64,000 nucleotides of DNA from an uncultured Bacilli bacterium (GTDB taxonomy: Bacteria; Bacillota_I; Bacilli_A; RF39; UBA660). The translations under genes were made by a program, and so were the position numbers. Numbering within the stretch: the first letter of the stretch is position 1; each line of letters starts with the position of its first letter. The notes under the pieces were generated by a model. It had not been told where the DNA came from, ran no database searches, and was given only the letters and a program-made list of their open reading frames with translations. Of this stretch, positions 1 to 64,000 are shown piece by piece. Where the stretch lies: assembly GCA_934122395.1 (NCBI GenBank), contig CAKOWQ010000002.1, positions 2,595 to 66,594 of the forward strand. Reading direction: 5' to 3'.

Positions 1-3000
1 ATAATTGTTTTTATACATTTGTCTATTTTGTTCCACTTCTTCTACTTCATCATCTAATATTTCATTAGTTTTCTCATTCATATTTAATAATCTATTAACT
101 TCATTTAATCTTTTTTGTTTATCTTTTAACTCTTCTTCTTGATTAAATGGTTTGCCAAACTCTAATTTTGCTTTTTCAAGTTGAGTTTTTATTGTTTCAA
201 GTTCTGTTTGAGAGTCTAATAAATGACTTGATATATTATCTAGTGCATTATCAATTCTTGTAATATTTCCAAGTTCACTATTTCCTAGATTAACTACAAC
301 AGTAGAGTTTCTTTTTAAGATTAAGTTATATTCTTTCATAAAAGCAAAGAACTTTAACTCCATTTTAAATCCTTTATATTCTCCTATCTCTTTTGTTTCA
401 TCACTTATAATACTTTTGCATTCATCAATTATCTTTGCTCCTGCATCTTGCTTTTCAGAATATGTTATTCCATTAATAATCATACCAGTAAAACTATCTT
501 CATTACTATAATTATTATTTAGATATTCAATATCATTTTTATAATTTTCTATTTCTTTTTCTAGTTCTTTTATTCTATTAGGATACTTCTTTTTTATTCT
601 ATCTTCTAAATCATATTGTTCATTTAGATAGCTTTGTTTTAAAAGTTTTAATTTTGATACTTGAGTATCTAACTCGGTTTTTTCTATTATTAGTGGATTA
701 CCAGCTGCAAGTGCTTTTATTTCTGCATAAGAAAGTGCTACTTCATCTATATCTTCAGCACTTCTAACAGGTGTTTTAGATGTCATTATTTGAGATATGA
801 ACTTCTGTTTATTCTCTACTAACTGATAAAGGTAAGCATCAAATGTTTTTTCTGTTACATATCTATAAATATATACTTCTTTATTTTGATTTCCTTGTCT
901 TATAATTCTTCCACTTCTTTGTATTAAATCACTAGGTCGCCATGGACAATCTAAATCATGAAGTGCAATTAATCTATCTTGACAGTTTGTTCCAGCACCC
1001 ATTTTAACAGTGCTTCCCATTAAAACTCTTACTTGTCCTGCTCTAACTTTTGCAAATAATGCTTGTTTTTGTAATTCTGTATTAGCATTATGGATAAATT
1101 CTATTTCATTTTCTGGTATTCCTTTTGCTACTAATTTGTTTTTTAAATCAGTGTAAGCATCAAATGAGCCATCACCTTTTGGTGTTGATAAATCGCAAAA
1201 TACTAATTGAGCAGATTTTTTATCTTTTGTTTCTTCCCATATTCTATAAATATTTTGAGAACAAGTATCTATTTTACTATTCTCATAATCTGGTAATAAT
1301 TCATTTATTAGTCTTTGATCTAGTGCTATTTTTCTACCCTCATTAGTGATTTTAAGCATATTATCTTCTTTTGAATCTACTTCTCTATTTCTTACTTTTT
1401 CAGCTCGTTCTCCTAATGAATTTACTAAATCCAGTTGTGTTTGACTTGGTTTTATTACTACATTTTCATAATTTGCTTTTGGTAATGGCAAATTTAATGT
1501 ATCAGATGTTTTAATATCAGCGACTTCTATAAACATATTCATTAACTCTGGTAAGTTATAAAACTTGGCAAATCTTGTTTTAGTTCTATAACCAGTTCCC
1601 TCTGGTGCTAATTCTATTGCAGTTACTGTTTCTCCAAAAGTAGATGCCCAAGCATCAAAATGTTGTAACCTACTTTCTATTAGTTTATCGTATTGTAAGT
1701 ATCTTTGCATAGTGTATAGTTCCACCATAGAGTTAGAAATTGGTGTTCCAGTCGCAAATACTATTCCTTTTCCACCAGTTATTTCATCTAAATATCTACA
1801 TTTCATAAACAAGTCACTAGACTTTTGTGCTTCCGTTTGAGCAATACCACCTACATTTCTCATTTTAGTATAAAGATATAAGTTCTTATAATAATGTGCT
1901 TCATCAACAAATAATCTATCTACACCTAACTCTTCAAAAGTAATTACATCATCTTTTCTTGATGTACTATTTAGATTTGCTAACTTTTTCTCAATAGACT
2001 TCTGTGTTTTCATCAATGCTTTAATACTAAATCTTTCTCCGTTATGATTTTTTAAATCCTCAATTCCTTTTAATGTATCTTGAAGTTGCTGCTCTAATAT
2101 GGCAACTTGCCTTTTAATGGACATTGGTATTTTTTCAAATTGAGAGTGTCCTATAATTACTGCATCCCACTCTCCAGTAGCAATTCTTGAACAAAACTTT
2201 TTTCTATTTGCTGTTTCAAAATCTTTTTTAGTTGAAACAAGTATATTAGCACTAGGATATAATTGCAAGAACTCACTAGCAAATTGCTCTATTATATGAT
2301 TAGGTACTACAAATAAACTTTTATTGCAAAGTCCTAATCTTTTACTTTCCATAGCACTTGCTACCATTTCAAAAGTTTTACCAGCACCAACTTCATGAGC
2401 TAGTAAAGTATTTCCACCATATAAAACTCTTGCTATTGCATTTACTTGATGTGGTCTTAATGTTATTTCTGGATTTATTCCATCAAATGTTATATGACTG
2501 CCATCATATTCTCTTGGAATTATTGCATTAAACTTTTCATTGTAAAGATATGTTAATCTTTCTCTTCTTTCTTGGTCATTCCATACCCAATCTTGAAATG
2601 CCTGTTTAATTTTATCTTGTTTAGCTTGAGCTATTGCTGTTTCTTTTTTATTTAATACTGCAACTTTTTTCCCATTTTCATCATAGTTATAATCAAAGAT
2701 TTTAGTATCTCTTAAATTAAGTGCATCTTCTATTAGTCTATAAGCATTAGCTCTATTTGTTCCATAAGTAGATGTTACAGCAATAGTATTCCTATCACAA
2801 CTTTTATTTTCAATGTTCCATTCACCAGTCATATCAGAATAATGTGCTTTTACATCTCTTCTAGCATAGATACTAGCATCTATTAACTCTAAAATAAAAC
2901 TAGTAATTATATCTTCTGGTATCCATGTTGCACCTATTCTTATACTTATTTCAGTAGGTGGAATATCTTTTGGAATAACTTTCTTTAAGTATTCTACATT

Positions 3001-6000
3001 GATTTGATAACTATTATCTTCAAATGCAAACTGTCTTGCCACTTTTAGTTTTTCACGAACATTACCAGATAAATACTCATCAGCAGTAACCCAATGATTA
3101 GAATTACCATATTCAGGTACTCTAAATATTTCTCCTTCTAGTTCTTCAAGCATTTTGTCTGTATCCAGTCCACATAACTTTTGCATATATGATATATCAA
3201 CTTTTGCTTTTTCTTGTATTGATACTATTAAAGCATCTCTTGCATTTTCAATAATTCTTTCTTTTGATTTCGGTTTAATTGTTCTTTTGTTAAATAAATC
3301 AGCTTTTCTTTTTAGATTTCCATTTTCATCTAAAACTTCAAGTGAACATAAAAGAAAATAACTTCCATCATTTGAAAATACACTAGCATTACCACGACTG
3401 TTGATAAGTCCATACTTTTTAACAAACTTATCATATAATTCGTTTAACTCTTTTTGTTTATCTTGTATTTCTTCATCACTAGCATTATCTAGCTGCAAGT
3501 TAATAATTTCTCTTGTTATATCTCTTAATTTAACTAAATTCTTAACTCTATTTTCAGCAGTTTCTGATAAGTTTTGAGGATACATTCTACTATTTTCTCT
3601 ATAATAAATTACATTATCAATTAAAGCATAAGAAAAGTTTTTTACATTTATATCAGCTTCAATAGATAAATCTTCATTATCTGCTATATCATCAATCTTA
3701 TAATCTTTTATTTCTGCTTTAACATTTGGTATTGCATTATTAAGCATTTCTTCTAAATTCATACCATCTACAGGAATACAAGCAGGTTCTTCTCCAAATG
3801 GTGTTGATATTAATTCCATTTTTCCTAGTATCATTTGTGGATTATCAACGAAATATTTATTTATTCTTAAATTATTTTCATCAGTATCAATATTTATCCA
3901 GTCTGGCATTATATCTGTAATTGAATCTCTTTTTTGAAGAAATATTATATCTGATGTAACTGTTGTTCCAGCACTATCTTTAAATACATTATTAGGTAGT
4001 CTTATAGCACCAATTAAATCTGCTCTGCTTGCTACATACTTTCTTACATCATCATTCTTTTTATCCATAAATCCTTGAGATGTAATAAATGCTATTATTC
4101 CTCCTGGTCTTACTTTATCTATGGCTTTTGCAAAAAAGTAATCATGTATTAAGAAGTTTCTCATATCATATTTCTTATCGCTTACAGGAATATTTCCAAA
4201 TGGAACATTTCCTATTGCAACATCAAAAAAAGAATTTGAATAGTTTACTTCTTCAAATCCTTTAACTGCGATAGATGACTTTTGATATAACTGTCTTGCT
4301 ATATTTCCACTAATTATATCTTTTTCTACTCCATATATTTTTAACTTATCATTATTCGGTAAAAGTCCAATAAAGTTTCCTATACCACAACCGGGTTCTA
4401 ATATATTCCCTTTATCAAGTCCCATATTGGATAAAGCTTTATACATTGCTTTAATTACCACTGGTGGTGTATAAAAAGCTGTTAAAGTTGATTCTTTTGC
4501 TTGAATATATTCTTCTTCAGTTAGAAGTTCTTTTAATTCATAATACTCATCAGTCCATCTATCTGGATCAAAAGCATCTGATAATCCACCCCAACCAACA
4601 TAATTAGAAAGTATTTCTTGTTCTTCACTTGTAGCATATCTATTTTCTTTCTCACACTTTCTTAAAACATTTATTGCTTTAATATTATTTCTATACCTTT
4701 CTTTTGGTGTTCCCACTCCTAAATAATCAGTATGTATCTTGTAATTTATTCTATCTTCTAATGGTACTTCTGGATGAAGAACATAACTAACTTCTCTTGG
4801 TTTTGTTTTAATAGGAACTTCTATTTTATCTTCTTTTAAATCATCAATTATTAAAGTATTATCTTTATTATTTATATCCTCTAATACTTCTTCTTTATCA
4901 ACACTTAAATCTAATACTTTATCATCAAAGTTATGATAATAAACATATATACTATCTGGAGTAACCCTTATAGCAAAGTCTTTATCTTTTTCAAGCATTT
5001 TAAATAGTTTATTACTTTCTATTTGCTCTTTTAACCTTAATTCACTTGTTTTATCAGTATTAAAATATGTAAAACTAGTATCGTGATTAGTATTATTACT
5101 ACTTTCTAATGATATTGTTAGATTTCTTTTTTTAGATTTAATATGTTCCCATTTTTCTAATTCTACTTTTTTTATTTCAAAACTATTTTCCCATATTGTA
5201 TCTTTAGAACACTTATTAAACATATCAACTATAACATCAGCAAACTCTTGCTCTTTAGTGGCAAACAAAGATAACTGTGCTTTCTCACTTCTTGGCATTA
5301 CTATTTTTTCTTTTTCAGTTGGTAATTTAGTTTCTTCCTTTTCATATTTATTAGCATAGTTTTTTAATTTATTATAATCTTCCTCATTTAATAATGTGGG
5401 AATATTATTATCATTATAATTAAATAATTCATCAAATATAAACTTATAAAACTCTTTACCATACCAAATATTATCATCATCCATTGCTATCAGATTATCT
5501 TTATCATCATACATCAATTCAATATCATTTATCTTGTATTTATTTAATACATCATAAAGTAATCCTATTTCTCCATCAGTTTTATCATACATATAAATAA
5601 CTGAAGAAAATTCATCATTAAATATTTGTTCTAACTTATCAAATAAAGCATCTGTTGATAATCCTTTATTAAACCAATCTGCCTCTACTATTTCGTTTTC
5701 CCAGGTATCCTCATTTGTTCTAGTTCCTAATTCTACTGTTGCTATTCCATTTATATAATGAAGTTCTACACAGTATAAATTAGTTTTAACTCTTGCTACT
5801 GTAAATGAGTTAGTATCATCTAAATCTTCTAAATTAGTTATTAACTCACTTTCAACAATATCTTTTCTACTATCTGAAAAAAGAATACTGTTGTTAGTAT
5901 TCTCTTGATTTAGTTGAAGATTAACTCCCTCATCACTATTTCCTCTGCTTGATTCTTCAAGTTGTTCATTAGTCCTGTCCACTTCATTGGATCTTCCATC

Positions 6001-7095
6001 TTCAAGTTCTCTGTTATATTCTCTTGTGCTATCAATTCTTTCATTATCAAGTTCACTCTCATCTCGGCTGTTGTATCTATCTCCAATAGGTGTTCTGTTA
6101 GTGTATCCTTGATTTTCATTTGCTCGTATAAAGGTTTCTTCTTGCTCTTTAGGTAATCCAACCTCATAAAACCATATTTCCCTATGTTGAAGTTTCTCTC
6201 TTTCACTTTCAAGTTCGGTATCTTGTAATCTCCTACTGTTTTGTAAGTTATCATTTACTTCACTCCTCTCCTTTAATTCATCTTTAGCATAAACTATATT
6301 TTTATCATTATCAAATGTACGAATTTTTTCTATTTCGCTTATTCTTATATTTTTTAATGTTTCATAAATATTAAGCAGTGTCATTTTACTTATATCACTT
6401 GTAGCAGTTCCTAAACTTACAACACTCTCTATATCTTGAAACATTATAATATCTTGAAAATCAGTATATAAAAACTCTTTATCAGCATTACCCACACATT
6501 TATTTATAAGCATATAAGCAATACTTTTTTGAAGTAAGTTTTTATATTTTTGAATAATTAAATCATTATCTATATTTATGAGTCTCGTATTTTCTTTATT
6601 ATCTAGTAAATAATCAATATAATCTGTTATGTTATCTTCCACTAAATTAGTTGCAACTGATTTTAAACTATCAATAAAAGTATCTTTATTTTCTAATTCT
6701 CCATATCTATTTTCTAGTGCCTCTACAACTTGATCTTGATAAGCTATTCCTACATTCCAAACTCTAACCTTTTTACCTTTTCTACCATACATACTTTGAG
6801 TATCTGATACATCCCATACATATCTTATAGATGGTTTGCCATACTTTTCAGTTATTAGTGCTATACCACTATGACCTTTTTTAATTATTCTATTTAATTT
6901 ACTATTCCAAGTATCATAACTAGCACAAGCTATAGCAGTTGGTCTTTGAGCATATATAAGTAATTGCTCATCAAAATCATACTTATAGTTCTTTGAGGCA
7001 CAACTTAAAAACGATTGCCATTTTCTTGAATCAGAGGTTATATCAGCAATCGTTTCATTATAGACTTCTTTAATATCTACTAATGTTGTAGCCAT
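1..7095 (-). CDS. Giant conjugative-element protein (C-terminus beyond window start, more than 2360 aa). Domains in order: ArdC-like N-terminal domain, acidic repeat linker, N6-adenine DNA methyltransferase, SNF2/DEXH helicase, coiled-coil tail.
   Basis: Continuous minus-strand reading frame from ATG at 7095 (SD GAGAGG 8 nt upstream) to position 1 with no stop found by manual translation. MTase motif I 'LEPGCGIGNF' (~4370-4400) and motif IV 'GNVPFG' (~4195-4212). Helicase motif I 'AHEVGAGKTF' (~2385-2400), motif II 'LFVDEAHYYKN' (~1895-1915) and C-terminal helicase motifs. N-terminus 'YDTWNSKLNRIIKKGHSGIALI' resembles ArdC-N ssDNA-binding domains. Absent from the ORF track only because no stop codon lies in the window. 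Confidence 0.7.
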   Translation of the reverse strand, partial: MATTLVDIKEVYNETIADITSDSRKWQSFLSCASKNYKYDFDEQLLIYAQRPTAIACASYDTWNSKLNRIIKKGHSGIALITEKYGKPSIRYVWDVSDTQSMYGRKGKKVRVWNVGIAYQDQVVEALENRYGELENKDTFIDSLKSVATNLVEDNITDYIDYLLDNKENTRLINIDNDLIIQKYKNLLQKSIAYMLINKCVGNADKEFLYTDFQDIIMFQDIESVVSLGTATSDISKMTLLNIYETLKNIRISEIEKIRTFDNDKNIVYAKDELKERSEVNDNLQNSRRLQDTELESEREKLQHREIWFYEVGLPKEQEETFIRANENQGYTNRTPIGDRYNSRDESELDNERIDSTREYNRELEDGRSNEVDRTNEQLEESSRGNSDEGVNLQLNQENTNNSILFSDSRKDIVESELITNLEDLDDTNSFTVARVKTNLYCVELHYINGIATVELGTRTNEDTWENEIVEADWFNKGLSTDALFDKLEQIFNDEFSSVIYMYDKTDGEIGLLYDVLNKYKINDIELMYDDKDNLIAMDDDNIWYGKEFYKFIFDELFNYNDNNIPTLLNEEDYNKLKNYANKYEKEETKLPTEKEKIVMPRSEKAQLSLFATKEQEFADVIVDMFNKCSKDTIWENSFEIKKVELEKWEHIKSKKRNLTISLESSNNTNHDTSFTYFNTDKTSELRLKEQIESNKLFKMLEKDKDFAIRVTPDSIYVYYHNFDDKVLDLSVDKEEVLEDINNKDNTLIIDDLKEDKIEVPIKTKPREVSYVLHPEVPLEDRINYKIHTDYLGVGTPKERYRNNIKAINVLRKCEKENRYATSEEQEILSNYVGWGGLSDAFDPDRWTDEYYELKELLTEEEYIQAKESTLTAFYTPPVVIKAMYKALSNMGLDKGNILEPGCGIGNFIGLLPNNDKLKIYGVEKDIISGNIARQLYQKSSIAVKGFEEVNYSNSFFDVAIGNVPFGNIPVSDKKYDMRNFLIHDYFFAKAIDKVRPGGIIAFITSQGFMDKKNDDVRKYVASRADLIGAIRLPNNVFKDSAGTTVTSDIIFLQKRDSITDIMPDWINIDTDENNLRINKYFVDNPQMILGKMELISTPFGEEPACIPVDGMNLEEMLNNAIPNVKAEIKDYKIDDIADNEDLSIEADINVKNFSYALIDNVIYYRENSRMYPQNLSETAENRVKNLVKLRDITREIINLQLDNASDEEIQDKQKELNELYDKFVKKYGLINSRGNASVFSNDGSYFLLCSLEVLDENGNLKRKADLFNKRTIKPKSKERIIENARDALIVSIQEKAKVDISYMQKLCGLDTDKMLEELEGEIFRVPEYGNSNHWVTADEYLSGNVREKLKVARQFAFEDNSYQINVEYLKKVIPKDIPPTEISIRIGATWIPEDIITSFILELIDASIYARRDVKAHYSDMTGEWNIENKSCDRNTIAVTSTYGTNRANAYRLIEDALNLRDTKIFDYNYDENGKKVAVLNKKETAIAQAKQDKIKQAFQDWVWNDQERRERLTYLYNEKFNAIIPREYDGSHITFDGINPEITLRPHQVNAIARVLYGGNTLLAHEVGAGKTFEMVASAMESKRLGLCNKSLFVVPNHIIEQFASEFLQLYPSANILVSTKKDFETANRKKFCSRIATGEWDAVIIGHSQFEKIPMSIKRQVAILEQQLQDTLKGIEDLKNHNGERFSIKALMKTQKSIEKKLANLNSTSRKDDVITFEELGVDRLFVDEAHYYKNLYLYTKMRNVGGIAQTEAQKSSDLFMKCRYLDEITGGKGIVFATGTPISNSMVELYTMQRYLQYDKLIESRLQHFDAWASTFGETVTAIELAPEGTGYRTKTRFAKFYNLPELMNMFIEVADIKTSDTLNLPLPKANYENVVIKPSQTQLDLVNSLGERAEKVRNREVDSKEDNMLKITNEGRKIALDQRLINELLPDYENSKIDTCSQNIYRIWEETKDKKSAQLVFCDLSTPKGDGSFDAYTDLKNKLVAKGIPENEIEFIHNANTELQKQALFAKVRAGQVRVLMGSTVKMGAGTNCQDRLIALHDLDCPWRPSDLIQRSGRIIRQGNQNKEVYIYRYVTEKTFDAYLYQLVENKQKFISQIMTSKTPVRSAEDIDEVALSYAEIKALAAGNPLIIEKTELDTQVSKLKLLKQSYLNEQYDLEDRIKKKYPNRIKELEKEIENYKNDIEYLNNNYSNEDSFTGMIINGITYSEKQDAGAKIIDECKSIISDETKEIGEYKGFKMELKFFAFMKEYNLILKRNSTVVVNLGNSELGNITRIDNALDNISSHLLDSQTELETIKTQLEKAKLEFGKPFNQEEELKDKQKRLNEVNRLLNMNEKTNEILDDEVEEVEQNRQMYKNNY

Positions 7096-7114
7096 TTAAT
7101 TTACCTCTCTTTCT

Positions 7115-7438
7115 TTATTTTTTTTGTTCTCTATTTTCAATTAACTTACTATAATAATCTTCTACATTATCATTTTTTTCAGCTCGTAATAATAATTGCC
7201 AAATCATATCACTTGCTTCGTTAGGAAAAAATCTTACATCTACAAATTCTATATCATCATTATTAACTCTTGGTACTGAATATGTAAGTAATTTATTCTT
7301 TAATTTTTCTGCAGTTGTTGAAAACTTTTCATCTTCAATATTCATCTTTATATTAAAATCTAAAATACCAACTAATTGATTAAATAAATCTTTACATAAT
7401 GATAATTGTGTAGATGGTGTTCTTGTTTGATGTGGCAT
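7115..7438 (-). CDS. Hypothetical protein (107 aa), leading-region small ORF.
   Basis: ORF track. Tightly packed between the sortase cluster and the giant MTase/helicase, same strand, near-overlapping neighbours. No recognisable motif. Confidence 0.4.
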   Translation of the reverse strand: MPHQTRTPSTQLSLCKDLFNQLVGILDFNIKMNIEDEKFSTTAEKLKNKLLTYSVPRVNNDDIEFVDVRFFPNEASDMIWQLLLRAEKNDNVEDYYSKLIENREQKK

Positions 7439-7743
7439 TATATCTTCACTCCTCTCCTAATTGTTTTTGGGAATATTACTAAACAATCATCTATTTCTTC
7501 ACTTTTGTTACTATTCCCTAATAATTCTCCTCTAATTTCAATGTATGTATTTTTATTTATTTCTGGGAAATCATTTATACAAGGTGTAAATAATATAAAT
7601 GATATATAGTTATTAACTCTTTCAATCTTATTATCATTTATAACTTTCATCTTTGTAGGTATTTCTAAAATAAATCTTGTAAATAATTCATTATCAAATA
7701 CATCTTTCTTTATAACTTTACCTGATATTTTTATTTCATTCAT
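7438..7743 (-). CDS. Hypothetical protein (101 aa), possibly an OB-fold/SSB-like protein.
   Basis: ORF track. N-terminus 'MNEIKISGKVIKKDVF..ELFTRFILEI' resembles the N-terminal strand pattern of plasmid SSBs (MN.v.L.GrL...). Start overlaps the stop of the upstream ORF (ATGA-type coupling). Confidence 0.3.
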   Translation of the reverse strand: MNEIKISGKVIKKDVFDNELFTRFILEIPTKMKVINDNKIERVNNYISFILFTPCINDFPEINKNTYIEIRGELLGNSNKSEEIDDCLVIFPKTIRRGVKI

Positions 7744-7967
7744 CTTTCATCACTCCTATCTTTATCTTTATTTAACGACACTTGTTCTACTACTTTACTT
7801 TCTTTTATTTCTACATCTATATTTTTAGATAGTTTATCTTTTATATCTTTAACTGTAATACTATCTAATGTATCTTTTAATATTCTTCTAGCTTCTTCTT
7901 CATTTTCTGCTACTACAGTTATTTTCATTCTTTCGTATAAATTAACATTAAACTCATAATTATTCAT
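7740..7967 (-). CDS. Hypothetical protein (75 aa).
   Basis: ORF track. 4-nt overlap with the downstream ORF, consistent with an operon of small leading-region genes. Confidence 0.35.
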   Translation of the reverse strand: MNNYEFNVNLYERMKITVVAENEEEARRILKDTLDSITVKDIKDKLSKNIDVEIKESKVVEQVSLNKDKDRSDER

Positions 7968-8208
7968 TTTCTTTTCCTCCTTTTATTTCTTCGCTATTAC
8001 TTAAAAAAGCAATTATTTGTCTATTCTTAATTGCTTTCTTTAAATCTAATAAAATAATTATTTCATTACCATTTACATCTTGTATTTTTGTTAAATCATC
8101 TAATTTTATATTTAAAATATCTTTTTCAGTTTTAAATCCTGCTTTAAATATTTTCTCTAATACTTTTGTTATTTGACTTAAATTATACTTATTCATAGTT
8201 TTCCTCAC
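7960..8208 (-). CDS. Hypothetical protein (82 aa).
   Basis: ORF track. 8-nt overlap with the neighbouring ORF. No recognisable motif. Confidence 0.35.
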   Translation of the reverse strand: MRKTMNKYNLSQITKVLEKIFKAGFKTEKDILNIKLDDLTKIQDVNGNEIIILLDLKKAIKNRQIIAFLSNSEEIKGGKENE

Positions 8209-8866
8209 TTTCTAGTTCTAAAATATAAACTATTTGCTTTGTTTTATCAGTTTGACTACAAGTAATTAAAGTTAAAGTATTCTTTTTATTATCTCTATGA
8301 ATTACAACTTTTCCTGTCTTATCAACATCATATTTTCCTGCTACTTTATATGTATATTTAATATTATTAAAATAAACATAGGCAACATCATCATTGCTTA
8401 ATTTATATAGATTTTTAAAATATGATATATAACTATTTCCAGAATGAGCAGCAATTATAAGATTTCCATTTTTAACATCTGGCATATCACTACCCTTTAT
8501 TACTTGTAAGTTTTTATTAACATTATTACCTTTATCATTGATATTTAAAAATCCTCTTTTTACATTTATTTTAGGTATTTCAAGAACTCCAATATAACTA
8601 TAATTTGGTGTTTTCTTTTCTTCTTGTTTTGGTTGTTCTTGAGTATCTTCATCATCAATATCAACTTTTATTACTTCAACTTCTTCTTTACCAATATTTA
8701 AAAACTCTTGGGCTTTTTTATAATCTCTTAGTTCTATGTAATAGTTATAACCAATTCTACCTATATACATAAAAGCACCAGTTAAGAATATGAAAGAAGC
8801 AACTAGTTTAATTAGTTGCTCCCTTTTATTTACATTTTTATTTTCTTTTGTTCTTTTTAGAAACAT
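8189..8866 (-). CDS. Sortase (cysteine transpeptidase).
   Basis: N-terminal TM anchor. Active-site His region 'LIIAAHSG' and catalytic Cys motif 'TLTLITC' (TLxTC). Sits immediately downstream of, and overlapping, its likely substrate gene. Confidence 0.75.
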   Translation of the reverse strand: MFLKRTKENKNVNKREQLIKLVASFIFLTGAFMYIGRIGYNYYIELRDYKKAQEFLNIGKEEVEVIKVDIDDEDTQEQPKQEEKKTPNYSYIGVLEIPKINVKRGFLNINDKGNNVNKNLQVIKGSDMPDVKNGNLIIAAHSGNSYISYFKNLYKLSNDDVAYVYFNNIKYTYKVAGKYDVDKTGKVVIHRDNKKNTLTLITCSQTDKTKQIVYILELESEENYE

Positions 8867-11411
8867 AAAGAAATACCCCCATTCCTACTACCATACAAGT
8901 AACACTAATTACTGTATATAGTTTACTGTTATTAGCCATAGTGTTTGGTACTTCAACTATTTGTTCATTAGTTAAATTAGCTTTAACTATTTCTCCATTT
9001 TCTTTGATTTCAAACTCTATAACTTCATCTGTTATTTGGTAACCAGTTGCACTTTCTTTTTCAATAATATGTCCTTTTCCTATAAATAAATCTTTAATGA
9101 TAATTTGACCATTTTCATCAGTAAGTCCAGAGAATATTAAAGTAGATTCTATTGTTCCATCTTCTAGTTCTTTATCTGAATAGATTTCTATTAAAGTATT
9201 AGGAATTGGTTTACCACTAACTAAATCTGTTTTAGTAAATTCTAAAGTTCCTTTTTTATAATAGTTTTGTAATTCTACATCTTTAACTATTTCTTTAGTA
9301 TATTGATCTTTATACTTTAACTCAAAAGTATATATTTTTTCATCTAACACATGATTATTATCTGTTGATTTCTCTTTTATATAGTATTTTCCAAGCTCAA
9401 GCCCATCAATAGTTGCCTTACCATCAGCAGTAATAACAGTTGTTATCAATTCATCTTTTGAATATTTTTTCTTACCACTAACATAAATATCCTCGTTAGC
9501 ATAAAGTTCTAATTCAACTTCGCTTAATAATATCTTTTTGTATCCAAAAGTATTATTATCTATAATTAGCTTTTCTCCATATTTAGTGATATTTAATTTT
9601 CCTTTAACTCTTTCATTCGCAAACTTAACTACTAATAAGGCACCGTAATCTTTATCAACTAGTATCTCGCTACCTTCTCCAATATGGATTGGCATTGCTT
9701 CACTATTCCAAACATAACCATCTAAGACATGATTTTCTACTTCTTCTAAAAGAAAATCTCCAACTAGATTTGATGGTGTTATAATCACTCCATTTTCATC
9801 TGTTTCATATTCACATACTTTTTTAGCAGTTGGATATGTTATTGTTTGACAAACATATTCATTAGTTTTAGCATCTTTTATTTTAAACTTAATACCTGCT
9901 TTAGTTATTACTTCGCCTGTTTCTTTATCAGTTTTAATAACTTTTAATTTTGCCTCAATAGGAGCATTGCTAACTAATTTATAAATATCACTACCAGTAT
10001 TTTCATTTACTTCAACTTCAAAATCTTTTACCTTTTCATAATCTGGTGTTGAATTAATTTGTTTAAAAGTATATTTACCATAAGGTAAAGTTATTTTTGC
10101 ATATCCTTTATCATCAGTTGTGATAGTATCTGCTAAACAAGTATTACTGTCTTTCAATAATGAATTAGAATTACAATTATTTAAGTAAATCTCAAATGTT
10201 ATATTAAGCTCGCCTTTTAATATTCCAGTTGCTCCACTTGCAAATGTTTTAAATAATGTAACATCTGCTTCTATAACTTTTTCATATACTTTCACATTAG
10301 CAAGTAAATTGTCTTTATCTACTACAAATGAATATTTATTGTTTGTATCTAAAGTATATCCTTTACTAGGTGATAGTTCTTTTAAATAAAACTCCCCTAA
10401 TGCTGGTAAATAATCACTTATACCATATCCATTTTCATCTGTAGTAATTTCTCCAACCTTTTCGTTATTCAAGTTATATATACCATACTTTGCACCACCT
10501 AGCGTGGCGTTTCCTTGTGGAATATTATTTTTAGTTTCACTATCCACTTTATTTATCTCTACTCTGCCACCAACTGACTCTAACTCTATACTCTTAACGA
10601 CTGGGTCAGCATTTCCAACTCTCATAACATTTTGAGAATGGTTAGAATAATAAACTATTGGAGTTACATCATAATAAGATGGTTTTTTAACTAAATTAAC
10701 TTTAACATTTTCTATTGAATTAGATGTGATTGTTAAAGTGTTTCCATTTATACTTGCTACACCATTTTCTACTGATGAAATACTAAATTGACTTAATACT
10801 CCATTTGTATCTGTAAAATCCAGACTTTTACCTATTGGTAATTTAACTCCGTCAATATTAAAACTTGGTTTAGTATAATGTTTATTTAATAAATCTTCCA
10901 TCTCTGCTATTTCACTAGCAAATTTATTTGGTAAGTCATTTCCATTTAGTGTATCTGTAAATACAATTCTTGATGTAGGTACTGCTGTTCTCCATATCAT
11001 AACCTGAGTAATCACATACCATTTATTATTTGAATGGTCATATCCATTTTCTTTATATTGATAACCATAATATGCTAAAAGTGATATTCTTTGCCATTGT
11101 TCTTCTGTCATATTAAGATATACAGCAAAATCACTTCTAGCTATTTTATAATAAGGCAAATTATTATCTATATCTACATAAGGTTGTAGGCAATAGACGA
11201 ATTTATTATCCTCACTTCTTCTTATAAATCCTGCTTGTTGATACTTAATGTATCCATCTTCTCTGTATTTTTTAATAAAAATATTTGCTATCTTTTCAGA
11301 TGGCCAAATAGCTTGACCTTTATATTCTTCAGCATTTACTTTTGTAATGCCAAAAAATATCGTAAAAAAAAGTATGCCGATTAAAGCATACAAAGTCTTT
11401 GTTTTATTCAT
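8838..11411 (-). CDS. Cell-wall-anchored surface adhesin with Cna-B-type (prealbumin-like) repeat domains and a C-terminal sorting signal.
   Basis: Signal peptide 'MNKTKTLYALIGILFFTIFFGITKVNA'. Repeated 'TDENG..' Cna-B-like modules (e.g. 'TDENGYGISDYLPALGEFYLKELSPSKGYTLDTN', 'GLTDENGQIIIKDLFIGKGHIIEKESATGYQ'). C-terminus 'VPNTM' followed by a hydrophobic segment and 'KKNKRK' tail, a classic sorting-signal architecture with a non-LPXTG motif. Confidence 0.7.
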   Translation of the reverse strand: MNKTKTLYALIGILFFTIFFGITKVNAEEYKGQAIWPSEKIANIFIKKYREDGYIKYQQAGFIRRSEDNKFVYCLQPYVDIDNNLPYYKIARSDFAVYLNMTEEQWQRISLLAYYGYQYKENGYDHSNNKWYVITQVMIWRTAVPTSRIVFTDTLNGNDLPNKFASEIAEMEDLLNKHYTKPSFNIDGVKLPIGKSLDFTDTNGVLSQFSISSVENGVASINGNTLTITSNSIENVKVNLVKKPSYYDVTPIVYYSNHSQNVMRVGNADPVVKSIELESVGGRVEINKVDSETKNNIPQGNATLGGAKYGIYNLNNEKVGEITTDENGYGISDYLPALGEFYLKELSPSKGYTLDTNNKYSFVVDKDNLLANVKVYEKVIEADVTLFKTFASGATGILKGELNITFEIYLNNCNSNSLLKDSNTCLADTITTDDKGYAKITLPYGKYTFKQINSTPDYEKVKDFEVEVNENTGSDIYKLVSNAPIEAKLKVIKTDKETGEVITKAGIKFKIKDAKTNEYVCQTITYPTAKKVCEYETDENGVIITPSNLVGDFLLEEVENHVLDGYVWNSEAMPIHIGEGSEILVDKDYGALLVVKFANERVKGKLNITKYGEKLIIDNNTFGYKKILLSEVELELYANEDIYVSGKKKYSKDELITTVITADGKATIDGLELGKYYIKEKSTDNNHVLDEKIYTFELKYKDQYTKEIVKDVELQNYYKKGTLEFTKTDLVSGKPIPNTLIEIYSDKELEDGTIESTLIFSGLTDENGQIIIKDLFIGKGHIIEKESATGYQITDEVIEFEIKENGEIVKANLTNEQIVEVPNTMANNSKLYTVISVTCMVVGMGVFLYVSKKNKRK

Positions 11412-11458
11412 ATTTATCTTTCCTTTCTTTTTCCAAAATAAAAAGACACTTTATGTGC

Positions 11459-12025
11459 CTAAAATAATTTAATCATTTCTCCTAAATATCTACCAGATGC
11501 ACTGTTTATTGTAGAACAAGAAAATCCCATTCCACTTTCTTCACCATACTTAATACAAGCATTAAAACAGTTTTCCTGACTTCCATACTTTTCAATAGAA
11601 AAATCTACTTTAGCCCAACTCCATGCAGGTTTATTGTAATAATCATCTTCACTCATTCCAAGTTCTTCCCAAGCTGTCATTTCTTTCTTTTCTTCTTGTT
11701 TTGGTTCTTCAATTACATTTTTTTCAACCTGTTTTTGTTCTGGTTGAGTAACTTTTTCTTCTTTTTGCACAGTACTTGTTTTTTGATCTGGTATATTTTT
11801 TTCTTTTTCCACAGTATTTGTTGATAAATCCTCTGCTTTTGAAATTGGTTCTTCTATTTTTTCTTCTTTTTGAGTATTAATTTCAACTTTATCTTGTGAT
11901 TCATGCTCAGCTTGATTTGATTTTGTTGTATCTGATTCCGGTACTGATTTTCCATTAAATGCACTCCCTAGTCCAACAACCAGACTTACAACTACAAAAG
12001 CTATAAAAATTCGTATTAGTTTCAT
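11459..12025 (-). CDS. Secreted Glu/Lys-rich protein with a Cys-containing C-terminal domain, function unknown.
   Basis: Signal peptide 'MKLIRIFIAFVVVSLVVGLGSA'. Imperfect E/K-rich repeats. Own promoter-like ATGACA-17-TATGTT and RBS AAGAGGAG upstream (12026-12090). Confidence 0.5.
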   Translation of the reverse strand: MKLIRIFIAFVVVSLVVGLGSAFNGKSVPESDTTKSNQAEHESQDKVEINTQKEEKIEEPISKAEDLSTNTVEKEKNIPDQKTSTVQKEEKVTQPEQKQVEKNVIEEPKQEEKKEMTAWEELGMSEDDYYNKPAWSWAKVDFSIEKYGSQENCFNACIKYGEESGMGFSCSTINSASGRYLGEMIKLF

Positions 12026-12173
12026 CTCACATCACTCCTCTTCTTTGTCTTAACATAGCATATTTTAACTATTTTGTCATATCTACTAATTATTTTTTTT
12101 CAGTTAGTAATAATAGTTAGTATTATTTTTAGGGGAGATTGTAAGAGGGGGCTTTTTGGCAAATATACTCCCA

Positions 12174-13139
12174 CTATCTTTCATTGCTTTCTTTTTCTCT
12201 CTTTTTTTGCAACCACCTCCCATAAAAACTAACTGCTTTAACAACATAATCTTCCTTTTCTTCATTTGTTGTAAGATTAGTTGGGAGTATATTATTTAAT
12301 TTGTCCATATTAACTTTTAGAGTTTGTATTTGATTAGGTTTTTCTTGCTCTAAAATAGTTTCCATATACTCTCTTGTAAGTTTATTATCTTTACTTAATC
12401 TTTTAAAATCTTGGGCTTGTGATAATGATGGAGTACAAGCAAAACATTCCATTATATCTAAAAGTTCTTTTTGTTCTTCTTCTTTTAAATAAGATATTTC
12501 AACTGCTGGACTTATTGCCATACTTGGAGATAATTTCAAAGCATCATTATCTACCATTTGAAGTATTTGTGGTATTAGTTCAGTTAGTCTAATATATCTA
12601 TGAACTTGTCTAGCACTTTCGTTGTTTTCCATACCTATTATATCAACAGTTTTTAACTTGTCGCCAACTTGGCGAGAAGTTGCAACTTTACCTTGATGAC
12701 TTAATGCTTCCATTTTTAATTTATAAGCAAATGCTTTCTCGCTTGGTAGTATCTTTTCTCTTTGCAAATTACTATCAACCATTATAATAGTTGCCTCATC
12801 ATCAGATAAATCTCTTACTATACAAGGTATTGTTTCTAATCCTGCTAACTCACTAGCAAACTTTCTTCTATGACCAGAAATCATTTCATATTTGCCATTT
12901 TCTTTTGGTCTAACTAATGTCGGCACTAATACGCCATTTTCACTAATACTTTCTGCCATTTGTTTCATATCTTCATTATCTATTACTTTAAATGGGTGTT
13001 TAGGGAAGTCATCTATATCATTTAAACTTATATTTACTACTTTTTCTTTTAATTTATCATCTCTCTCTTCTTGTGTTGAAAACAGGTCATCATCTAGTAA
13101 AATCTTTGGTAGAGGCATTTTTGTTTCTTTCTTTACCAT
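12174..13139 (-). CDS. parB: ParB-like partition protein (ParB/Spo0J N-terminal domain).
   Basis: 'GHRRKFASELAGLETIPCIV' ParB box II-like motif. Located directly downstream of parA with a short overlap. The true start may be the internal Met (MPLPKILL, ~13118). Confidence 0.7.
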   Translation of the reverse strand: MVKKETKMPLPKILLDDDLFSTQEERDDKLKEKVVNISLNDIDDFPKHPFKVIDNEDMKQMAESISENGVLVPTLVRPKENGKYEMISGHRRKFASELAGLETIPCIVRDLSDDEATIIMVDSNLQREKILPSEKAFAYKLKMEALSHQGKVATSRQVGDKLKTVDIIGMENNESARQVHRYIRLTELIPQILQMVDNDALKLSPSMAISPAVEISYLKEEEQKELLDIMECFACTPSLSQAQDFKRLSKDNKLTREYMETILEQEKPNQIQTLKVNMDKLNNILPTNLTTNEEKEDYVVKAVSFYGRWLQKKREKESNER

Positions 13140-13920
13140 TCTCCATTACCTCCTTTGCAAATAAGGTATATGAATCTGCTACCTTACTATTTTTATCATA
13201 AGAGAAAATACTTTCTCCATGAGATGTTGATTTTGCTACATTTACTGCCATAGGTATTTGAGTATTATATATCTTTACTTTACTTCCATAACTTTCTTGA
13301 AGTTCATATCTTACTTGATTAGGTAAAGTTGTTCTCTTATCTACTAGTGTAAGCAAAACACCATCTACCATCAAGTTTGGGTTTATTTGTTTTCTCACTC
13401 TTGAAATTGTTTGTAAAAATTGTCCCATACCTTTCGCAGCTAAAAACTGTGTTTGTACTGGAATAATTACTTTATCGGCACAAGCAAGAGCATTTATTGT
13501 TATCATACCTAAACTAGGCATACAATCTATCAGTATATAATCATACTTATCTTTATATTTAGATAATGTATTTCTCATAACACTTTCTCTACTCATTACA
13601 TTAACAAGTCCTACCTCTAATTGTGATAAATCTAAATTAGATGGTATTAAATCCACTTCTTCATTATGATGCAATATTACATCATCTATGTTTATATTGT
13701 CATCTCTAATAGTGGCACTCATTACATCTGCTAATGTAGTCTGTATTTTATCTAAATCAGTCCAACCCATGCAAGTAGTTAAATCTCCTTGTGGATCAGC
13801 ATCTACTAGTAATACTTTTTTTCCTCGTTTTGCTAATGCTACACCCAAATTAAAAGTGGTAGTTGTTTTACCAACTCCACCTTTTTGATTTGCAATAGCA
13901 TATATCTTACAATTATCCAC
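13090..13920 (-). CDS. parA: ParA/Soj-family partition ATPase (plasmid type, no N-terminal HTH).
   Basis: Deviant Walker A 'KGGVGKTTTT' and 'LLVDADPQGDLT'. 276 aa. Confidence 0.85.
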   Translation of the reverse strand: MDNCKIYAIANQKGGVGKTTTTFNLGVALAKRGKKVLLVDADPQGDLTTCMGWTDLDKIQTTLADVMSATIRDDNINIDDVILHHNEEVDLIPSNLDLSQLEVGLVNVMSRESVMRNTLSKYKDKYDYILIDCMPSLGMITINALACADKVIIPVQTQFLAAKGMGQFLQTISRVRKQINPNLMVDGVLLTLVDKRTTLPNQVRYELQESYGSKVKIYNTQIPMAVNVAKSTSHGESIFSYDKNSKVADSYTLFAKEVMENGKERNKNASTKDFTR

Positions 13921-14196
13921 TTTTTTCTCTCCTTTCTTAATATTTTAGTTTCGCAAAATCAAATAAAAAAAGAGCATATTTTCTCAAAATATTTAGCTCT
14001 AATATTTTTAAAATGCCCGTATTATATGACTTCAACGATTATTCTTGTATGTACCAGTTTTATAATTATCGTCCATGCCCTGCATCTACTACAATTTTAT
14101 AATCCATTCTATATTCCTCCTCGAAATATTTTATGATATTTATCTATATTGTTGTATAAAAAAAGAACAATTCAATATCATTGTTCCAAAAGATTG
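13921..14196 (-). promoter_or_regulatory. parA upstream control region with four AATATTT/AAATATTT palindromic repeats (candidate centromere/operator), and a Rho-independent terminator of the upstream small ORF (GGAACAATGATATTGAATTGTTC + T-run, ~14165-14200).
   Basis: Repeats 'tcaaaatatttagc', 'ctaatattttta', 'cgaaatattttatg' and 'taatattttag' within 200 nt. Inverted repeat GAACAAT...ATTGTTC followed by a T-run on the minus strand. Confidence 0.3.
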
Positions 14197-14385
14197 TTAA
14201 TCATCATCCTCATTATAATAATCGTCATCTTCCAAATCTTCTTCCTCAAAATTCCAACTATCATAATTTCCCTTATTCAATTCATCTGTTTGCAAGAAGT
14301 CTAAATCATTATTCCCATCCAGTTTATCCTTTTGATTTTCGGAGTCATCTAATAATCCTGACAAAAACGATAATATAATACCCAT
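14197..14385 (-). CDS. Small, highly acidic protein (62 aa) with a hydrophobic N-terminus.
   Basis: Strong RBS AAAGGAGGAG 6 nt upstream of the ATG. Sequence 'MGIILSFLSGLL' followed by a D/E-rich tail (EEEDLEDDDYYNEDDD). Own terminator downstream. Confidence 0.45.
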   Translation of the reverse strand: MGIILSFLSGLLDDSENQKDKLDGNNDLDFLQTDELNKGNYDSWNFEEEDLEDDDYYNEDDD

Positions 14386-14424
14386 GCTCTCCTCCTTTAT
14401 TATATTAGTATTATACTCTATAAA

Positions 14425-14450
14425 TATAAAAAGAACAATTTCTTGTTCTT
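14425..14450 (-). terminator. Rho-independent terminator of htrA.
   Basis: AAAGAACAAGAAATTGTTCTTTTT on the minus strand immediately after the htrA stop codon. Confidence 0.6.
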
Positions 14451-15559
14451 TAATCAGTTGATTTTGATAACGTTACAGTAGTTGTATGTTCTTTTCCACC
14501 CCTATTATAAGTAATAGTTATCTTATCTCCAACATTATATTTATATAAAACATATTTTAAATAAGCAGCATTCATTACTTCTTCTTTATCAATTTTAGTA
14601 ATTACATCACCTTTTTGTAATCCTGATTTTGATGCTCCAGAACCATTTACTACTTCGACTACAACAATACCACTTGTAGCATTATTTGGAATAGTAATAC
14701 CATAACTTGCTAAAGTTCTAGTATCGCTTGTATTTAATAGTTTTATTCCTAACATTGGCCTTTCAATTGTCTGAGATTTTTCTAGTTCTTCTACATGAGC
14801 CATGGCATCTTCAATCTTAATAGAGAACCCCATTCCTTCAATACTACTATCTACTAATTTCATTGAATTAACTCCAATTACTTCGCCATTCGAATTCATT
14901 AGTGGCCCCCCACTATTTCCAGGATTTATAGCTGCGTCAACCTGAGATACTTTCATAATCCAATCTGATTGTGAATTAACGCTAACAGTTACTAAACGGT
15001 CAATACCAGAAATAATACCGCTTGTAACAGTATTATAATATTCTTCACCCACTGGAGAACCTATAGTAAAGATAGTATCACCCAACTTTAATTTTTCAGT
15101 ACTACCAATAGTGGCAACTTTCAACACTTCTGATACTGGAATACGTAATACCGCAATATCTAAATATTCATCTCCACCTAATTTAGTAGTTTCTATTTCT
15201 TTTCCATTTGTCATAAGTACTGTTAATTTTGTTGCGTTTTCAACTACATGTTCATTAGTCATAATATATCCATATTTTTCATCAGTTTTATATACAAATC
15301 CACTACCAGTACTTGCTAATTTACTTCCTTGATAGTTTTTTATCATAACTACTGCATCATAAACTTTTTCAACAGCAGCACTTATTCCTGTATTATCTAC
15401 TATAACTTTATTTTCACAACTAGTATATTGGCATCCTAGTGCTCCAGCTTGATTACTACTACCTTTGCCAAATGGATTAGTAATTACTACATACATTACT
15501 CCTCCACCTAATAAAAATGCACACAAGACAAGTAGAAAATTAATTATTCTTCCACGCAT
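14450..15559 (-). CDS. htrA: HtrA/DegP-family serine protease (trypsin-like domain plus PDZ), membrane anchored.
   Basis: N-terminal TM anchor. Catalytic His 'MTNEHVV', Asp 'DIAVLRI' and Ser 'NPGNSGGPL'. C-terminal PDZ-like region. Confidence 0.85.
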   Translation of the reverse strand: MRGRIINFLLVLCAFLLGGGVMYVVITNPFGKGSSNQAGALGCQYTSCENKVIVDNTGISAAVEKVYDAVVMIKNYQGSKLASTGSGFVYKTDEKYGYIMTNEHVVENATKLTVLMTNGKEIETTKLGGDEYLDIAVLRIPVSEVLKVATIGSTEKLKLGDTIFTIGSPVGEEYYNTVTSGIISGIDRLVTVSVNSQSDWIMKVSQVDAAINPGNSGGPLMNSNGEVIGVNSMKLVDSSIEGMGFSIKIEDAMAHVEELEKSQTIERPMLGIKLLNTSDTRTLASYGITIPNNATSGIVVVEVVNGSGASKSGLQKGDVITKIDKEEVMNAAYLKYVLYKYNVGDKITITYNRGGKEHTTTVTLSKSTD

Positions 15560-15565
15560 TTGTTA

Positions 15566-16504
15566 TCACTCCTTTTCAATGTTAGCAATATTTTCCCAAT
15601 TTTCTGGAAATCCCATTCTATCTAATACTTTAGATATTGGTATAGAATATAAATTATAATTTAAATTATCTAATGCATGATCTATTTCAATAACCATATT
15701 TTTTATTTCAGTATCTGTTAATAAGTGTTTCATTATAATTATTAAAGCAAATAAATCGTTTTTACCATATTTGTATTCACCATCTACTTTTTCAATATTT
15801 AATAGATTATGATATATGGTATTACCTATAATTTTTTGTGTTTTGTTTTCAAACAATATATCTTCGTGTGCACATAAATTACGATAGTTAGATAAGATTG
15901 GTAAATATATACCTAAAGCATTAATATCCATACCATATATTTCAGCAATTGCAATTCTATCATCTATCCTTAGTATAGAGTATAATTCACTAACTATTCC
16001 AAAAGATAATACTTTAACTAATACCCATAACGGAATATATCCATAATTACTTAGATAGTGAACAGTAGCAGAATGTTGTCTACCATTAACATGAATTTGT
16101 CTTTTCATCTTCTTTATTAAATCATTTACTTGTCTTGATTTTTCAGGACTAGTATCAAAGTTTTTAGGCTTTAAATAATCATGTTCTTTGTAACCATATT
16201 TTTTAGATAAACGATAAGATATAATAGACTTTAGATTGTTTTCCACAATTAATAAATTTTTAAAAATAATATTACGGAATTGGCGGTCAAACAAAAATAA
16301 ACTATACAACTCCTCGAAAGTAGTTCCTTCTATAAATTTTTTAGGATCATTACTACTCATAAATAAATGTCTATATCCACTTAAGAAAAAGTAATTCTCT
16401 CTTAATAGTACTTCTTTTGCATAGACTTCGTCATTAATTACCAAGCCCTTATGCTTTAAGATTTCTATTTGTTCATCTAAAGTTTTGAACTGCTTTGTCT
16501 TCAT
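15566..16504 (-). CDS. Abortive-infection protein, Abi_2 (AbiD/AbiF-like) family.
   Basis: N-terminus 'LDEQIEILKHKGLVINDE...FLSGYRHLF' and conserved 'PLWVLVKVLSFGIVSELY ... YRNLCAHEDILF' (RNxxAH motif) typical of PF07751-type Abi proteins. Confidence 0.65.
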   Translation of the reverse strand: MKTKQFKTLDEQIEILKHKGLVINDEVYAKEVLLRENYFFLSGYRHLFMSSNDPKKFIEGTTFEELYSLFLFDRQFRNIIFKNLLIVENNLKSIISYRLSKKYGYKEHDYLKPKNFDTSPEKSRQVNDLIKKMKRQIHVNGRQHSATVHYLSNYGYIPLWVLVKVLSFGIVSELYSILRIDDRIAIAEIYGMDINALGIYLPILSNYRNLCAHEDILFENKTQKIIGNTIYHNLLNIEKVDGEYKYGKNDLFALIIIMKHLLTDTEIKNMVIEIDHALDNLNYNLYSIPISKVLDRMGFPENWENIANIEKE

Positions 16505-16649
16505 ATTCTCACCTATTGTAAATTATAGCACATAACGTATGAAATTACATGAAAAATTTATGAAAATATTGTAATTAATTTGTGTTATTTTTTTGATTTT
16601 TCATGAATTAAATATTGCTTATTTTTTCATAATAGTTATAGGTGATACT

Positions 16650-17474
16650 ATGTTTTATAATTATAATATTTTAAATGTTAACGATGAAGAAGTCTTATAT
16701 TTATATGTTAGCAATATGTATGAATTTTCTATAGAGTTTGATAAACCTAACAAAATTAAGTCCTTATATGGCAAAATAAGTGAGTACATTAAGGATATGG
16801 ATATTAATTTTAATGGAAAAAAAGTAATGCTTGTAGTAAATGGAATTATAATTGGTAGTTTAATGTTACTATCTAATAATTTTAGTGACACTAGTAAAAA
16901 CAACGGATACATTTCGTATAAAGAAATAACCGATATTAATATTAATGATCATATGGATGTAATTGATATTAATAGTAAAATGAATAATTTTATCAAAGAT
17001 AAGTTGGACCAAAATGATCCTATTGTTTCCAATTTTGTTAAAATGAAAAATAAAGATGGGATGATTACTTATGTAGATATTAATAATTATATAATTAACA
17101 CTACAAGTAAAATTATCCCACCTACTTATGAAGATGAAGCATTAAAAAGCGCTGTTATTATATGTAGAACTAAAATGTTGCAAGACTTATATGAAAACAA
17201 TTATTTAAGTCAAGATGATTACGTAAACACAAGTAATCTACAGAAATTGTGGAAAAAAGATTTTAACTTTTATTATAATAAACTTAAAGATGCTGTTCAG
17301 GAAACAGATAATGAATATTTATTAAAAAATAATTATTATTTTAAATTTAATGATAGAGAAAAATATCAAATACCGTTTACCAGTTATGGTGCAAATATAC
17401 TTGCTAAAAATGGTTATACATATATTGATATTTTAGGGCATTATTACCCCGACGCAACATTGGAAACTGTATAA
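16650..17474 (+). CDS. SpoIID/LytB-domain protein (divergent and short). Start uncertain: ORF-track start 16593, RBS-supported ATG at 16650, alternative start at 16797.
   Basis: 'TYEDEALKSAVIICRTKML' (SpoIID-domain EALKAQ..ART signature) and C-terminal 'SYGANILAKNGYTYIDILGHYYPDATL' (GANGMA..G..Y..IL.HYY signature). Confidence 0.45.
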   Translation: MFYNYNILNVNDEEVLYLYVSNMYEFSIEFDKPNKIKSLYGKISEYIKDMDINFNGKKVMLVVNGIIIGSLMLLSNNFSDTSKNNGYISYKEITDININDHMDVIDINSKMNNFIKDKLDQNDPIVSNFVKMKNKDGMITYVDINNYIINTTSKIIPPTYEDEALKSAVIICRTKMLQDLYENNYLSQDDYVNTSNLQKLWKKDFNFYYNKLKDAVQETDNEYLLKNNYYFKFNDREKYQIPFTSYGANILAKNGYTYIDILGHYYPDATLETV

Positions 17475-18130
17475 AAATATTCTATAACAGAATTTGAAAT
17501 AGATTTGGCTATTTTTTGCTGATATGTTTTTTGCCTTAACAAATATCTCTCGTTAGAATTGGATAGAAAACCGCACTCAATTAAAACACCTAATTTTCTA
17601 GTGTTACGATATAAATAAAGATCAGTCTTTTTTAATGATCGTTTAGTTTTGAAATCTTTCTTAAAGTTTTTCATTAATATTTCACCTAACACTTTGTTGT
17701 TAGGATTGATATTGTGATACAAAACTTCAGCACCACTCCATGATGAGTTCTTGTACCAATTCATATGGATTGATAAATACATATCAGTCTTTTTCTTTTT
17801 ATCTTCTATAAAAAGTATTCTTCGATATAAATCACCACGTTTTTTCTTCTTATCATATTTACTAGATAAATCATTATCATCTTCTCTTGTCATGTATACA
17901 ATAGCTCCTTTAGATATTAGTTCATCTTGTAATACTTTAGATAAATCTAAATTGATGTCTTTTTCGTAGATTGTTCCATACATAGTTCCAGGATCCCTAC
18001 CGCCATGTCCAGGATCTATTACTATGACTTTACCTAATAATGGTAATGATGTATCCGCCCTTACTTTTATAAGAGTAAAAATAAATATACCTACTAAAAT
18101 AATAATCAACATGAAAGTTTTTAGTTTCAA
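17444..18130 (-). CDS. cwlD: N-acetylmuramoyl-L-alanine amidase (Amidase_3), CwlD-like germination-specific amidase.
   Basis: Signal/TM 'MKLKTFMLIIILVGIFIFTLI'. 'VIDPGHGGRDPG' and 'HMNW' Zn-amidase motifs. Sits next to rpsI, as cwlD does in Bacillus. Confidence 0.75.
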   Translation of the reverse strand: MKLKTFMLIIILVGIFIFTLIKVRADTSLPLLGKVIVIDPGHGGRDPGTMYGTIYEKDINLDLSKVLQDELISKGAIVYMTREDDNDLSSKYDKKKKRGDLYRRILFIEDKKKKTDMYLSIHMNWYKNSSWSGAEVLYHNINPNNKVLGEILMKNFKKDFKTKRSLKKTDLYLYRNTRKLGVLIECGFLSNSNERYLLRQKTYQQKIAKSISNSVIEYFYTVSNVASG

Positions 18131-18271
18131 TTATATCACCTAATAAATAATATGTTTTTTATTCATTAAAAATATAAAAGTAAATAATAATATATTTAAA
18201 GTATTGCATATATTTGTTGAAACAAAAAAGCCAAAGAAAAGGAAGATAATAATATCTTCCATAAAACAATC

Positions 18272-18697
18272 TTAACGTTTTGAGAATTGTGGTGCACGTC
18301 TTGCTTTTTTCAATCCTGGTTTCTTACGTTCTTTAATTCTTGAATCTCTAGTAATAAATCCTGCTGGTTTTAATGCTTTTCTGAAACTATTTTCGCTATC
18401 GCTTGATGTAGTACTATCATATTCTAATAATGCTCTAGTAATACCTAAACGAATTGCTCCAGTTTGTCCTGAGAATCCTCCACCTTTAACTTCAACTTCT
18501 ACATCAAAGATTTCGTTAGTTTTAGTTAATTCAAGTGGTTGCATTAAATCCATAACTAAAGTTTCATAAGGTAGGTATTCGTGTACATCTTTACCATTAA
18601 CAGTAACTTTTCCTTTACCTGGAATTAATTTAACTTTAGCAATACTAGCTTTTCTTCTACCAGTACCGTAATATACGTTTTTCTTATCTTTTGCCAT
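18272..18697 (-). CDS. rpsI: 30S ribosomal protein S9.
   Basis: '[14 protein letters not shown] ... [20 protein letters not shown]'. Terminator hairpin GGAAGATATTATTATCTTCC downstream (~18225-18262). Confidence 0.9.
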
Positions 18698-18710
18698 CAG
18701 TTATTCCTCC

Positions 18711-19142
18711 TTATTTAACTTCCATAATTTCTGGTTTTTGAGCAGCATGTGGATGATTTGCACCTTTGTATACGAATAATTTCTTATACATTTGTCTTCC
18801 TAATCTGTTATGAGGAAGCATTCCTTTAACAGCTCTTTCAACCATTTCTTCAGGATATTGTTCTTTCATTACTTTAGCAGTTCTTTCTCTTAATCCACCA
18901 GTATACATTGAGTGATTATAATACATCTTGTCTTCTAATTTGTTACCAGTTAAATTAGCTTTTTCTGCATTGATAATTATAACATTATCACCGCAATCGA
19001 TATGTGGAGTATAAGTTGGTTTATGTTTACCACGAAGAATATGTGCAGCTTTAGCAGCTACTCTACCTAATGATACTCCTTCTGCATCGATTACATACCA
19101 TTTACGTTCAATTGTTTCTTTCTTTTGCATATAGCTTTTCAT
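18711..19142 (-). CDS. rplM: 50S ribosomal protein L13.
   Basis: '[41 protein letters not shown]'. Confidence 0.9.
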
Positions 19143-19255
19143 AATTTTTCTCCTTTACTTAAGTCCAGCTTCCCACGGCCAAACTTATGTGGGGATTTCA
19201 ATGTACCGATTAGAATTATACTAAAATCGTGCTTATTTGTCAACGAATTTCTATA
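19143..19255 (-). promoter_or_regulatory. sigma-A promoter (TTGACA-18-TATAAT, plus-strand coordinates 19215-19244) and structured L13 leader preceding rplM-rpsI.
   Basis: Minus-strand sequence TTGACAAATAAGCACGATTTTAGTATAAT, then a GC-rich leader 'CCCCACATAAGTTTGGCCGTGGGAAGCTGG' and RBS AAGGAG before the ATG. Confidence 0.55.
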
Positions 19256-19990
19256 TTATTTATAAGAAACTTCTACTAAATATAATCCTTCTGGTTTAGC
19301 TGTATAAACATACTTATTATCTTTAGTTCCATCTAATAATTCTTTAATAATATTACTTGGTAATTTACCTTTACCTATTTTGAGTAAGGTCCCAACCATA
19401 TTTCTTACTTGATATTTCATAAAGCCATTTCCTGTAAAACTAAAAACCAATGTATCTTCTTCTTTAGAAAGTGAAGCTGAATAGATAGTTCTAACATAGT
19501 TTTCTTTGATCGCTTCATTAGAGGTAAACACTTTAAAATCAAAAGTTCCTATAAAACTCTTGATTGATTCTTGCATCTTTGAAATATCAAGTTCTTTATT
19601 GTATTGATAAATGTAATTTCTCTTTATTGGATCATATTCTCCAGTATTCAAATAATATTTATATGTTTTTTCTTTTACCATAAATCTTGCATGGAAATAA
19701 TCATCAACACTTAAAGCATCTATAACATGAATATCTTCTGGTAATAAACTATTTAGTGCACATTTAAGTTTATACAAAGTAATATTAACCTCTAAATTAA
19801 AATGAGCAGTTTGTCCTAGAGCATGTACTCCCCTATCAGTTCTACCAGAAGAAAATATTCTAGTTTTAGTGTGATTATTAATATTAAATAAAGCATCTTC
19901 TAAGCAGCCCTCAACTGTTCTTTTATTAGGTTGTTTTTGATAACCATAAAAATTGGTTCCATCATATGAAAATTTAATTAAATAACGCAT
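19256..19990 (-). CDS. truA: tRNA pseudouridine(38-40) synthase.
   Basis: 'YDGTNFYGYQKQPN...RTVEG ... SGRTDRGVHALGQTAHF' TruA motifs. Conserved position upstream of rplM. Confidence 0.85.
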   Translation of the reverse strand: MRYLIKFSYDGTNFYGYQKQPNKRTVEGCLEDALFNINNHTKTRIFSSGRTDRGVHALGQTAHFNLEVNITLYKLKCALNSLLPEDIHVIDALSVDDYFHARFMVKEKTYKYYLNTGEYDPIKRNYIYQYNKELDISKMQESIKSFIGTFDFKVFTSNEAIKENYVRTIYSASLSKEEDTLVFSFTGNGFMKYQVRNMVGTLLKIGKGKLPSNIIKELLDGTKDNKYVYTAKPEGLYLVEVSYK

Positions 19991-20000
19991 ATTTCACCTT

Positions 20001-20642
20001 CTATTTATATAGTATTGTTAGTATAAATATTAAAATTGAAGCAATCATGAATGTATTATCAACGTTTCCCCATTTCATATTCAAAATACTTGTTTTCTTA
20101 TCATGAAATTTATAAAAACTTAACTTATTTCTATATGATACATCTTGTAAATCATAGTTAGTTTTGATTAAAGCTTGTTTAACTATATAATTACTGTACT
20201 TTCTTCTTGCATATTTATCAATATCATCATAAACATGCATGTTGTTATCAAATTTTTTACTTTTATAACAAGAGTCAAGATACAATTGCATTGATTTTTT
20301 ATTTCTGCTTTTATAAAAAAGCTTATCTACAATATACATTTTCTCTTTATTATTTGTCATTTCTTTGGCTATTAGATAAAGTACATATAACAATATTAAT
20401 TTCACAATGATTAATAAAAACGGATGAAGATAGTAAAACATAGATGCTACCACGAGAATTAATGATAATTGAAGTGCTTCAAAGTTTTTAAGAATAGCAG
20501 ATATTAAAATACTAAGACCTATTATTATAAAAACAATGTAAACGTTTTCAACCATAATAATAGATAACATTATTAATAGTAAACTTATAAATTTAGCATA
20601 TAAATTCAGATCTTTAAGGTTATTATATACTTTTGTATACAT
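20001..20642 (-). CDS. Polytopic membrane protein at the canonical ecfT position (highly divergent).
   Basis: Four or five hydrophobic helices. Overlaps the upstream degenerate ATPase gene by 20 nt. No EcfT ARG signature recognisable. Confidence 0.4.
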   Translation of the reverse strand: MYTKVYNNLKDLNLYAKFISLLLIMLSIIMVENVYIVFIIIGLSILISAILKNFEALQLSLILVVASMFYYLHPFLLIIVKLILLYVLYLIAKEMTNNKEKMYIVDKLFYKSRNKKSMQLYLDSCYKSKKFDNNMHVYDDIDKYARRKYSNYIVKQALIKTNYDLQDVSYRNKLSFYKFHDKKTSILNMKWGNVDNTFMIASILIFILTILYK

Positions 20643-21393
20643 CTTTCATCACATCCCTAACATCTTTTCTATAAAATAAATTTATATTCTTTTCTTTTTT
20701 AGCTTTATATGTCAAAAGAGAAAAATATGGTGTATCTATTTTTTTATTAATGAGCATTTCTACTTGTTGATATATATCATTAGTATTTCCTAATATCACT
20801 TCATTTTGGTTAATAATTGCTACTCTTTCAGTTAATTCATATAAAATATTACTATCATTACTAGTAACGATTACTAATACTCCATCATTTTTTAACTTAT
20901 TTATTAATTTCTTAATTATTTTTTTATTATTTAAATCCAACCCATTCATTATGTCTTTAAAAATTACAATTTTAGGTTTATAAATTAAGTTAGCAACTAT
21001 TTGAACAAAATACTTTTCAGTTGTTGAAAGTGTTGGTACGATTCTTCTTAAAATACTTTCATCTAATCCAACCATTAGTAGTAATTCTTCGATTCCTTGT
21101 TTTATCGTGTGACTTTTATACTCTCTTATTTTAGCATTAAAGAGTATTTCTTCTAAAACTTTAGACGTATAAAAACTTTTATCACTATCTATAATTGCAA
21201 TTAATTTTGAATTATATTTCCTATAAATACGCTCATCGATAAAGATATGACCACTTGAAATTAAAGATGGTTCTTTAATTATTTTTAGTAAATTATTAGC
21301 ATTATATATTCCATTCACATAATTGTTATCTAATTTGAAAGATATATTACTCAATTTATCTTTGTATGAAATCTTTTCAAAACTTACTTCCAT
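20623..21393 (-). CDS. ABC-ATPase-like protein with all catalytic motifs lost (ecfA'-position pseudo-ATPase).
   Basis: Vestigial signature 'LSTTEKYFVQIVANLIYKPKIVIFKDIMNGLD' aligns to LSGGQKQRVAIARAL...ILILDEP..LD. No Walker A, no Walker B Glu, no H-loop. Confidence 0.5.
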   Translation of the reverse strand: MEVSFEKISYKDKLSNISFKLDNNYVNGIYNANNLLKIIKEPSLISSGHIFIDERIYRKYNSKLIAIIDSDKSFYTSKVLEEILFNAKIREYKSHTIKQGIEELLLMVGLDESILRRIVPTLSTTEKYFVQIVANLIYKPKIVIFKDIMNGLDLNNKKIIKKLINKLKNDGVLVIVTSNDSNILYELTERVAIINQNEVILGNTNDIYQQVEMLINKKIDTPYFSLLTYKAKKEKNINLFYRKDVRDVMKDVYKSI

Positions 21394-22187
21394 AGCTTAT
21401 CCACCATCCCATCAACATCAGTAATTATCTCGTCTAGCACACCATAGAAATTAAGTTTTAATGATAAATCAATCATTGAGGGAATAATAAATCCTAATTT
21501 TGATAGCTCATTATCTTGGTGTAATACTTCATCGGGATTTCCTTCAATCTTAACATTCTTATCGCCTAAAACTATAACTTTATCAAACAGCAATATATTA
21601 TCAAGACTACTACTGGTGATGCAAAAAGTTGTGTCTTTTTTTACTTCTTGCAATATTTTGAATAATTCTTTACATTCACTTTCGTTTAATCTAGATAAAA
21701 TATTATCTAAAAATACTATTTTAGGTCTATGAATTAATGAAGTTGCAATTAATACTTTTACCTTTTCATATTCTGTTAATTCATCTATCTTTTTATTTAT
21801 ACAGTTTTCTAATCTAAATAAATTCCTTATTTCATACAACCTATTAGTTATATCTTTTTTCTTATAATTAAGGTTTTCTAGAGGAAATGCTAATTCATCT
21901 ATTACTTTCTCAAACAAGAATTTATTTTGATCATCAAAAAATACAACACCTATTGACAGCATATATTCTTTTAAGTTTTCCTTATTTAAATAAATATCAT
22001 TTACTTGTATACAATTATTACTTGGAAGTATTCCAGTAAGTAGGTAAATCAATGTTGTCTTACCACTAGAATTGGTTCCAAGAATTAAGTTTATTGTTCC
22101 TTTTTTTATCGAAAAATGTAGATTATTAAAAATTTGTTTATTTTCGTAAGAAAAATTTAAGTCATTAACTTGTAACAAATCTTCCAT
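21384..22187 (-). CDS. EcfA-like ABC ATPase with intact Walker A but degenerate signature, Walker B and H-loop.
   Basis: Walker A 'GTNSSGKTT'. 'ELTEYEKVKVLIATSL' replaces LSGGQ. 'KIVFLDNILSRLN' has Asp but no catalytic Glu. Confidence 0.55.
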   Translation of the reverse strand: MEDLLQVNDLNFSYENKQIFNNLHFSIKKGTINLILGTNSSGKTTLIYLLTGILPSNNCIQVNDIYLNKENLKEYMLSIGVVFFDDQNKFLFEKVIDELAFPLENLNYKKKDITNRLYEIRNLFRLENCINKKIDELTEYEKVKVLIATSLIHRPKIVFLDNILSRLNESECKELFKILQEVKKDTTFCITSSSLDNILLFDKVIVLGDKNVKIEGNPDEVLHQDNELSKLGFIIPSMIDLSLKLNFYGVLDEIITDVDGMVDKLWK

Positions 22188-22244
22188 AAACCCACCTCAT
22201 TTTTTACTTTTTATTATACAACAAAAACATCAATAAAAAAATAC

Positions 22245-23552
22245 CTAAAAAGGCATTTTCATATTTCCATTTGAGAATTGTTTCATCATTTTTTTCATTC
22301 GATCAAATTGTGTTAAAAGTTTGTTAACTTCTTGAACAGATAATCCGCACCCTTTAGCAATTCTTGTTTTTCTACTGGCTTTTATAATATCTGGATTTTT
22401 TCTTTCTTTTGGAGTCATTGAAAGTATTATTGCTTCAATGTGAGCCATCTGTTTTGGATCAATTTTTATGTTATTAAGTCCAAGTTTTGATGCACCTGGA
22501 ATTAATTTTAATAAGTTCTCTAGAGGACCTAATTTTTTAATTTGTTTCATTTGAGATAAAAAATCTTCTAAATCAAATTTACCACTCTGCATTTTCTTAG
22601 CTGCTTTTTCAGCTTCTTTTTCGTCAATTGCTTCCTGAGCTTTTTCAACTAAAGAAATTATATCTCCCATTCCTAGAATTCTTCCTGCCATTCGTTCAGG
22701 ATCAAAGTAATCTAGTCCATCCATCTTTTCACTAACACCAATAAATTTAATTGGAACATTAGTTAAATGTCTTACAGATAATGCAACACCGCCTTTAGTA
22801 TCACCATCTAATTTTGTTAAAATAACACCAGTTAATGGTAATGCATTATTGAATCCTTCTATTACATTAATTGCATCTTGTCCCATCATAGAATCTATTA
22901 CTAATAATATTTCTTGAGGATTTACACTATTTTTAATGTTTTCTAATTCTTCCATTAAAGCTTCATCAATATGTAAGCGCCCTGCTGTATCAATTAATAC
23001 ATAATCATAACCATTATCCTTAGCATATTTAACAGCATTATTAGCAATTTCTATTGGGTCTTTTTTACCTTCTTCATATACCTCTATATTTAGACTTGCT
23101 CCTATTTGTTTTAATTGATCAATAGCTGCTGGTCTATAAACATCACACGCTACTAAAAGAGGTTTTTTCTTGTTCTTTTTTCTTAATAAATTTGCAAGCT
23201 TACCAATAGTAGTAGTCTTACCACTTCCTTGTAACCCTACCAACATTAAAATTGCAGGATTACCAATTACATTTAATTCTTCTTTTTCGCCACCTAATAA
23301 CTCTGTTAATTCATCTTTAACTATTTTGACGAATACGTCTCCTGGTTTTAAACTTTTTTGAACTTCTTCACCAAGAGCTTTTTCTTTTACATCATTAATA
23401 AATTCTTTAACTACTTTATAGTTAACGTCTGCTTCTAATAATGCTAGACGTATTTCTCTAGTCATTTCACTTATGTTTTCTTCAGTTATCTTTCCATAAC
23501 CTTTTATTTTTGAAACTACATTTTGTAGTCTTTCCCCTAAACTTTCAAACAT
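22245..23552 (-). CDS. ffh: Signal recognition particle protein Ffh.
   Basis: 'LVGLQGSGKTTTIGKLA', 'DTAGRL', M-domain 'MTPKERKNPDII...'. Confidence 0.9.
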   Translation of the reverse strand: MFESLGERLQNVVSKIKGYGKITEENISEMTREIRLALLEADVNYKVVKEFINDVKEKALGEEVQKSLKPGDVFVKIVKDELTELLGGEKEELNVIGNPAILMLVGLQGSGKTTTIGKLANLLRKKNKKKPLLVACDVYRPAAIDQLKQIGASLNIEVYEEGKKDPIEIANNAVKYAKDNGYDYVLIDTAGRLHIDEALMEELENIKNSVNPQEILLVIDSMMGQDAINVIEGFNNALPLTGVILTKLDGDTKGGVALSVRHLTNVPIKFIGVSEKMDGLDYFDPERMAGRILGMGDIISLVEKAQEAIDEKEAEKAAKKMQSGKFDLEDFLSQMKQIKKLGPLENLLKLIPGASKLGLNNIKIDPKQMAHIEAIILSMTPKERKNPDIIKASRKTRIAKGCGLSVQEVNKLLTQFDRMKKMMKQFSNGNMKMPF

Positions 23553-23570
23553 TTTATCACCATGCTTTCT

Positions 23571-25328
23571 TTATTGTTGAGTCCAGTATTTTACAACATC
23601 ACTATTAGTACTTAAAGGCATAGGATCAGGCATTTCTAATTTTGCAATTACAGGAATTTTAAATGCTGTACCAAAACCTAAACATGTACCAGATTGTAAT
23701 CCTTTTTGTTTTTCTACTATTTCAGTATTAATATTAGGTATCATATTTTTAATATATTCTACATCTAAAGGATGATTAGTTTTGAAAATTATAAAGTTTG
23801 AACATTGAGATATAACAGTATCAGATAATTCAACTGGTCTTTGAGATATGACTCCTAACATTACACCATATTTTCTTCCTTCTTTAGCTACTCTATTAAA
23901 TATATTATAGCCATATAGGAAGTCATCATTATCATTGTTTCTTATATATCTATGCGCTTCTTCTACTAAAATATTAAATGGTACTGAGCCTCTATTTGGA
24001 ATTCTTTTAGCATAATCAAATATTATCCTTGTGAATATCTTTGTAATTACTGCTCCCATAGAATCGTCCATATCCTCTAAATTAATATTTACTATTTGAC
24101 ATTTTCTACCATTTGGTGCAAAGAGATAATTCATGTATTGATTTATGTCAATGTATTCTGGAAAAGTGAAGATATCACTATGAGGTCCAGTTAACAATGA
24201 ATGTAATCTTACTCTTATTGTCATTGCATCTGCATAAGTTTGTTTATTTTTAAACCATCCATCAGAGATAAGTGTAAATTCTAATGCTTTTTCAAAGTCA
24301 TTAAGTGTAAAATATGAATTACTACTTGGTTCATAACTGTCAAATTTACTATCAATAAATTTTGATACATATTCAGTAATTAAAATACCTTCAGTAAATG
24401 TACCCGTCTTATCAATATTAAAACAATCTCTAAATAATCTCGTATAACCAATTCCTTGTATTTCAGTATTAAGGCTAAATTGATCGGTAGTACATGATTC
24501 AACTATTTTAAATATATCATTTTTCTTATTTGCTGGTGTTGAATCACTGAATAACACTCCCATAATAGCTTTAGCTATAATATGATTCTTATAATTAATT
24601 GCATTTTCACCAACTTCTGCAAAAGATCTAGCAAGTTTCAATGTTTTTTCGATCATAGGAATTTGAGAATGTGAATTAGCCATTAAAAGAGATGATATAT
24701 CAGTAACATTTAATAACCATACTGGTATTCTTAACTTCTCCATAGTATTATCGGTTGTACTAGTTGTAAAAACACGATAATTAAAATTAGGATTAATAGT
24801 ATTTAAGTTAGAAAACGCATTAATATATTCTCCTGATACATCAAACATTATAAAATTAGAACGATATGGAACTACATTCGGGTTTTTGAAAACGTTTTGA
24901 ATTATTCGTGCAAGTCCACATGATTTACCACTACCACTATTACCAAATATTGCGAAATGATTGCTAAAAAACTTATTTACATCTAAGTATATTGGATGAT
25001 CATTATAAAAGGGGCTTGTTCCTAATAAAAGAGCATTACTCTCAGTCTTTCCTAAAATTAAAGGAATTTCGTTTTCTGTTAATGGTCTTATTTCAGCATC
25101 TAATAATGGCTTTCTGATAACTCCACCATATAATTCACCATTTTTAAATTCACCTAATAATTTTATTTTAACTTTTCTATCTTTAATTTCTTCTATTTCA
25201 CCTAATAATTGTTTTTCGACATCTCCAATTACAACATGAGCATTAAGTAAATTGTTTTTAACTTCAACATCTTCTTTAAGACTAACATATATGTTAGTAT
25301 CATTCATAAATTCAATCTTATTAAACAT
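23571..25328 (-). CDS. HerA/FtsK-superfamily ATPase (DUF87-like), 585 aa.
   Basis: Walker A 'FGNSGSGKS', Walker B 'FNILVEEAHRYI', C-terminal 'VISQRPVELSDTVISQCSNFIIFK' typical of HerA/DUF87. 11-nt gap from ylxM and 18 nt to ffh. Confidence 0.65.
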   Translation of the reverse strand: MFNKIEFMNDTNIYVSLKEDVEVKNNLLNAHVVIGDVEKQLLGEIEEIKDRKVKIKLLGEFKNGELYGGVIRKPLLDAEIRPLTENEIPLILGKTESNALLLGTSPFYNDHPIYLDVNKFFSNHFAIFGNSGSGKSCGLARIIQNVFKNPNVVPYRSNFIMFDVSGEYINAFSNLNTINPNFNYRVFTTSTTDNTMEKLRIPVWLLNVTDISSLLMANSHSQIPMIEKTLKLARSFAEVGENAINYKNHIIAKAIMGVLFSDSTPANKKNDIFKIVESCTTDQFSLNTEIQGIGYTRLFRDCFNIDKTGTFTEGILITEYVSKFIDSKFDSYEPSSNSYFTLNDFEKALEFTLISDGWFKNKQTYADAMTIRVRLHSLLTGPHSDIFTFPEYIDINQYMNYLFAPNGRKCQIVNINLEDMDDSMGAVITKIFTRIIFDYAKRIPNRGSVPFNILVEEAHRYIRNNDNDDFLYGYNIFNRVAKEGRKYGVMLGVISQRPVELSDTVISQCSNFIIFKTNHPLDVEYIKNMIPNINTEIVEKQKGLQSGTCLGFGTAFKIPVIAKLEMPDPMPLSTNSDVVKYWTQQ

Positions 25329-25339
25329 ATTTATACCTC

Positions 25340-25633
25340 TTACAATAATTCTTTTATTTTTTCTAACAAATCGTCTTCTATTTTACCTTTTAAAAGTTCA
25401 GTTATCTTGTCTTTTTTTGTTACTAAGTTAAGAATAGATTCCATTTCTAGTAATCGTTCCTCAACTATTTTTAATTGATTATGAACGGCATTACGGCTTA
25501 TATTATTTGCTTCGGCTATTTCACCTAATGAATAATTACTGCAATAATAATCCTCAAAATATTCTTGCTGTTTTTGTGTTAAGAAATCTTTATAGTAGTC
25601 ATATAAAATATTTAATTTTATTCTTTTGTCCAT
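25340..25633 (-). CDS. ylxM: YlxM/UPF0122 small DNA-binding protein of the SRP operon.
   Basis: 'LYDYYKDFLTQKQQEYFEDYY..SLGEIAEANNISRNAVHNQLKIVEERL' matches YlxM HTH. Confidence 0.8.
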   Translation of the reverse strand: MDKRIKLNILYDYYKDFLTQKQQEYFEDYYCSNYSLGEIAEANNISRNAVHNQLKIVEERLLEMESILNLVTKKDKITELLKGKIEDDLLEKIKELL

Positions 25634-25642
25634 AACTTTCTC

Positions 25643-26695
25643 CTACATCATATCTTTAAATAATCCATATATATATTTTTCAATATCAAATACTTGTAAA
25701 TCATCTTTAGTCTCACCAAATCCAATATATTTAACTGGTATACCAACACTTTCTTTTATCGCTAGAACTATACCACCTTTTGCTGTACCATCTAATTTAG
25801 TTAAAACTATTCCTGTTATATTAGTTATTTCTTTAAAACTTTTTGCTTGTACAATACCATTTTGACCTGTTGTAGCATCTATTACTAATAAAGTTTCGTG
25901 TGGAGCATCAGGTATTAATTTTCCTATTACTCTGTTTATTTTTTCTAGCTCTCCCATTAGATTAACTTTGTTTTGTAGACGTCCTGCTGTATCAATTAAT
26001 ACGACATCAATATTTTCCTCTTTAGCTTTTGTAAGGCCATCAAAAATAACACTTGCAGGATCCGCTCCTTCATGAGCACCTGTAAATTCTACTCCAACCT
26101 TATTTGCCCACTCTTCTAATTGTTTAGTAGCACCTGCTCTAAACGTATCACCAGCTACTAGCATAACTGTTTTGCCTTCATGTTTCAATTTATCTGCCAT
26201 TTTAGCAATAGTAGTTGTTTTACCTACACCATTAACACCTACAAACAGTACTACTGTTGGTCCTTCCTTGGCATAATTAATTTTATTAACAATTACTTCA
26301 TCATTGACATAAATAATAAATAATTCATCCACAATTATTTCGTTCAAATACGAAACATCTTCTATATGTTCTTGTCTTACTCTTTTACGAAGCCTTTCCA
26401 TGAAATCCATCACTGTATTAACACCAATATCAGCCATTATTAGAATTTCTTCTAATTCATCAAAGTACTCTTCTGTAACTTTGTGATATTTATTTGTTAA
26501 GTTAATTAGCTTTGATACAAAGCTTTCTCTACTTTTAGTTAATCCTTTTTCATAAATCTTTACACTTTCGACTTTTTTTTCAGATTTCTTTTCTTTTTCT
26601 ACTTCTTTTTTTTGATTTGATACTGCATTTTCTTTGATTTGTTCTTTTTTTTCTTCTTGTTTGAACATATTCTTAATTTTGTTAAATATTCCCAT
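25643..26695 (-). CDS. ftsY: Signal recognition particle receptor FtsY.
   Basis: 'VGVNGVGKTTTIAK', 'DTAGRLQNK', 'TKLDGTAKGG'. Confidence 0.9.
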   Translation of the reverse strand: MGIFNKIKNMFKQEEKKEQIKENAVSNQKKEVEKEKKSEKKVESVKIYEKGLTKSRESFVSKLINLTNKYHKVTEEYFDELEEILIMADIGVNTVMDFMERLRKRVRQEHIEDVSYLNEIIVDELFIIYVNDEVIVNKINYAKEGPTVVLFVGVNGVGKTTTIAKMADKLKHEGKTVMLVAGDTFRAGATKQLEEWANKVGVEFTGAHEGADPASVIFDGLTKAKEENIDVVLIDTAGRLQNKVNLMGELEKINRVIGKLIPDAPHETLLVIDATTGQNGIVQAKSFKEITNITGIVLTKLDGTAKGGIVLAIKESVGIPVKYIGFGETKDDLQVFDIEKYIYGLFKDMM

Positions 26696-26747
26696 GTATA
26701 ATCACCATTCTCATTATATCAAAAAAAAAGAGTACAATATACCCTTT

Positions 26748-27389
26748 TTAAAGATTTTCTTTAACCAATTCCTTTGTACGGTAGAAGGTTTTGGTACTAA
26801 TACTTACATTATTTAAATCAATTTCTTCTATTGATTTAATATTTTTATTTTCATTTTTATTATAAAGTGAAATAAATTCTTTCATTACTACATATTGATC
26901 TAGTACATTTTTCCCATTCTTTTGATAGTTATATAACTTAGCCGTTTCAGCTTCTAAAGAATTTCCTATTTTCTCTTGCCAAGATGATACTTTATATACT
27001 TTATAAAAACTACTTGAAGCTAGTTGTGAATCAATTAAGTAATCACCACATCTAAGTGTTACATATCTTTCTGCGTCAGTTACAGTAACAACTTTTGACT
27101 CATATAAATTACACTCTCCACCACCTCTAAATGGGTTTCTAAATGCTTTTATATAATTATCATTAACTATGTCCTCTAAATAGATTACTTTTTCATATTT
27201 TACTTTTTCATTACGATAAGTAGCAACGTTAGTAGCAAAGTCTCTTGCATTTTGAGCAAAAACTTCATACTTACGTTTTCCACTATCCTTAAATGCAATA
27301 TATGCAATAAAAGCCACGATAACAGCAATAAAAGCTATAATAGTCAATAATTCAATTAATACTAATCCACGATTATCTTTCATTTTCAT
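26748..27389 (-). CDS. Prepilin-like protein (type IV pilin/pseudopilin N-terminal domain), orphan.
   Basis: 'MKMKDNRG|LVLIELLTIIAFIAVIVAF': class-III signal with Gly at -1 and Glu at +5, followed by a hydrophobic helix. 213 aa. No pilus assembly genes in the window. Confidence 0.5.
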   Translation of the reverse strand: MKMKDNRGLVLIELLTIIAFIAVIVAFIAYIAFKDSGKRKYEVFAQNARDFATNVATYRNEKVKYEKVIYLEDIVNDNYIKAFRNPFRGGGECNLYESKVVTVTDAERYVTLRCGDYLIDSQLASSSFYKVYKVSSWQEKIGNSLEAETAKLYNYQKNGKNVLDQYVVMKEFISLYNKNENKNIKSIEEIDLNNVSISTKTFYRTKELVKENL

Positions 27390-29091
27390 AAGAATGCATC
27401 AACCTTACCTTAATTCCAGGATCATATGTGTCTAATGTATTGAAAGACACTTCTAAAGCCTTTTTATAATTACCTTTATAGAACAACATTTCTGCTCTTG
27501 ATAGTCCCTTATCTATTTCATTATTATCTTTTCTAAAGCGATTACCATATATAATTGCGTCTTCAACTAATCTTGCTGTTTTAATCATTTCATTAGTAGT
27601 ATTGTATAATTTTAAAACTAAATCTCTTGCTGTATCTACCCTAGTATTAAGTGTTTTAATAGAAATAGGTTTTTTTTCTAATTCTTTTATTATTTCTAGT
27701 ATTGCTTCATTGGCCTCTGATAGTTGTACAAAATACTCATTACCAATAATAGGTAATTTATACCCTCTTATTCTAATCTTAGATTGATTTAATAATTCTT
27801 GAATTTCATCTAGTTGTTCACGAGCTCTTACTTCATCTTCATACATATTGCCAAGTGATTTTAATGACATATCTAAATCATCGTCAACTTTTGATAAATT
27901 TAAAGTAAGATTTTCAAGGATCTTCAAGATCTTAGAATAAGATATTTCTTTTTTGTTTAAATCGATCAATGCCTTTTTATATTCTTCGTTAATATCTTCT
28001 AAACGCTTATTAACTTCATCGATAACCTTAATATCTTCATCAGTTAAATCATACATACTTTTAATTTCATCTAACTGACCATAAATATCTGTTACTATTT
28101 TATTTACTTTTTCTAGTTTTTTGTTAAATAAATTTGATTCTTCTTCGTATTCTTTTTTTGCTGTTTTTTCTTTTTCAAATTCATTAAATAATGAATCTAA
28201 ATATTCCAACATTGTACGTAGTTCAAACATACAATCTTCTAAATTTAATACTTTTATTCTATCAACTATAGAATTGACATTTTTCAATGATTCTTCAACA
28301 TTATATTCTATATTCATATATCCGATTGGATAGTCTTTAGCAACCATATCTTGATATGTTTCTGTAATTTGTTCAATGCGCTTTGGTATTAATTTTTCTG
28401 CTAGCAAAACTAAATCTGGGACTTCTGATACTACTATTGACATATGATCAACCATATTATCTATAGCTTTTACAATATGAACAACTTCACCATATTCATT
28501 TTTTTCCATGTATTCTTCAAAGTCTTGAAATCTTTTTTCAATATTCTCGAATTGTAATTCAATGATTTCAGCGATGTCCTCATAGTCATCTTTATTGTTT
28601 TCAAAAGTACTGCTAAGTTCACGATATTTACTTTTTAATTTTGTTATGATACTACGATACTTTTCTTCACTAGAATTAATTTCCTTTATTTCATCAAGTA
28701 AAGTATTCATCATTGTTCTAGCTTTATAAACCTCTATTTCTACATCTGCTAATTTGGCTTGATATGCTTTATAGTTTTTATTATCCCAAAAAATATCTAA
28801 ATCTATGATCATATCAGTAATATGCGCTAGTTGATTTGCTTTAATACTTTCAAATCTCTCCTGCCACTGTTTATATTTTTCTTCCATCTTATCATTTTTT
28901 ATAATTGTTTCGACTTTGGCAAGTTCAAGTAATATTGGTGTTGACTCTATAATATTTTTTTCTTTTTCTAATTCTTCAATAGTGTTTTGGAAGTTTTTGC
29001 TACGTCTTTTTTTTGTTGCAAATAAAACTACCACTACAAGAAGAATAGCAACTACTACATATGTTGCAATTATAAGAATTGTGCCATTCAT
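27373..29091 (-). CDS. ezrA: Septation ring formation regulator EzrA.
   Basis: N-terminal TM, approximately 570-aa coiled-coil protein. C-terminal 'IIYGNRFR' patch like the EzrA QNR motif. Confidence 0.7.
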   Translation of the reverse strand: MNGTILIIATYVVVAILLVVVVLFATKKRRSKNFQNTIEELEKEKNIIESTPILLELAKVETIIKNDKMEEKYKQWQERFESIKANQLAHITDMIIDLDIFWDNKNYKAYQAKLADVEIEVYKARTMMNTLLDEIKEINSSEEKYRSIITKLKSKYRELSSTFENNKDDYEDIAEIIELQFENIEKRFQDFEEYMEKNEYGEVVHIVKAIDNMVDHMSIVVSEVPDLVLLAEKLIPKRIEQITETYQDMVAKDYPIGYMNIEYNVEESLKNVNSIVDRIKVLNLEDCMFELRTMLEYLDSLFNEFEKEKTAKKEYEEESNLFNKKLEKVNKIVTDIYGQLDEIKSMYDLTDEDIKVIDEVNKRLEDINEEYKKALIDLNKKEISYSKILKILENLTLNLSKVDDDLDMSLKSLGNMYEDEVRAREQLDEIQELLNQSKIRIRGYKLPIIGNEYFVQLSEANEAILEIIKELEKKPISIKTLNTRVDTARDLVLKLYNTTNEMIKTARLVEDAIIYGNRFRKDNNEIDKGLSRAEMLFYKGNYKKALEVSFNTLDTYDPGIKVRLMHSYENER

Positions 29092-29116
29092 AATTTCACC
29101 TCTATTTTAAGATAAT

Positions 29117-29575
29117 TTATTTTATTAGATATACTACTGTTCCTAATACAACTAAGAAAGTTCCTACAACATAGAAAACTAATCCATCAAATTCATCTAC
29201 TACAAATGCTTCCTTTGTTTTTCTAGGATTATATTTTACAATTACTTCTTTACCAATAGGCATTAAATTAGTATCGTTTATAGAATCTATTATACGTACC
29301 TTTTTGCCTTTAACAGTAAATTCTACTATACCAGCAGTCGTGTTAATTCCTTCCTCAGCTAAAAACAAATGATCATCTTCATCATAATTAATAGCATCCA
29401 TACCAAATTCTTCATCATCAAACTTTACATGGCCGTCTTTAGAAATATGCTCTACAACACAACCTACCGCTGTTTTATATCCTTTAAATTCTTTATTCTT
29501 ATTTATATATATAACTGTTTTAATTATTCCTAATAGTAATGAGATACCACCAAAAATCCATAAAATTATACTCAT
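29117..29575 (-). CDS. Membrane protein (two TM segments flanking a soluble domain), unknown function.
   Basis: ORF track. N- and C-terminal hydrophobic segments. Confidence 0.4.
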   Translation of the reverse strand: MSIILWIFGGISLLLGIIKTVIYINKNKEFKGYKTAVGCVVEHISKDGHVKFDDEEFGMDAINYDEDDHLFLAEEGINTTAGIVEFTVKGKKVRIIDSINDTNLMPIGKEVIVKYNPRKTKEAFVVDEFDGLVFYVVGTFLVVLGTVVYLIK

Positions 29576-29665
29576 AAAGTTATCACACTACCCTTCTATA
29601 ATGATTATAGCAAAAAAAATCTATTTAGAGTAGTCTAAAATAATATTTTCTAAATAAAAAAAAGA

Positions 29666-29694
29666 TTGACTATTTGCATATATTTATATATAAT
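29666..29694 (+). promoter_or_regulatory. rpsD promoter TTGACT-17-TATAAT. The S4 leader follows, up to 29855.
   Basis: ttgactatttgcatatatttatatataat. Strong RBS AAAGGAGGG before the ATG at 29856. Confidence 0.5.
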
Positions 29695-29855
29695 TATTAA
29701 TGCATATTCAAGGAACAGCGCGTCTTTATATAACTAATGTGTTTATTAAGTTTATAAGTATCCTTGCTGTTAGGTGAAAGTATTAAAATAAACTCCCTAG
29801 TTATAGAAAAGATAAAGTCCTACGTTTATGTAAATAAATAAAGGAGGGTATAAAA

Positions 29856-30458
29856 ATGGCAAGATATACAGGGCCAAGTTACAAACAAGCTCGTCGTGTA
29901 GGTTTCTCTATTCTTGAAAACGGTAAAGATGTTGCTAGACGTCCATATGGACCAGGACAACACGGTGCTGATAGAAAAGGAAAACTTTCTAACTACGGTG
30001 TGCAATTAAAAGAAAAACAAAAAGTAAGATTCATGTATGGTTTAAATGAAAAACAATTCAGAAAAACTTTTAATGAAGCTGCTAAAATGAAAGGTGTTCA
30101 CGGTGAAGATTTCTTAAGATTACTAGAATCAAGACTTGATAACTTAGTATATCGTTTAGGATTTGCTTCTACAAGACGTGGAGCTAGACAATTAGTAAAC
30201 CATGGTCATATAACTGTTGATGGACAAAAAGTTGATATTCCATCATATAGAGTAAAACCAGGATCAGTAATTGCTGTTAAAGAAAATTCTAAAGATATGA
30301 AAGTAATTAAAGAATCTCTTGAAAAAGTAACTAATAGAGTTGAATTTGTAACATTTGATGAAGGTAAACTTTCTGGTACTTATGTAAGATATCCTGAAAG
30401 ACGTGAATTAAATGCTGATATTGATGAATCATTAATCGTTGAATTCTATAACAGATAG
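29856..30458 (+). CDS. rpsD: 30S ribosomal protein S4.
   Basis: '[16 protein letters not shown]... [27 protein letters not shown]'. Confidence 0.9.
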
Positions 30459-30489
30459 AAAAAAGGAACTTAAAAATAAGTTCCTTTTT
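30459..30489. terminator. Bidirectional Rho-independent terminator between rpsD (+) and tyrS (-).
   Basis: AAAAAGGAACTTAAAAATAAGTTCCTTTTTT. Confidence 0.6.
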
Positions 30490-31721
30490 TATGCTATCTT
30501 AGCTAAATAATATTTTTTCTTACCTCTTCTTATAATAATAAATTTACCATCTATTGCCATATCTCTTGTTAAAATATTAGTCTCATCTTTAATTATTTCA
30601 TTGTTAACACTTATAGCACCATTATTTAAAAATTCGCGGGCTTCTCTTCTACTAGATGCAACTTTCTCATTTACTAGAACATCTATTATAGGTAGTTCTT
30701 CATTTAATTCAAAACTAGGAACACCTTTAAAGCCTATTTCTATTTCTTCGGCAGTAAGTTTTTTAATATCATCGCTAAATAAAGATTTACTGATTTTCTC
30801 AGCTTTCTCATATTCTTCTTTTCCATGTAAATCTGTGATTATTTCTTTTGCTAAAGCTTTTTGTGCTTCTCTTAGTTCCGGATTAGTCTTATGTTTTAAC
30901 TCTAGTTCTTCTATTTCTTCTTTTGATAAGAATGTAAACACTTTTAAGTAATGGATAACCATTTCATCATCAGTATTAATTAGATATTGATATAATTCAT
31001 AAGATGATGTTTTATTTTTATCTAACCATAAAGCATTCCCTTCACTTTTACCAAATTTATTCCCAAATTTGTCTAAGATAAGTGGCATAGTAAATCCATA
31101 TGCTGTCTTATCTATTTTTTTTCTTATTAAATCAATACCGGTAGTGATATTTCCCCATTGATCTGATCCTTCAACTTGAAGAACGCAGTTTTTTTCTTTA
31201 AATAAGTGTAGAAAATCGTTTCCTTGAATAAGTGTGTATGCAAACTCTGCAAAAGTTATTCCTGTATCTAGTCTTCTTCTAATGATATCCTTATCTAAAA
31301 TGTAATTAACATTTATATATTTACCAACATCTCTTAAGAAATCTAAGAAACTAAAATCTTTAGTCCAATCATAATTATTAACAACTTCTGCTTTACCATC
31401 AAATATGTGATCTACTTGTTTAGATATTCCTTCTAAATTCTTTAATACTGTCTCTTTACTAATTATTTCACGTTCAGCAGTAGGCCTAGGATCACCAATC
31501 AAACCCGTAGCTCCACCTACTAGAAGAATTGGATGATGTCCATACTTTGCTAGACGTTTCGCTGTTACTAATGAAGAATAATGTCCCAAGTGTAAGCTAT
31601 CTGCTGTTGGATCTGTACCCCAATAGAATGTTAATTGTTCTTCGTTCAATTTTTTTTCTAATTCAGGACTAGAAATATCTTTAATCAATCCTCTCCACAT
31701 TAAATCATCATATAATTTCAT
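30489..31721 (-). CDS. tyrS: Tyrosine--tRNA ligase.
   Basis: 'HLGHYSSL' (HIGH), 'KFGKS' (KMSKS), C-terminal S4-like domain. Confidence 0.9.
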   Translation of the reverse strand: MKLYDDLMWRGLIKDISSPELEKKLNEEQLTFYWGTDPTADSLHLGHYSSLVTAKRLAKYGHHPILLVGGATGLIGDPRPTAEREIISKETVLKNLEGISKQVDHIFDGKAEVVNNYDWTKDFSFLDFLRDVGKYINVNYILDKDIIRRRLDTGITFAEFAYTLIQGNDFLHLFKEKNCVLQVEGSDQWGNITTGIDLIRKKIDKTAYGFTMPLILDKFGNKFGKSEGNALWLDKNKTSSYELYQYLINTDDEMVIHYLKVFTFLSKEEIEELELKHKTNPELREAQKALAKEIITDLHGKEEYEKAEKISKSLFSDDIKKLTAEEIEIGFKGVPSFELNEELPIIDVLVNEKVASSRREAREFLNNGAISVNNEIIKDETNILTRDMAIDGKFIIIRRGKKKYYLAKIA

Positions 31722-31980
31722 TTTATCTCCTTCCCAATAAAAAAGCCCTTACACATCTGTATAAGGACGAAATTTCGCGGTACCACCTTAATTCATAGCA
31801 TTGCTATGCACTTAATACTATAAAGCGTAACCTATATGACTCCAGAATTGTATATTCATTTATTACAAATATTAGTTTTCACCACCCACTAATTCTCTAG
31901 TTAATTTGTAATAACTACTTGATTCTTTCTTCGCCATTTATATTTCATATTCTAACATAGAAAAAGAGTATATACAACTC
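31722..31980 (-). ncRNA. T-box riboswitch leader of tyrS.
   Basis: Minus-strand T-box 'AATTAAGGTGGTACCGCG' (plus-strand coordinates 31766-31783), followed by terminator 'CGTCCTTATACAGATGTGTAAGGGCTTTTTTATT' just before the tyrS RBS. Confidence 0.8.
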
Positions 31981-32415
31981 TTATTTTCCAGCTTTTTCTA
32001 ATTTATTTAATACTTCTTTTACTACTTCGATTGTTTTTTGTCTTACTTCTTCAGTTGCCTTTTGTAAAACAGGAGTACCTTTAGCAACAGCTAATTCTAC
32101 TAATTCTTCACTTTTTTTCTTTAAAGCTGCTCCTTTTTCTTTAGCAATTTTTAAAGCCTTTTCCTTATCAAGATCAGCTAATTCAGCTTTTATCTCTTCA
32201 ATTTTTAATTCGATTGATTCTCTTACTTCGTCAACATCAATTCCTTTTACTTTATTAGCTAATTCATCTAATTTTTCTTTAAGTTCACGTCGAGTTTCAC
32301 TACCTTTTTTAGGTGCGAATAAAATTCCTAATCCTGCTCCGATAGCTGCTCCTGCTAGAAACTTTCCAAAACCACTTTTCTTTTTGTCTTTACTCATATT
32401 CATCCATCTCCTCAT
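31981..32415 (-). CDS. YtxH-like general stress protein (DUF948-associated).
   Basis: 'KKSGFGKFLAGAAIGAGLGILFAPKKGSETRREL' characteristic YtxH N-terminus, followed by coiled coil. Confidence 0.6.
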   Translation of the reverse strand: MRRWMNMSKDKKKSGFGKFLAGAAIGAGLGILFAPKKGSETRRELKEKLDELANKVKGIDVDEVRESIELKIEEIKAELADLDKEKALKIAKEKGAALKKKSEELVELAVAKGTPVLQKATEEVRQKTIEVVKEVLNKLEKAGK

Positions 32416-32692
32416 TTTCTTCTTTTTTCTTTTTCCTTTTGTGGAAAAAGTGTGAAATCATTCCTGATACACCATCAATAACTCTATCTCCTACTACAGC
32501 AATAGTATTTGATAGGCCATCAACAATGTTAAAGAATCCATTTAATGATTTAGATTTTTGTTCTATATCATCTAATACAACGTTTGCTCTATCTATTGTT
32601 TGAATTAATTTTATACCTAATATTATTAATATTACAAGTAAAATAGAACCTAAAATATATAGTAATATTGGTAATACTTCATTTAATGTCAT
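32390..32692 (-). CDS. DUF948-type membrane protein (YtxG-like).
   Basis: N-terminal TM 'VLPILLYILGSILLVILIILGI', short coiled region, Lys/Glu-rich tail. Operon with the ytxH-like gene. Confidence 0.55.
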   Translation of the reverse strand: MTLNEVLPILLYILGSILLVILIILGIKLIQTIDRANVVLDDIEQKSKSLNGFFNIVDGLSNTIAVVGDRVIDGVSGMISHFFHKRKKKKEENEEMDEYE

Positions 32693-32694
32693 AA

Positions 32695-33591
32695 CTATTC
32701 CTCCTTATCTTCATACATTGATTCAATTAAGTCAAATAAATTATTTTCTAATGAAGCTGAATCATCATTTTCTTCTTTGGTTTCTTTATCTTCTTTGTCT
32801 TTCGTCTCTAGTTTTGTACTTCTTCTTCCTGTAGCTTTAGTAACACTATTATCTTTATAATCTACATTATATTCTAACCCTAAATCGTTGAAATATTCTT
32901 CAGCATCACCAACAGTAACTTTTTCTACTGCTGGAGACCCAATATTTAAATCATAGAAAGTATTTTCTTTTTCATCAATCTCTTCTTTAACATCTTCAAC
33001 TTTTTCTTCTTGCATTGATGCAGATATATCACTAGCTAAATCCCCATATGCTTTTTCTCTTACTAAATCAACATCCATTTTCTTAGAAGAACCAGTAGAT
33101 AATATTATTGGCTTTTTAGTAACTATTTCTTCTTTTTTATAATTCTTATCTAAGATACCATAAATAGGTGAAATAATAGGCGTTGGTTTAAATACCGTTT
33201 TCTCTTTTTTATCCTCCCTACCTTCGTATAAAGGAACTCTTTCATTTTCATAAATATATTTTGGAGGCTCTTCTTTTTTAGGTTCCTCTTTCACATGTTT
33301 AACTTCTTTAGGTGGTTCCTGAATTACTTTTTCTTCCTTAAAATCATCTTCCTCAAAAGTCATAGGGAATTTGAATTTGTTCTCAACTTTTGGTTCTACT
33401 ACTTCTTCTTCAGGCTTTTCTTCTTCAAATTGTTCAACGACTTTTTCTCTTTTAGGTTCTTTTTTTATCTCTGGTAAGTCAATCTTTTTTGCTACTGTTA
33501 CTTTTTCTTTTTTTGGTTTTTTTTCTTCTTCTTCAACCTCAACATATTCTTCTTCAAAAAATATGTTTTTTATCTTATCAAATACTCCCAT
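32695..33591 (-). CDS. Low-complexity Glu/Lys/Pro-rich protein, unknown function.
   Basis: ORF track. 'MGVFDKIKNIFFEEE...' with EEKKPKKEK-type repeats. Same operon as the ytxGH-like genes. Confidence 0.4.
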   Translation of the reverse strand: MGVFDKIKNIFFEEEYVEVEEEEKKPKKEKVTVAKKIDLPEIKKEPKREKVVEQFEEEKPEEEVVEPKVENKFKFPMTFEEDDFKEEKVIQEPPKEVKHVKEEPKKEEPPKYIYENERVPLYEGREDKKEKTVFKPTPIISPIYGILDKNYKKEEIVTKKPIILSTGSSKKMDVDLVREKAYGDLASDISASMQEEKVEDVKEEIDEKENTFYDLNIGSPAVEKVTVGDAEEYFNDLGLEYNVDYKDNSVTKATGRRSTKLETKDKEDKETKEENDDSASLENNLFDLIESMYEDKEE

Positions 33592-33604
33592 ATTGACACC
33601 TCAC

Positions 33605-34276
33605 TTATTCGTTCTTATCAGTTACTAAAATATCTGAATCTTTCTTTTTAGAATCATCTTCAATGTTACCTTTATAATCATAGTAATCTTTTTCATACTG
33701 CAAAAATTCATCTGAATCTCTATGTGGACCAAAAATATCGAAAATTGTTTCTTTATAGTCCAAAGCATTCTCACCAATTAATGTTTCTATTACTTTATCA
33801 TTAAATTGAACTGAAGATAAAATATAACCACTATTGATAATCGCTTTATTTAAATCTTTTTTTTCTACTAATGTTTCAATCTTAGCATAGTTATACATTA
33901 TTTCGATGAAATAAGTATCATCTTTTTCAGTTATTTCTAAATATCCCTTTTTATTGTTAAAATTAAGTTCTTTAGAATAATAGCTATCGCTAGCTGTAAA
34001 TTTTGTTTCTACTTTATTATAATAACCTATAACATCAACGAACAAATAATACACATCTTTGCCACTAACGATTTTGGCATTATAACCTTTTTTACCTACT
34101 AGTCTTAAGCCCCTAGGTAAATAATATTTATATCCATCAAAATAAGAATTAGATAAAGTTATTTTTTTTGTTAAAACACTTTCAACAATACTATCTATAT
34201 TATCATCTTGAATTGATTTTACGCTACATCCTGTTACTAGCACCATGAAGCAGAGTAAAAGAACAATCTTTTTCAT
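33605..34276 (-). CDS. Lipoprotein, unknown function.
   Basis: Lipobox 'LVTGC' after the signal 'MKKIVLLLCFMVLVTGCS'. Confidence 0.55.
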   Translation of the reverse strand: MKKIVLLLCFMVLVTGCSVKSIQDDNIDSIVESVLTKKITLSNSYFDGYKYYLPRGLRLVGKKGYNAKIVSGKDVYYLFVDVIGYYNKVETKFTASDSYYSKELNFNNKKGYLEITEKDDTYFIEIMYNYAKIETLVEKKDLNKAIINSGYILSSVQFNDKVIETLIGENALDYKETIFDIFGPHRDSDEFLQYEKDYYDYKGNIEDDSKKKDSDILVTDKNE

Positions 34277-34356
34277 AATTCACCTACTCTATATTAATTA
34301 TAACAAACATTTACTTTGTTTAATATAATTTTATCACGTTTTTTGTAAATTGGACA

Positions 34357-34992
34357 CTATTTTTTTGCGACCAAATAATAGATCGTATTATTATTTTTGA
34401 CAAATTTTTTCTCGTATTCACTCATGATAATATTTTCGTAATTACTGTTATGTAAGTCAAGAGATATATCTTCTATTTTGTAACCATTATCCACTAAACT
34501 TTTTATTGAAAATTCAAATAATTGCCTATTATCAGTTTTTTGATATATTACTCTATTGTTTTTAAATAATGCTTCATATCTACTTAAAAATTCTGGACTT
34601 GTTAATCTACGCCTTGCATGTCTATCTTTTGGCCAAGGATCAGAAAAATTTAAGTAAATTCTATCTACTTCTTTTGAAAAAATATCTTGAATATTTCTAG
34701 CATCCATTCTAACAAATCGTAAATTTTTAATATCTTCTGGTAGTTTTTCAATAGCTCTTACTATGACGCTGTCATATTTTTCAATACCTATAAAGTTGAT
34801 ATTAGGATATCTTTTAGCATTTTCAATTATAAAGTCGCCTTTCCCCATACCTATTTCTATGTACAGTGGATTATTATTACAAAACTCTTTATCCCAATTA
34901 CCTTTAAGTTTGTTAGGATTACTAATAAGAATTTTGCATTTACTAATTATTTCTTCTTTATTTTTTACATTTCTAAGTCGCATATCTTTCAC
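34357..34992 (-). CDS. trmB: tRNA (guanine46-N7)-methyltransferase.
   Basis: 'IEIGMGKGDFI', 'YLNFSDPWPKDRHARRRL', 'DLHNSNYENIIMSEYEKKF' match TrmB. Confidence 0.85.
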   Translation of the reverse strand: MKDMRLRNVKNKEEIISKCKILISNPNKLKGNWDKEFCNNNPLYIEIGMGKGDFIIENAKRYPNINFIGIEKYDSVIVRAIEKLPEDIKNLRFVRMDARNIQDIFSKEVDRIYLNFSDPWPKDRHARRRLTSPEFLSRYEALFKNNRVIYQKTDNRQLFEFSIKSLVDNGYKIEDISLDLHNSNYENIIMSEYEKKFVKNNNTIYYLVAKK

Positions 34993-35058
34993 CTATTTAA
35001 TTATAACATTATTATAAAAATATGCATATAATAATACGAAAGTAAAGGAGAGTTAATT

Positions 35059-35319
35059 ATGAATGAACAACCACCATTTGGATTTTTTCCAAACAATCCT
35101 GGGAATTTTTTCCCTAATCAGCCGAATCAACAATGCAACTGCTCAAATGAAATAAGAAATATCAACAATAAATTAAACAATCTAGAAAGACAAGTTAATA
35201 GATTAGAACGTCGTGTTAGAAAATTAGAATTATCTAACATCACACCATATGCTTCAGCTAATTCAATGAACCCTAATGACTTTTCATCATCTTATAATGA
35301 CAATAACTACATAATATAA
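35059..35319 (+). CDS. Small Pro/Asn-rich protein with a central coiled coil (86 aa), possibly spore-associated.
   Basis: RBS AAAGGAGAG 7 nt upstream. Shares the bidirectional terminator hairpin GTAAAACC...GGTTTTAC (35321-35356) with the convergent ytgP-like gene. Confidence 0.45.
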   Translation: MNEQPPFGFFPNNPGNFFPNQPNQQCNCSNEIRNINNKLNNLERQVNRLERRVRKLELSNITPYASANSMNPNDFSSSYNDNNYII

Positions 35320-35336
35320 AAAAGTAAAACCTATTA

Positions 35337-36983
35337 TTAAGGTTTTACTTTTTTGTGTAATTTCTTTTTAATAAGACCTAGCATGTCCTGATCAAATACT
35401 TCGTTAATAGTATTAGTCTTATAAGTAAACATAATATATATTGTAGCTCCTATTATTGCATACAAAGCAATTACAAAAATCGAAGCTATTCGGCCAGCTG
35501 TTAATGGAACAATAAAAGTCAAACATTTTAAGCCTAAAAGCATTAAGATTATGGCTAATAAAATTTTACCAAAAACTTTATATTGTTTGAAGAAATCTAT
35601 ATCATATTTTTTATAAAGGAAAGTAATTACCATTATTATTGAAACGGAGTTTCCTAGAATAGTTGCTGCTATTGCTCCATAATAAGGAGGCCACCCTAAA
35701 CTATTAAACAAGTATATAAATGGAACATCCATAGTGGCATTTATTAGCAAGCCTGTAAGTAGATTAGCAAATAACATTTTATATTCTTTTAGTGTTAATA
35801 ATATTGTCATTCCAAGTGAAACACCAACTGTTACAAATGCTATAAATATTGAAAATTTGAAAACTTGAGGGCCATATTTACTAGCACCATAGAACACTTG
35901 CCATACTGGTTTTGATAAGAAGCTTAATCCAACTACCATAGGTAATGTTATAAAACAAGTTATTTTATATGTTTTATTTATTTTCTTTTTGATATCCTGA
36001 TAATCTTTTTTTACTAAACTATATGTAATGTTAGGAATTATGCTTACTGCAAAGCCTGTTCCTACTGCTATAACTATCATATTTAATTTGTTACCCCATG
36101 TTGATATAACACTCATAATAGATTCTGCATCTGTAACTGCATAACCTAATCCATTTACTAAAGTACGTATTAATAGAAATGTATCAACAGAGTTATATAA
36201 TGATTTAAACACATCACCAAATACAAAAGGTACAGAATAACATAATATTTTAATTACTATTTCTTTAGTTGTTATAGTGCACTCTTTTTCTTTATCTAAG
36301 TCTGCTCTAAGTTGCTTTTTGTGTTTTAAAACTTGATTAACAAGATACAAATATGCACAAATAGAACCTGCAGTTGCACCAAATAGTGCTACTCCTACTG
36401 CTGTTGATAAGCTTAAATTAAAAACTCGTAATGTTAAATAGCTACCAACGATTATTATTACTACTCTTACTATTTGCTCTAAAACTTGACTAACTGAAGT
36501 AGGAGTCATATATTTATGTCCTTGTAAGTATCCCCTATAAACACTTAAAATAGGAACAACTAACACCGAAAAAGAAATAACTCTAATTACAAATACAATG
36601 TCTTCTAAAGTGTTACCACCTGTAATATCACCTATAATTAATTTTGCAACTCCAGGAGCAAATATAAATAATATTAAAAAGCACGCAATTCCTATCATGC
36701 TTAATAATCTTTTTGATATTTTAAACGCTTGTTCTTTTTCTTTATAATATCCTAGTGCATTATATTCACTAATTATTTTACTAACAGCAAGAGGAACACC
36801 TGCTGTTGATAAGCTTAAAAATATTGAATATATATTATAGGCATATCCATACAATGCTCCACCTTGTTCACCAATTATAGCGTAGAAAGGTATTACATAT
36901 ATAATGCCTAAAATTTTACTAATAACTATTCCCATCGAAGCTATAAAAGCTCCTTGCATGAATGTATTCTTTTTTAATTTCAT
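35337..36983 (-). CDS. MOP-superfamily polysaccharide/lipid-II flippase (YtgP/SpoVB/MurJ-like).
   Basis: 14-TM protein. N-terminus 'MQGAFIASMGIVISKILGIIYVIPFYAIIGEQGGALYGYAYNIY' typical of Wzx/MurJ-family PST proteins. Confidence 0.7.
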   Translation of the reverse strand: MKLKKNTFMQGAFIASMGIVISKILGIIYVIPFYAIIGEQGGALYGYAYNIYSIFLSLSTAGVPLAVSKIISEYNALGYYKEKEQAFKISKRLLSMIGIACFLILFIFAPGVAKLIIGDITGGNTLEDIVFVIRVISFSVLVVPILSVYRGYLQGHKYMTPTSVSQVLEQIVRVVIIIVGSYLTLRVFNLSLSTAVGVALFGATAGSICAYLYLVNQVLKHKKQLRADLDKEKECTITTKEIVIKILCYSVPFVFGDVFKSLYNSVDTFLLIRTLVNGLGYAVTDAESIMSVISTWGNKLNMIVIAVGTGFAVSIIPNITYSLVKKDYQDIKKKINKTYKITCFITLPMVVGLSFLSKPVWQVFYGASKYGPQVFKFSIFIAFVTVGVSLGMTILLTLKEYKMLFANLLTGLLINATMDVPFIYLFNSLGWPPYYGAIAATILGNSVSIIMVITFLYKKYDIDFFKQYKVFGKILLAIILMLLGLKCLTFIVPLTAGRIASIFVIALYAIIGATIYIMFTYKTNTINEVFDQDMLGLIKKKLHKKVKP

Positions 36984-37084
36984 TTAATCACATCTTTCTA
37001 TGTCTATAAATATAATAACACAAATTGTTTATTAATAAACAAAAGAACACAAAATTTCATGTTCTTTTTACACTATCAAGATAC

Positions 37085-39361
37085 TTATTCTGTTCTTAGC
37101 GCTTCAACCGGATCTTTTCTAGAAGCTATTTTAGATGGTATTGCTCCACCAATCATAGTTAGTATAACGCTTATTAAGACTAATATTATTGCATGTATCG
37201 GATTTAATTTAGCAACATTGGAAAGTTCAGTTAGCTTTTTTATTATTAAATTAACAGGGAAAGTTATAATCCATCCTATAAATATACCAATTAAACCTGA
37301 TATTAGACCGATAATAACAGTCTCGGCATTAAATACACGGCTTATGTCCTTAGCTCTTGCACCAAGTGCACGTAGTATTCCTATTTCTTTTGTTCTTTCT
37401 AAAACTGATATATATGTTATTATACCTATCATAATACTAGAAACTAGTAAAGATATTCCTGAAAAAGCAATTAGTACAATAGTAATAGCATCCATAATTG
37501 AACTTGATAAGCTAGAAAAGATTTTTCCTAAATCGGTATATAATATTTGATTGTTTAAATCTTTATCTACATTGTACTTATCTAAATATTCTATAACAGA
37601 CGCTTTAGCTTTAAAGTCTTTTGGATATAATTGGATTGCTATAGGTATATCATTACCACCAAGATATGAAATTAATTCTTCCTTTGTAGTCTTAGTATAA
37701 TCTATTTTTTCACCAGTAAGCACATTATAATCTACATTCCTTTGCAATTGAACAATCTTCGAATCATTATTCTTTTCAATTACATAATCAACCAACTCAC
37801 TAGTGTATGATAATAACGAATCGTCAGAAGTTAATACTTTTTTATCTTTCTTTCCTCTTGCTATACCAACTATTTTTAGAGTTAAAGCATTATTGGAATT
37901 ATATAGTCCCTCTAAATTATTATTTATTGTGAAAAATGAATTCATCTCATTATAGTATTCATCATTAAAGATAAGTTTTAATTGAGTACTAATTATTTCA
38001 TCAAATGTAATTTCTTTTTTATTGATGTCTATTCCTATACTATTTAATATTTCTTTATTTACATTATTTTTACTATCAACAGTTAATAATAGTTCATCCT
38101 TAGAAGTTGGAAATTTTCCTTCTAATAAATCATAATTATCTTCAAAAACGCCTACCTTTGATGTCTTCTCAGGGATCATAGTAAAATATGCTGAATCCAA
38201 TAATAATTGTTTATAATTATTATCATGCTTTGCAATAATATTTAATGACACTGTTCGAGTATATGAAATACCACTTAATAATTCTTTGTCTATACTTTTA
38301 ACATAATCTATATAGTTATTATCTATATTGTTAATATGTACTAGTTGTTTGTCTACTGGAGATACAGGATAAACGATCTTTTTAGTAATATATTCTTCTT
38401 TATTATCACTTTTTTCTACCTTATCAAGTTCCATTGCTTGTTTCGATATAACGATAGGCATAGATGATAACGTGTCCTTTTCAAATTTATCTATTTCAAT
38501 ATTAAATCCATTAGAAAGAGCCAATATTATAGTTATTCCTATGATACCTATACTTGATGCAAAAGAGGTTAATAAAGTTCTCCCCTTTTTAGTTTTAATA
38601 TTATTAAAAGATAATTTTAAAGCAGTTAAAAAGTTCATTGCAGTTTTCTTTATTTTGTATTTTTCATCTTTATTACTTTCTTTTTCTATAGGATTAGTAT
38701 CACTTACTAACATTCCGTCTTTGAATTCAATAATACGATTGGCATAAGAATTTGCTAATTCAGCATTATGCGTTACCATAATAACCAACTTATCTTTAGC
38801 TATTTCTTTAATTAATTCCATTATTTGAATACTAGTCGCTGAATCTAATGCTCCAGTTGGTTCATCAGCTAGAATAATACTAGGATTATTTGCTAGTGCT
38901 CTTGCAATTGCAACACGTTGCATTTGACCACCAGATAATTGATTTGGCTTTTTATGAGCATGTTCTTTTAATCCGACTTTTTCTAATACTTCTAATGCTT
39001 TCTTTTTTCTTTTAGAAGACGAAACTCCACTAAGTGTCATTCCCATTTCAACATTATCTAATATAGAAATGTGGTTAATTAAATTATAGTTTTGAAAGAT
39101 AAAACCTATACAATTATTTCTATAAGCATCCCATTCTGTTTTATGAAACTTTCTAGTTGATTTATTATTTATGATTAAATCTCCACTATCATATTTGTCT
39201 AATCCACCAATAATATTTAAAAGTGTTGTTTTACCGCTTCCAGATGGTCCTAGAATGGCAACAAATTCATTTTTTCTAAATTCTATATTAACATTATTTA
39301 ATGCCTGTTGACTAAATTTACCAGTTACATAACTTTTATTTATATTTATCAATTTAAGCAT
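37085..39361 (-). CDS. Fused ABC transporter: N-terminal ATPase and C-terminal FtsX/MacB-type permease.
   Basis: Walker A 'GPSGSGKTTLL', signature 'LSGGQMQRVAIARAL', Walker B 'ILADEPTGALD', then four FtsX-type TM helices. Terminator AAAAAGAACATGAAATTTTGTGTTCTTTT at 37037-37066. Confidence 0.8.
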   Translation of the reverse strand: MLKLININKSYVTGKFSQQALNNVNIEFRKNEFVAILGPSGSGKTTLLNIIGGLDKYDSGDLIINNKSTRKFHKTEWDAYRNNCIGFIFQNYNLINHISILDNVEMGMTLSGVSSSKRKKKALEVLEKVGLKEHAHKKPNQLSGGQMQRVAIARALANNPSIILADEPTGALDSATSIQIMELIKEIAKDKLVIMVTHNAELANSYANRIIEFKDGMLVSDTNPIEKESNKDEKYKIKKTAMNFLTALKLSFNNIKTKKGRTLLTSFASSIGIIGITIILALSNGFNIEIDKFEKDTLSSMPIVISKQAMELDKVEKSDNKEEYITKKIVYPVSPVDKQLVHINNIDNNYIDYVKSIDKELLSGISYTRTVSLNIIAKHDNNYKQLLLDSAYFTMIPEKTSKVGVFEDNYDLLEGKFPTSKDELLLTVDSKNNVNKEILNSIGIDINKKEITFDEIISTQLKLIFNDEYYNEMNSFFTINNNLEGLYNSNNALTLKIVGIARGKKDKKVLTSDDSLLSYTSELVDYVIEKNNDSKIVQLQRNVDYNVLTGEKIDYTKTTKEELISYLGGNDIPIAIQLYPKDFKAKASVIEYLDKYNVDKDLNNQILYTDLGKIFSSLSSSIMDAITIVLIAFSGISLLVSSIMIGIITYISVLERTKEIGILRALGARAKDISRVFNAETVIIGLISGLIGIFIGWIITFPVNLIIKKLTELSNVAKLNPIHAIILVLISVILTMIGGAIPSKIASRKDPVEALRTE

Positions 39362-39531
39362 ACTTTACCTCCTTATATGTGAACATGATAATTATATGTT
39401 ATTGATTATTTGTTATCAACTTATTAAATATGTATTTTATAAAACAATTTACCAATTACTCTTAATTTTAACCAAGTGAAATTTTAAAATTTAAAAAGTA
39501 CCCCTTTTAAATTTTTAAAAAGAGTACTTTT

Positions 39532-39723
39532 TTATTTTTCATATAAAATCATTGCTGAGAAACAATATATTTGTTCTTCACTAAACATTGAAATGGATAC
39601 TTGATATTTAATGTCAATAACTTTATCACCTATTTCTTCAAGAAAAGTATTAACACTAGCTTCTAAATCCTTTTCATGCATCTCATCAAAAACTTTTACT
39701 TTCATATCAGTCACCAATGACAA
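39532..39723 (-). CDS. Cse60-like small sporulation protein.
   Basis: 'VKVFDEMHEKDLEASVNTFLEE...IDIKYQVS...EEQIYCFSAMILY' resembles the sigma-E-controlled Cse60/YteV family. Terminator hairpin AAAAAGTAC...GTACTTTTTT directly downstream. Confidence 0.45.
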   Translation of the reverse strand: MSLVTDMKVKVFDEMHEKDLEASVNTFLEEIGDKVIDIKYQVSISMFSEEQIYCFSAMILYEK

Positions 39724-39750
39724 TATATAACTGTTTAGTGTCGAAAAATG

Positions 39751-42141
39751 TTATTTTACAACAATATTTATAATTTTATCTTTAATTATAATGAATTTAA
39801 CTATCTCTTTACCGTCAATATGTCTAATGATATTTTCTTCTTTTAATGCTTTTTCTCTTATTATATCTTCATTATCATCAACAGTAACATTAATTGTTGC
39901 TCTTACTTTACCATTTACTTGAACTGCTAAAGTTTTAGAACTTTCCTTGATTAAATCCTCATTATACGTAGGCCATTTTTCATACGCAATAGTATTATTA
40001 TGTCCTAACATATTCCATAATTCTTCACCTAAATGTGGGCAAATTGGACTAATTAATTTAGCTAAACCTATAGCATATTCTTTTGGTAAATATTCTTCTT
40101 TATATATTGCATTTACAAATATCATCATTTGAGAAATAGCTGTGTTGAAGTTTAAGTTTTCGTAGTCTTCAGTTACTTTTTTGACTGTTTGATGATAAAT
40201 TTTTTCAAGATTTTTATTTTCTTTATCAGCTACTTTTCCTTCTTCGAATATTCTATAAATACGATCGATGAATTTCTTAGCACCATCTATTCCTGTATTA
40301 CTCCAAGGTTTATCAGCATCAAGTGGTCCCATAAACATTTCATACAATCTTAAAGCATCAGCACCATGGCTTTCAACTATATCAGTAGGATTTACAACGA
40401 ACTCTGGATATCTTTTACCCATTTTTATACCATTAGCTCCTAAAATCATTCCTTGATGTACTAACTTTTGAAATGGCTCAGCAACAGGAACTAATCCCTT
40501 GTCATATAAGTAATTATTCCAGAATCTTGAATACAATAAGTGTCCAGTTGTGTGTTCGGGTCCACCTATATATAAATCTACTGGTAACCAATGTTTCAAT
40601 AATTCTTGATTAGCAAATTCTTCATCGTTATGTGGATCTATATATCTTAAGAAGTACCATGAAGAACCAGCAGAACCTGGCATTGTAGAAGTTTCTCTTA
40701 CTCCTTTCATACCATGTCTTATAACATTTTTCCATTCTTCAGCAAAATCCAATGGTGCTTTTCCGCCATGTCCCTTATAATCCTTTAATTTAGGTAAAAC
40801 TAAAGGTAATTCACTATCATCTAATACTTCCATAGAACCATCTTCCATATGGACGATAGGAACTGGTTCTCCCCAATATCTTTGACGAGCAAAAATCCAT
40901 TCACGTAAACGATAATTTACTTTTTTAGTGCCTAATTTATTTTCTTCTAGCCATGCAATCATCTTGTCAATCGCTTCTTGTTTACCCAAACCATTTAAGA
41001 ATCCAGAATTAATATGAACCCCATCTTCTGTAAAGGCTTCTTTATCTACATCGCCACCTTCTAATACTGGAATTATTTTTAATCCAAACTTTTTAGCAAA
41101 TTCATAATCTCTTGTATCATGGGCTGGAACTGCCATAATAGCTCCAGTTCCATAAGTTGCTAAAACATAGTCAGCAATCCATATAGGAATTTTTTCACCA
41201 TTTACTGGATTAATAGCATAGCTACCAGTAAATGCTCCTGTCTTTTCTTTATTTAATTCTGTTCTTTCTAAATCTGACTTAGTAGCACATACTTTTTTAT
41301 AAGCTTCTACTTCTTCTTTTTGTTCATCACTAGTAATTACATCCACTAATTTATGTTCAGGTGATAATACACAGTAAGTAGCACCAAACAAAGTATCACA
41401 TCTAGTTGTAAATACTTCAAATGATTTATCCGTGCCATCTACTTTAAAAGTTACTAATGCTCCAGTTGATTTTCCTATCCAATTTCTTTGCATTTCTTTT
41501 GTTGATTCAGGCCAGTTAATATTATCAAGACCATTAATTAATTTTTCAGCGTATTTAGGAATGTCCATTACCCATTGCTTCATATTACGTCTTACAACAG
41601 GAAATCCTCCTCTTTCACTTTTACCATCTATTACTTCATCATTTGATAAAACTGTACCTAATTCTTCACACCAGTTAACTGGCATATCAACACATTTTGC
41701 TAATCCATCTAAATATAATTGTTTAAATATCCATTGTGTCCATTTATAGAATTCAGGATCGCTTGTTGATATTTCTTTACTCCAATCATAAGAGAATCCC
41801 AAACTCTTTAATTGCGTTTTAAATGTTTTAATATTTGCTTGAGTAAAGCCGTCTGGATGATTACCTGTATTAATTGCATACTGTTCAGCAGGTAATCCGA
41901 AAGCATCCCATCCCATTGGATGTAATACATTATATCCCTGCATTCTTTTCATTCTTGATACTATATCTGTTGCAGTATATCCTTCTGGGTGTCCAGCATG
42001 TAATCCTACTCCAGATGGATATGGGAACATATCTAATGCATAAAACTTAGGTTTAGAAAAATCATACACATCTGTTTTAAAGGTATCATTTTCTTCCCAA
42101 TAATTTTGCCATTTCTTTTCAACTTCTTTAAAATTATACAT
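39751..42141 (-). CDS. leuS: Leucine--tRNA ligase.
   Basis: '[16 protein letters not shown]' (HIGH region), 'KMGKRY' (KMSKS), editing domain, 796 aa. Confidence 0.9.
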
Positions 42142-42544
42142 TTTTAGTCAATCCTTTCTTTTTAAAATATCTTCCTAATAGAGAAAAACTTGTTAGTATT
42201 ACTGGTACTACAAGTAGTACTCCTACTCCTAGTTGTATATATATATTATCTGTTTTTAATAAAGTTATAACTGTTACAATAAATGCAACATCTAAACTAC
42301 AAACAAAACCCAAGAGTTTTAACATACCTCTAAAATTTATCTTTTTTAAATCTACTTTGTACTTATATATAAACAACTCAACCTCAGCTGGATATTTTGC
42401 TTGATCTACTTTATCTTTCTTTTTCACATCTTTCTTCTTTTTGCTTTCTTTTACTATTCTATTCCCTTTAGCATCATATTTTCTAATTATAAATATGTAA
42501 TAAATCAAATATGTTAATGCTGTAGTAATTATAAACCAAATCAT
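42134..42544 (-). CDS. Small polytopic membrane protein encoded between the T-box leader and leuS.
   Basis: RBS AAAGGAGAAG before '[20 protein letters not shown]'. Three predicted TM helices. Overlaps the leuS start by 8 nt. Confidence 0.35.
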
Positions 42545-42571
42545 AACTTCTCCTTTCAAAATAAAAAGCAT

Positions 42572-42780
42572 CCTTACATAAGGACGCTTTATTTACGTGG
42601 TACCACCTTAATTCATAGTATAAAACTATGCGCTTAATATTGTTAACGCAATTATGCGAATTACTTAAATAGGAACAAGTTCATAAACAAGTTACAATAG
42701 TTAACACCAACCACTATCTCTCTTTAAATAACTTGGTTTATTACTACTTTCCAAAGTAATTAAATATATCATATAGTATA
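42572..42780 (-). ncRNA. T-box riboswitch leader (leucyl) controlling the small membrane ORF and leuS.
   Basis: Minus-strand T-box 'AATTAAGGTGGTACCACG' (plus-strand coordinates 42594-42611). Terminator 'AGCGTCCTTATGTAAGGATGCTTTTTATT' at 42572-42600. Confidence 0.7.
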
Positions 42781-45189
42781 TTAAATTTGATTAATATATT
42801 CAAGTAAATTTAAGAATAATTTTACAAAAGATGAATCTAATCCTGCTCTTCTAAGCTTTCTAATAGCTATTCTTTTCTTTTTTATAGGTTCATCACTGAA
42901 CATTGCATCAGATATCTTTTCTTTTAAAGATGTTTCAATTTGTAGGTCTGACAAAATCATATCTATGTCATCATTGACCAATCTAACAGCATCTATTTCA
43001 ATATCTGTACCTTTGCAGTTAATTGTTAATTGTCTAAATACGTCAACATTATTAACTTCAACTATAAAATCTGTATCGTCTATGTAAGTATTACTTTCTA
43101 TTACATCTCCATCTACTCTACAGATAACTTCATCTGCTTTTTTAGTATTTCTAAATCTTATTTTAAAGTTTCTAGTATCTGGTACAATACCTCTTTTACT
43201 ATCAAGAGCGTTTCTGATAATTAAAGTATAGTTATTTGGAAGATAATTATATTCAATGATTGTTTTAAAATAAGCTCCCTTTTTATAAGCTTCTGAAATT
43301 CCATCATCTTCATATAATTCATAACTATTGCTTTCACCTGGGAATACTTGAATTTCCATATCACTAGGATTAGAAGTATTATTGCTATTACTTTTTATTG
43401 ATAATGGTATAATAGCACCTTTTCTTGCAAATACTGGATAATCTTCGTCTTTATAGAATGCTACATACTTTTTATTACCCAAGAATTTTTTACCAGTGAA
43501 AAAATCATACCAAATACCATCTGGTAAATAGAATCTATGAATAGTTCTATTCATTATTGAATCTTTTTTATTTGTTATTGGTGCTACTAAAAGACTACTA
43601 CCATAAAAGTACTCATTACGATATATTAAGTCATCATATACTTTAGGTATTACATAATAAAGTGGTTGGAATACCATTGTTCCTGCTGTAGAATACTTAT
43701 GAGCTTCTGTGTATAAATAAGGAATTAACTTATGACGTAATACCAAGTATTCACTTGTTATTTCATATGTCTTTTTATCCCACAACCATGGTTCGCGTTT
43801 ATAGTACTTTCCACCTGCTGAATGAAATCTCAGAATTGGACTAAACACTCCTAATTGGACTGATCTTATATATAATTCCGATTCTTCTATTCCACCGTTA
43901 TATCCGCCTATATCATGACTCCACCAACAAACTCCAATATTTGAGGCTGATAAATTGAAGAAAGGGATTAATTTAAGATTATCCCAACTCACTTTAGTCT
44001 CTCCTGAATATAATACTGGATATCTGTGTGCTGCTTTTAAAGCATTTCTTGATAAAATCATTCCTCTATTTCCAAGTTTTTTAGAATCAAAATAATGATA
44101 ATTAGTTAATGTCCATAGAGTTGTTAAATCTTTTAGGTTATTAAAGTCATTCCAGAAAAAATCAATACCCATTTTTTCCAACGGATGAATAAATACTTTA
44201 AAATATACATCTAAAAATCTAGGATTAAGAGGATCAAATTTTAAAATGTTACCTGCTGTTCCTCCTAAATATTGACATGCACTATTATAATAATTTTCAA
44301 AAGGATAAAATCCTTCACTTGGATCTACTGATACTCCTATTTTTATATTTCTATCATGAATTTCTTTAATGAATTGAACAGGGTTATGAATTAAATCTTC
44401 ATTAAAGCTAAATCCGCTGTTAGTTACTTTTTTATTATATACATTTCTTTTATGCCAATCTTTGTCTAGTAATAATACTGATATTGGTATTTCATTTGAA
44501 TCGAACTTATTCAATAAATTATTAATTTCATCTGATGAATATGCTTTATCTCTACTCCACCAGTTTCCTAAAGCATATCTAGGTACAAATGATGGCATTC
44601 CTGTTAAAGTAAAATAATCTTGCATAGCAAGTCCAAAATCTTTACCATATATAAAAACATACATATCTATACTTCTAGAATTAGGGCTTACTATAGTACC
44701 ATTTTGATCCAACCTTAAAGTATTACTATCATCAATACTTACAAAACCTTCTAAAGAATAAAGTCCTCTATTTATAGAACTTTCTGCATTGGGTTTTAGA
44801 ACATTATTAGAGCCAAAGTAATTTCTTACTTCTGGATGATCATAATACCAAAACCTATCTGTACCATTAAGGGATATTTTCAAATTCTTTATTGGATTCA
44901 CACCAGTACCTTTAAATGGCATCTCTTTTGAATATTCAAGTTTAAAGTAATTAGTAGTAACTTCTAAAAAGGCATTATCTTGTCTTATTTGAAAAGGAGT
45001 TTTCTCAAAGTTTCTATATATAACAAGTTCAGTACCTAAATCATTAAATTTACCTTCTTCACTATATTCAAGACGGATTAGTCTTTCTGTAAGAATAGAA
45101 ATACGATATTTTTGACCTTGTATTACATTAGTATTTCTAGTTTTTAAATTATTTAAATCAATATGAAATTGATTACCTAAATCATACAT
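42781..45189 (-). CDS. Glycoside hydrolase family 31 protein (alpha-glucosidase/alpha-xylosidase-like), cytoplasmic.
   Basis: GH31 nucleophile region 'IDFFWNDFN' (cf. WNDMNE) and second signature 'WWSHDIGGY' (cf. GADICGF). 802 aa, no signal peptide. Confidence 0.65.
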   Translation of the reverse strand: MYDLGNQFHIDLNNLKTRNTNVIQGQKYRISILTERLIRLEYSEEGKFNDLGTELVIYRNFEKTPFQIRQDNAFLEVTTNYFKLEYSKEMPFKGTGVNPIKNLKISLNGTDRFWYYDHPEVRNYFGSNNVLKPNAESSINRGLYSLEGFVSIDDSNTLRLDQNGTIVSPNSRSIDMYVFIYGKDFGLAMQDYFTLTGMPSFVPRYALGNWWSRDKAYSSDEINNLLNKFDSNEIPISVLLLDKDWHKRNVYNKKVTNSGFSFNEDLIHNPVQFIKEIHDRNIKIGVSVDPSEGFYPFENYYNSACQYLGGTAGNILKFDPLNPRFLDVYFKVFIHPLEKMGIDFFWNDFNNLKDLTTLWTLTNYHYFDSKKLGNRGMILSRNALKAAHRYPVLYSGETKVSWDNLKLIPFFNLSASNIGVCWWSHDIGGYNGGIEESELYIRSVQLGVFSPILRFHSAGGKYYKREPWLWDKKTYEITSEYLVLRHKLIPYLYTEAHKYSTAGTMVFQPLYYVIPKVYDDLIYRNEYFYGSSLLVAPITNKKDSIMNRTIHRFYLPDGIWYDFFTGKKFLGNKKYVAFYKDEDYPVFARKGAIIPLSIKSNSNNTSNPSDMEIQVFPGESNSYELYEDDGISEAYKKGAYFKTIIEYNYLPNNYTLIIRNALDSKRGIVPDTRNFKIRFRNTKKADEVICRVDGDVIESNTYIDDTDFIVEVNNVDVFRQLTINCKGTDIEIDAVRLVNDDIDMILSDLQIETSLKEKISDAMFSDEPIKKKRIAIRKLRRAGLDSSFVKLFLNLLEYINQI

Positions 45190-45216
45190 AATATCACCTT
45201 TCTATTCTTTTCTTTT

Positions 45217-46671
45217 TTATTTAACAAGATATGGATTAGTTTTTGTTCCATCTCCACTTAATACTGTTACCGTTGATTTCAAATTGATTACAGGGCGAGC
45301 GTTAAAACTGCCACTGTTGGCACCACTTTGGCCAGTTATACCAGAAATACCTACTGCCCATACAAAAGCAGCTCCACTATAATTATCTGGTGTCATTGTC
45401 CAAAAGCCTTCATTATTTTTTAGGTAAAATTCATCGTTATTTCGAGAATAAAGAGCTCCAGCATATGCCACTTCATCAGCCGTTATTAATCCAATTGGAT
45501 AAGTCAAGGCTTTATTACCTTTTGTTGCTGATGATGTTGTATATAAATCGTTTTCTTGTGGGCACTTGAATTGTGGTATATATTTTGACATTAGTCGATT
45601 ATGTGAACCATAAGAAGTTGACGTTGTACCATAGCCGAGTGCTTCTGAATCTATACTTCTATCTCCACAAAAGCCAGAATCTGCTAAATATGATGAGTAA
45701 TCAACCAAATTATTTTGATACCATATATCTAAATATGATTTTATAGCACTTGAATTAGTATTGATATGCGTTGCCTCATAAGTGGTTGCACCAGCTGTTC
45801 CATACATGTATCCTACATATGCATTATCGTTAGAGAAATTATTAAAGACACTAACCCCAATCGAATCCTGTTTAATCAATCTTACACTGCCGTCTTCATT
45901 TATTCTTACTATTCTCCATGTAAATCCTGCAAAGGATACATAGTTATTTTCTACTGCTCCTCTAAAGTAATAAGTAGTTTTATTATCTTCTGTATTTGTT
46001 GATGTGTAATAAAGCCCTGTTCCATTTGTATTACTACTTATCTTAGAAAAATCTATGTTTGTATCTGCTATTGTTGTATTATTACTTAATATTTTAGTTA
46101 CTAATTTTTCGTATGCATCTGGTATTAATTCGCCATCTGCTGTTGGTGCACTTGCTACATATTGTCCTATATTTAATGTTAATCCTACCTCTTTTGTCTT
46201 TTTACTTGGGTCTTTTTCTACTGCTGGATTATATCCTACTGTTACTGTCATTGTATGAGTTGGACATGTAGTTAATCCTTCGCAGCTTTCTATTGTTGTT
46301 CCTTTTCTTATATTTTCTATTCTTACGTATATAGCATCATTATCTGTTGATGTATATGTTGCTCCTTTTACTTCTGCTTTTATATCTCCATAGTTTGTTA
46401 TATCTATTTCATATGTTAATTCATCTCCTGGTTGTACTAAATCTACTTCAAAGTTTGCTGTTGTTGATGTATAACTACTACTCTTTGAAGTTGCTCCCCC
46501 TTTGGTACTTCCCGTCTTTACTCTTATTGCACTGAATTCTACTTTCCATGTTGATGTTACTGAGGTTCCTCCATTTATATCCAACTTCGTTGACAATAAT
46601 GCATATCCTATCCCCATAAACAGCATCATTACGCACATTACTATTATTACTGTTGTCTTCTTTCTATACAT
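45217..46671 (-). CDS. Secreted protein with SipW-cognate-type signal peptide and TasA/camelysin-like N-terminal region, fused to a Ser/Thr/Tyr/Gly-rich C-terminal domain.
   Basis: 'MLFMGIGYALLST' resembles the ...GGGTFAFFSD SipW-class signal of TasA/CalY. Downstream 'FEVDLVQPGDELTYEIDITNYGDIKAEV' resembles the camelysin beta-sandwich start. 484 aa. Confidence 0.4.
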   Translation of the reverse strand: MYRKKTTVIIVMCVMMLFMGIGYALLSTKLDINGGTSVTSTWKVEFSAIRVKTGSTKGGATSKSSSYTSTTANFEVDLVQPGDELTYEIDITNYGDIKAEVKGATYTSTDNDAIYVRIENIRKGTTIESCEGLTTCPTHTMTVTVGYNPAVEKDPSKKTKEVGLTLNIGQYVASAPTADGELIPDAYEKLVTKILSNNTTIADTNIDFSKISSNTNGTGLYYTSTNTEDNKTTYYFRGAVENNYVSFAGFTWRIVRINEDGSVRLIKQDSIGVSVFNNFSNDNAYVGYMYGTAGATTYEATHINTNSSAIKSYLDIWYQNNLVDYSSYLADSGFCGDRSIDSEALGYGTTSTSYGSHNRLMSKYIPQFKCPQENDLYTTSSATKGNKALTYPIGLITADEVAYAGALYSRNNDEFYLKNNEGFWTMTPDNYSGAAFVWAVGISGITGQSGANSGSFNARPVINLKSTVTVLSGDGTKTNPYLVK

Positions 46672-46814
46672 CGTATCAGCTCCCCTAGTATTATGTGTAT
46701 ATTATCTCATTAATAAGATTTTTTTTCAATATCTTCTACAATAAAATACTTTTATTTATCTATAGATTTCTTTAAGAAAACCATTATCTTTGATATAATA
46801 TTGTTGGTGATGTT

Positions 46815-48014
46815 ATGAATGGATTAGTATTATCAGGTGGAGGCGGCAAAGGCGCTTATCAAATTGGTGTCTGGAAAGCTTTACGCAAAATTCATTATAA
46901 AATTGATATTGTTACTGGTACTTCGGTTGGTTGCTTAAATGCATTGTTAATCACTCAAAATTATAAATTTTTAGCTCCTTTTATTTGGAGTAGAATTGAT
47001 TTTAGTGAAATATTTCAAGATGATGTAAAAAAAGAACAAACAACCATGGAAATAATCGAAATGTATGGTAAAAATATTTTGAAAAACAAAGGCATGAGTA
47101 CTGATAACTTGCAAAAAAAATTAGACAAGGTTGTTAATTATAGAAGATTCTATAAATCTAAAGTGGATTTTGGATTGGTTACTGTAAATTTAAGCGACTT
47201 AAAACCAGTTGTCTTAACCAAAAAAGAAATTCCTAAAGAAAGATTAAAAGATTATTTGATGGCTTCTGCTACTTGCTATCCGGCTTTTAAGATGAAAGAT
47301 ATTGATGGTAACAAATATATCGATGGTGGTTATTATGATGTCTTACCAATCAACCTTGCTGTTAAAATGGGAGCCACAAAAATAGTTGCTGTTGATTTAA
47401 AAAGTTTCGGAATAAAAAAGAAAGTTAAGGATAAAAATATTCCCGTTACATATATCGTTCCTAGAAACAATATTGGATACAGTCTATTGTTTAATAGAAA
47501 TGTTAATAAACTTAACATGAAATATGGTTACAATGACACTTTAAAAGATTTTGGTAGATTAGAAGGTAACAAGTTCACATTCAAAAAGAACTTCACTAAA
47601 CATATTAATCACCAGTTAGTAAAAAATAATATTCTATGTTTTTATAACTTAAAAAATATAGAAAAAAATATATTACTTAATAAAAAACTAAAACATTTTA
47701 TAAGCGATACATTAGATACTAAAGCATATATAAAAATATTAGAAAATATTGGTTATAGTTATAATCTTCCTGACTACAATATCTATTCTATACGTAAGTT
47801 TAATAAACTAGTTACTAATAAAATTAATAAACAAGAACCAATAAAAAAACTAGGAATTAATCCTTCAAAAAAAGATGTAATAACATTTTTATATAGCTGT
47901 ATGCTTAATAACGAGACTAACAAAATAAAAAAAATATCACTTATATATTCAAACGAGTTTATTGCTGCTATTTATTTATATACTATAACTAGAGGTAAGT
48001 ATCATGCAATTTAA
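46815..48014 (+). CDS. Patatin-like phospholipase with C-terminal extension.
   Basis: Oxyanion 'LSGGGGKGAYQIG', nucleophile 'GTSVGC' (GxSxG), catalytic Asp 'IDGGYYDVLP'. Extended -10 TGATATAAT upstream. Confidence 0.75.
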   Translation: MNGLVLSGGGGKGAYQIGVWKALRKIHYKIDIVTGTSVGCLNALLITQNYKFLAPFIWSRIDFSEIFQDDVKKEQTTMEIIEMYGKNILKNKGMSTDNLQKKLDKVVNYRRFYKSKVDFGLVTVNLSDLKPVVLTKKEIPKERLKDYLMASATCYPAFKMKDIDGNKYIDGGYYDVLPINLAVKMGATKIVAVDLKSFGIKKKVKDKNIPVTYIVPRNNIGYSLLFNRNVNKLNMKYGYNDTLKDFGRLEGNKFTFKKNFTKHINHQLVKNNILCFYNLKNIEKNILLNKKLKHFISDTLDTKAYIKILENIGYSYNLPDYNIYSIRKFNKLVTNKINKQEPIKKLGINPSKKDVITFLYSCMLNNETNKIKKISLIYSNEFIAAIYLYTITRGKYHAI

Positions 48015-48945
48015 ATACAGCGATTCAAATAAAAGATATTATACTTTGGATTATTTCTATAAACATAAATTTAATTCTAAAGTATTTAAAGTTAGTCTTA
48101 ATGCTGGGTTCTCTTGTCCTAATAAAGACGGTACAAAAGGATATGGGGGATGCATTTATTGTTCTAAACTAGGTAGTGGTGACTATGCAGGAGATAAAAA
48201 TGAATCATTAATAGAACAGTTCAATAAAGTTAAAGAATTTATGAGTCATAAGTGGCCAAACAGTAAATACATCGCTTATTTTCAAGCTAATACTAATACT
48301 TATGCTCCTGTTGAAGTATTAAAAGAAAAATACGAAAGTGTTATGTATTTAGACAATGTAGTTGGGCTAAATATTGCTACTAGACCTGATGCTATTAGTG
48401 ATGAATGTCTAGATTATTTAGAAAAACTTAATAAAAAGACTTATTTAACTATTGAATTGGGATTACAAACCATACATGAAGGAACATCTAAATTGATAAA
48501 TCGTGGACATGACTTAAACTGTTTTAATGATATGGTTAAAAAATTAAGAAATAGAAATATAAATGTCGTTGTACATATAATTAATGGACTACCTTATGAA
48601 ACAAAAGAAATGATGTTAGAAACTGCTAGATATTTATCCAGTTTGGATATTCAGGGTATTAAAATACACATGTTACATATTTTATCCGATACAGCCTTAG
48701 CTAATCTATATGAAAAAGAACATTTTCATGTTTTAACTAGAGAAGAATATGTAGATATTGTTTGTTCACAGTTAGAATTATTACGGGAAGATATTGTTAT
48801 ACATCGTATTACAGGAGATCCTAACCCAGATGATTTAATTGAACCTAAGTGGCTGATTAAAAAATTTGGTGTGTTAAACGAAATAGATAAAGAAATGGTT
48901 AAAAGAAATAGTTATCAAGGTAAATTAAAAAAGTATTCACAGTAA
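48004..48945 (+). CDS. Radical SAM protein, TIGR01212 (YhcC-like) family.
   Basis: 'FSCPNKDGTKGYGGCIYCS' cluster characteristic of the TIGR01212 radical SAM family. Start overlaps the patatin stop by 11 nt. Confidence 0.7.
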   Translation: MQFKYSDSNKRYYTLDYFYKHKFNSKVFKVSLNAGFSCPNKDGTKGYGGCIYCSKLGSGDYAGDKNESLIEQFNKVKEFMSHKWPNSKYIAYFQANTNTYAPVEVLKEKYESVMYLDNVVGLNIATRPDAISDECLDYLEKLNKKTYLTIELGLQTIHEGTSKLINRGHDLNCFNDMVKKLRNRNINVVVHIINGLPYETKEMMLETARYLSSLDIQGIKIHMLHILSDTALANLYEKEHFHVLTREEYVDIVCSQLELLREDIVIHRITGDPNPDDLIEPKWLIKKFGVLNEIDKEMVKRNSYQGKLKKYSQ

Positions 48946-48957
48946 TTGTGGATACTT

Positions 48958-49710
48958 TTATTTTGTTTTCTTTTTCTGAATATTATATGTTATTTTTGCT
49001 AAAGACTTTGTGGATAAAAATCTCTCAAAGAAATAAGCGCACTTCATTTTAAATCCTGGTACAATAACAAGTTTTTTATTAAACATTTCATCTATGGCAT
49101 ATTTTGCCACGAATTCACTAGTTAATGGTTTTACAGAGAATTTCACATTTGCTACTTTATTGAAATTAGTATCAACAGGTCCTGGGCATAAACATGATAT
49201 TACTACATTAGATTTGTCTCTACGTAATTCTTCTGATATTGAAGTAGTTAATCTTAATACATAAGCTTTGGTACTATAATATGTTGCCATTAATGGTCCC
49301 GGAACAAAAGCCGCTGATGATGCAACATTAAGAATATAACCACTATTTCTCTTCTTCATGTCTTTTAAGAATAACTTAGTTAGAATGTGAACAGCTTTAA
49401 TATTTAAATCAATCATATTTAATTCTTTAGATAAATCTGTCTCATCAAATTTTCCAAAATCACCAAAACCTGCATTATTAATTAATATGTCTATATTTTC
49501 GCTTTTACACAATACATATACTTCTTTTACTTTATTTTCAAGAGATAAATCAGCAACAATAATTTTGACATCAGTCTTTAAATTTTCTTGCATTTTTTGT
49601 AATTTTTCTTTATCTCTAGATACTAAAATTAAATCATGACCTAAATCACTTAAATACTTAGCCATTTGGTATCCAATACCAGATGAAGCTCCTGTTATCA
49701 ATGCTTTCAT
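48958..49710 (-). CDS. Short-chain dehydrogenase/reductase (SDR).
   Basis: 'MKALITGASSGIG' (TGxxxGIG), 'NNAG', 'YSTKAY' (YxxxK). Confidence 0.8.
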   Translation of the reverse strand: MKALITGASSGIGYQMAKYLSDLGHDLILVSRDKEKLQKMQENLKTDVKIIVADLSLENKVKEVYVLCKSENIDILINNAGFGDFGKFDETDLSKELNMIDLNIKAVHILTKLFLKDMKKRNSGYILNVASSAAFVPGPLMATYYSTKAYVLRLTTSISEELRRDKSNVVISCLCPGPVDTNFNKVANVKFSVKPLTSEFVAKYAIDEMFNKKLVIVPGFKMKCAYFFERFLSTKSLAKITYNIQKKKTK

Positions 49711-49754
49711 AAAACCATCTCCAGCCTCATTATACCATAGAAAAAAGGCCTTTA

Positions 49755-51131
49755 CTAGACCTCTTCACTTTCTTCTATATCACTAGAGTCATAATTTTTA
49801 CTAAATTTTTGTAAAAACTCTTGAAGTTTTTCCCTTTCTTCATCTGATATTTCATTTATATCTTTAGCATTATCAGTATCTATAGATGGAACATCCTCAT
49901 TTAGATAAATATTATTAACGGAACTTAATACTATCTTATTGTCCTCAGTATTTCCTATAGATATTTTAGTTTCTAGTTTATATTCTTTATTTTTAGTAAC
50001 TGTGCTAATCTTAAATGTTATATCGCCTAGAGCTTCACCATTATAAGTACAAGATAATGCTAAGTCAAACGTAGAATTATTTTTAACTAATGTACCACTT
50101 ATGGATGCATTACCTTCATCATTTACTACAGTGATGTTTATGTTTGCCTTATCTTTTGAAGTATATGCTTTTTCAAATTTGATACTTGAACCGTTCATTT
50201 CTGCAGTTACTGCAGTAGTATTATGTTTGTTCTTATTTTGATAAAAATCTACCGATAAAGACATATCAACTGCTAGACCATCTGAAGTTGATAACTCTAT
50301 TCTTGTTACATCACCAAATACTTTGCAATAGAACGACAATACTAGATATTCATCATTAGATGTTGATTCACCCATTGATTTAACTGCATCTTCTAAATCA
50401 CTCTTAGTAATATTTTTATCAATTTTTTGTAATACCTTTATTGCTTTAGTATCATTACTTAATGCTTTTAGATAATCTTTAGATATTGAAGTAATCATCT
50501 TATCAGTCATTTTTAGTGATAGTTTATACATGCTTACTTTCTTACCATCTAATGTTAAAGCCTCTTTAGTTTTAGTTAAATCTTTGTTAGTAATATTTTT
50601 AGAGATACTCTTTTTTAAGTGATCAGTTAATATTTTTAGATCTTTTTTTGATAGTTTAGATATTTCTTCATAGTTAACACTATCAACTACTTCTTGATTA
50701 GATATACTGTCTTCAATATCAGTATAATAAAACTCATCCATTACATCTTTGATCTTGAAAAATACTTTTTTCTCATCTAATAGGCCAATGAGTCCTAGAT
50801 TTTCATTAATTTCGCCTTCAACTTTTCCATCTAAATCTACATATAATTGATTACTATTATTAAAATATAAATCACCAGATACACCCATCTTATTATCTAT
50901 ATAAGTTAAAGCGCTATTAGTAGTTATTTTGTATTTATCACTACCATCTAACCCTTCTATAAATGTTTTATCACCCTCGTTAACTTTATTAACATAAGAT
51001 AATACACGTCCTAGTGATGTTTCAAACATATATTTATTGGAATTCATTAAATAGACTCCAGTACCAATCATTGCGATCGACGCAATTAAAAGGCAAATAC
51101 TAACAATTTTCTTAGTCATTACACTACACAC
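49755..51131 (-). CDS. Membrane-anchored extracytoplasmic protein, unknown function.
   Basis: N-terminal TM 'IVSICLLIASIAMIGTGVYL', then a 420-aa polar domain with an acidic C-terminus. Confidence 0.45.
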   Translation of the reverse strand: MCSVMTKKIVSICLLIASIAMIGTGVYLMNSNKYMFETSLGRVLSYVNKVNEGDKTFIEGLDGSDKYKITTNSALTYIDNKMGVSGDLYFNNSNQLYVDLDGKVEGEINENLGLIGLLDEKKVFFKIKDVMDEFYYTDIEDSISNQEVVDSVNYEEISKLSKKDLKILTDHLKKSISKNITNKDLTKTKEALTLDGKKVSMYKLSLKMTDKMITSISKDYLKALSNDTKAIKVLQKIDKNITKSDLEDAVKSMGESTSNDEYLVLSFYCKVFGDVTRIELSTSDGLAVDMSLSVDFYQNKNKHNTTAVTAEMNGSSIKFEKAYTSKDKANINITVVNDEGNASISGTLVKNNSTFDLALSCTYNGEALGDITFKISTVTKNKEYKLETKISIGNTEDNKIVLSSVNNIYLNEDVPSIDTDNAKDINEISDEEREKLQEFLQKFSKNYDSSDIEESEEV

Positions 51132-51179
51132 CTCTTTATTCTAAGTAAATTATACTAATAATTGAGAAAATTGTCTATA

Positions 51180-51206
51180 AAAAAAGAATGACTTTTGTCA
51201 TTCTAA
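51180..51206 (-). terminator. Rho-independent terminator ending the alpha operon after rplQ.
   Basis: AGAATGACAAAAGTCATTCTTTTTTT on the minus strand. Confidence 0.65.
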
Positions 51207-51212
51207 TTATAA

Positions 51213-51557
51213 TTAATCTACTAATTCTAATCTAACAAGTAACGCATCGTCTCCTCTACGTTCATCCATTTTTAGAATTCTTGTATATCCACCATTTCTA
51301 TTTGCATACTTTGGTGCAAGTTCATCAAATACTTTTTTAACAGCAGTAGTATCATTATGAAGGAAAGCTAGTGCTTTTCTTCTTGCAACTAATCCACCAT
51401 CTTTACCATAAGTTATCATCTTATCAACAAATTTACTAGCTTCTTTAGCTCTTGTATCTGTTGTTACTACAAATCCATGCATGATAACGTCTTTAGTAAG
51501 ATTAGCAAGCATGCTTCTTCTATGTTTGTTATCAACACCTAATTTTCTATATGCCAC
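51213..51557 (-). CDS. rplQ: 50S ribosomal protein L17.
   Basis: 'HRRSMLANL...TRAKE...RNGGYTRI'. Confidence 0.9.
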   Translation of the reverse strand: MAYRKLGVDNKHRRSMLANLTKDVIMHGFVVTTDTRAKEASKFVDKMITYGKDGGLVARRKALAFLHNDTTAVKKVFDELAPKYANRNGGYTRILKMDERRGDDALLVRLELVD

Positions 51558-51572
51558 TTTAACTCCTCCTTA

Positions 51573-52523
51573 CTAATCATCGTCGCGTAAAAGTAAACCT
51601 AATTCTTTTACTTTGTCTAATACTTCTTTTAATGATTTTTTACCTAAGTTACGTATTTTCATCATATCATTTTCTGATCTATTAACTAAATCTTGTAATG
51701 TATGAATTCCTGCTCTTTTTAAGCAGTTGTAAGCACGAACTGAGAAATCTAAATCTTCGATAGTTGTTTCTAATGCTTTTACTTTTGGATCCTCAGTTTT
51801 TTCAATCATCATACCTGTCATATCAGCAATATTACTTAAGTTAGTTAATATATTGAAATGTTCAATTAATATTCTAGCTGCTAAAGCAATTGCTTCTTCT
51901 GGTTTGATAGAACCGTTAGTCCATACGTTCATTATTAATTTATCATAACTTTCATCTTGTCCTACACGAGCACTTTCAACATCATATGAAATACGTTCGA
52001 TTGGTGAGAAAATTGAATCTATTGGAATAACTCCAACTTTTTTGATATCAAGTAATTTCTTATTTTCTTCACTCTTAACATATCCTCTACCGTTAGATAC
52101 TGTCATTTCAGCAACTAATTTTCCACCTTTAGCAACATTTGCAATTACTAAATCTGGATTAATTATTTCGATATCAGCATCACGTTCGATGTCACCAGCA
52201 GTAACTGGACCTTCCTTTGTTATGTTTAATCTAACAATTTTACTATCATTAGAATGATTTTTAATTACAACTTTCTTTAAGTTTAAGATAATAGTTGTAA
52301 CATCTTCAACAACACCTTCAAGTGTTTGGAATTCATGTAGTGCTCCTTCAATTTTAACACTACTGATTGCTGAACCTGGAAGAGATGATAACATAACACG
52401 TCTTAAGGCATTACCTAAAGTTGTACCAAATCCTCTTTCTAATGGTTCAAGTTCAAATTTTCCGTAAAAATTGCTTTCTACATAGTCAGTTATTTTATAG
52501 TTTGGTTTTTCAAATTCTATCAT
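51573..52523 (-). CDS. rpoA: DNA-directed RNA polymerase subunit alpha.
   Basis: 'ERGFGTTLGNALRRVMLSSLPG', C-terminal domain 'LDFSVRAYNCLKRAGIHTLQDL'. Confidence 0.9.
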   Translation of the reverse strand: MIEFEKPNYKITDYVESNFYGKFELEPLERGFGTTLGNALRRVMLSSLPGSAISSVKIEGALHEFQTLEGVVEDVTTIILNLKKVVIKNHSNDSKIVRLNITKEGPVTAGDIERDADIEIINPDLVIANVAKGGKLVAEMTVSNGRGYVKSEENKKLLDIKKVGVIPIDSIFSPIERISYDVESARVGQDESYDKLIMNVWTNGSIKPEEAIALAARILIEHFNILTNLSNIADMTGMMIEKTEDPKVKALETTIEDLDFSVRAYNCLKRAGIHTLQDLVNRSENDMMKIRNLGKKSLKEVLDKVKELGLLLRDDD

Positions 52524-52545
52524 GAAACTACCTCCTTTATTTTAA

Positions 52546-52929
52546 TTAGCCACGTGGACGTTTTGGTGGACGACATCCGTTATGTGGTATTGGTGTCACA
52601 TCGTTAATAGCAGTTACTTCTAATCCTGCTGTTTGAAGTGATCTAATAGCTGTTTCACGTCCTGGTCCTAAACCTTTAACATAAACCTCAACTTTTCTCA
52701 TTCCTGCATCAAATGCTGCTTTTCCTGCTGCTTCTGCTGCAATTCCTGCTGCGAATGGAGTTGATTTTTTACTACCTTTAAAACCTAATGCTCCACTTGA
52801 AGCCCAAGAAATCGCATTTCCGTCTTTATCAGTTATTGTAGTAATTGTATTATTAAATGTTGAATGAATGTGTGCTACACCTTCAGGAACATTCTTTTTA
52901 ACTTTTCTTTTTCTAGTTTTATAAGCCAT
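52546..52929 (-). CDS. rpsK: 30S ribosomal protein S11.
   Basis: '[13 protein letters not shown]...[20 protein letters not shown]'. Confidence 0.9.
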
Positions 52930-52959
52930 AAGTTTGACCTCCTTTTTAACTATTTTTTA

Positions 52960-53334
52960 TTATTTCTTTTTATTAGCTATTGTCTTACCTTTGCCTTTGC
53001 GAGTACGAGCGTTACTTCTAGTTGATTGTCCTCTTACAGGTAATCCTTTTTTGTGACGACTTCCTTCGTATGAGTTGATTTCCATTTTAGTTTTGATGTT
53101 CATGTTAACATCACGTCTTAAATCACCTTCAACTACATATTTGTTAACTTCATCACGAATTTTGTTTAATTCATCATTATCTAAATCTTTTACCTTTTTC
53201 ATTGGATCTACTCCTGCATCAGATAAAATCTTTTTAGATAAATTTCTACCTATACCATAAATGTATGTTAGTGAAATTTCAATTTGTTTATCATTTGGTA
53301 TATCTACACCTTTAATACGTGCCATAGAATACAC
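52960..53334 (-). CDS. rpsM: 30S ribosomal protein S13.
   Basis: '[26 protein letters not shown]'. Confidence 0.9.
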
Positions 53335-53343
53335 TTCCTTTCA

Positions 53344-53457
53344 TTAACCTTGTCTTTGTTTGTGTTTTGGATTTTCACAAATAACCATTACTTTACCTTT
53401 ACGTTTAATAATTTTGCATTTTTCGCAAATCTTCTTTGCTGATGCTTTTACTTTCAT
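53344..53457 (-). CDS. rpmJ: 50S ribosomal protein L36 (not in the ORF track; under 60 aa).
   Basis: Manual translation gives [37 protein letters not shown], canonical L36 with a C4 zinc-ribbon. Confidence 0.85.
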
Positions 53458-53470
53458 AATATCCCTCCTA

Positions 53471-53686
53471 TTATTTCCTATAGGTTATACGCCCACGTGT
53501 TAAATCATAAGGCGATAGTTCTAGCATTACGGTATCCCCCGGTAAGATGCGAATGTAATTCATTCGGATTTTACCAGAAACGTGAGCTTCCACAATGTGT
53601 CCATTCTCAAGTTCTACTTTAAATTTACCGCCTGGTAAAATTTCTAGAACATGTCCTTCGATCTCAATTGTATCGTCTTTTGCCAT
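53471..53686 (-). CDS. infA: Translation initiation factor IF-1.
   Basis: '[30 protein letters not shown]...[15 protein letters not shown]'. Confidence 0.9.
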
Positions 53687-53690
53687 CTTA

Positions 53691-54446
53691 TCACTCTCCT
53701 GTTAATATTTCGTATCCATCCTTAGTTACTACTACAGTATGTTCAAAATGAGCAGATGGACTATCATCATCAGTAACTATTGTCCAGCCATCATCCAGCA
53801 TATATATATCAGCAGTTCCATAATTTAACATCGGTTCTACTGCTATAACCATACCTTCTTTTAATAATGGTCCTGTACCTTTTTTACCATAATTAGGAAC
53901 ATCTGGTTCTTCATGTAAGTTGCTACCTACACCATGACCAACTAGTTCTTTTACAACTCCTAAGTTATGTGCTTTGGCATATACCTCTACTGCATTAGAG
54001 ATATCACCAATTCTATTACCAGGTTTTATTTGACTTAGCCCTTCATACAATGCTTGTTCAGTATACTTAAGTAAATCTTGTTTTTCTTTACTTATTTCTC
54101 CAACTGGATAAGTCCAAGCTGAATCACCATGATATCCTTTATAACAAGCACATATATCTATCGAAACTATATCTCCATTTCTTAGCTTGCGATTACTAGG
54201 GATTCCATGAACAACTTCTTCGTTAATACTAACGCAAAGTGTTGCAGGAAATCCCTCATATCCCTTGCAAGAAGGAGTAGCTCCTTTACTTCTTATGAAT
54301 TCTTCTGCCAATCTATCAAGTTCTTTGGTTGTTATGCCAGCTTTTACATAAGGTTTTAGATATTGATGAGTTAAGTAGACAATATGTCCTGCTTCTTTTA
54401 ATAATTCGATTTCTCGATTACTTTTAATTTTAATCAATACTATCAC
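53691..54446 (-). CDS. map: Methionine aminopeptidase type I.
   Basis: Pita-bread fold metal ligands 'DIVSIDI', 'GYHGD', 'HGVGSNLHE', 'EPMLN', 'EHTVVVT'. Confidence 0.85.
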
Positions 54447-55101
54447 CTAGTTTTGTTAGTAGTTCTTCTACTTGTCTTAGTGTTTCTTTAGAGCCAGAAC
54501 TACTATTTACTACATATAAGCAATTTTTCTTATTGTAGTAATCTATTAATGGTTGTGTTTTTTCAAGGTAAGTATTATATCTTGTTTCAAGTGACTCTAA
54601 ATTATCATCACTTCTTTGATATAATTCACTACCACATTTATCACAAACATTTTCAACTTTAGGACTTAATTCAGGATTATAAATATTATATATTGCATCA
54701 CATCCACGACATAATCTTCTACCAGTAATTCTTTCAATAAGTAATTCTTTTTCTATATCTAAAACAATTACTATTCCAAGATCTTTATTTAAATCTTTTA
54801 AAATCTGATCATACATTTCAGCTTGCTTAACTGTTCTTGGATATCCATCTAGGATATATCCGTTTTGGCAGTCATCTTGTTCTAATCTATTTTTTAATGC
54901 ACTTGCAACTATTTCATCAGAAACTAACATACCTTTAGTTTGCATCTCATGAATTTGTTTTCCAAGTTCATCACCTTTTTGAGCAGCTTCTCTTAATAAA
55001 TCACCAGTTGAAATATGTGTATAATGATATTTTTCTTTTAAATCCTTTGCTAATGTCCCTTTACCTGCACCTGGTGCAGCAATTAGTATTAAATTCTTCA
55101 T
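54430..55101 (-). CDS. adk: Adenylate kinase (with LID-domain Zn knuckle).
   Basis: 'GAPGAGKGT', 'CRGCDAIYN...CDKCGSEL' zinc LID. Confidence 0.85.
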   Translation of the reverse strand: MKNLILIAAPGAGKGTLAKDLKEKYHYTHISTGDLLREAAQKGDELGKQIHEMQTKGMLVSDEIVASALKNRLEQDDCQNGYILDGYPRTVKQAEMYDQILKDLNKDLGIVIVLDIEKELLIERITGRRLCRGCDAIYNIYNPELSPKVENVCDKCGSELYQRSDDNLESLETRYNTYLEKTQPLIDYYNKKNCLYVVNSSSGSKETLRQVEELLTKLGDSID

Positions 55102-56367
55102 TTATCTCCTACTATAACCTTTCTTATATGTTCTTGTAACCAAACTACCCTCTAATTGTTTATATGTTTCAAGAGCAACACCAACAACGATTAATAAGCT
55201 TGTTCCACCAATTGTAATACTTGATGGTAACTTGGTAACGTTACTAAATACTATTGGTAAGCCTGAAATTATAACTAAGAATAAACCACCGACAATAGTC
55301 AATTTAGATAAGATATTACTGATATATTTTTCAGTATCTTTTCCAGGTCTAACGCCAGGAATAAATCCACCATTCTCTTGTAAGTTCTTTGCTAATTCAT
55401 CTGGTTTCAATTGCAAGAATGTATAGAAATATGCAAAGAAATATATTAATACTACGAATACTAAGAATCCCACTGGAGTTGTGTAGTTTAAATATTTATT
55501 TACAAAATTAGTAAATCCTGTATTCTTTACAAATTGAGCTATTGTTGCAGGTATTGCAAGTAAGCTTGATGCAAAGATTATTGGAACCACTCCAGCTGAG
55601 TTTATTTTAATTGGCATGTAAGATTGATTTGCTCCAAATGCACTTGTTGTTTTATTTGCATATTGAATAGCAATCTTACGTTCAGAATTTTCAACAAATA
55701 TTACTCCTATTATAATTAAGAAGTAAACAATTACAAATCCAACAAATGATAGTATTCCAAGTGGTAAAGCTAATCCACTTTCAATAATTAATTCTTTAAA
55801 TGCTGTTACAAACATTGTTGGTAATGTTGAAATAATACCTGCCATAATAATTAATGAAATACCATTTCCAATTCCTTTTTGAGTTATTTGATCTCCTAGC
55901 CATAATAGGAATGCAGTTCCAGCAGTCATAACAGTTGCAACATACATATAATCTAATGTTGACTTACCGCTACCTAAGAATGCAAAAGCAAATGCAAAAC
56001 CTTCAATAAAGGCAAATATAATACCCATATATCTAGTTATTTGATTTAACTTTTGACGTCCTACTGGTCCTTGTTTTTTTAACTCACTAAAGTAAGGAAT
56101 AATATCCATTTGTAATAATTCAACAATAATTGATGCTGTGATGTATGGCATAACTCCTAAAGCAAATATTGAGAATTGCTTTAAGGCACCTCCACCCATA
56201 ACATTAATTAATTCTAAAAAACCTAAACTCCCAGCGACATCTGCTGTACCTGGAATTTGGATTCCAGTACCTACAACAAATATCAATAATGCACCTAAAG
56301 TAAATAAAATTCTTACTCTTAAGTCTTTATTTATAGGTGACATTAATTGTTTCAATGGCTGAAACAT
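55102..56367 (-). CDS. secY: Preprotein translocase subunit SecY.
   Basis: 10-TM protein with SecY signatures 'GIQIPGT', 'GISLIIMAGI', 'GGFIPGVRPGKDT'. Confidence 0.9.
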   Translation of the reverse strand: MFQPLKQLMSPINKDLRVRILFTLGALLIFVVGTGIQIPGTADVAGSLGFLELINVMGGGALKQFSIFALGVMPYITASIIVELLQMDIIPYFSELKKQGPVGRQKLNQITRYMGIIFAFIEGFAFAFAFLGSGKSTLDYMYVATVMTAGTAFLLWLGDQITQKGIGNGISLIIMAGIISTLPTMFVTAFKELIIESGLALPLGILSFVGFVIVYFLIIIGVIFVENSERKIAIQYANKTTSAFGANQSYMPIKINSAGVVPIIFASSLLAIPATIAQFVKNTGFTNFVNKYLNYTTPVGFLVFVVLIYFFAYFYTFLQLKPDELAKNLQENGGFIPGVRPGKDTEKYISNILSKLTIVGGLFLVIISGLPIVFSNVTKLPSSITIGGTSLLIVVGVALETYKQLEGSLVTRTYKKGYSRR

Positions 56368-56368
56368 A

Positions 56369-56812
56369 TTAGATCACCTCAATTTTACTTCCAGATGCTT
56401 CAATTTTTTCTACTGCGCTTTTTGAAAATTTATTTGCTTGAATAGTTAATTTCTTTTTTAAATTTCCATTTCCTAATATTTTAATTCCATCTAACTCTTT
56501 ATTAGCTAATCCTACTTCTTTTAATAATGCAGGAGTTACTAATGTACCATCTTCAAATCTATTTAAATCTTCTACATTAACTGTAGCATAAGTAGTTTTG
56601 AATTTGAAGTTTGAGAAACCTCTTTTTGGTAGACGTCTATATAATGGTAATTGTCCACCTTCGAATGAAGCTCTAACTCCTCCACCACTTCTAGAATTTT
56701 GACCTTTTTGTCCTTTTCCACTTGTTTTACCTAATCCACTACCTGGTCCACGACCTACAATTTTTCTTTTTTGAGTTGCACCAATATTTTTTTCTAATTC
56801 ATGTAATTTCAT
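56369..56812 (-). CDS. rplO: 50S ribosomal protein L15.
   Basis: '[22 protein letters not shown]'. Confidence 0.9.
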
Positions 56813-57321
56813 TATCCTAAAATCTCCTCTACTGTTTTTCCTCTTAATTCAGCAGTGTGTTCAGGTGTTTTTAATTGTTTTAGTGCATCCATTGTAGCAT
56901 GTGCCATGTTATTTTTTGTTCTTGCTCCAAGTGATTTAGATAAAATATCGTGAATTCCAGCAAGTTCTAGTACAGCACGAACAGCACCACCAGCAATAAC
57001 TCCAGTACCTTTGTTAGCTGGTTTAAGCATAACTTTTGCAGCTCCTCTAGTACCATATACTTCATGGGCAATTGTTCTATTATCAGTTAGGTGTATTTTA
57101 ATCATATTTTTATTTGCAGCTTGAATTGCTTTTTTAATTGCATCAGGTACTTCATTAGCTTTACCAGTACCTAATCCAACTTTACCTTTTCTATCCCCAA
57201 CTACAACAGTAGCAGAAAAACGTCTTTGTCTACCACCCTTGTTAACTTTTACAACGCTTTTTACTTCAATTACTTGTTCTTCATAAAGCTTTGCTTTTGG
57301 GTCATTATTTCTATTTTGCAT
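56812..57321 (-). CDS. rpsE: 30S ribosomal protein S5.
   Basis: '[37 protein letters not shown]'. Confidence 0.9.
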
Positions 57322-57335
57322 AAATTACCCTCCTC

Positions 57336-57698
57336 TTAGAATTCTAAACCTTTATTACGTGCAGCTTCAGCTAAAGCTTTAACACGTCCATGATAAAGAT
57401 ATCCACCTCTATCAAATACTACTTTAGTTATTTTAGCTTTTTTAGCTTTTGCAGCTATAGCTTCACCAACTTTAGTAGCAGCCTCTATGTTACTTCCGTT
57501 TTCTAATTTTAAATCTTTATCAAGTGATGATGCAGAAACTAAAGTCATGCCTGCTTCGTCATCAATAATTTGTGCAAAAATATTAGAATTTGATCTAAAC
57601 ACATTAAGTCTTGGAACTGCGCTAGTTCCATGAACAGATTTTCTTACTCTTTCGTGTCTAGCTTCACGCATAACATTTCTTGATACTTTTCTTATCAT
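57336..57698 (-). CDS. rplR: 50S ribosomal protein L18.
   Basis: '[18 protein letters not shown]'. Confidence 0.9.
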
Positions 57699-57723
57699 AA
57701 GTAACTTCTCCTTATCTTATATT

Positions 57724-58254
57724 TTAAGCAGCTTTCTTTCCTTCTTTACGACGAATATGTTCATCTTTGTAACGAATTCCTTTTCCTTTATATGGTTCAG
57801 GTTGTCTTACTTTACGAACGTTAGCTGCATACTCACCTACTAAAACTTTGTCAATTCCTTTAATAGTAAGTTCAGTATTGCTAGGAACCTCTACAGTAAT
57901 TCCTTCTGGAATATCCATTTCAACTGGATGAGAGTATCCTGCATTAATTACAATCTTGTTTCCTTTTAATGCAAAACGGTAACCAACACCAAGGATTTCT
58001 AACTGTTTTTCATATCCTTTGCTTACACCAATCATCATATTATTGATATTAGCATTGATTGTTCCGTGCATTGCTTTGATATCATCATTTGCTCTTAGTA
58101 CTTCTAAAGTGTTATCTTCTACTTTTAAAGTAATTCCTTTTACTAATGAAGTAGTAAGTTCTCCCTTAGGTCCTTTAACTGTAACGATACCATTTTCTTC
58201 TGTTACTGTAACTCCTTCTGGAATTACAAGTTTTCTATTTCCAATACGACTCAT
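57724..58254 (-). CDS. rplF: 50S ribosomal protein L6.
   Basis: '[18 protein letters not shown]'. Confidence 0.9.
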
Positions 58255-58278
58255 TTTAGGTCCTCCTTACACTTTAGA

Positions 58279-58680
58279 TTACCAAATATACGCAAGAACT
58301 TCTCCACCAAGATTTTCTTTACGAGCTTGTTTATCAGTCATAATTCCACGAGATGTAGAAATTATTGCAATTCCTAATCCATTTAAAACTTTAGGAACTT
58401 CTTCACTCTTAACATATACTCTTAATCCTGGTTTAGAAATACGTTTTAATCCAGTAATTACTCTTTCTTTATTTTTTCCATATTTAAGTGTTAAAACGAT
58501 TGTTCCTTGAACATCTTTTTCAACAATTTTATAATCTTCTATAAATCCTTCTTCTTTTAAAATTCTTGCAAGTTCTTCTTTTAATTTAGAAGCAGGTACT
58601 GAAACTTCAGTATAGTGCATTGCATTTGCATTTCTAATGCGTGTTAGCATATCTGCAATTGTATCAGTTACTACAGCCAT
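58279..58680 (-). CDS. rpsH: 30S ribosomal protein S8.
   Basis: '[14 protein letters not shown]'. Confidence 0.9.
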
Positions 58681-58700
58681 ATTTTATTCCTCCTTCCCAA

Positions 58701-58886
58701 TTACCAGCTTGACTTTCTAACACCTGGTATTTGTCCTTTATAAGCTAATTCTCTAAAGCAAATACGGCAGATCCCAAATTTACTTAATACAGCATGAGGT
58801 CTTCCACATCTTTTACAACGTGTATATTCACGAACTTTGAATTTTTGCTTTTTGTTAGCTTTAACAATCATACTTTTCTTTGCCAT
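58701..58886 (-). CDS. rpsN: 30S ribosomal protein S14 type Z (Zn-ribbon, 61 aa).
   Basis: '[38 protein letters not shown]'. Confidence 0.9.
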
Positions 58887-58900
58887 TATTTACCCTCCGA

Positions 58901-59440
58901 TTACTTTCTAAATGGAACACCAAGTTCATTTAATAAATCATAAGCTTCTTCGTTTGATTTAGCAGTTGTTACAAATACGATATCCATACCTCTAACTTTT
59001 ACTACATCATCATATTCGATTTCTGAGAATATCAATTGTTCTTTAATACCTAAAGTATAATTTCCTCTACCGTCAAATGCTCTTGGAGATACTCCTCTAA
59101 AGTCACGTACACGAGGTAATCCAATAGATAATAACTTATCCATAAAGTTATACATGTTTTCTCCTCTTAAAGTAACTTTGCATCCGATTGATTGTCCTTC
59201 TCTTAGCTTAAATCCTGCAATTGATTTTCTTGCTTTAGTAATTACAGGTTTTTGTCCTGAAATTAACTCTAATTCTTTAACTGCTGCCTCTAATAATTTA
59301 GAATTAGTAGTAGCATCTCCTACACCGATATTGATTACAATCTTATCTAGTTTAGGAACTTCCATTATAGTCTTATAATTATATTTTTTTGTTAAACTTG
59401 GAACTATTTCATTTAAATACTTTTCTTTTAGGCGGTTCAT
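58901..59440 (-). CDS. rplE: 50S ribosomal protein L5. Start trimmed from the ORF-track 59458 to the RBS-supported Met.
   Basis: RBS GGAAGGAGGG precedes '[14 protein letters not shown]'. The ORF-track extension MEGGYY overlaps rplX. Confidence 0.85.
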
Positions 59441-59457
59441 ATAATACCCTCCTTCCA

Positions 59458-59766
59458 CTAATCAATCTTCTCGCTAGATCTTTTAGCTATTCTTATTTTT
59501 TTATTATTTTTATCAGTTGTATGCCCGATTCTAGTACCTTTTTTTGTTTTAGGATCTAGTATCATAACATTTGAAGCGTGGATAGGTGCTTCTATTTCAA
59601 GAATGCCACCTGTTTCATTTCCATTACCTTTTCTATGTTTCTTTATGATATTACATCCTTCAACGATTACTTTGTTTTCGTTTTTAAGGGTTTTGATTAT
59701 TTTTCCTTCTTTACCCTTACTAGATCCAGCAATAACTACTACTTTATCTCCTACTTTTAAATTCAT
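59458..59766 (-). CDS. rplX: 50S ribosomal protein L24.
   Basis: '[23 protein letters not shown]'. Confidence 0.9.
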
Positions 59767-59777
59767 AATATCCTCCC

Positions 59778-60146
59778 TTATAGCACTTCTTTAGCTAAAG
59801 ATACTATTTTCATAAAATCTTTGTCACGAAGTTCACGTGCCACTGGTCCAAAGATACGTGTTCCTACTGGACTCTTATCATCTTTAATGATAACACATGC
59901 GTTGTCATCGAATTTAATATATGATCCATCTTCTCTTCTAACACCTTGTTTACTTCTTACGATAACAGCTTTAACTACTTTTCCTTTTGGTACAGTTCCA
60001 TTAGGTGTGGCTTTTTTAATTGTACCAACAACTATGTCACCGATATTACCAGTTTTTACTTTGCTTCCACCTAGAACTCTGATTACTAATAGTTCTCTTG
60101 CTCCTGAGTTGTCAGCAACTTTTAAACGACTTTCTTGTTGAAGCAT
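59778..60146 (-). CDS. rplN: 50S ribosomal protein L14.
   Basis: '[27 protein letters not shown]'. Confidence 0.9.
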
Positions 60147-60168
60147 AATTAATCCTCCTTCACCTAAG

Positions 60169-60426
60169 TTATAAAATAACTGCTTCTTTTACTATTTCTG
60201 CTAAATAGAATCTCTTAGTAGCTGAAATTGGTTTAGTTTCAACTATTCTAACAGTATCTCCTTCTTTAGCTTTATTTGTTTCATCATGTACAGCATATTT
60301 CTTAGAATATTTTACTCTTTTACCATACAATGGATGTTTTTTATAAGTTTCTACTAAAACAGTAATTGTTTTATTGTTTTTAGCACTTACTACTTTTCCA
60401 ACTAACTCTTTCTTAACTTTTTCCAT
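60169..60426 (-). CDS. rpsQ: 30S ribosomal protein S17.
   Basis: '[34 protein letters not shown]'. Confidence 0.9.
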
Positions 60427-60436
60427 TCTAACCCTC

Positions 60437-60631
60437 CTATTTACTCATTTCACGTTCATTTAAAACGGTTTTAAGTCTTGCTACTTGATGTCTTAATTCT
60501 CTGATTCTTGAAGGTTTTTCTAAGTTACCTGTTGCTTGTTGGAAACGTAAATTAAATAATTCTTCTTTAGATTCTTTAATCTTTGTGATTATTTCTTCAG
60601 TGGTTAGATTTCTAATTTCATTAACCTTCAT
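60437..60631 (-). CDS. rpmC: 50S ribosomal protein L29.
   Basis: '[35 protein letters not shown]'. Confidence 0.9.
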
Positions 60632-61055
60632 TTATATCACCACCATTTTCTTTAATTACAAATTTTGTTTTAATTGGTAATTTGTGAGCTGCTAATCTTA
60701 AAGCTTCTCTAGCTGTTGCTTCATCAACTCCAGCTATTTCAAACATTATTTTTCCTTCTTTAACTACAGCTACCCACGCTTCTACATTACCTTTTCCTTT
60801 TCCTTGACGTGTTCCTAATGGTTTTTTAGTCAATGGCATATGAGGGAAAATATTTATCCAAACTTTTCCGCCACGTTTCATGTAACGAGTCATAGCTACA
60901 CGAGCTGCTTCGATTTGGTTTGTAGTAATCCAAGCACCTTCCATAGCCATTAATCCAAAATCACCATTGTGTAATTCTGTATTACCTTTAGCTTTGCCTT
61001 CGTAAGGTAATCTATGAACACGACGATATTTAGTTCTTGCTGGTATTAATGCCAT
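60621..61055 (-). CDS. rplP: 50S ribosomal protein L16.
   Basis: '[24 protein letters not shown]'. Confidence 0.9.
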
Positions 61056-61057
61056 AA

Positions 61058-61711
61058 TTAATTACCTCCTTTAGCCTTTTTATCTTCAAGAATTTCTCCT
61101 TTATAGATCCATACTTTAACACCGATTTTACCAAAAGTAGTATCAGCTTCAGCATGTGCATAATCTATATCTGCTCTTAATGTATGTAGAGGAATAGTTC
61201 CTTCAGAATATCCTTCACTACGTGCTATATCAGCACCACCTAAACGTCCAGATACTAAAGTTTTAATTCCTTTAGCTCCTGCTTTCATAGCATTTCTAAT
61301 TGCTCTTTTTTGAGCCATTCTGAATGATGCTCTGTTTTCAATTTGATTAGCTATACTTTCTGCAACTAGAGCTGCATCAACGTCTGGTTTTTTAATGTCT
61401 GCTATTGAAATTTGAATATCTTCTCCTACAATTTTAGACATTGACTTTTTAATCTTTTCTATTTCTTCACCACCACGACCGATGATAACACCAGGTTTAG
61501 CAGTGTGAATAATAACTTCTGTTCTTTTTCCGTTACGTTCAACTTCAACTTTTGAAACTGATGCGTCTTTTAAATTTTCAGCAATATACTTACGGATTTT
61601 TAAATCTTTTTCTAAGTAATTTGAGAAATCTTTACCAGATGCATACCAATTAGCTTCCCAATCTTTGTTGATACCTATTCTAAGTCCAACTGGACTAACC
61701 TTTTGTCCCAT
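61058..61711 (-). CDS. rpsC: 30S ribosomal protein S3.
   Basis: '[24 protein letters not shown]', KH domain. Confidence 0.9.
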
Positions 61712-61726
61712 ACTAACCTCCTTCGA

Positions 61727-62059
61727 TTATTTGCTAGCCACTGTGATAACAATGTGACTAGTTCTCTTATCGTTATGTCCTATATGACTACGTGAATCAA
61801 ACATGTGTCTTTTCATTACAGGACCTGCATCTACTCTTGCTTCTTTAACATATAGAGTATTTGCATCTAGTTTTAAATTATTAACTGCGTTAGCAATTGC
61901 TGAATCTAAAACTTTTTTTGTAAGCCTAGCTGGCTTTTTATTCATATTATTTAATATGTTTAATGCAACATTAACATCTTTACCACGAATTAAATCAACA
62001 ACTAATCTTGTTTTAATAGGTGATACTCTAAGAGTTTTTGCGATTGCCTTTGCTTCCAT
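61727..62059 (-). CDS. rplV: 50S ribosomal protein L22.
   Basis: 'AKTLRVSPIKTRLVVDLIRGKDV...NKRTSHIVITV'. Confidence 0.9.
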   Translation of the reverse strand: MEAKAIAKTLRVSPIKTRLVVDLIRGKDVNVALNILNNMNKKPARLTKKVLDSAIANAVNNLKLDANTLYVKEARVDAGPVMKRHMFDSRSHIGHNDKRTSHIVITVASK

Positions 62060-62077
62060 TTTCTTTCCTCCTAGTCA

Positions 62078-62347
62078 TTATTTCTTTTTGTCTTCGCCAT
62101 GACCACCAAATTTACGAGTTAAAGCAAATTCTCCAAGTTTATGTCCAACCATATCTTCAGTTACATATACTGGAATGAATTCTTTACCGTTATGTACTGC
62201 GAATGTGTGTCCAATAAAATCAGGAAATATTGTTGAACGGCGTGACCATGTTTTAATTACTTCTTTTTTTCCATTTTTATTTAATTCTTGAACCTTGTTT
62301 AATAATCTATCAAATACATAAGGTCCTTTTTTTAAACTTCTAGCCAT
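62078..62347 (-). CDS. rpsS: 30S ribosomal protein S19.
   Basis: '[11 protein letters not shown]...[45 protein letters not shown]'. Confidence 0.9.
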
Positions 62348-62364
62348 AATTAACTCTATCCTCC

Positions 62365-63195
62365 TTAATTACTATTGCGACGACGCACAATAAGTTTATC
62401 AGACGCTTTTCTCTTACGAGTCTTGTATCCAAGAGCAGGTTTACCCCAAGGAGTAACTGGTCCTTTACGTCCAATAGGTGCACGACCTTCACCACCACCA
62501 TGTGGGTGATCATTAGGGTTCATAACAGAACCACGAACTGTTGGTCTAATACCCATATGACGACTACGTCCGGCTTTTCCTAATTTTACAAGTTCGTAAT
62601 CTTCATTTCCTACTTCACCGATAGTTGCATAGCAAGTTCCTAGAACTAATCTTTGTTCTCCGCTTGATAAACGAACCATTACATATGTTCCTTCTCTACC
62701 TAGGATTTGTGCACTTGCTCCTGCACTTCTAGCTAATTCTCCACCTTTACCAGGTTTTAATTCTATATTATGAATTACAGTACCAACTGGAATATTTTTA
62801 ATTGGTAAGCTGTTACCAGTTTTGATATCAGCATTTTCACCAGCAACTATTTCCATACCTACTGTTAATCCTTTTGGAGCGATTATATATCTTTTTTCTC
62901 CATCTTTATAATTAATTAATGCAATGTTAGCACTTCTATTTGGATCATACTCAATTGTTGCTACTAATCCAGGAATATCTCTTTTATCTCTTTTGAAATC
63001 GATAAGTCTGTATTTTCTCTTAGCTCCTCCGCCTTGATGTCTTACAGTGATTCTTCCTTGATTATTACGACCACCATTTTTCTTTAAAGTAACTACCAAA
63101 CTTTTTTCAGGAGTGCTTGAAGTGATCTCATCATTTATTAAAGTAGACATTTTACGTCTAGCATTAGTAGTTGGTTTAAAATTTCTAATTGCCAT
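62365..63195 (-). CDS. rplB: 50S ribosomal protein L2.
   Basis: '[22 protein letters not shown]', '[25 protein letters not shown]'. Confidence 0.9.
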
Positions 63196-63209
63196 AATGT
63201 TACCCTCCT

Positions 63210-63494
63210 CTAATTAAGATCGATAGTTTGACCTTCAGCTAATTTAACAATTGCTTTTTTATAACGATTTGTTAAACCAGTGTAACGTCCTACTCTTCTT
63301 TTCTTTGTTTTTGCGTTAATAGTAGAAATACTTTCTACTTTAACTTTGAATATTTTTTCAATAGCTTCTTTTATTTCAGTTTTATTAGCTTTAGGATCTA
63401 CTTTGAATACGTATTTTCCTTCATTTTGAGCTAATGTGCTACTTTTTTCAGTAATAACTGGTGCTTTAATAATTTCTAAATATTTTGTATTCAT
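63210..63494 (-). CDS. rplW: 50S ribosomal protein L23.
   Basis: '[26 protein letters not shown]'. Confidence 0.9.
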
Positions 63495-64000
63495 TATGCT
63501 AGCACCTCCTCAATTGATTTTAATGCTTCTTCTGTAATAACTACTTTTTCGTTAGCAATTAAATCTAATACATTAATTTCGTTTGCTTCTAGTAATGTAA
63601 CATTGTCTAAGTTTCTAGAAGATAAAATAATGTTTTCATCTAATTCATTTACGATTATTAAAGTTTTTACATCGTTAACTTTTAATGTTGTAAGGATACT
63701 TAACATATCTTTAGTTTTAGGAGTAGCAACTTTTAATTCATCAAGAATTATCATGTCAGCTGCTTTAACTGCTAAAGCACTCTTTAATGCTAATTTTCTT
63801 TCCTTACGATTCATTTTTTTACTATAATCTCTTGGAACAGGTCCGAAGGCTATACCTCCGCCTCTCCATTGTACAGCTCTAATTGATCCTTGACGAGCAT
63901 GACCTGTACCTTTTTGACGCCATGGCTTTCTTCCACCACCGCTTACTTCTGAACGAACTTTAGTCTTATGGGTTCCTTGTCTTAATGATGCTCTAGTTAA
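63494..64000 (-). CDS. rplD: 50S ribosomal protein L4 (N-terminus beyond window end). The ORF-track start at 63814 is an internal Met.
   Basis: Reading frame stays open upstream of 63814 to the window edge, encoding '...[46 protein letters not shown]...', the canonical L4 core. Confidence 0.85.

Follow-up and report, generated by a model that had tools for sequence, protein, structure and literature searches.

The gene studied here lies in a 64-kb stretch of DNA from an uncultured Bacilli bacterium, the whole of which is referred to below as the window. On the minus strand, the genes are arranged in the order ezrA, a gene for a pilin-like protein, ftsY, ylxM, herA and ffh (Table 1). The earlier note on this DNA had described a 585-aa reading frame placed between ylxM and ffh with gaps of 11 and 18 nt and had considered it co-transcribed with its neighbours; the frame and both gaps were confirmed on the sequence. 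No terminator on the minus strand was detected between positions 21300 and 29900, and hence none is present in the herA–ffh spacer. Since the gaps are this short, both are provided with ribosome-binding sites and a terminator is absent, herA of the window is almost certainly co-transcribed with ftsY, ylxM and ffh, as far as sequence features allow this to be judged, and the earlier proposal is upheld. The GC content of herA, 0.27–0.28, is equal to that of the adjoining genes.

Table 1. Genes, spacers and protein features of the herA locus in the window.
Feature	Position	Strand	Basis or remark
ezrA (septation-ring regulator), head of the same-strand gene run	27373..29091	minus	Pfam EzrA 9e-102
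213-aa pilin-like protein	26748..27389	minus	between EzrA and FtsY
ftsY (SRP receptor)	25643..26695	minus	Pfam SRP54_N + SRP54
ylxM (UPF0122 HTH protein)	25340..25633	minus	Pfam PF04297 2e-23
11-nt spacer ylxM–herA, GAGG ribosome-binding site before ATG	25329..25339	minus	sequence
herA, HerA-family ATPase gene without effector partner	23571..25328	minus	585 aa, ATG start; ORF list
N-terminal all-beta domain, residues 1–105, predicted HAS-type beta-barrel	25014..25328	minus	AlphaFold2: 8 strands, residues 2–105
Walker A / P-loop GNSGSGKS, residues 129–136	24921..24944	minus	translation
Alpha-helical insertion, residues ~208–403, splitting the halves of the RecA-like core	24120..24707	minus	model, pLDDT mostly 80–90
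Walker B / catalytic Glu motif LVEEAH, residues 454–459	23952..23969	minus	translation
KEGRKYG...SQRP, residues 482–498, arginine-bearing HerA motifs	23835..23885	minus	translation
18-nt spacer herA–ffh, GGTGA ribosome-binding site	23553..23570	minus	sequence
ffh (SRP54 homologue)	22245..23552	minus	Pfam SRP54_N + SRP54 + SRP_SPB

The product of herA belongs to the Pfam family DUF87 (PF01935), which it matches with 78.8 bits at a cut-off of 23.2 (E 8e-22). The best match among the PADLOC HerA models has an E-value of 7e-105, and ten of these models were matched at E<1e-34; HerA chains of the PDB were also matched by sequence. The motifs GNSGSGKS and LVEEAH and the HerA-like C-terminus, on which the assignment to the HerA/DUF87 ATPases in the earlier note was based, were found in the translation, and the assignment stands. 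The three glycines and the lysine of Walker A are unchanged in all 92 members of the clade described below, the letters E, E, A and H of LVEEAH are retained in 89–90 of the 92, R485 in 91 and R497 in 89, so that Walker A, Walker B with the catalytic Glu and the arginine motifs of a RecA-like ASCE core are present in at least 89 of 92 members. The arginines of KEGRKYG...SQRP, motifs also present in the aligned HerA of PDB entry 9c1m, are presumably a putative arginine finger and a sensor.

The AlphaFold2 monomer model of the window HerA (pLDDT 77, pTM 0.72) was aligned by Foldseek over its full length with HerA chains, the highest TM being 0.71. Because the N-terminus of these chains is a beta-barrel (PMC11472057), the all-beta domain predicted at residues 1–105 is considered a HAS-type barrel, the fold whose presence the earlier note had raised as a question. 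Judging by its position in the model, the helical insertion would correspond to the alpha-bundle domain in the domain scheme of defence HerAs (PMC11472057). No membrane segment was found in the window HerA, the maximal Kyte–Doolittle hydropathy over 19 residues being 1.25. According to the HMM matches, motifs and predicted fold, the reading frame encodes a full-length HerA-type ring ATPase, which would be soluble and would consist of an N-terminal beta-barrel and a RecA-like core with intact motifs and a helical insertion. By analogy with its relatives, it probably forms a hexamer that is driven by ATP along nucleic acid, DNA being the most likely substrate.

Relatives of the window HerA are carried by 215 species genomes, of which the best 80 were examined for gene neighbourhood. 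These 80, with 57–87% identity, all originate from MAGs of gut or rumen Bacilli, the taxonomy of which is coarse, and share the neighbourhood, with YlxM upstream of herA in 71 loci and Ffh downstream in 60; in closer relatives, ezrA is located upstream as well. The SRP context holds for every sampled homologue with at least 50% identity, and in no fewer than 70 species herA keeps its position. Across relatives, the identity of HerA to the window protein correlates with that of Ffh (rho 0.71) and FtsY (rho 0.60), and the Mantel r between HerA and Ffh is 0.60 versus 0.63 between Ffh and FtsY (both p<=0.0005). The dN/dS ratio is 0.07–0.12 for herA versus 0.07–0.11 for ftsY, these values being approximate because dS is saturated (above 1). 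The herA gene is vertically inherited in this lineage of uncultured gut Bacilli, is fixed in the run ftsY–ylxM–(herA)–ffh and is under purifying selection similar to that on FtsY; accordingly, herA of the window is an old core gene of this group.

The position of the gene also admits an explanation in which HerA works with the SRP machinery, as an ATP-driven unfoldase or translocase of secreted or membrane proteins or as a remodeller of complexes of SRP RNA or the ribosome, and the operon site reflects function. The FtsK-HerA superfamily includes protein-secretion ATPases, for example, VirB4 and EssC, a precedent drawn from family knowledge and weak HMM matches, and the tight linkage and probable co-transcription with ftsY, ylxM and ffh extend over dozens of species and down to 50% identity. 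Outside this lineage, however, the clade is found in unrelated operons without SRP genes, and within it some loci have no ftsY–ylxM upstream of herA, while in others herA and ffh are up to ~4 kb apart, separated by fmt and the genes of a 411-aa and a 246-aa protein. Moreover, the nearest characterised relatives act on DNA, and HerA has no membrane segment. A function in protein targeting is therefore quite improbable, and what herA most likely gains from its site among the SRP genes is constitutive expression together with core genes. Recruitment of a HerA-like translocase into the SRP operon, one of two possibilities named in the earlier note, is thus borne out in position, in dozens of species and in all homologues with at least 50% identity, and no functional link to SRP was found among the loci analysed. 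The earlier note had also weighed the prospect that related genomes would carry the same gene between ylxM and ffh under a known housekeeping annotation. The gene does occupy this place in related genomes, but no source gives it a housekeeping annotation; the database names go no further than 'hypothetical protein', 'ATP-binding protein' or 'DUF87 domain-containing protein'.

Bacterial HerA is known from two settings, namely, two-gene anti-phage systems (SIR2-HerA and HerA-DUF4297) and end resection with NurA. In the phylogenetic analysis, HerAs without a partner formed a monophyletic clade in 100 of 100 NJ bootstraps, and SIR2-linked HerAs grouped with this clade likewise in 100 of 100; these NJ trees, the only trees constructed, place the chromosomal partner-less clade as sister to the SIR2-associated anti-phage HerAs. 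Genes of SIR2 were absent, by tblastn, from all of the ~170 loci of the partner-less clade, as well as from the whole 64-kb window, including the genes adjoining herA, in agreement with the earlier observation that no effector is adjacent: herA of the window is flanked by ylxM and ffh, and no SIR2_2 effector gene is found beside it. The same search detected SIR2 beside herA in the control loci, namely, in the SIR2-linked sister or outgroup members P0133, P0136 and P0140, all of which are located in defence islands, and in the best plasmid match. A full-text literature search retrieved no account of such a partner-less HerA clade, and this branch is previously undescribed.

The SIR2-HerA system (Nezha; Paenibacillus 8wiv/8wld, E. 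coli 8j4u/8sub) is the nearest phylogenetic neighbour, with 31–36% identity. Its HerA has the same predicted architecture as that of the window, comprising the beta-barrel, RecA-like core, helical insertion and C-terminal end, and the same ATPase motifs. In contrast to the ~170 partner-less loci, it is accompanied by SIR2, and it is encoded in defence islands, whereas herA of the window belongs to a core operon and is inherited vertically. The N-termini of partner-less HerAs are shorter, alignments beginning ~10–30 residues into the SIR2-linked sister proteins. HerA of the HerA-DUF4297 system (9c1m/9c1n, 8xau, 8ziq) is the best match both by PDB sequence (5.5e-48) and by Foldseek (1e-25), and has the same length (585 aa) and common EEAH and KEGRKYG...SQRP motifs, but its identity to the window HerA in the structural alignment is only ~23%; the window gene differs in its chromosomal housekeeping setting, and no partner gene recurs beside it among the labelled neighbours.

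These likenesses, including the PADLOC match, the structural matches to HerA-DUF4297 and SIR2-HerA chains and the SIR2-linked sister clade, are what one would expect if herA by itself were a module of phage defence or abortive infection, its product having lost, or never having required, a SIR2 or DUF4297 effector, and the gene having landed in the SRP operon by chance. This explanation is very unlikely. The NCBIfam equivalogs of anti-phage HerA are not reached (HerA_antiphage, 172.6 bits vs 800; HerA_antiphage_2, 165.2 bits vs 850). Neither a variable island nor a patchy distribution was observed; the site in the core operon is fixed in at least 70 species, the divergence of HerA follows that of Ffh and FtsY, the dN/dS is like that of FtsY, the composition is normal, and no defence-island neighbours are present around herA in the window or in loci of the clade. 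Among plasmids and phages, no member of the partner-less clade was found above 32% identity: the best plasmid match, at 32%, is a SIR2+HerA pair, and the phage collection yielded one terminase and one unannotated record only. An origin from a mobile element was rejected on the same grounds. The other possibility of the earlier note, a single-gene defence or repair insertion, is thus not supported, in view of vertical inheritance, FtsY-like selection, normal composition and the separation of the clade from SIR2-linked HerAs.

The second known setting suggests a repair helicase or translocase of the NurA-HerA type, for which the nuclease (NurA, RecJ or another) would be encoded elsewhere and which would process DNA ends for recombination. 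End resection together with NurA is the classical role of HerA (PMC9960219, PMC12977600). HerA of the HerA-NurA complexes (Sulfolobus 4d2i, Thermococcus 9x1l/9x1m, Deinococcus) has the same fold as the window protein, which agrees with structure 9x1m, and is, like it, presumably a hexameric DNA translocase; some clade members adjoin rmuC or recF. The sequence similarity is much weaker, however (2e-28), and covers only the C-terminal half, and the NCBIfam equivalogs of repair HerA are far below their cut-offs (103 vs 800 and 94 vs 970). The nearest relatives are HerAs of the SIR2 type and not of the NurA type. No nuclease gene adjoins herA of the window, according to the ORFs and Pfam, and no nuclease partner recurs across the ~170 loci, the genes of which were labelled from a limited reference set with some Pfam checks. 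A repair role of this kind is unlikely, although less so than a single-gene defence module. A large vertically inherited clade without partners and with FtsY-like constraint fits neither of the known HerA settings.

The sites of the clade are fixed but lineage-specific, and include ftsY–ylxM–herA–ffh, herA–sepF–divIVA, herA–dnaA–dnaN–recF and ftsK–herA; a DivIVA/GpsB-like gene, rmuC and a ParA-like gene are further neighbours. Of the context classes, about half have nothing to do with DNA or division and comprise HIT/PrsA, LtaS, YqeH, BipA, a serpin and a transporter. The genomes are small and gene-dense, so that most neighbours would be housekeeping genes anyway, which counts against deducing function from context. 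Because clade members are located beside sepF–divIVA, dnaA–dnaN–recF, gpsB/divIVA-like, ftsK, rmuC and parA-like genes, gene context alone would suggest a chromosomal or cell-cycle role. On balance, with a likelihood slightly above even, the window HerA would be a housekeeping ring ATPase of a vertically inherited partner-less clade, probably serving a DNA task of the chromosome or cell cycle and not defence. Such an ATPase would probably translocate DNA and would be expressed along with the SRP genes; candidate tasks are replication, segregation or division-coupled handling of DNA.

Iyer and co-workers are said to have placed FtsK/SpoIIIE/SftA and HerA in the same ASCE superfamily in 2004. 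SftA is soluble, like the window HerA, and division-gene neighbourhoods (ezrA, sepF, divIVA) are common to FtsK/SpoIIIE/SftA and the herA clade. The window HerA is nevertheless not a member of FtsK/SpoIIIE, since the match to PF01580 is confined to a P-loop region of 70 residues (24.4 bits) and the alpha/gamma and membrane domains are absent. In the window, no FtsK was detected among the large ORFs tested or by tblastn with the FtsK of L116. In L116 itself, a genuine FtsK with alpha and gamma domains is encoded 13 nt upstream of herA, and in L120 and L123 FtsK lies within 3.5–7 kb of it; replacement of FtsK by HerA was rejected on the evidence of these three lineages. The partner-less clade may represent, in a tentative and rather doubtful extension of the housekeeping reading, a core motor of the cell cycle, hitherto unrecognised, in gut Bacilli with reduced genomes, acting alongside FtsK in an SftA-like manner and sharing recent ancestry with the HerA of SIR2-HerA. 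As a soluble, hexameric translocase of DNA, this motor would take part in replication, segregation or septation. Housekeeping and immunity would then have exchanged a motor: either a motor of defence was domesticated, or defence obtained its own from a housekeeping stock.

If the housekeeping reading is true, the clade would add a new component of the chromosome or cell cycle in abundant uncultured gut Bacilli and would be a clean case of one motor common to core functions and immunity. For defence-finder pipelines, a PADLOC match as strong as the one obtained here should not be scored as a remnant of defence.

Several additional features of the loci were considered. The 411-aa protein, which is C-terminally anchored, fmt and the 246-aa membrane protein were rejected as general partners, being restricted to one sub-clade (20 of the 80 loci) and absent from the window. 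A small membrane protein of 84–100 aa is encoded between ftsY and ylxM in 39 loci of the SRP context; it was rejected as a conserved anchor, as an iterated HMM missed it in the window and beside herA elsewhere, and the 89-aa protein preceding herA in the sepF group has no detectable kinship to it. L149/L151 have a coupling protein resembling VirD4 among their neighbours, and this context is perhaps mobile. A docking motif common to the C-termini was likewise discarded, the window HerA having no tail and the tail ends varying between sub-clades; the tails themselves, disordered, 60–280 aa long and rich in N, S, P and Q, are found in many HerA orthologues.

The gene encoding the 585-aa HerA-type ATPase (herA) lies in a run of minus-strand genes (table), and the ORF, Pfam annotation and spacer sequences agree with its placement in the earlier note, wedged between ylxM and ffh with gaps of 11 and 18 nt, respectively. 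The herA ATG is preceded by GAGG, and the GC content of herA is 0.27–0.28, equal to that of the flanking genes. No minus-strand terminator was found across positions 21300–29900 by consensus scan; given this and the short gaps, the simplest reading of the sequence is that herA is transcribed together with the neighbouring SRP genes.

Coordinates of features in the window and in related loci (L-numbers, loci of retrieved relatives)
Feature	Source	Coordinates	Strand	Basis or content
ezrA	window	27373–29091	-	Pfam
213-aa pilin-like ORF	window	26748–27389	-	between ezrA and ftsY
ftsY	window	25643–26695	-	Pfam
ylxM	window	25340–25633	-	Pfam
herA, 585 aa	window	23571–25328	-	ORF
ffh	window	22245–23552	-	Pfam
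Two ABC-type ATPase ORFs, membrane ORF, then truA, rplM, rpsI	window	18272–22187	-	translations, by eye
Surface protein, 857 aa	window	8838–11411	-	thioester domain (TED), five SpaA prealbumin-like repeats
84–100-aa membrane protein	L069	4292–4594		predicted; between ftsY and ylxM
herA with C-terminal tail	L069	5001–7247		
Three genes between herA and ffh	L069	7365–10277		
Three genes between herA and ffh	L067	7318–10220		
ftsK, complete	L116	5715–7988		alpha, motor, gamma domains
VirD4/TraG-like coupling protein, rhodanese, herA, DnaB_2-domain protein, DnaI/IstB-like ATPase	L149/L151	5118–11988		

The suggestion of a HerA/DUF87 ATPase with motifs GNSGSGKS and LVEEAH was borne out: both motifs, and KEGRKYG...SQRP, are present in the translation, Pfam DUF87 (‘Helicase HerA, central domain’) is hit at 8e-22, exceeding the gathering score, and there are matches to ten HerA models of PADLOC, the strongest of which (7e-105) spans residues 77–584. 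Sequence matches in PDB are HerAs without exception, led by HerA-DUF4297 (9c1m, 5.5e-48), followed by SIR2-HerA and archaeal HerA (4d2i, 2e-28). NCBIfam HerA equivalogs score far under threshold (173 bits vs a cut-off of 800), which by sequence places the protein as a HerA outside every curated HerA subfamily. The AlphaFold2 model (pLDDT 77, pTM 0.72) comprises an all-beta domain at residues 1–105 and a RecA-like core split by a helical insertion at approximately 208–403. Full-length Foldseek comparison matched it to the HerA chains of HerA-DUF4297, SIR2-HerA and HerA-NurA (E to 1e-25, TM up to 0.71), and its domain plan equals that of a defence HerA, namely, beta-barrel, RecA-like domain, alpha-bundle and arm (PMC11472057). 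HMMs, motifs and fold thus show a genuine HerA ATPase, which would, by homology with the family, form a hexameric nucleic-acid motor. In contrast to FtsK, the protein has no alpha, gamma or membrane domain, and no hydrophobic segment was found in it.

When one genome per GTDB species was scanned, relatives turned up in 215 species; the 80 best (57–87% identity) come from gut or rumen MAGs throughout, labelled Bacilli, Tenericutes, Erysipelotrichaceae, ‘Clostridium sp. CAG:417’ or Ca. Onthousia (placed by NCBI in Bacilli incertae sedis). Mapping of the window's proteins onto these 80 loci showed YlxM immediately upstream of herA in 71 and Ffh downstream, inside the fetched stretch, in 60; the others are mainly truncated contigs and one sub-clade with a differing upstream region. 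Two homologues at 62–65% identity, looked up independently, have identical gene order, and in a second, metagenome sample, HerAs at least 50% identical to the window protein are all found in the ftsY-ylxM-herA-ffh context. The gene is fixed in the SRP run across a whole lineage. Of the refuting case set out in the earlier note, the position between ylxM and ffh in related genomes was borne out but the housekeeping annotation was not: the names given in source databases are no more than ‘ATP-binding protein’ and ‘DUF87’.

Across 45 complete loci, the identity of HerA to its counterpart in the window correlates with that of Ffh (rho 0.71) and of FtsY (rho 0.60), and Mantel correlation of pairwise distances is 0.60 for HerA-Ffh and 0.63 for Ffh-FtsY (p ≤ 0.0005 each). 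With the four closest orthologues as comparison, HerA has a dN/dS of 0.07–0.12, FtsY of 0.07–0.11 and Ffh of 0.05–0.06; these values are only approximate because dS is saturated. ATPase motifs are kept in at least 89 of 92 members of the clade of HerAs without an effector-partner gene, to which the window protein belongs. These data show vertical inheritance under constraint; herA acts as a core gene, unlike a freshly landed cassette. In one metagenomic clade member, P0125 (943 aa), the motifs are degenerate (GNDGFGKS, LLIDNAH replacing EEAH, GEVSS replacing SQRP) and an acidic, serine-rich tail of 360 aa is present; this protein is probably a paralogue without ATPase activity.

Exhaustive searching of 1.84 billion cluster representatives with HMMER yielded 4084 relatives. 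Contigs were examined for those collinear from residue 1 (31–56% identity), 80 more metagenome loci were fetched using an alignment of distant members, and neighbours were identified by BLAST comparison with reference proteins of known Pfam content and by Pfam scans. Neighbour-joining on 113 sequences put the partner-less proteins in a single clade, inside which the context classes are coherent sub-clades. In distance-tree bootstrapping (100 replicates, 99 non-redundant sequences), this clade, as well as its grouping with the SIR2-linked P0133/P0136 clade, received 100/100, and the dnaA-context sub-clade 99/100. Three homologues, P0133 (36% identity), P0136 (36%) and P0140 (34%), have a longer N-terminus than partner-less proteins and each overlap an upstream SIR2_2 gene within a restriction or defence island; the best plasmid match, at 32%, belongs to a SIR2+HerA pair carried by a conjugative Lactobacillus plasmid. 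In none of the partner-less loci was SIR2 found. The window protein thus belongs to a distinct chromosomal HerA clade beside the SIR2-HerA branch. The window gene has no adjacent SIR2, does not lie in a defence island and stays under the equivalog cut-offs, and so falls outside the SIR2-HerA and HerA-DUF4297 systems; from HerA-NurA it differs in having no adjacent nuclease gene in the window and a sub-cut-off score. Full-text literature searches brought up no account of a housekeeping HerA clade lacking a partner.

Recurrent settings are lineage-specific: PP2C-(x)-herA-sepF-divIVA-...-ileS (~13 loci, P0124 and P0126), ftsY-(small membrane protein)-ylxM-herA-ffh (~14 loci), herA-dnaA-dnaN-recF preceded by rnpA-yidC-jag on the opposite strand (~8 loci and P0130), herA divergent from a DivIVA/GpsB-like gene (L126–L128), ftsK-herA with a 13-nt gap (L116), rmuC-herA (P0127), and herA after a parA-like gene (P0134). 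Settings with HIT/PrsA, LtaS/PlsC, YqeH, BipA, serpin or an AI-2E transporter have no obvious DNA link. FtsK also occurs 3.5 kb (L120) and ~7 kb (L123) from herA; HerA as a plain FtsK replacement is ruled out at least where the two adjoin. Because herA was fixed repeatedly and independently, in different lineages, beside genes of division (ezrA, sepF, divIVA, gpsB-like), replication (dnaA-dnaN-recF) and segregation (ftsK, parA-like, rmuC), gene neighbourhoods suggest, with modest confidence, a housekeeping role tied to the chromosome or cell cycle; core genes crowd the host genomes, and roughly half of the context classes carry no information. Outside the SRP-context lineage, herA has no SRP link, and inside it unrelated genes of up to ~4 kb may part herA from ffh; its place in the SRP run is most economically explained by co-expression with constitutive genes. 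Such a clear pattern is surprising for a bacterial HerA, while its function is still putative and the hosts are uncultured.

The L149/L151 arrangement may represent either a dnaB-dnaI operon of the chromosome or a piece of an integrated mobile element. The small membrane protein is conserved in 39 SRP-context loci and missing from the window, in which 9 nt separate ftsY from ylxM. In one sub-clade of 20 loci (L069, L067 and 18 more), three genes part herA from ffh: one for a 402–411-aa protein that lacks known domains and is anchored in the membrane by its C-terminus, fmt, and one for a 246-aa membrane protein. Disordered N/S/P/Q-rich C-terminal tails of 60–280 aa occur in L035–L086 (57–60% identity; e.g., L069, L054, L077), with sub-clade-specific end motifs (EPLITVPIK...SLNIDDIINAPDE; SPIPEININNxETL; GTPLVSITPE); they are not present in the window protein or closer relatives (583–588 aa).

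The N-terminus of the 213-aa ORF, MKMKDNRG/LVLIELLTIIAF..., resembles the class III signal of a type IV pilin/pseudopilin, and position +5 is Glu; Pfam gave nothing for this ORF at E ≤ 0.001, the only match, a weak one, being to TadF (0.0076). The ORF is kept in place in ~25 related loci (25–61% identity) and missing from others. After ffh, the usual rpsP-rimM-trmD-rplS genes were not found in the tabulated stretch, which varies between related loci; the ABC-type ATPase and membrane ORFs there look like ecfA-ecfA'-ecfT. The 857-aa surface protein is of the Gram-positive adhesin type.
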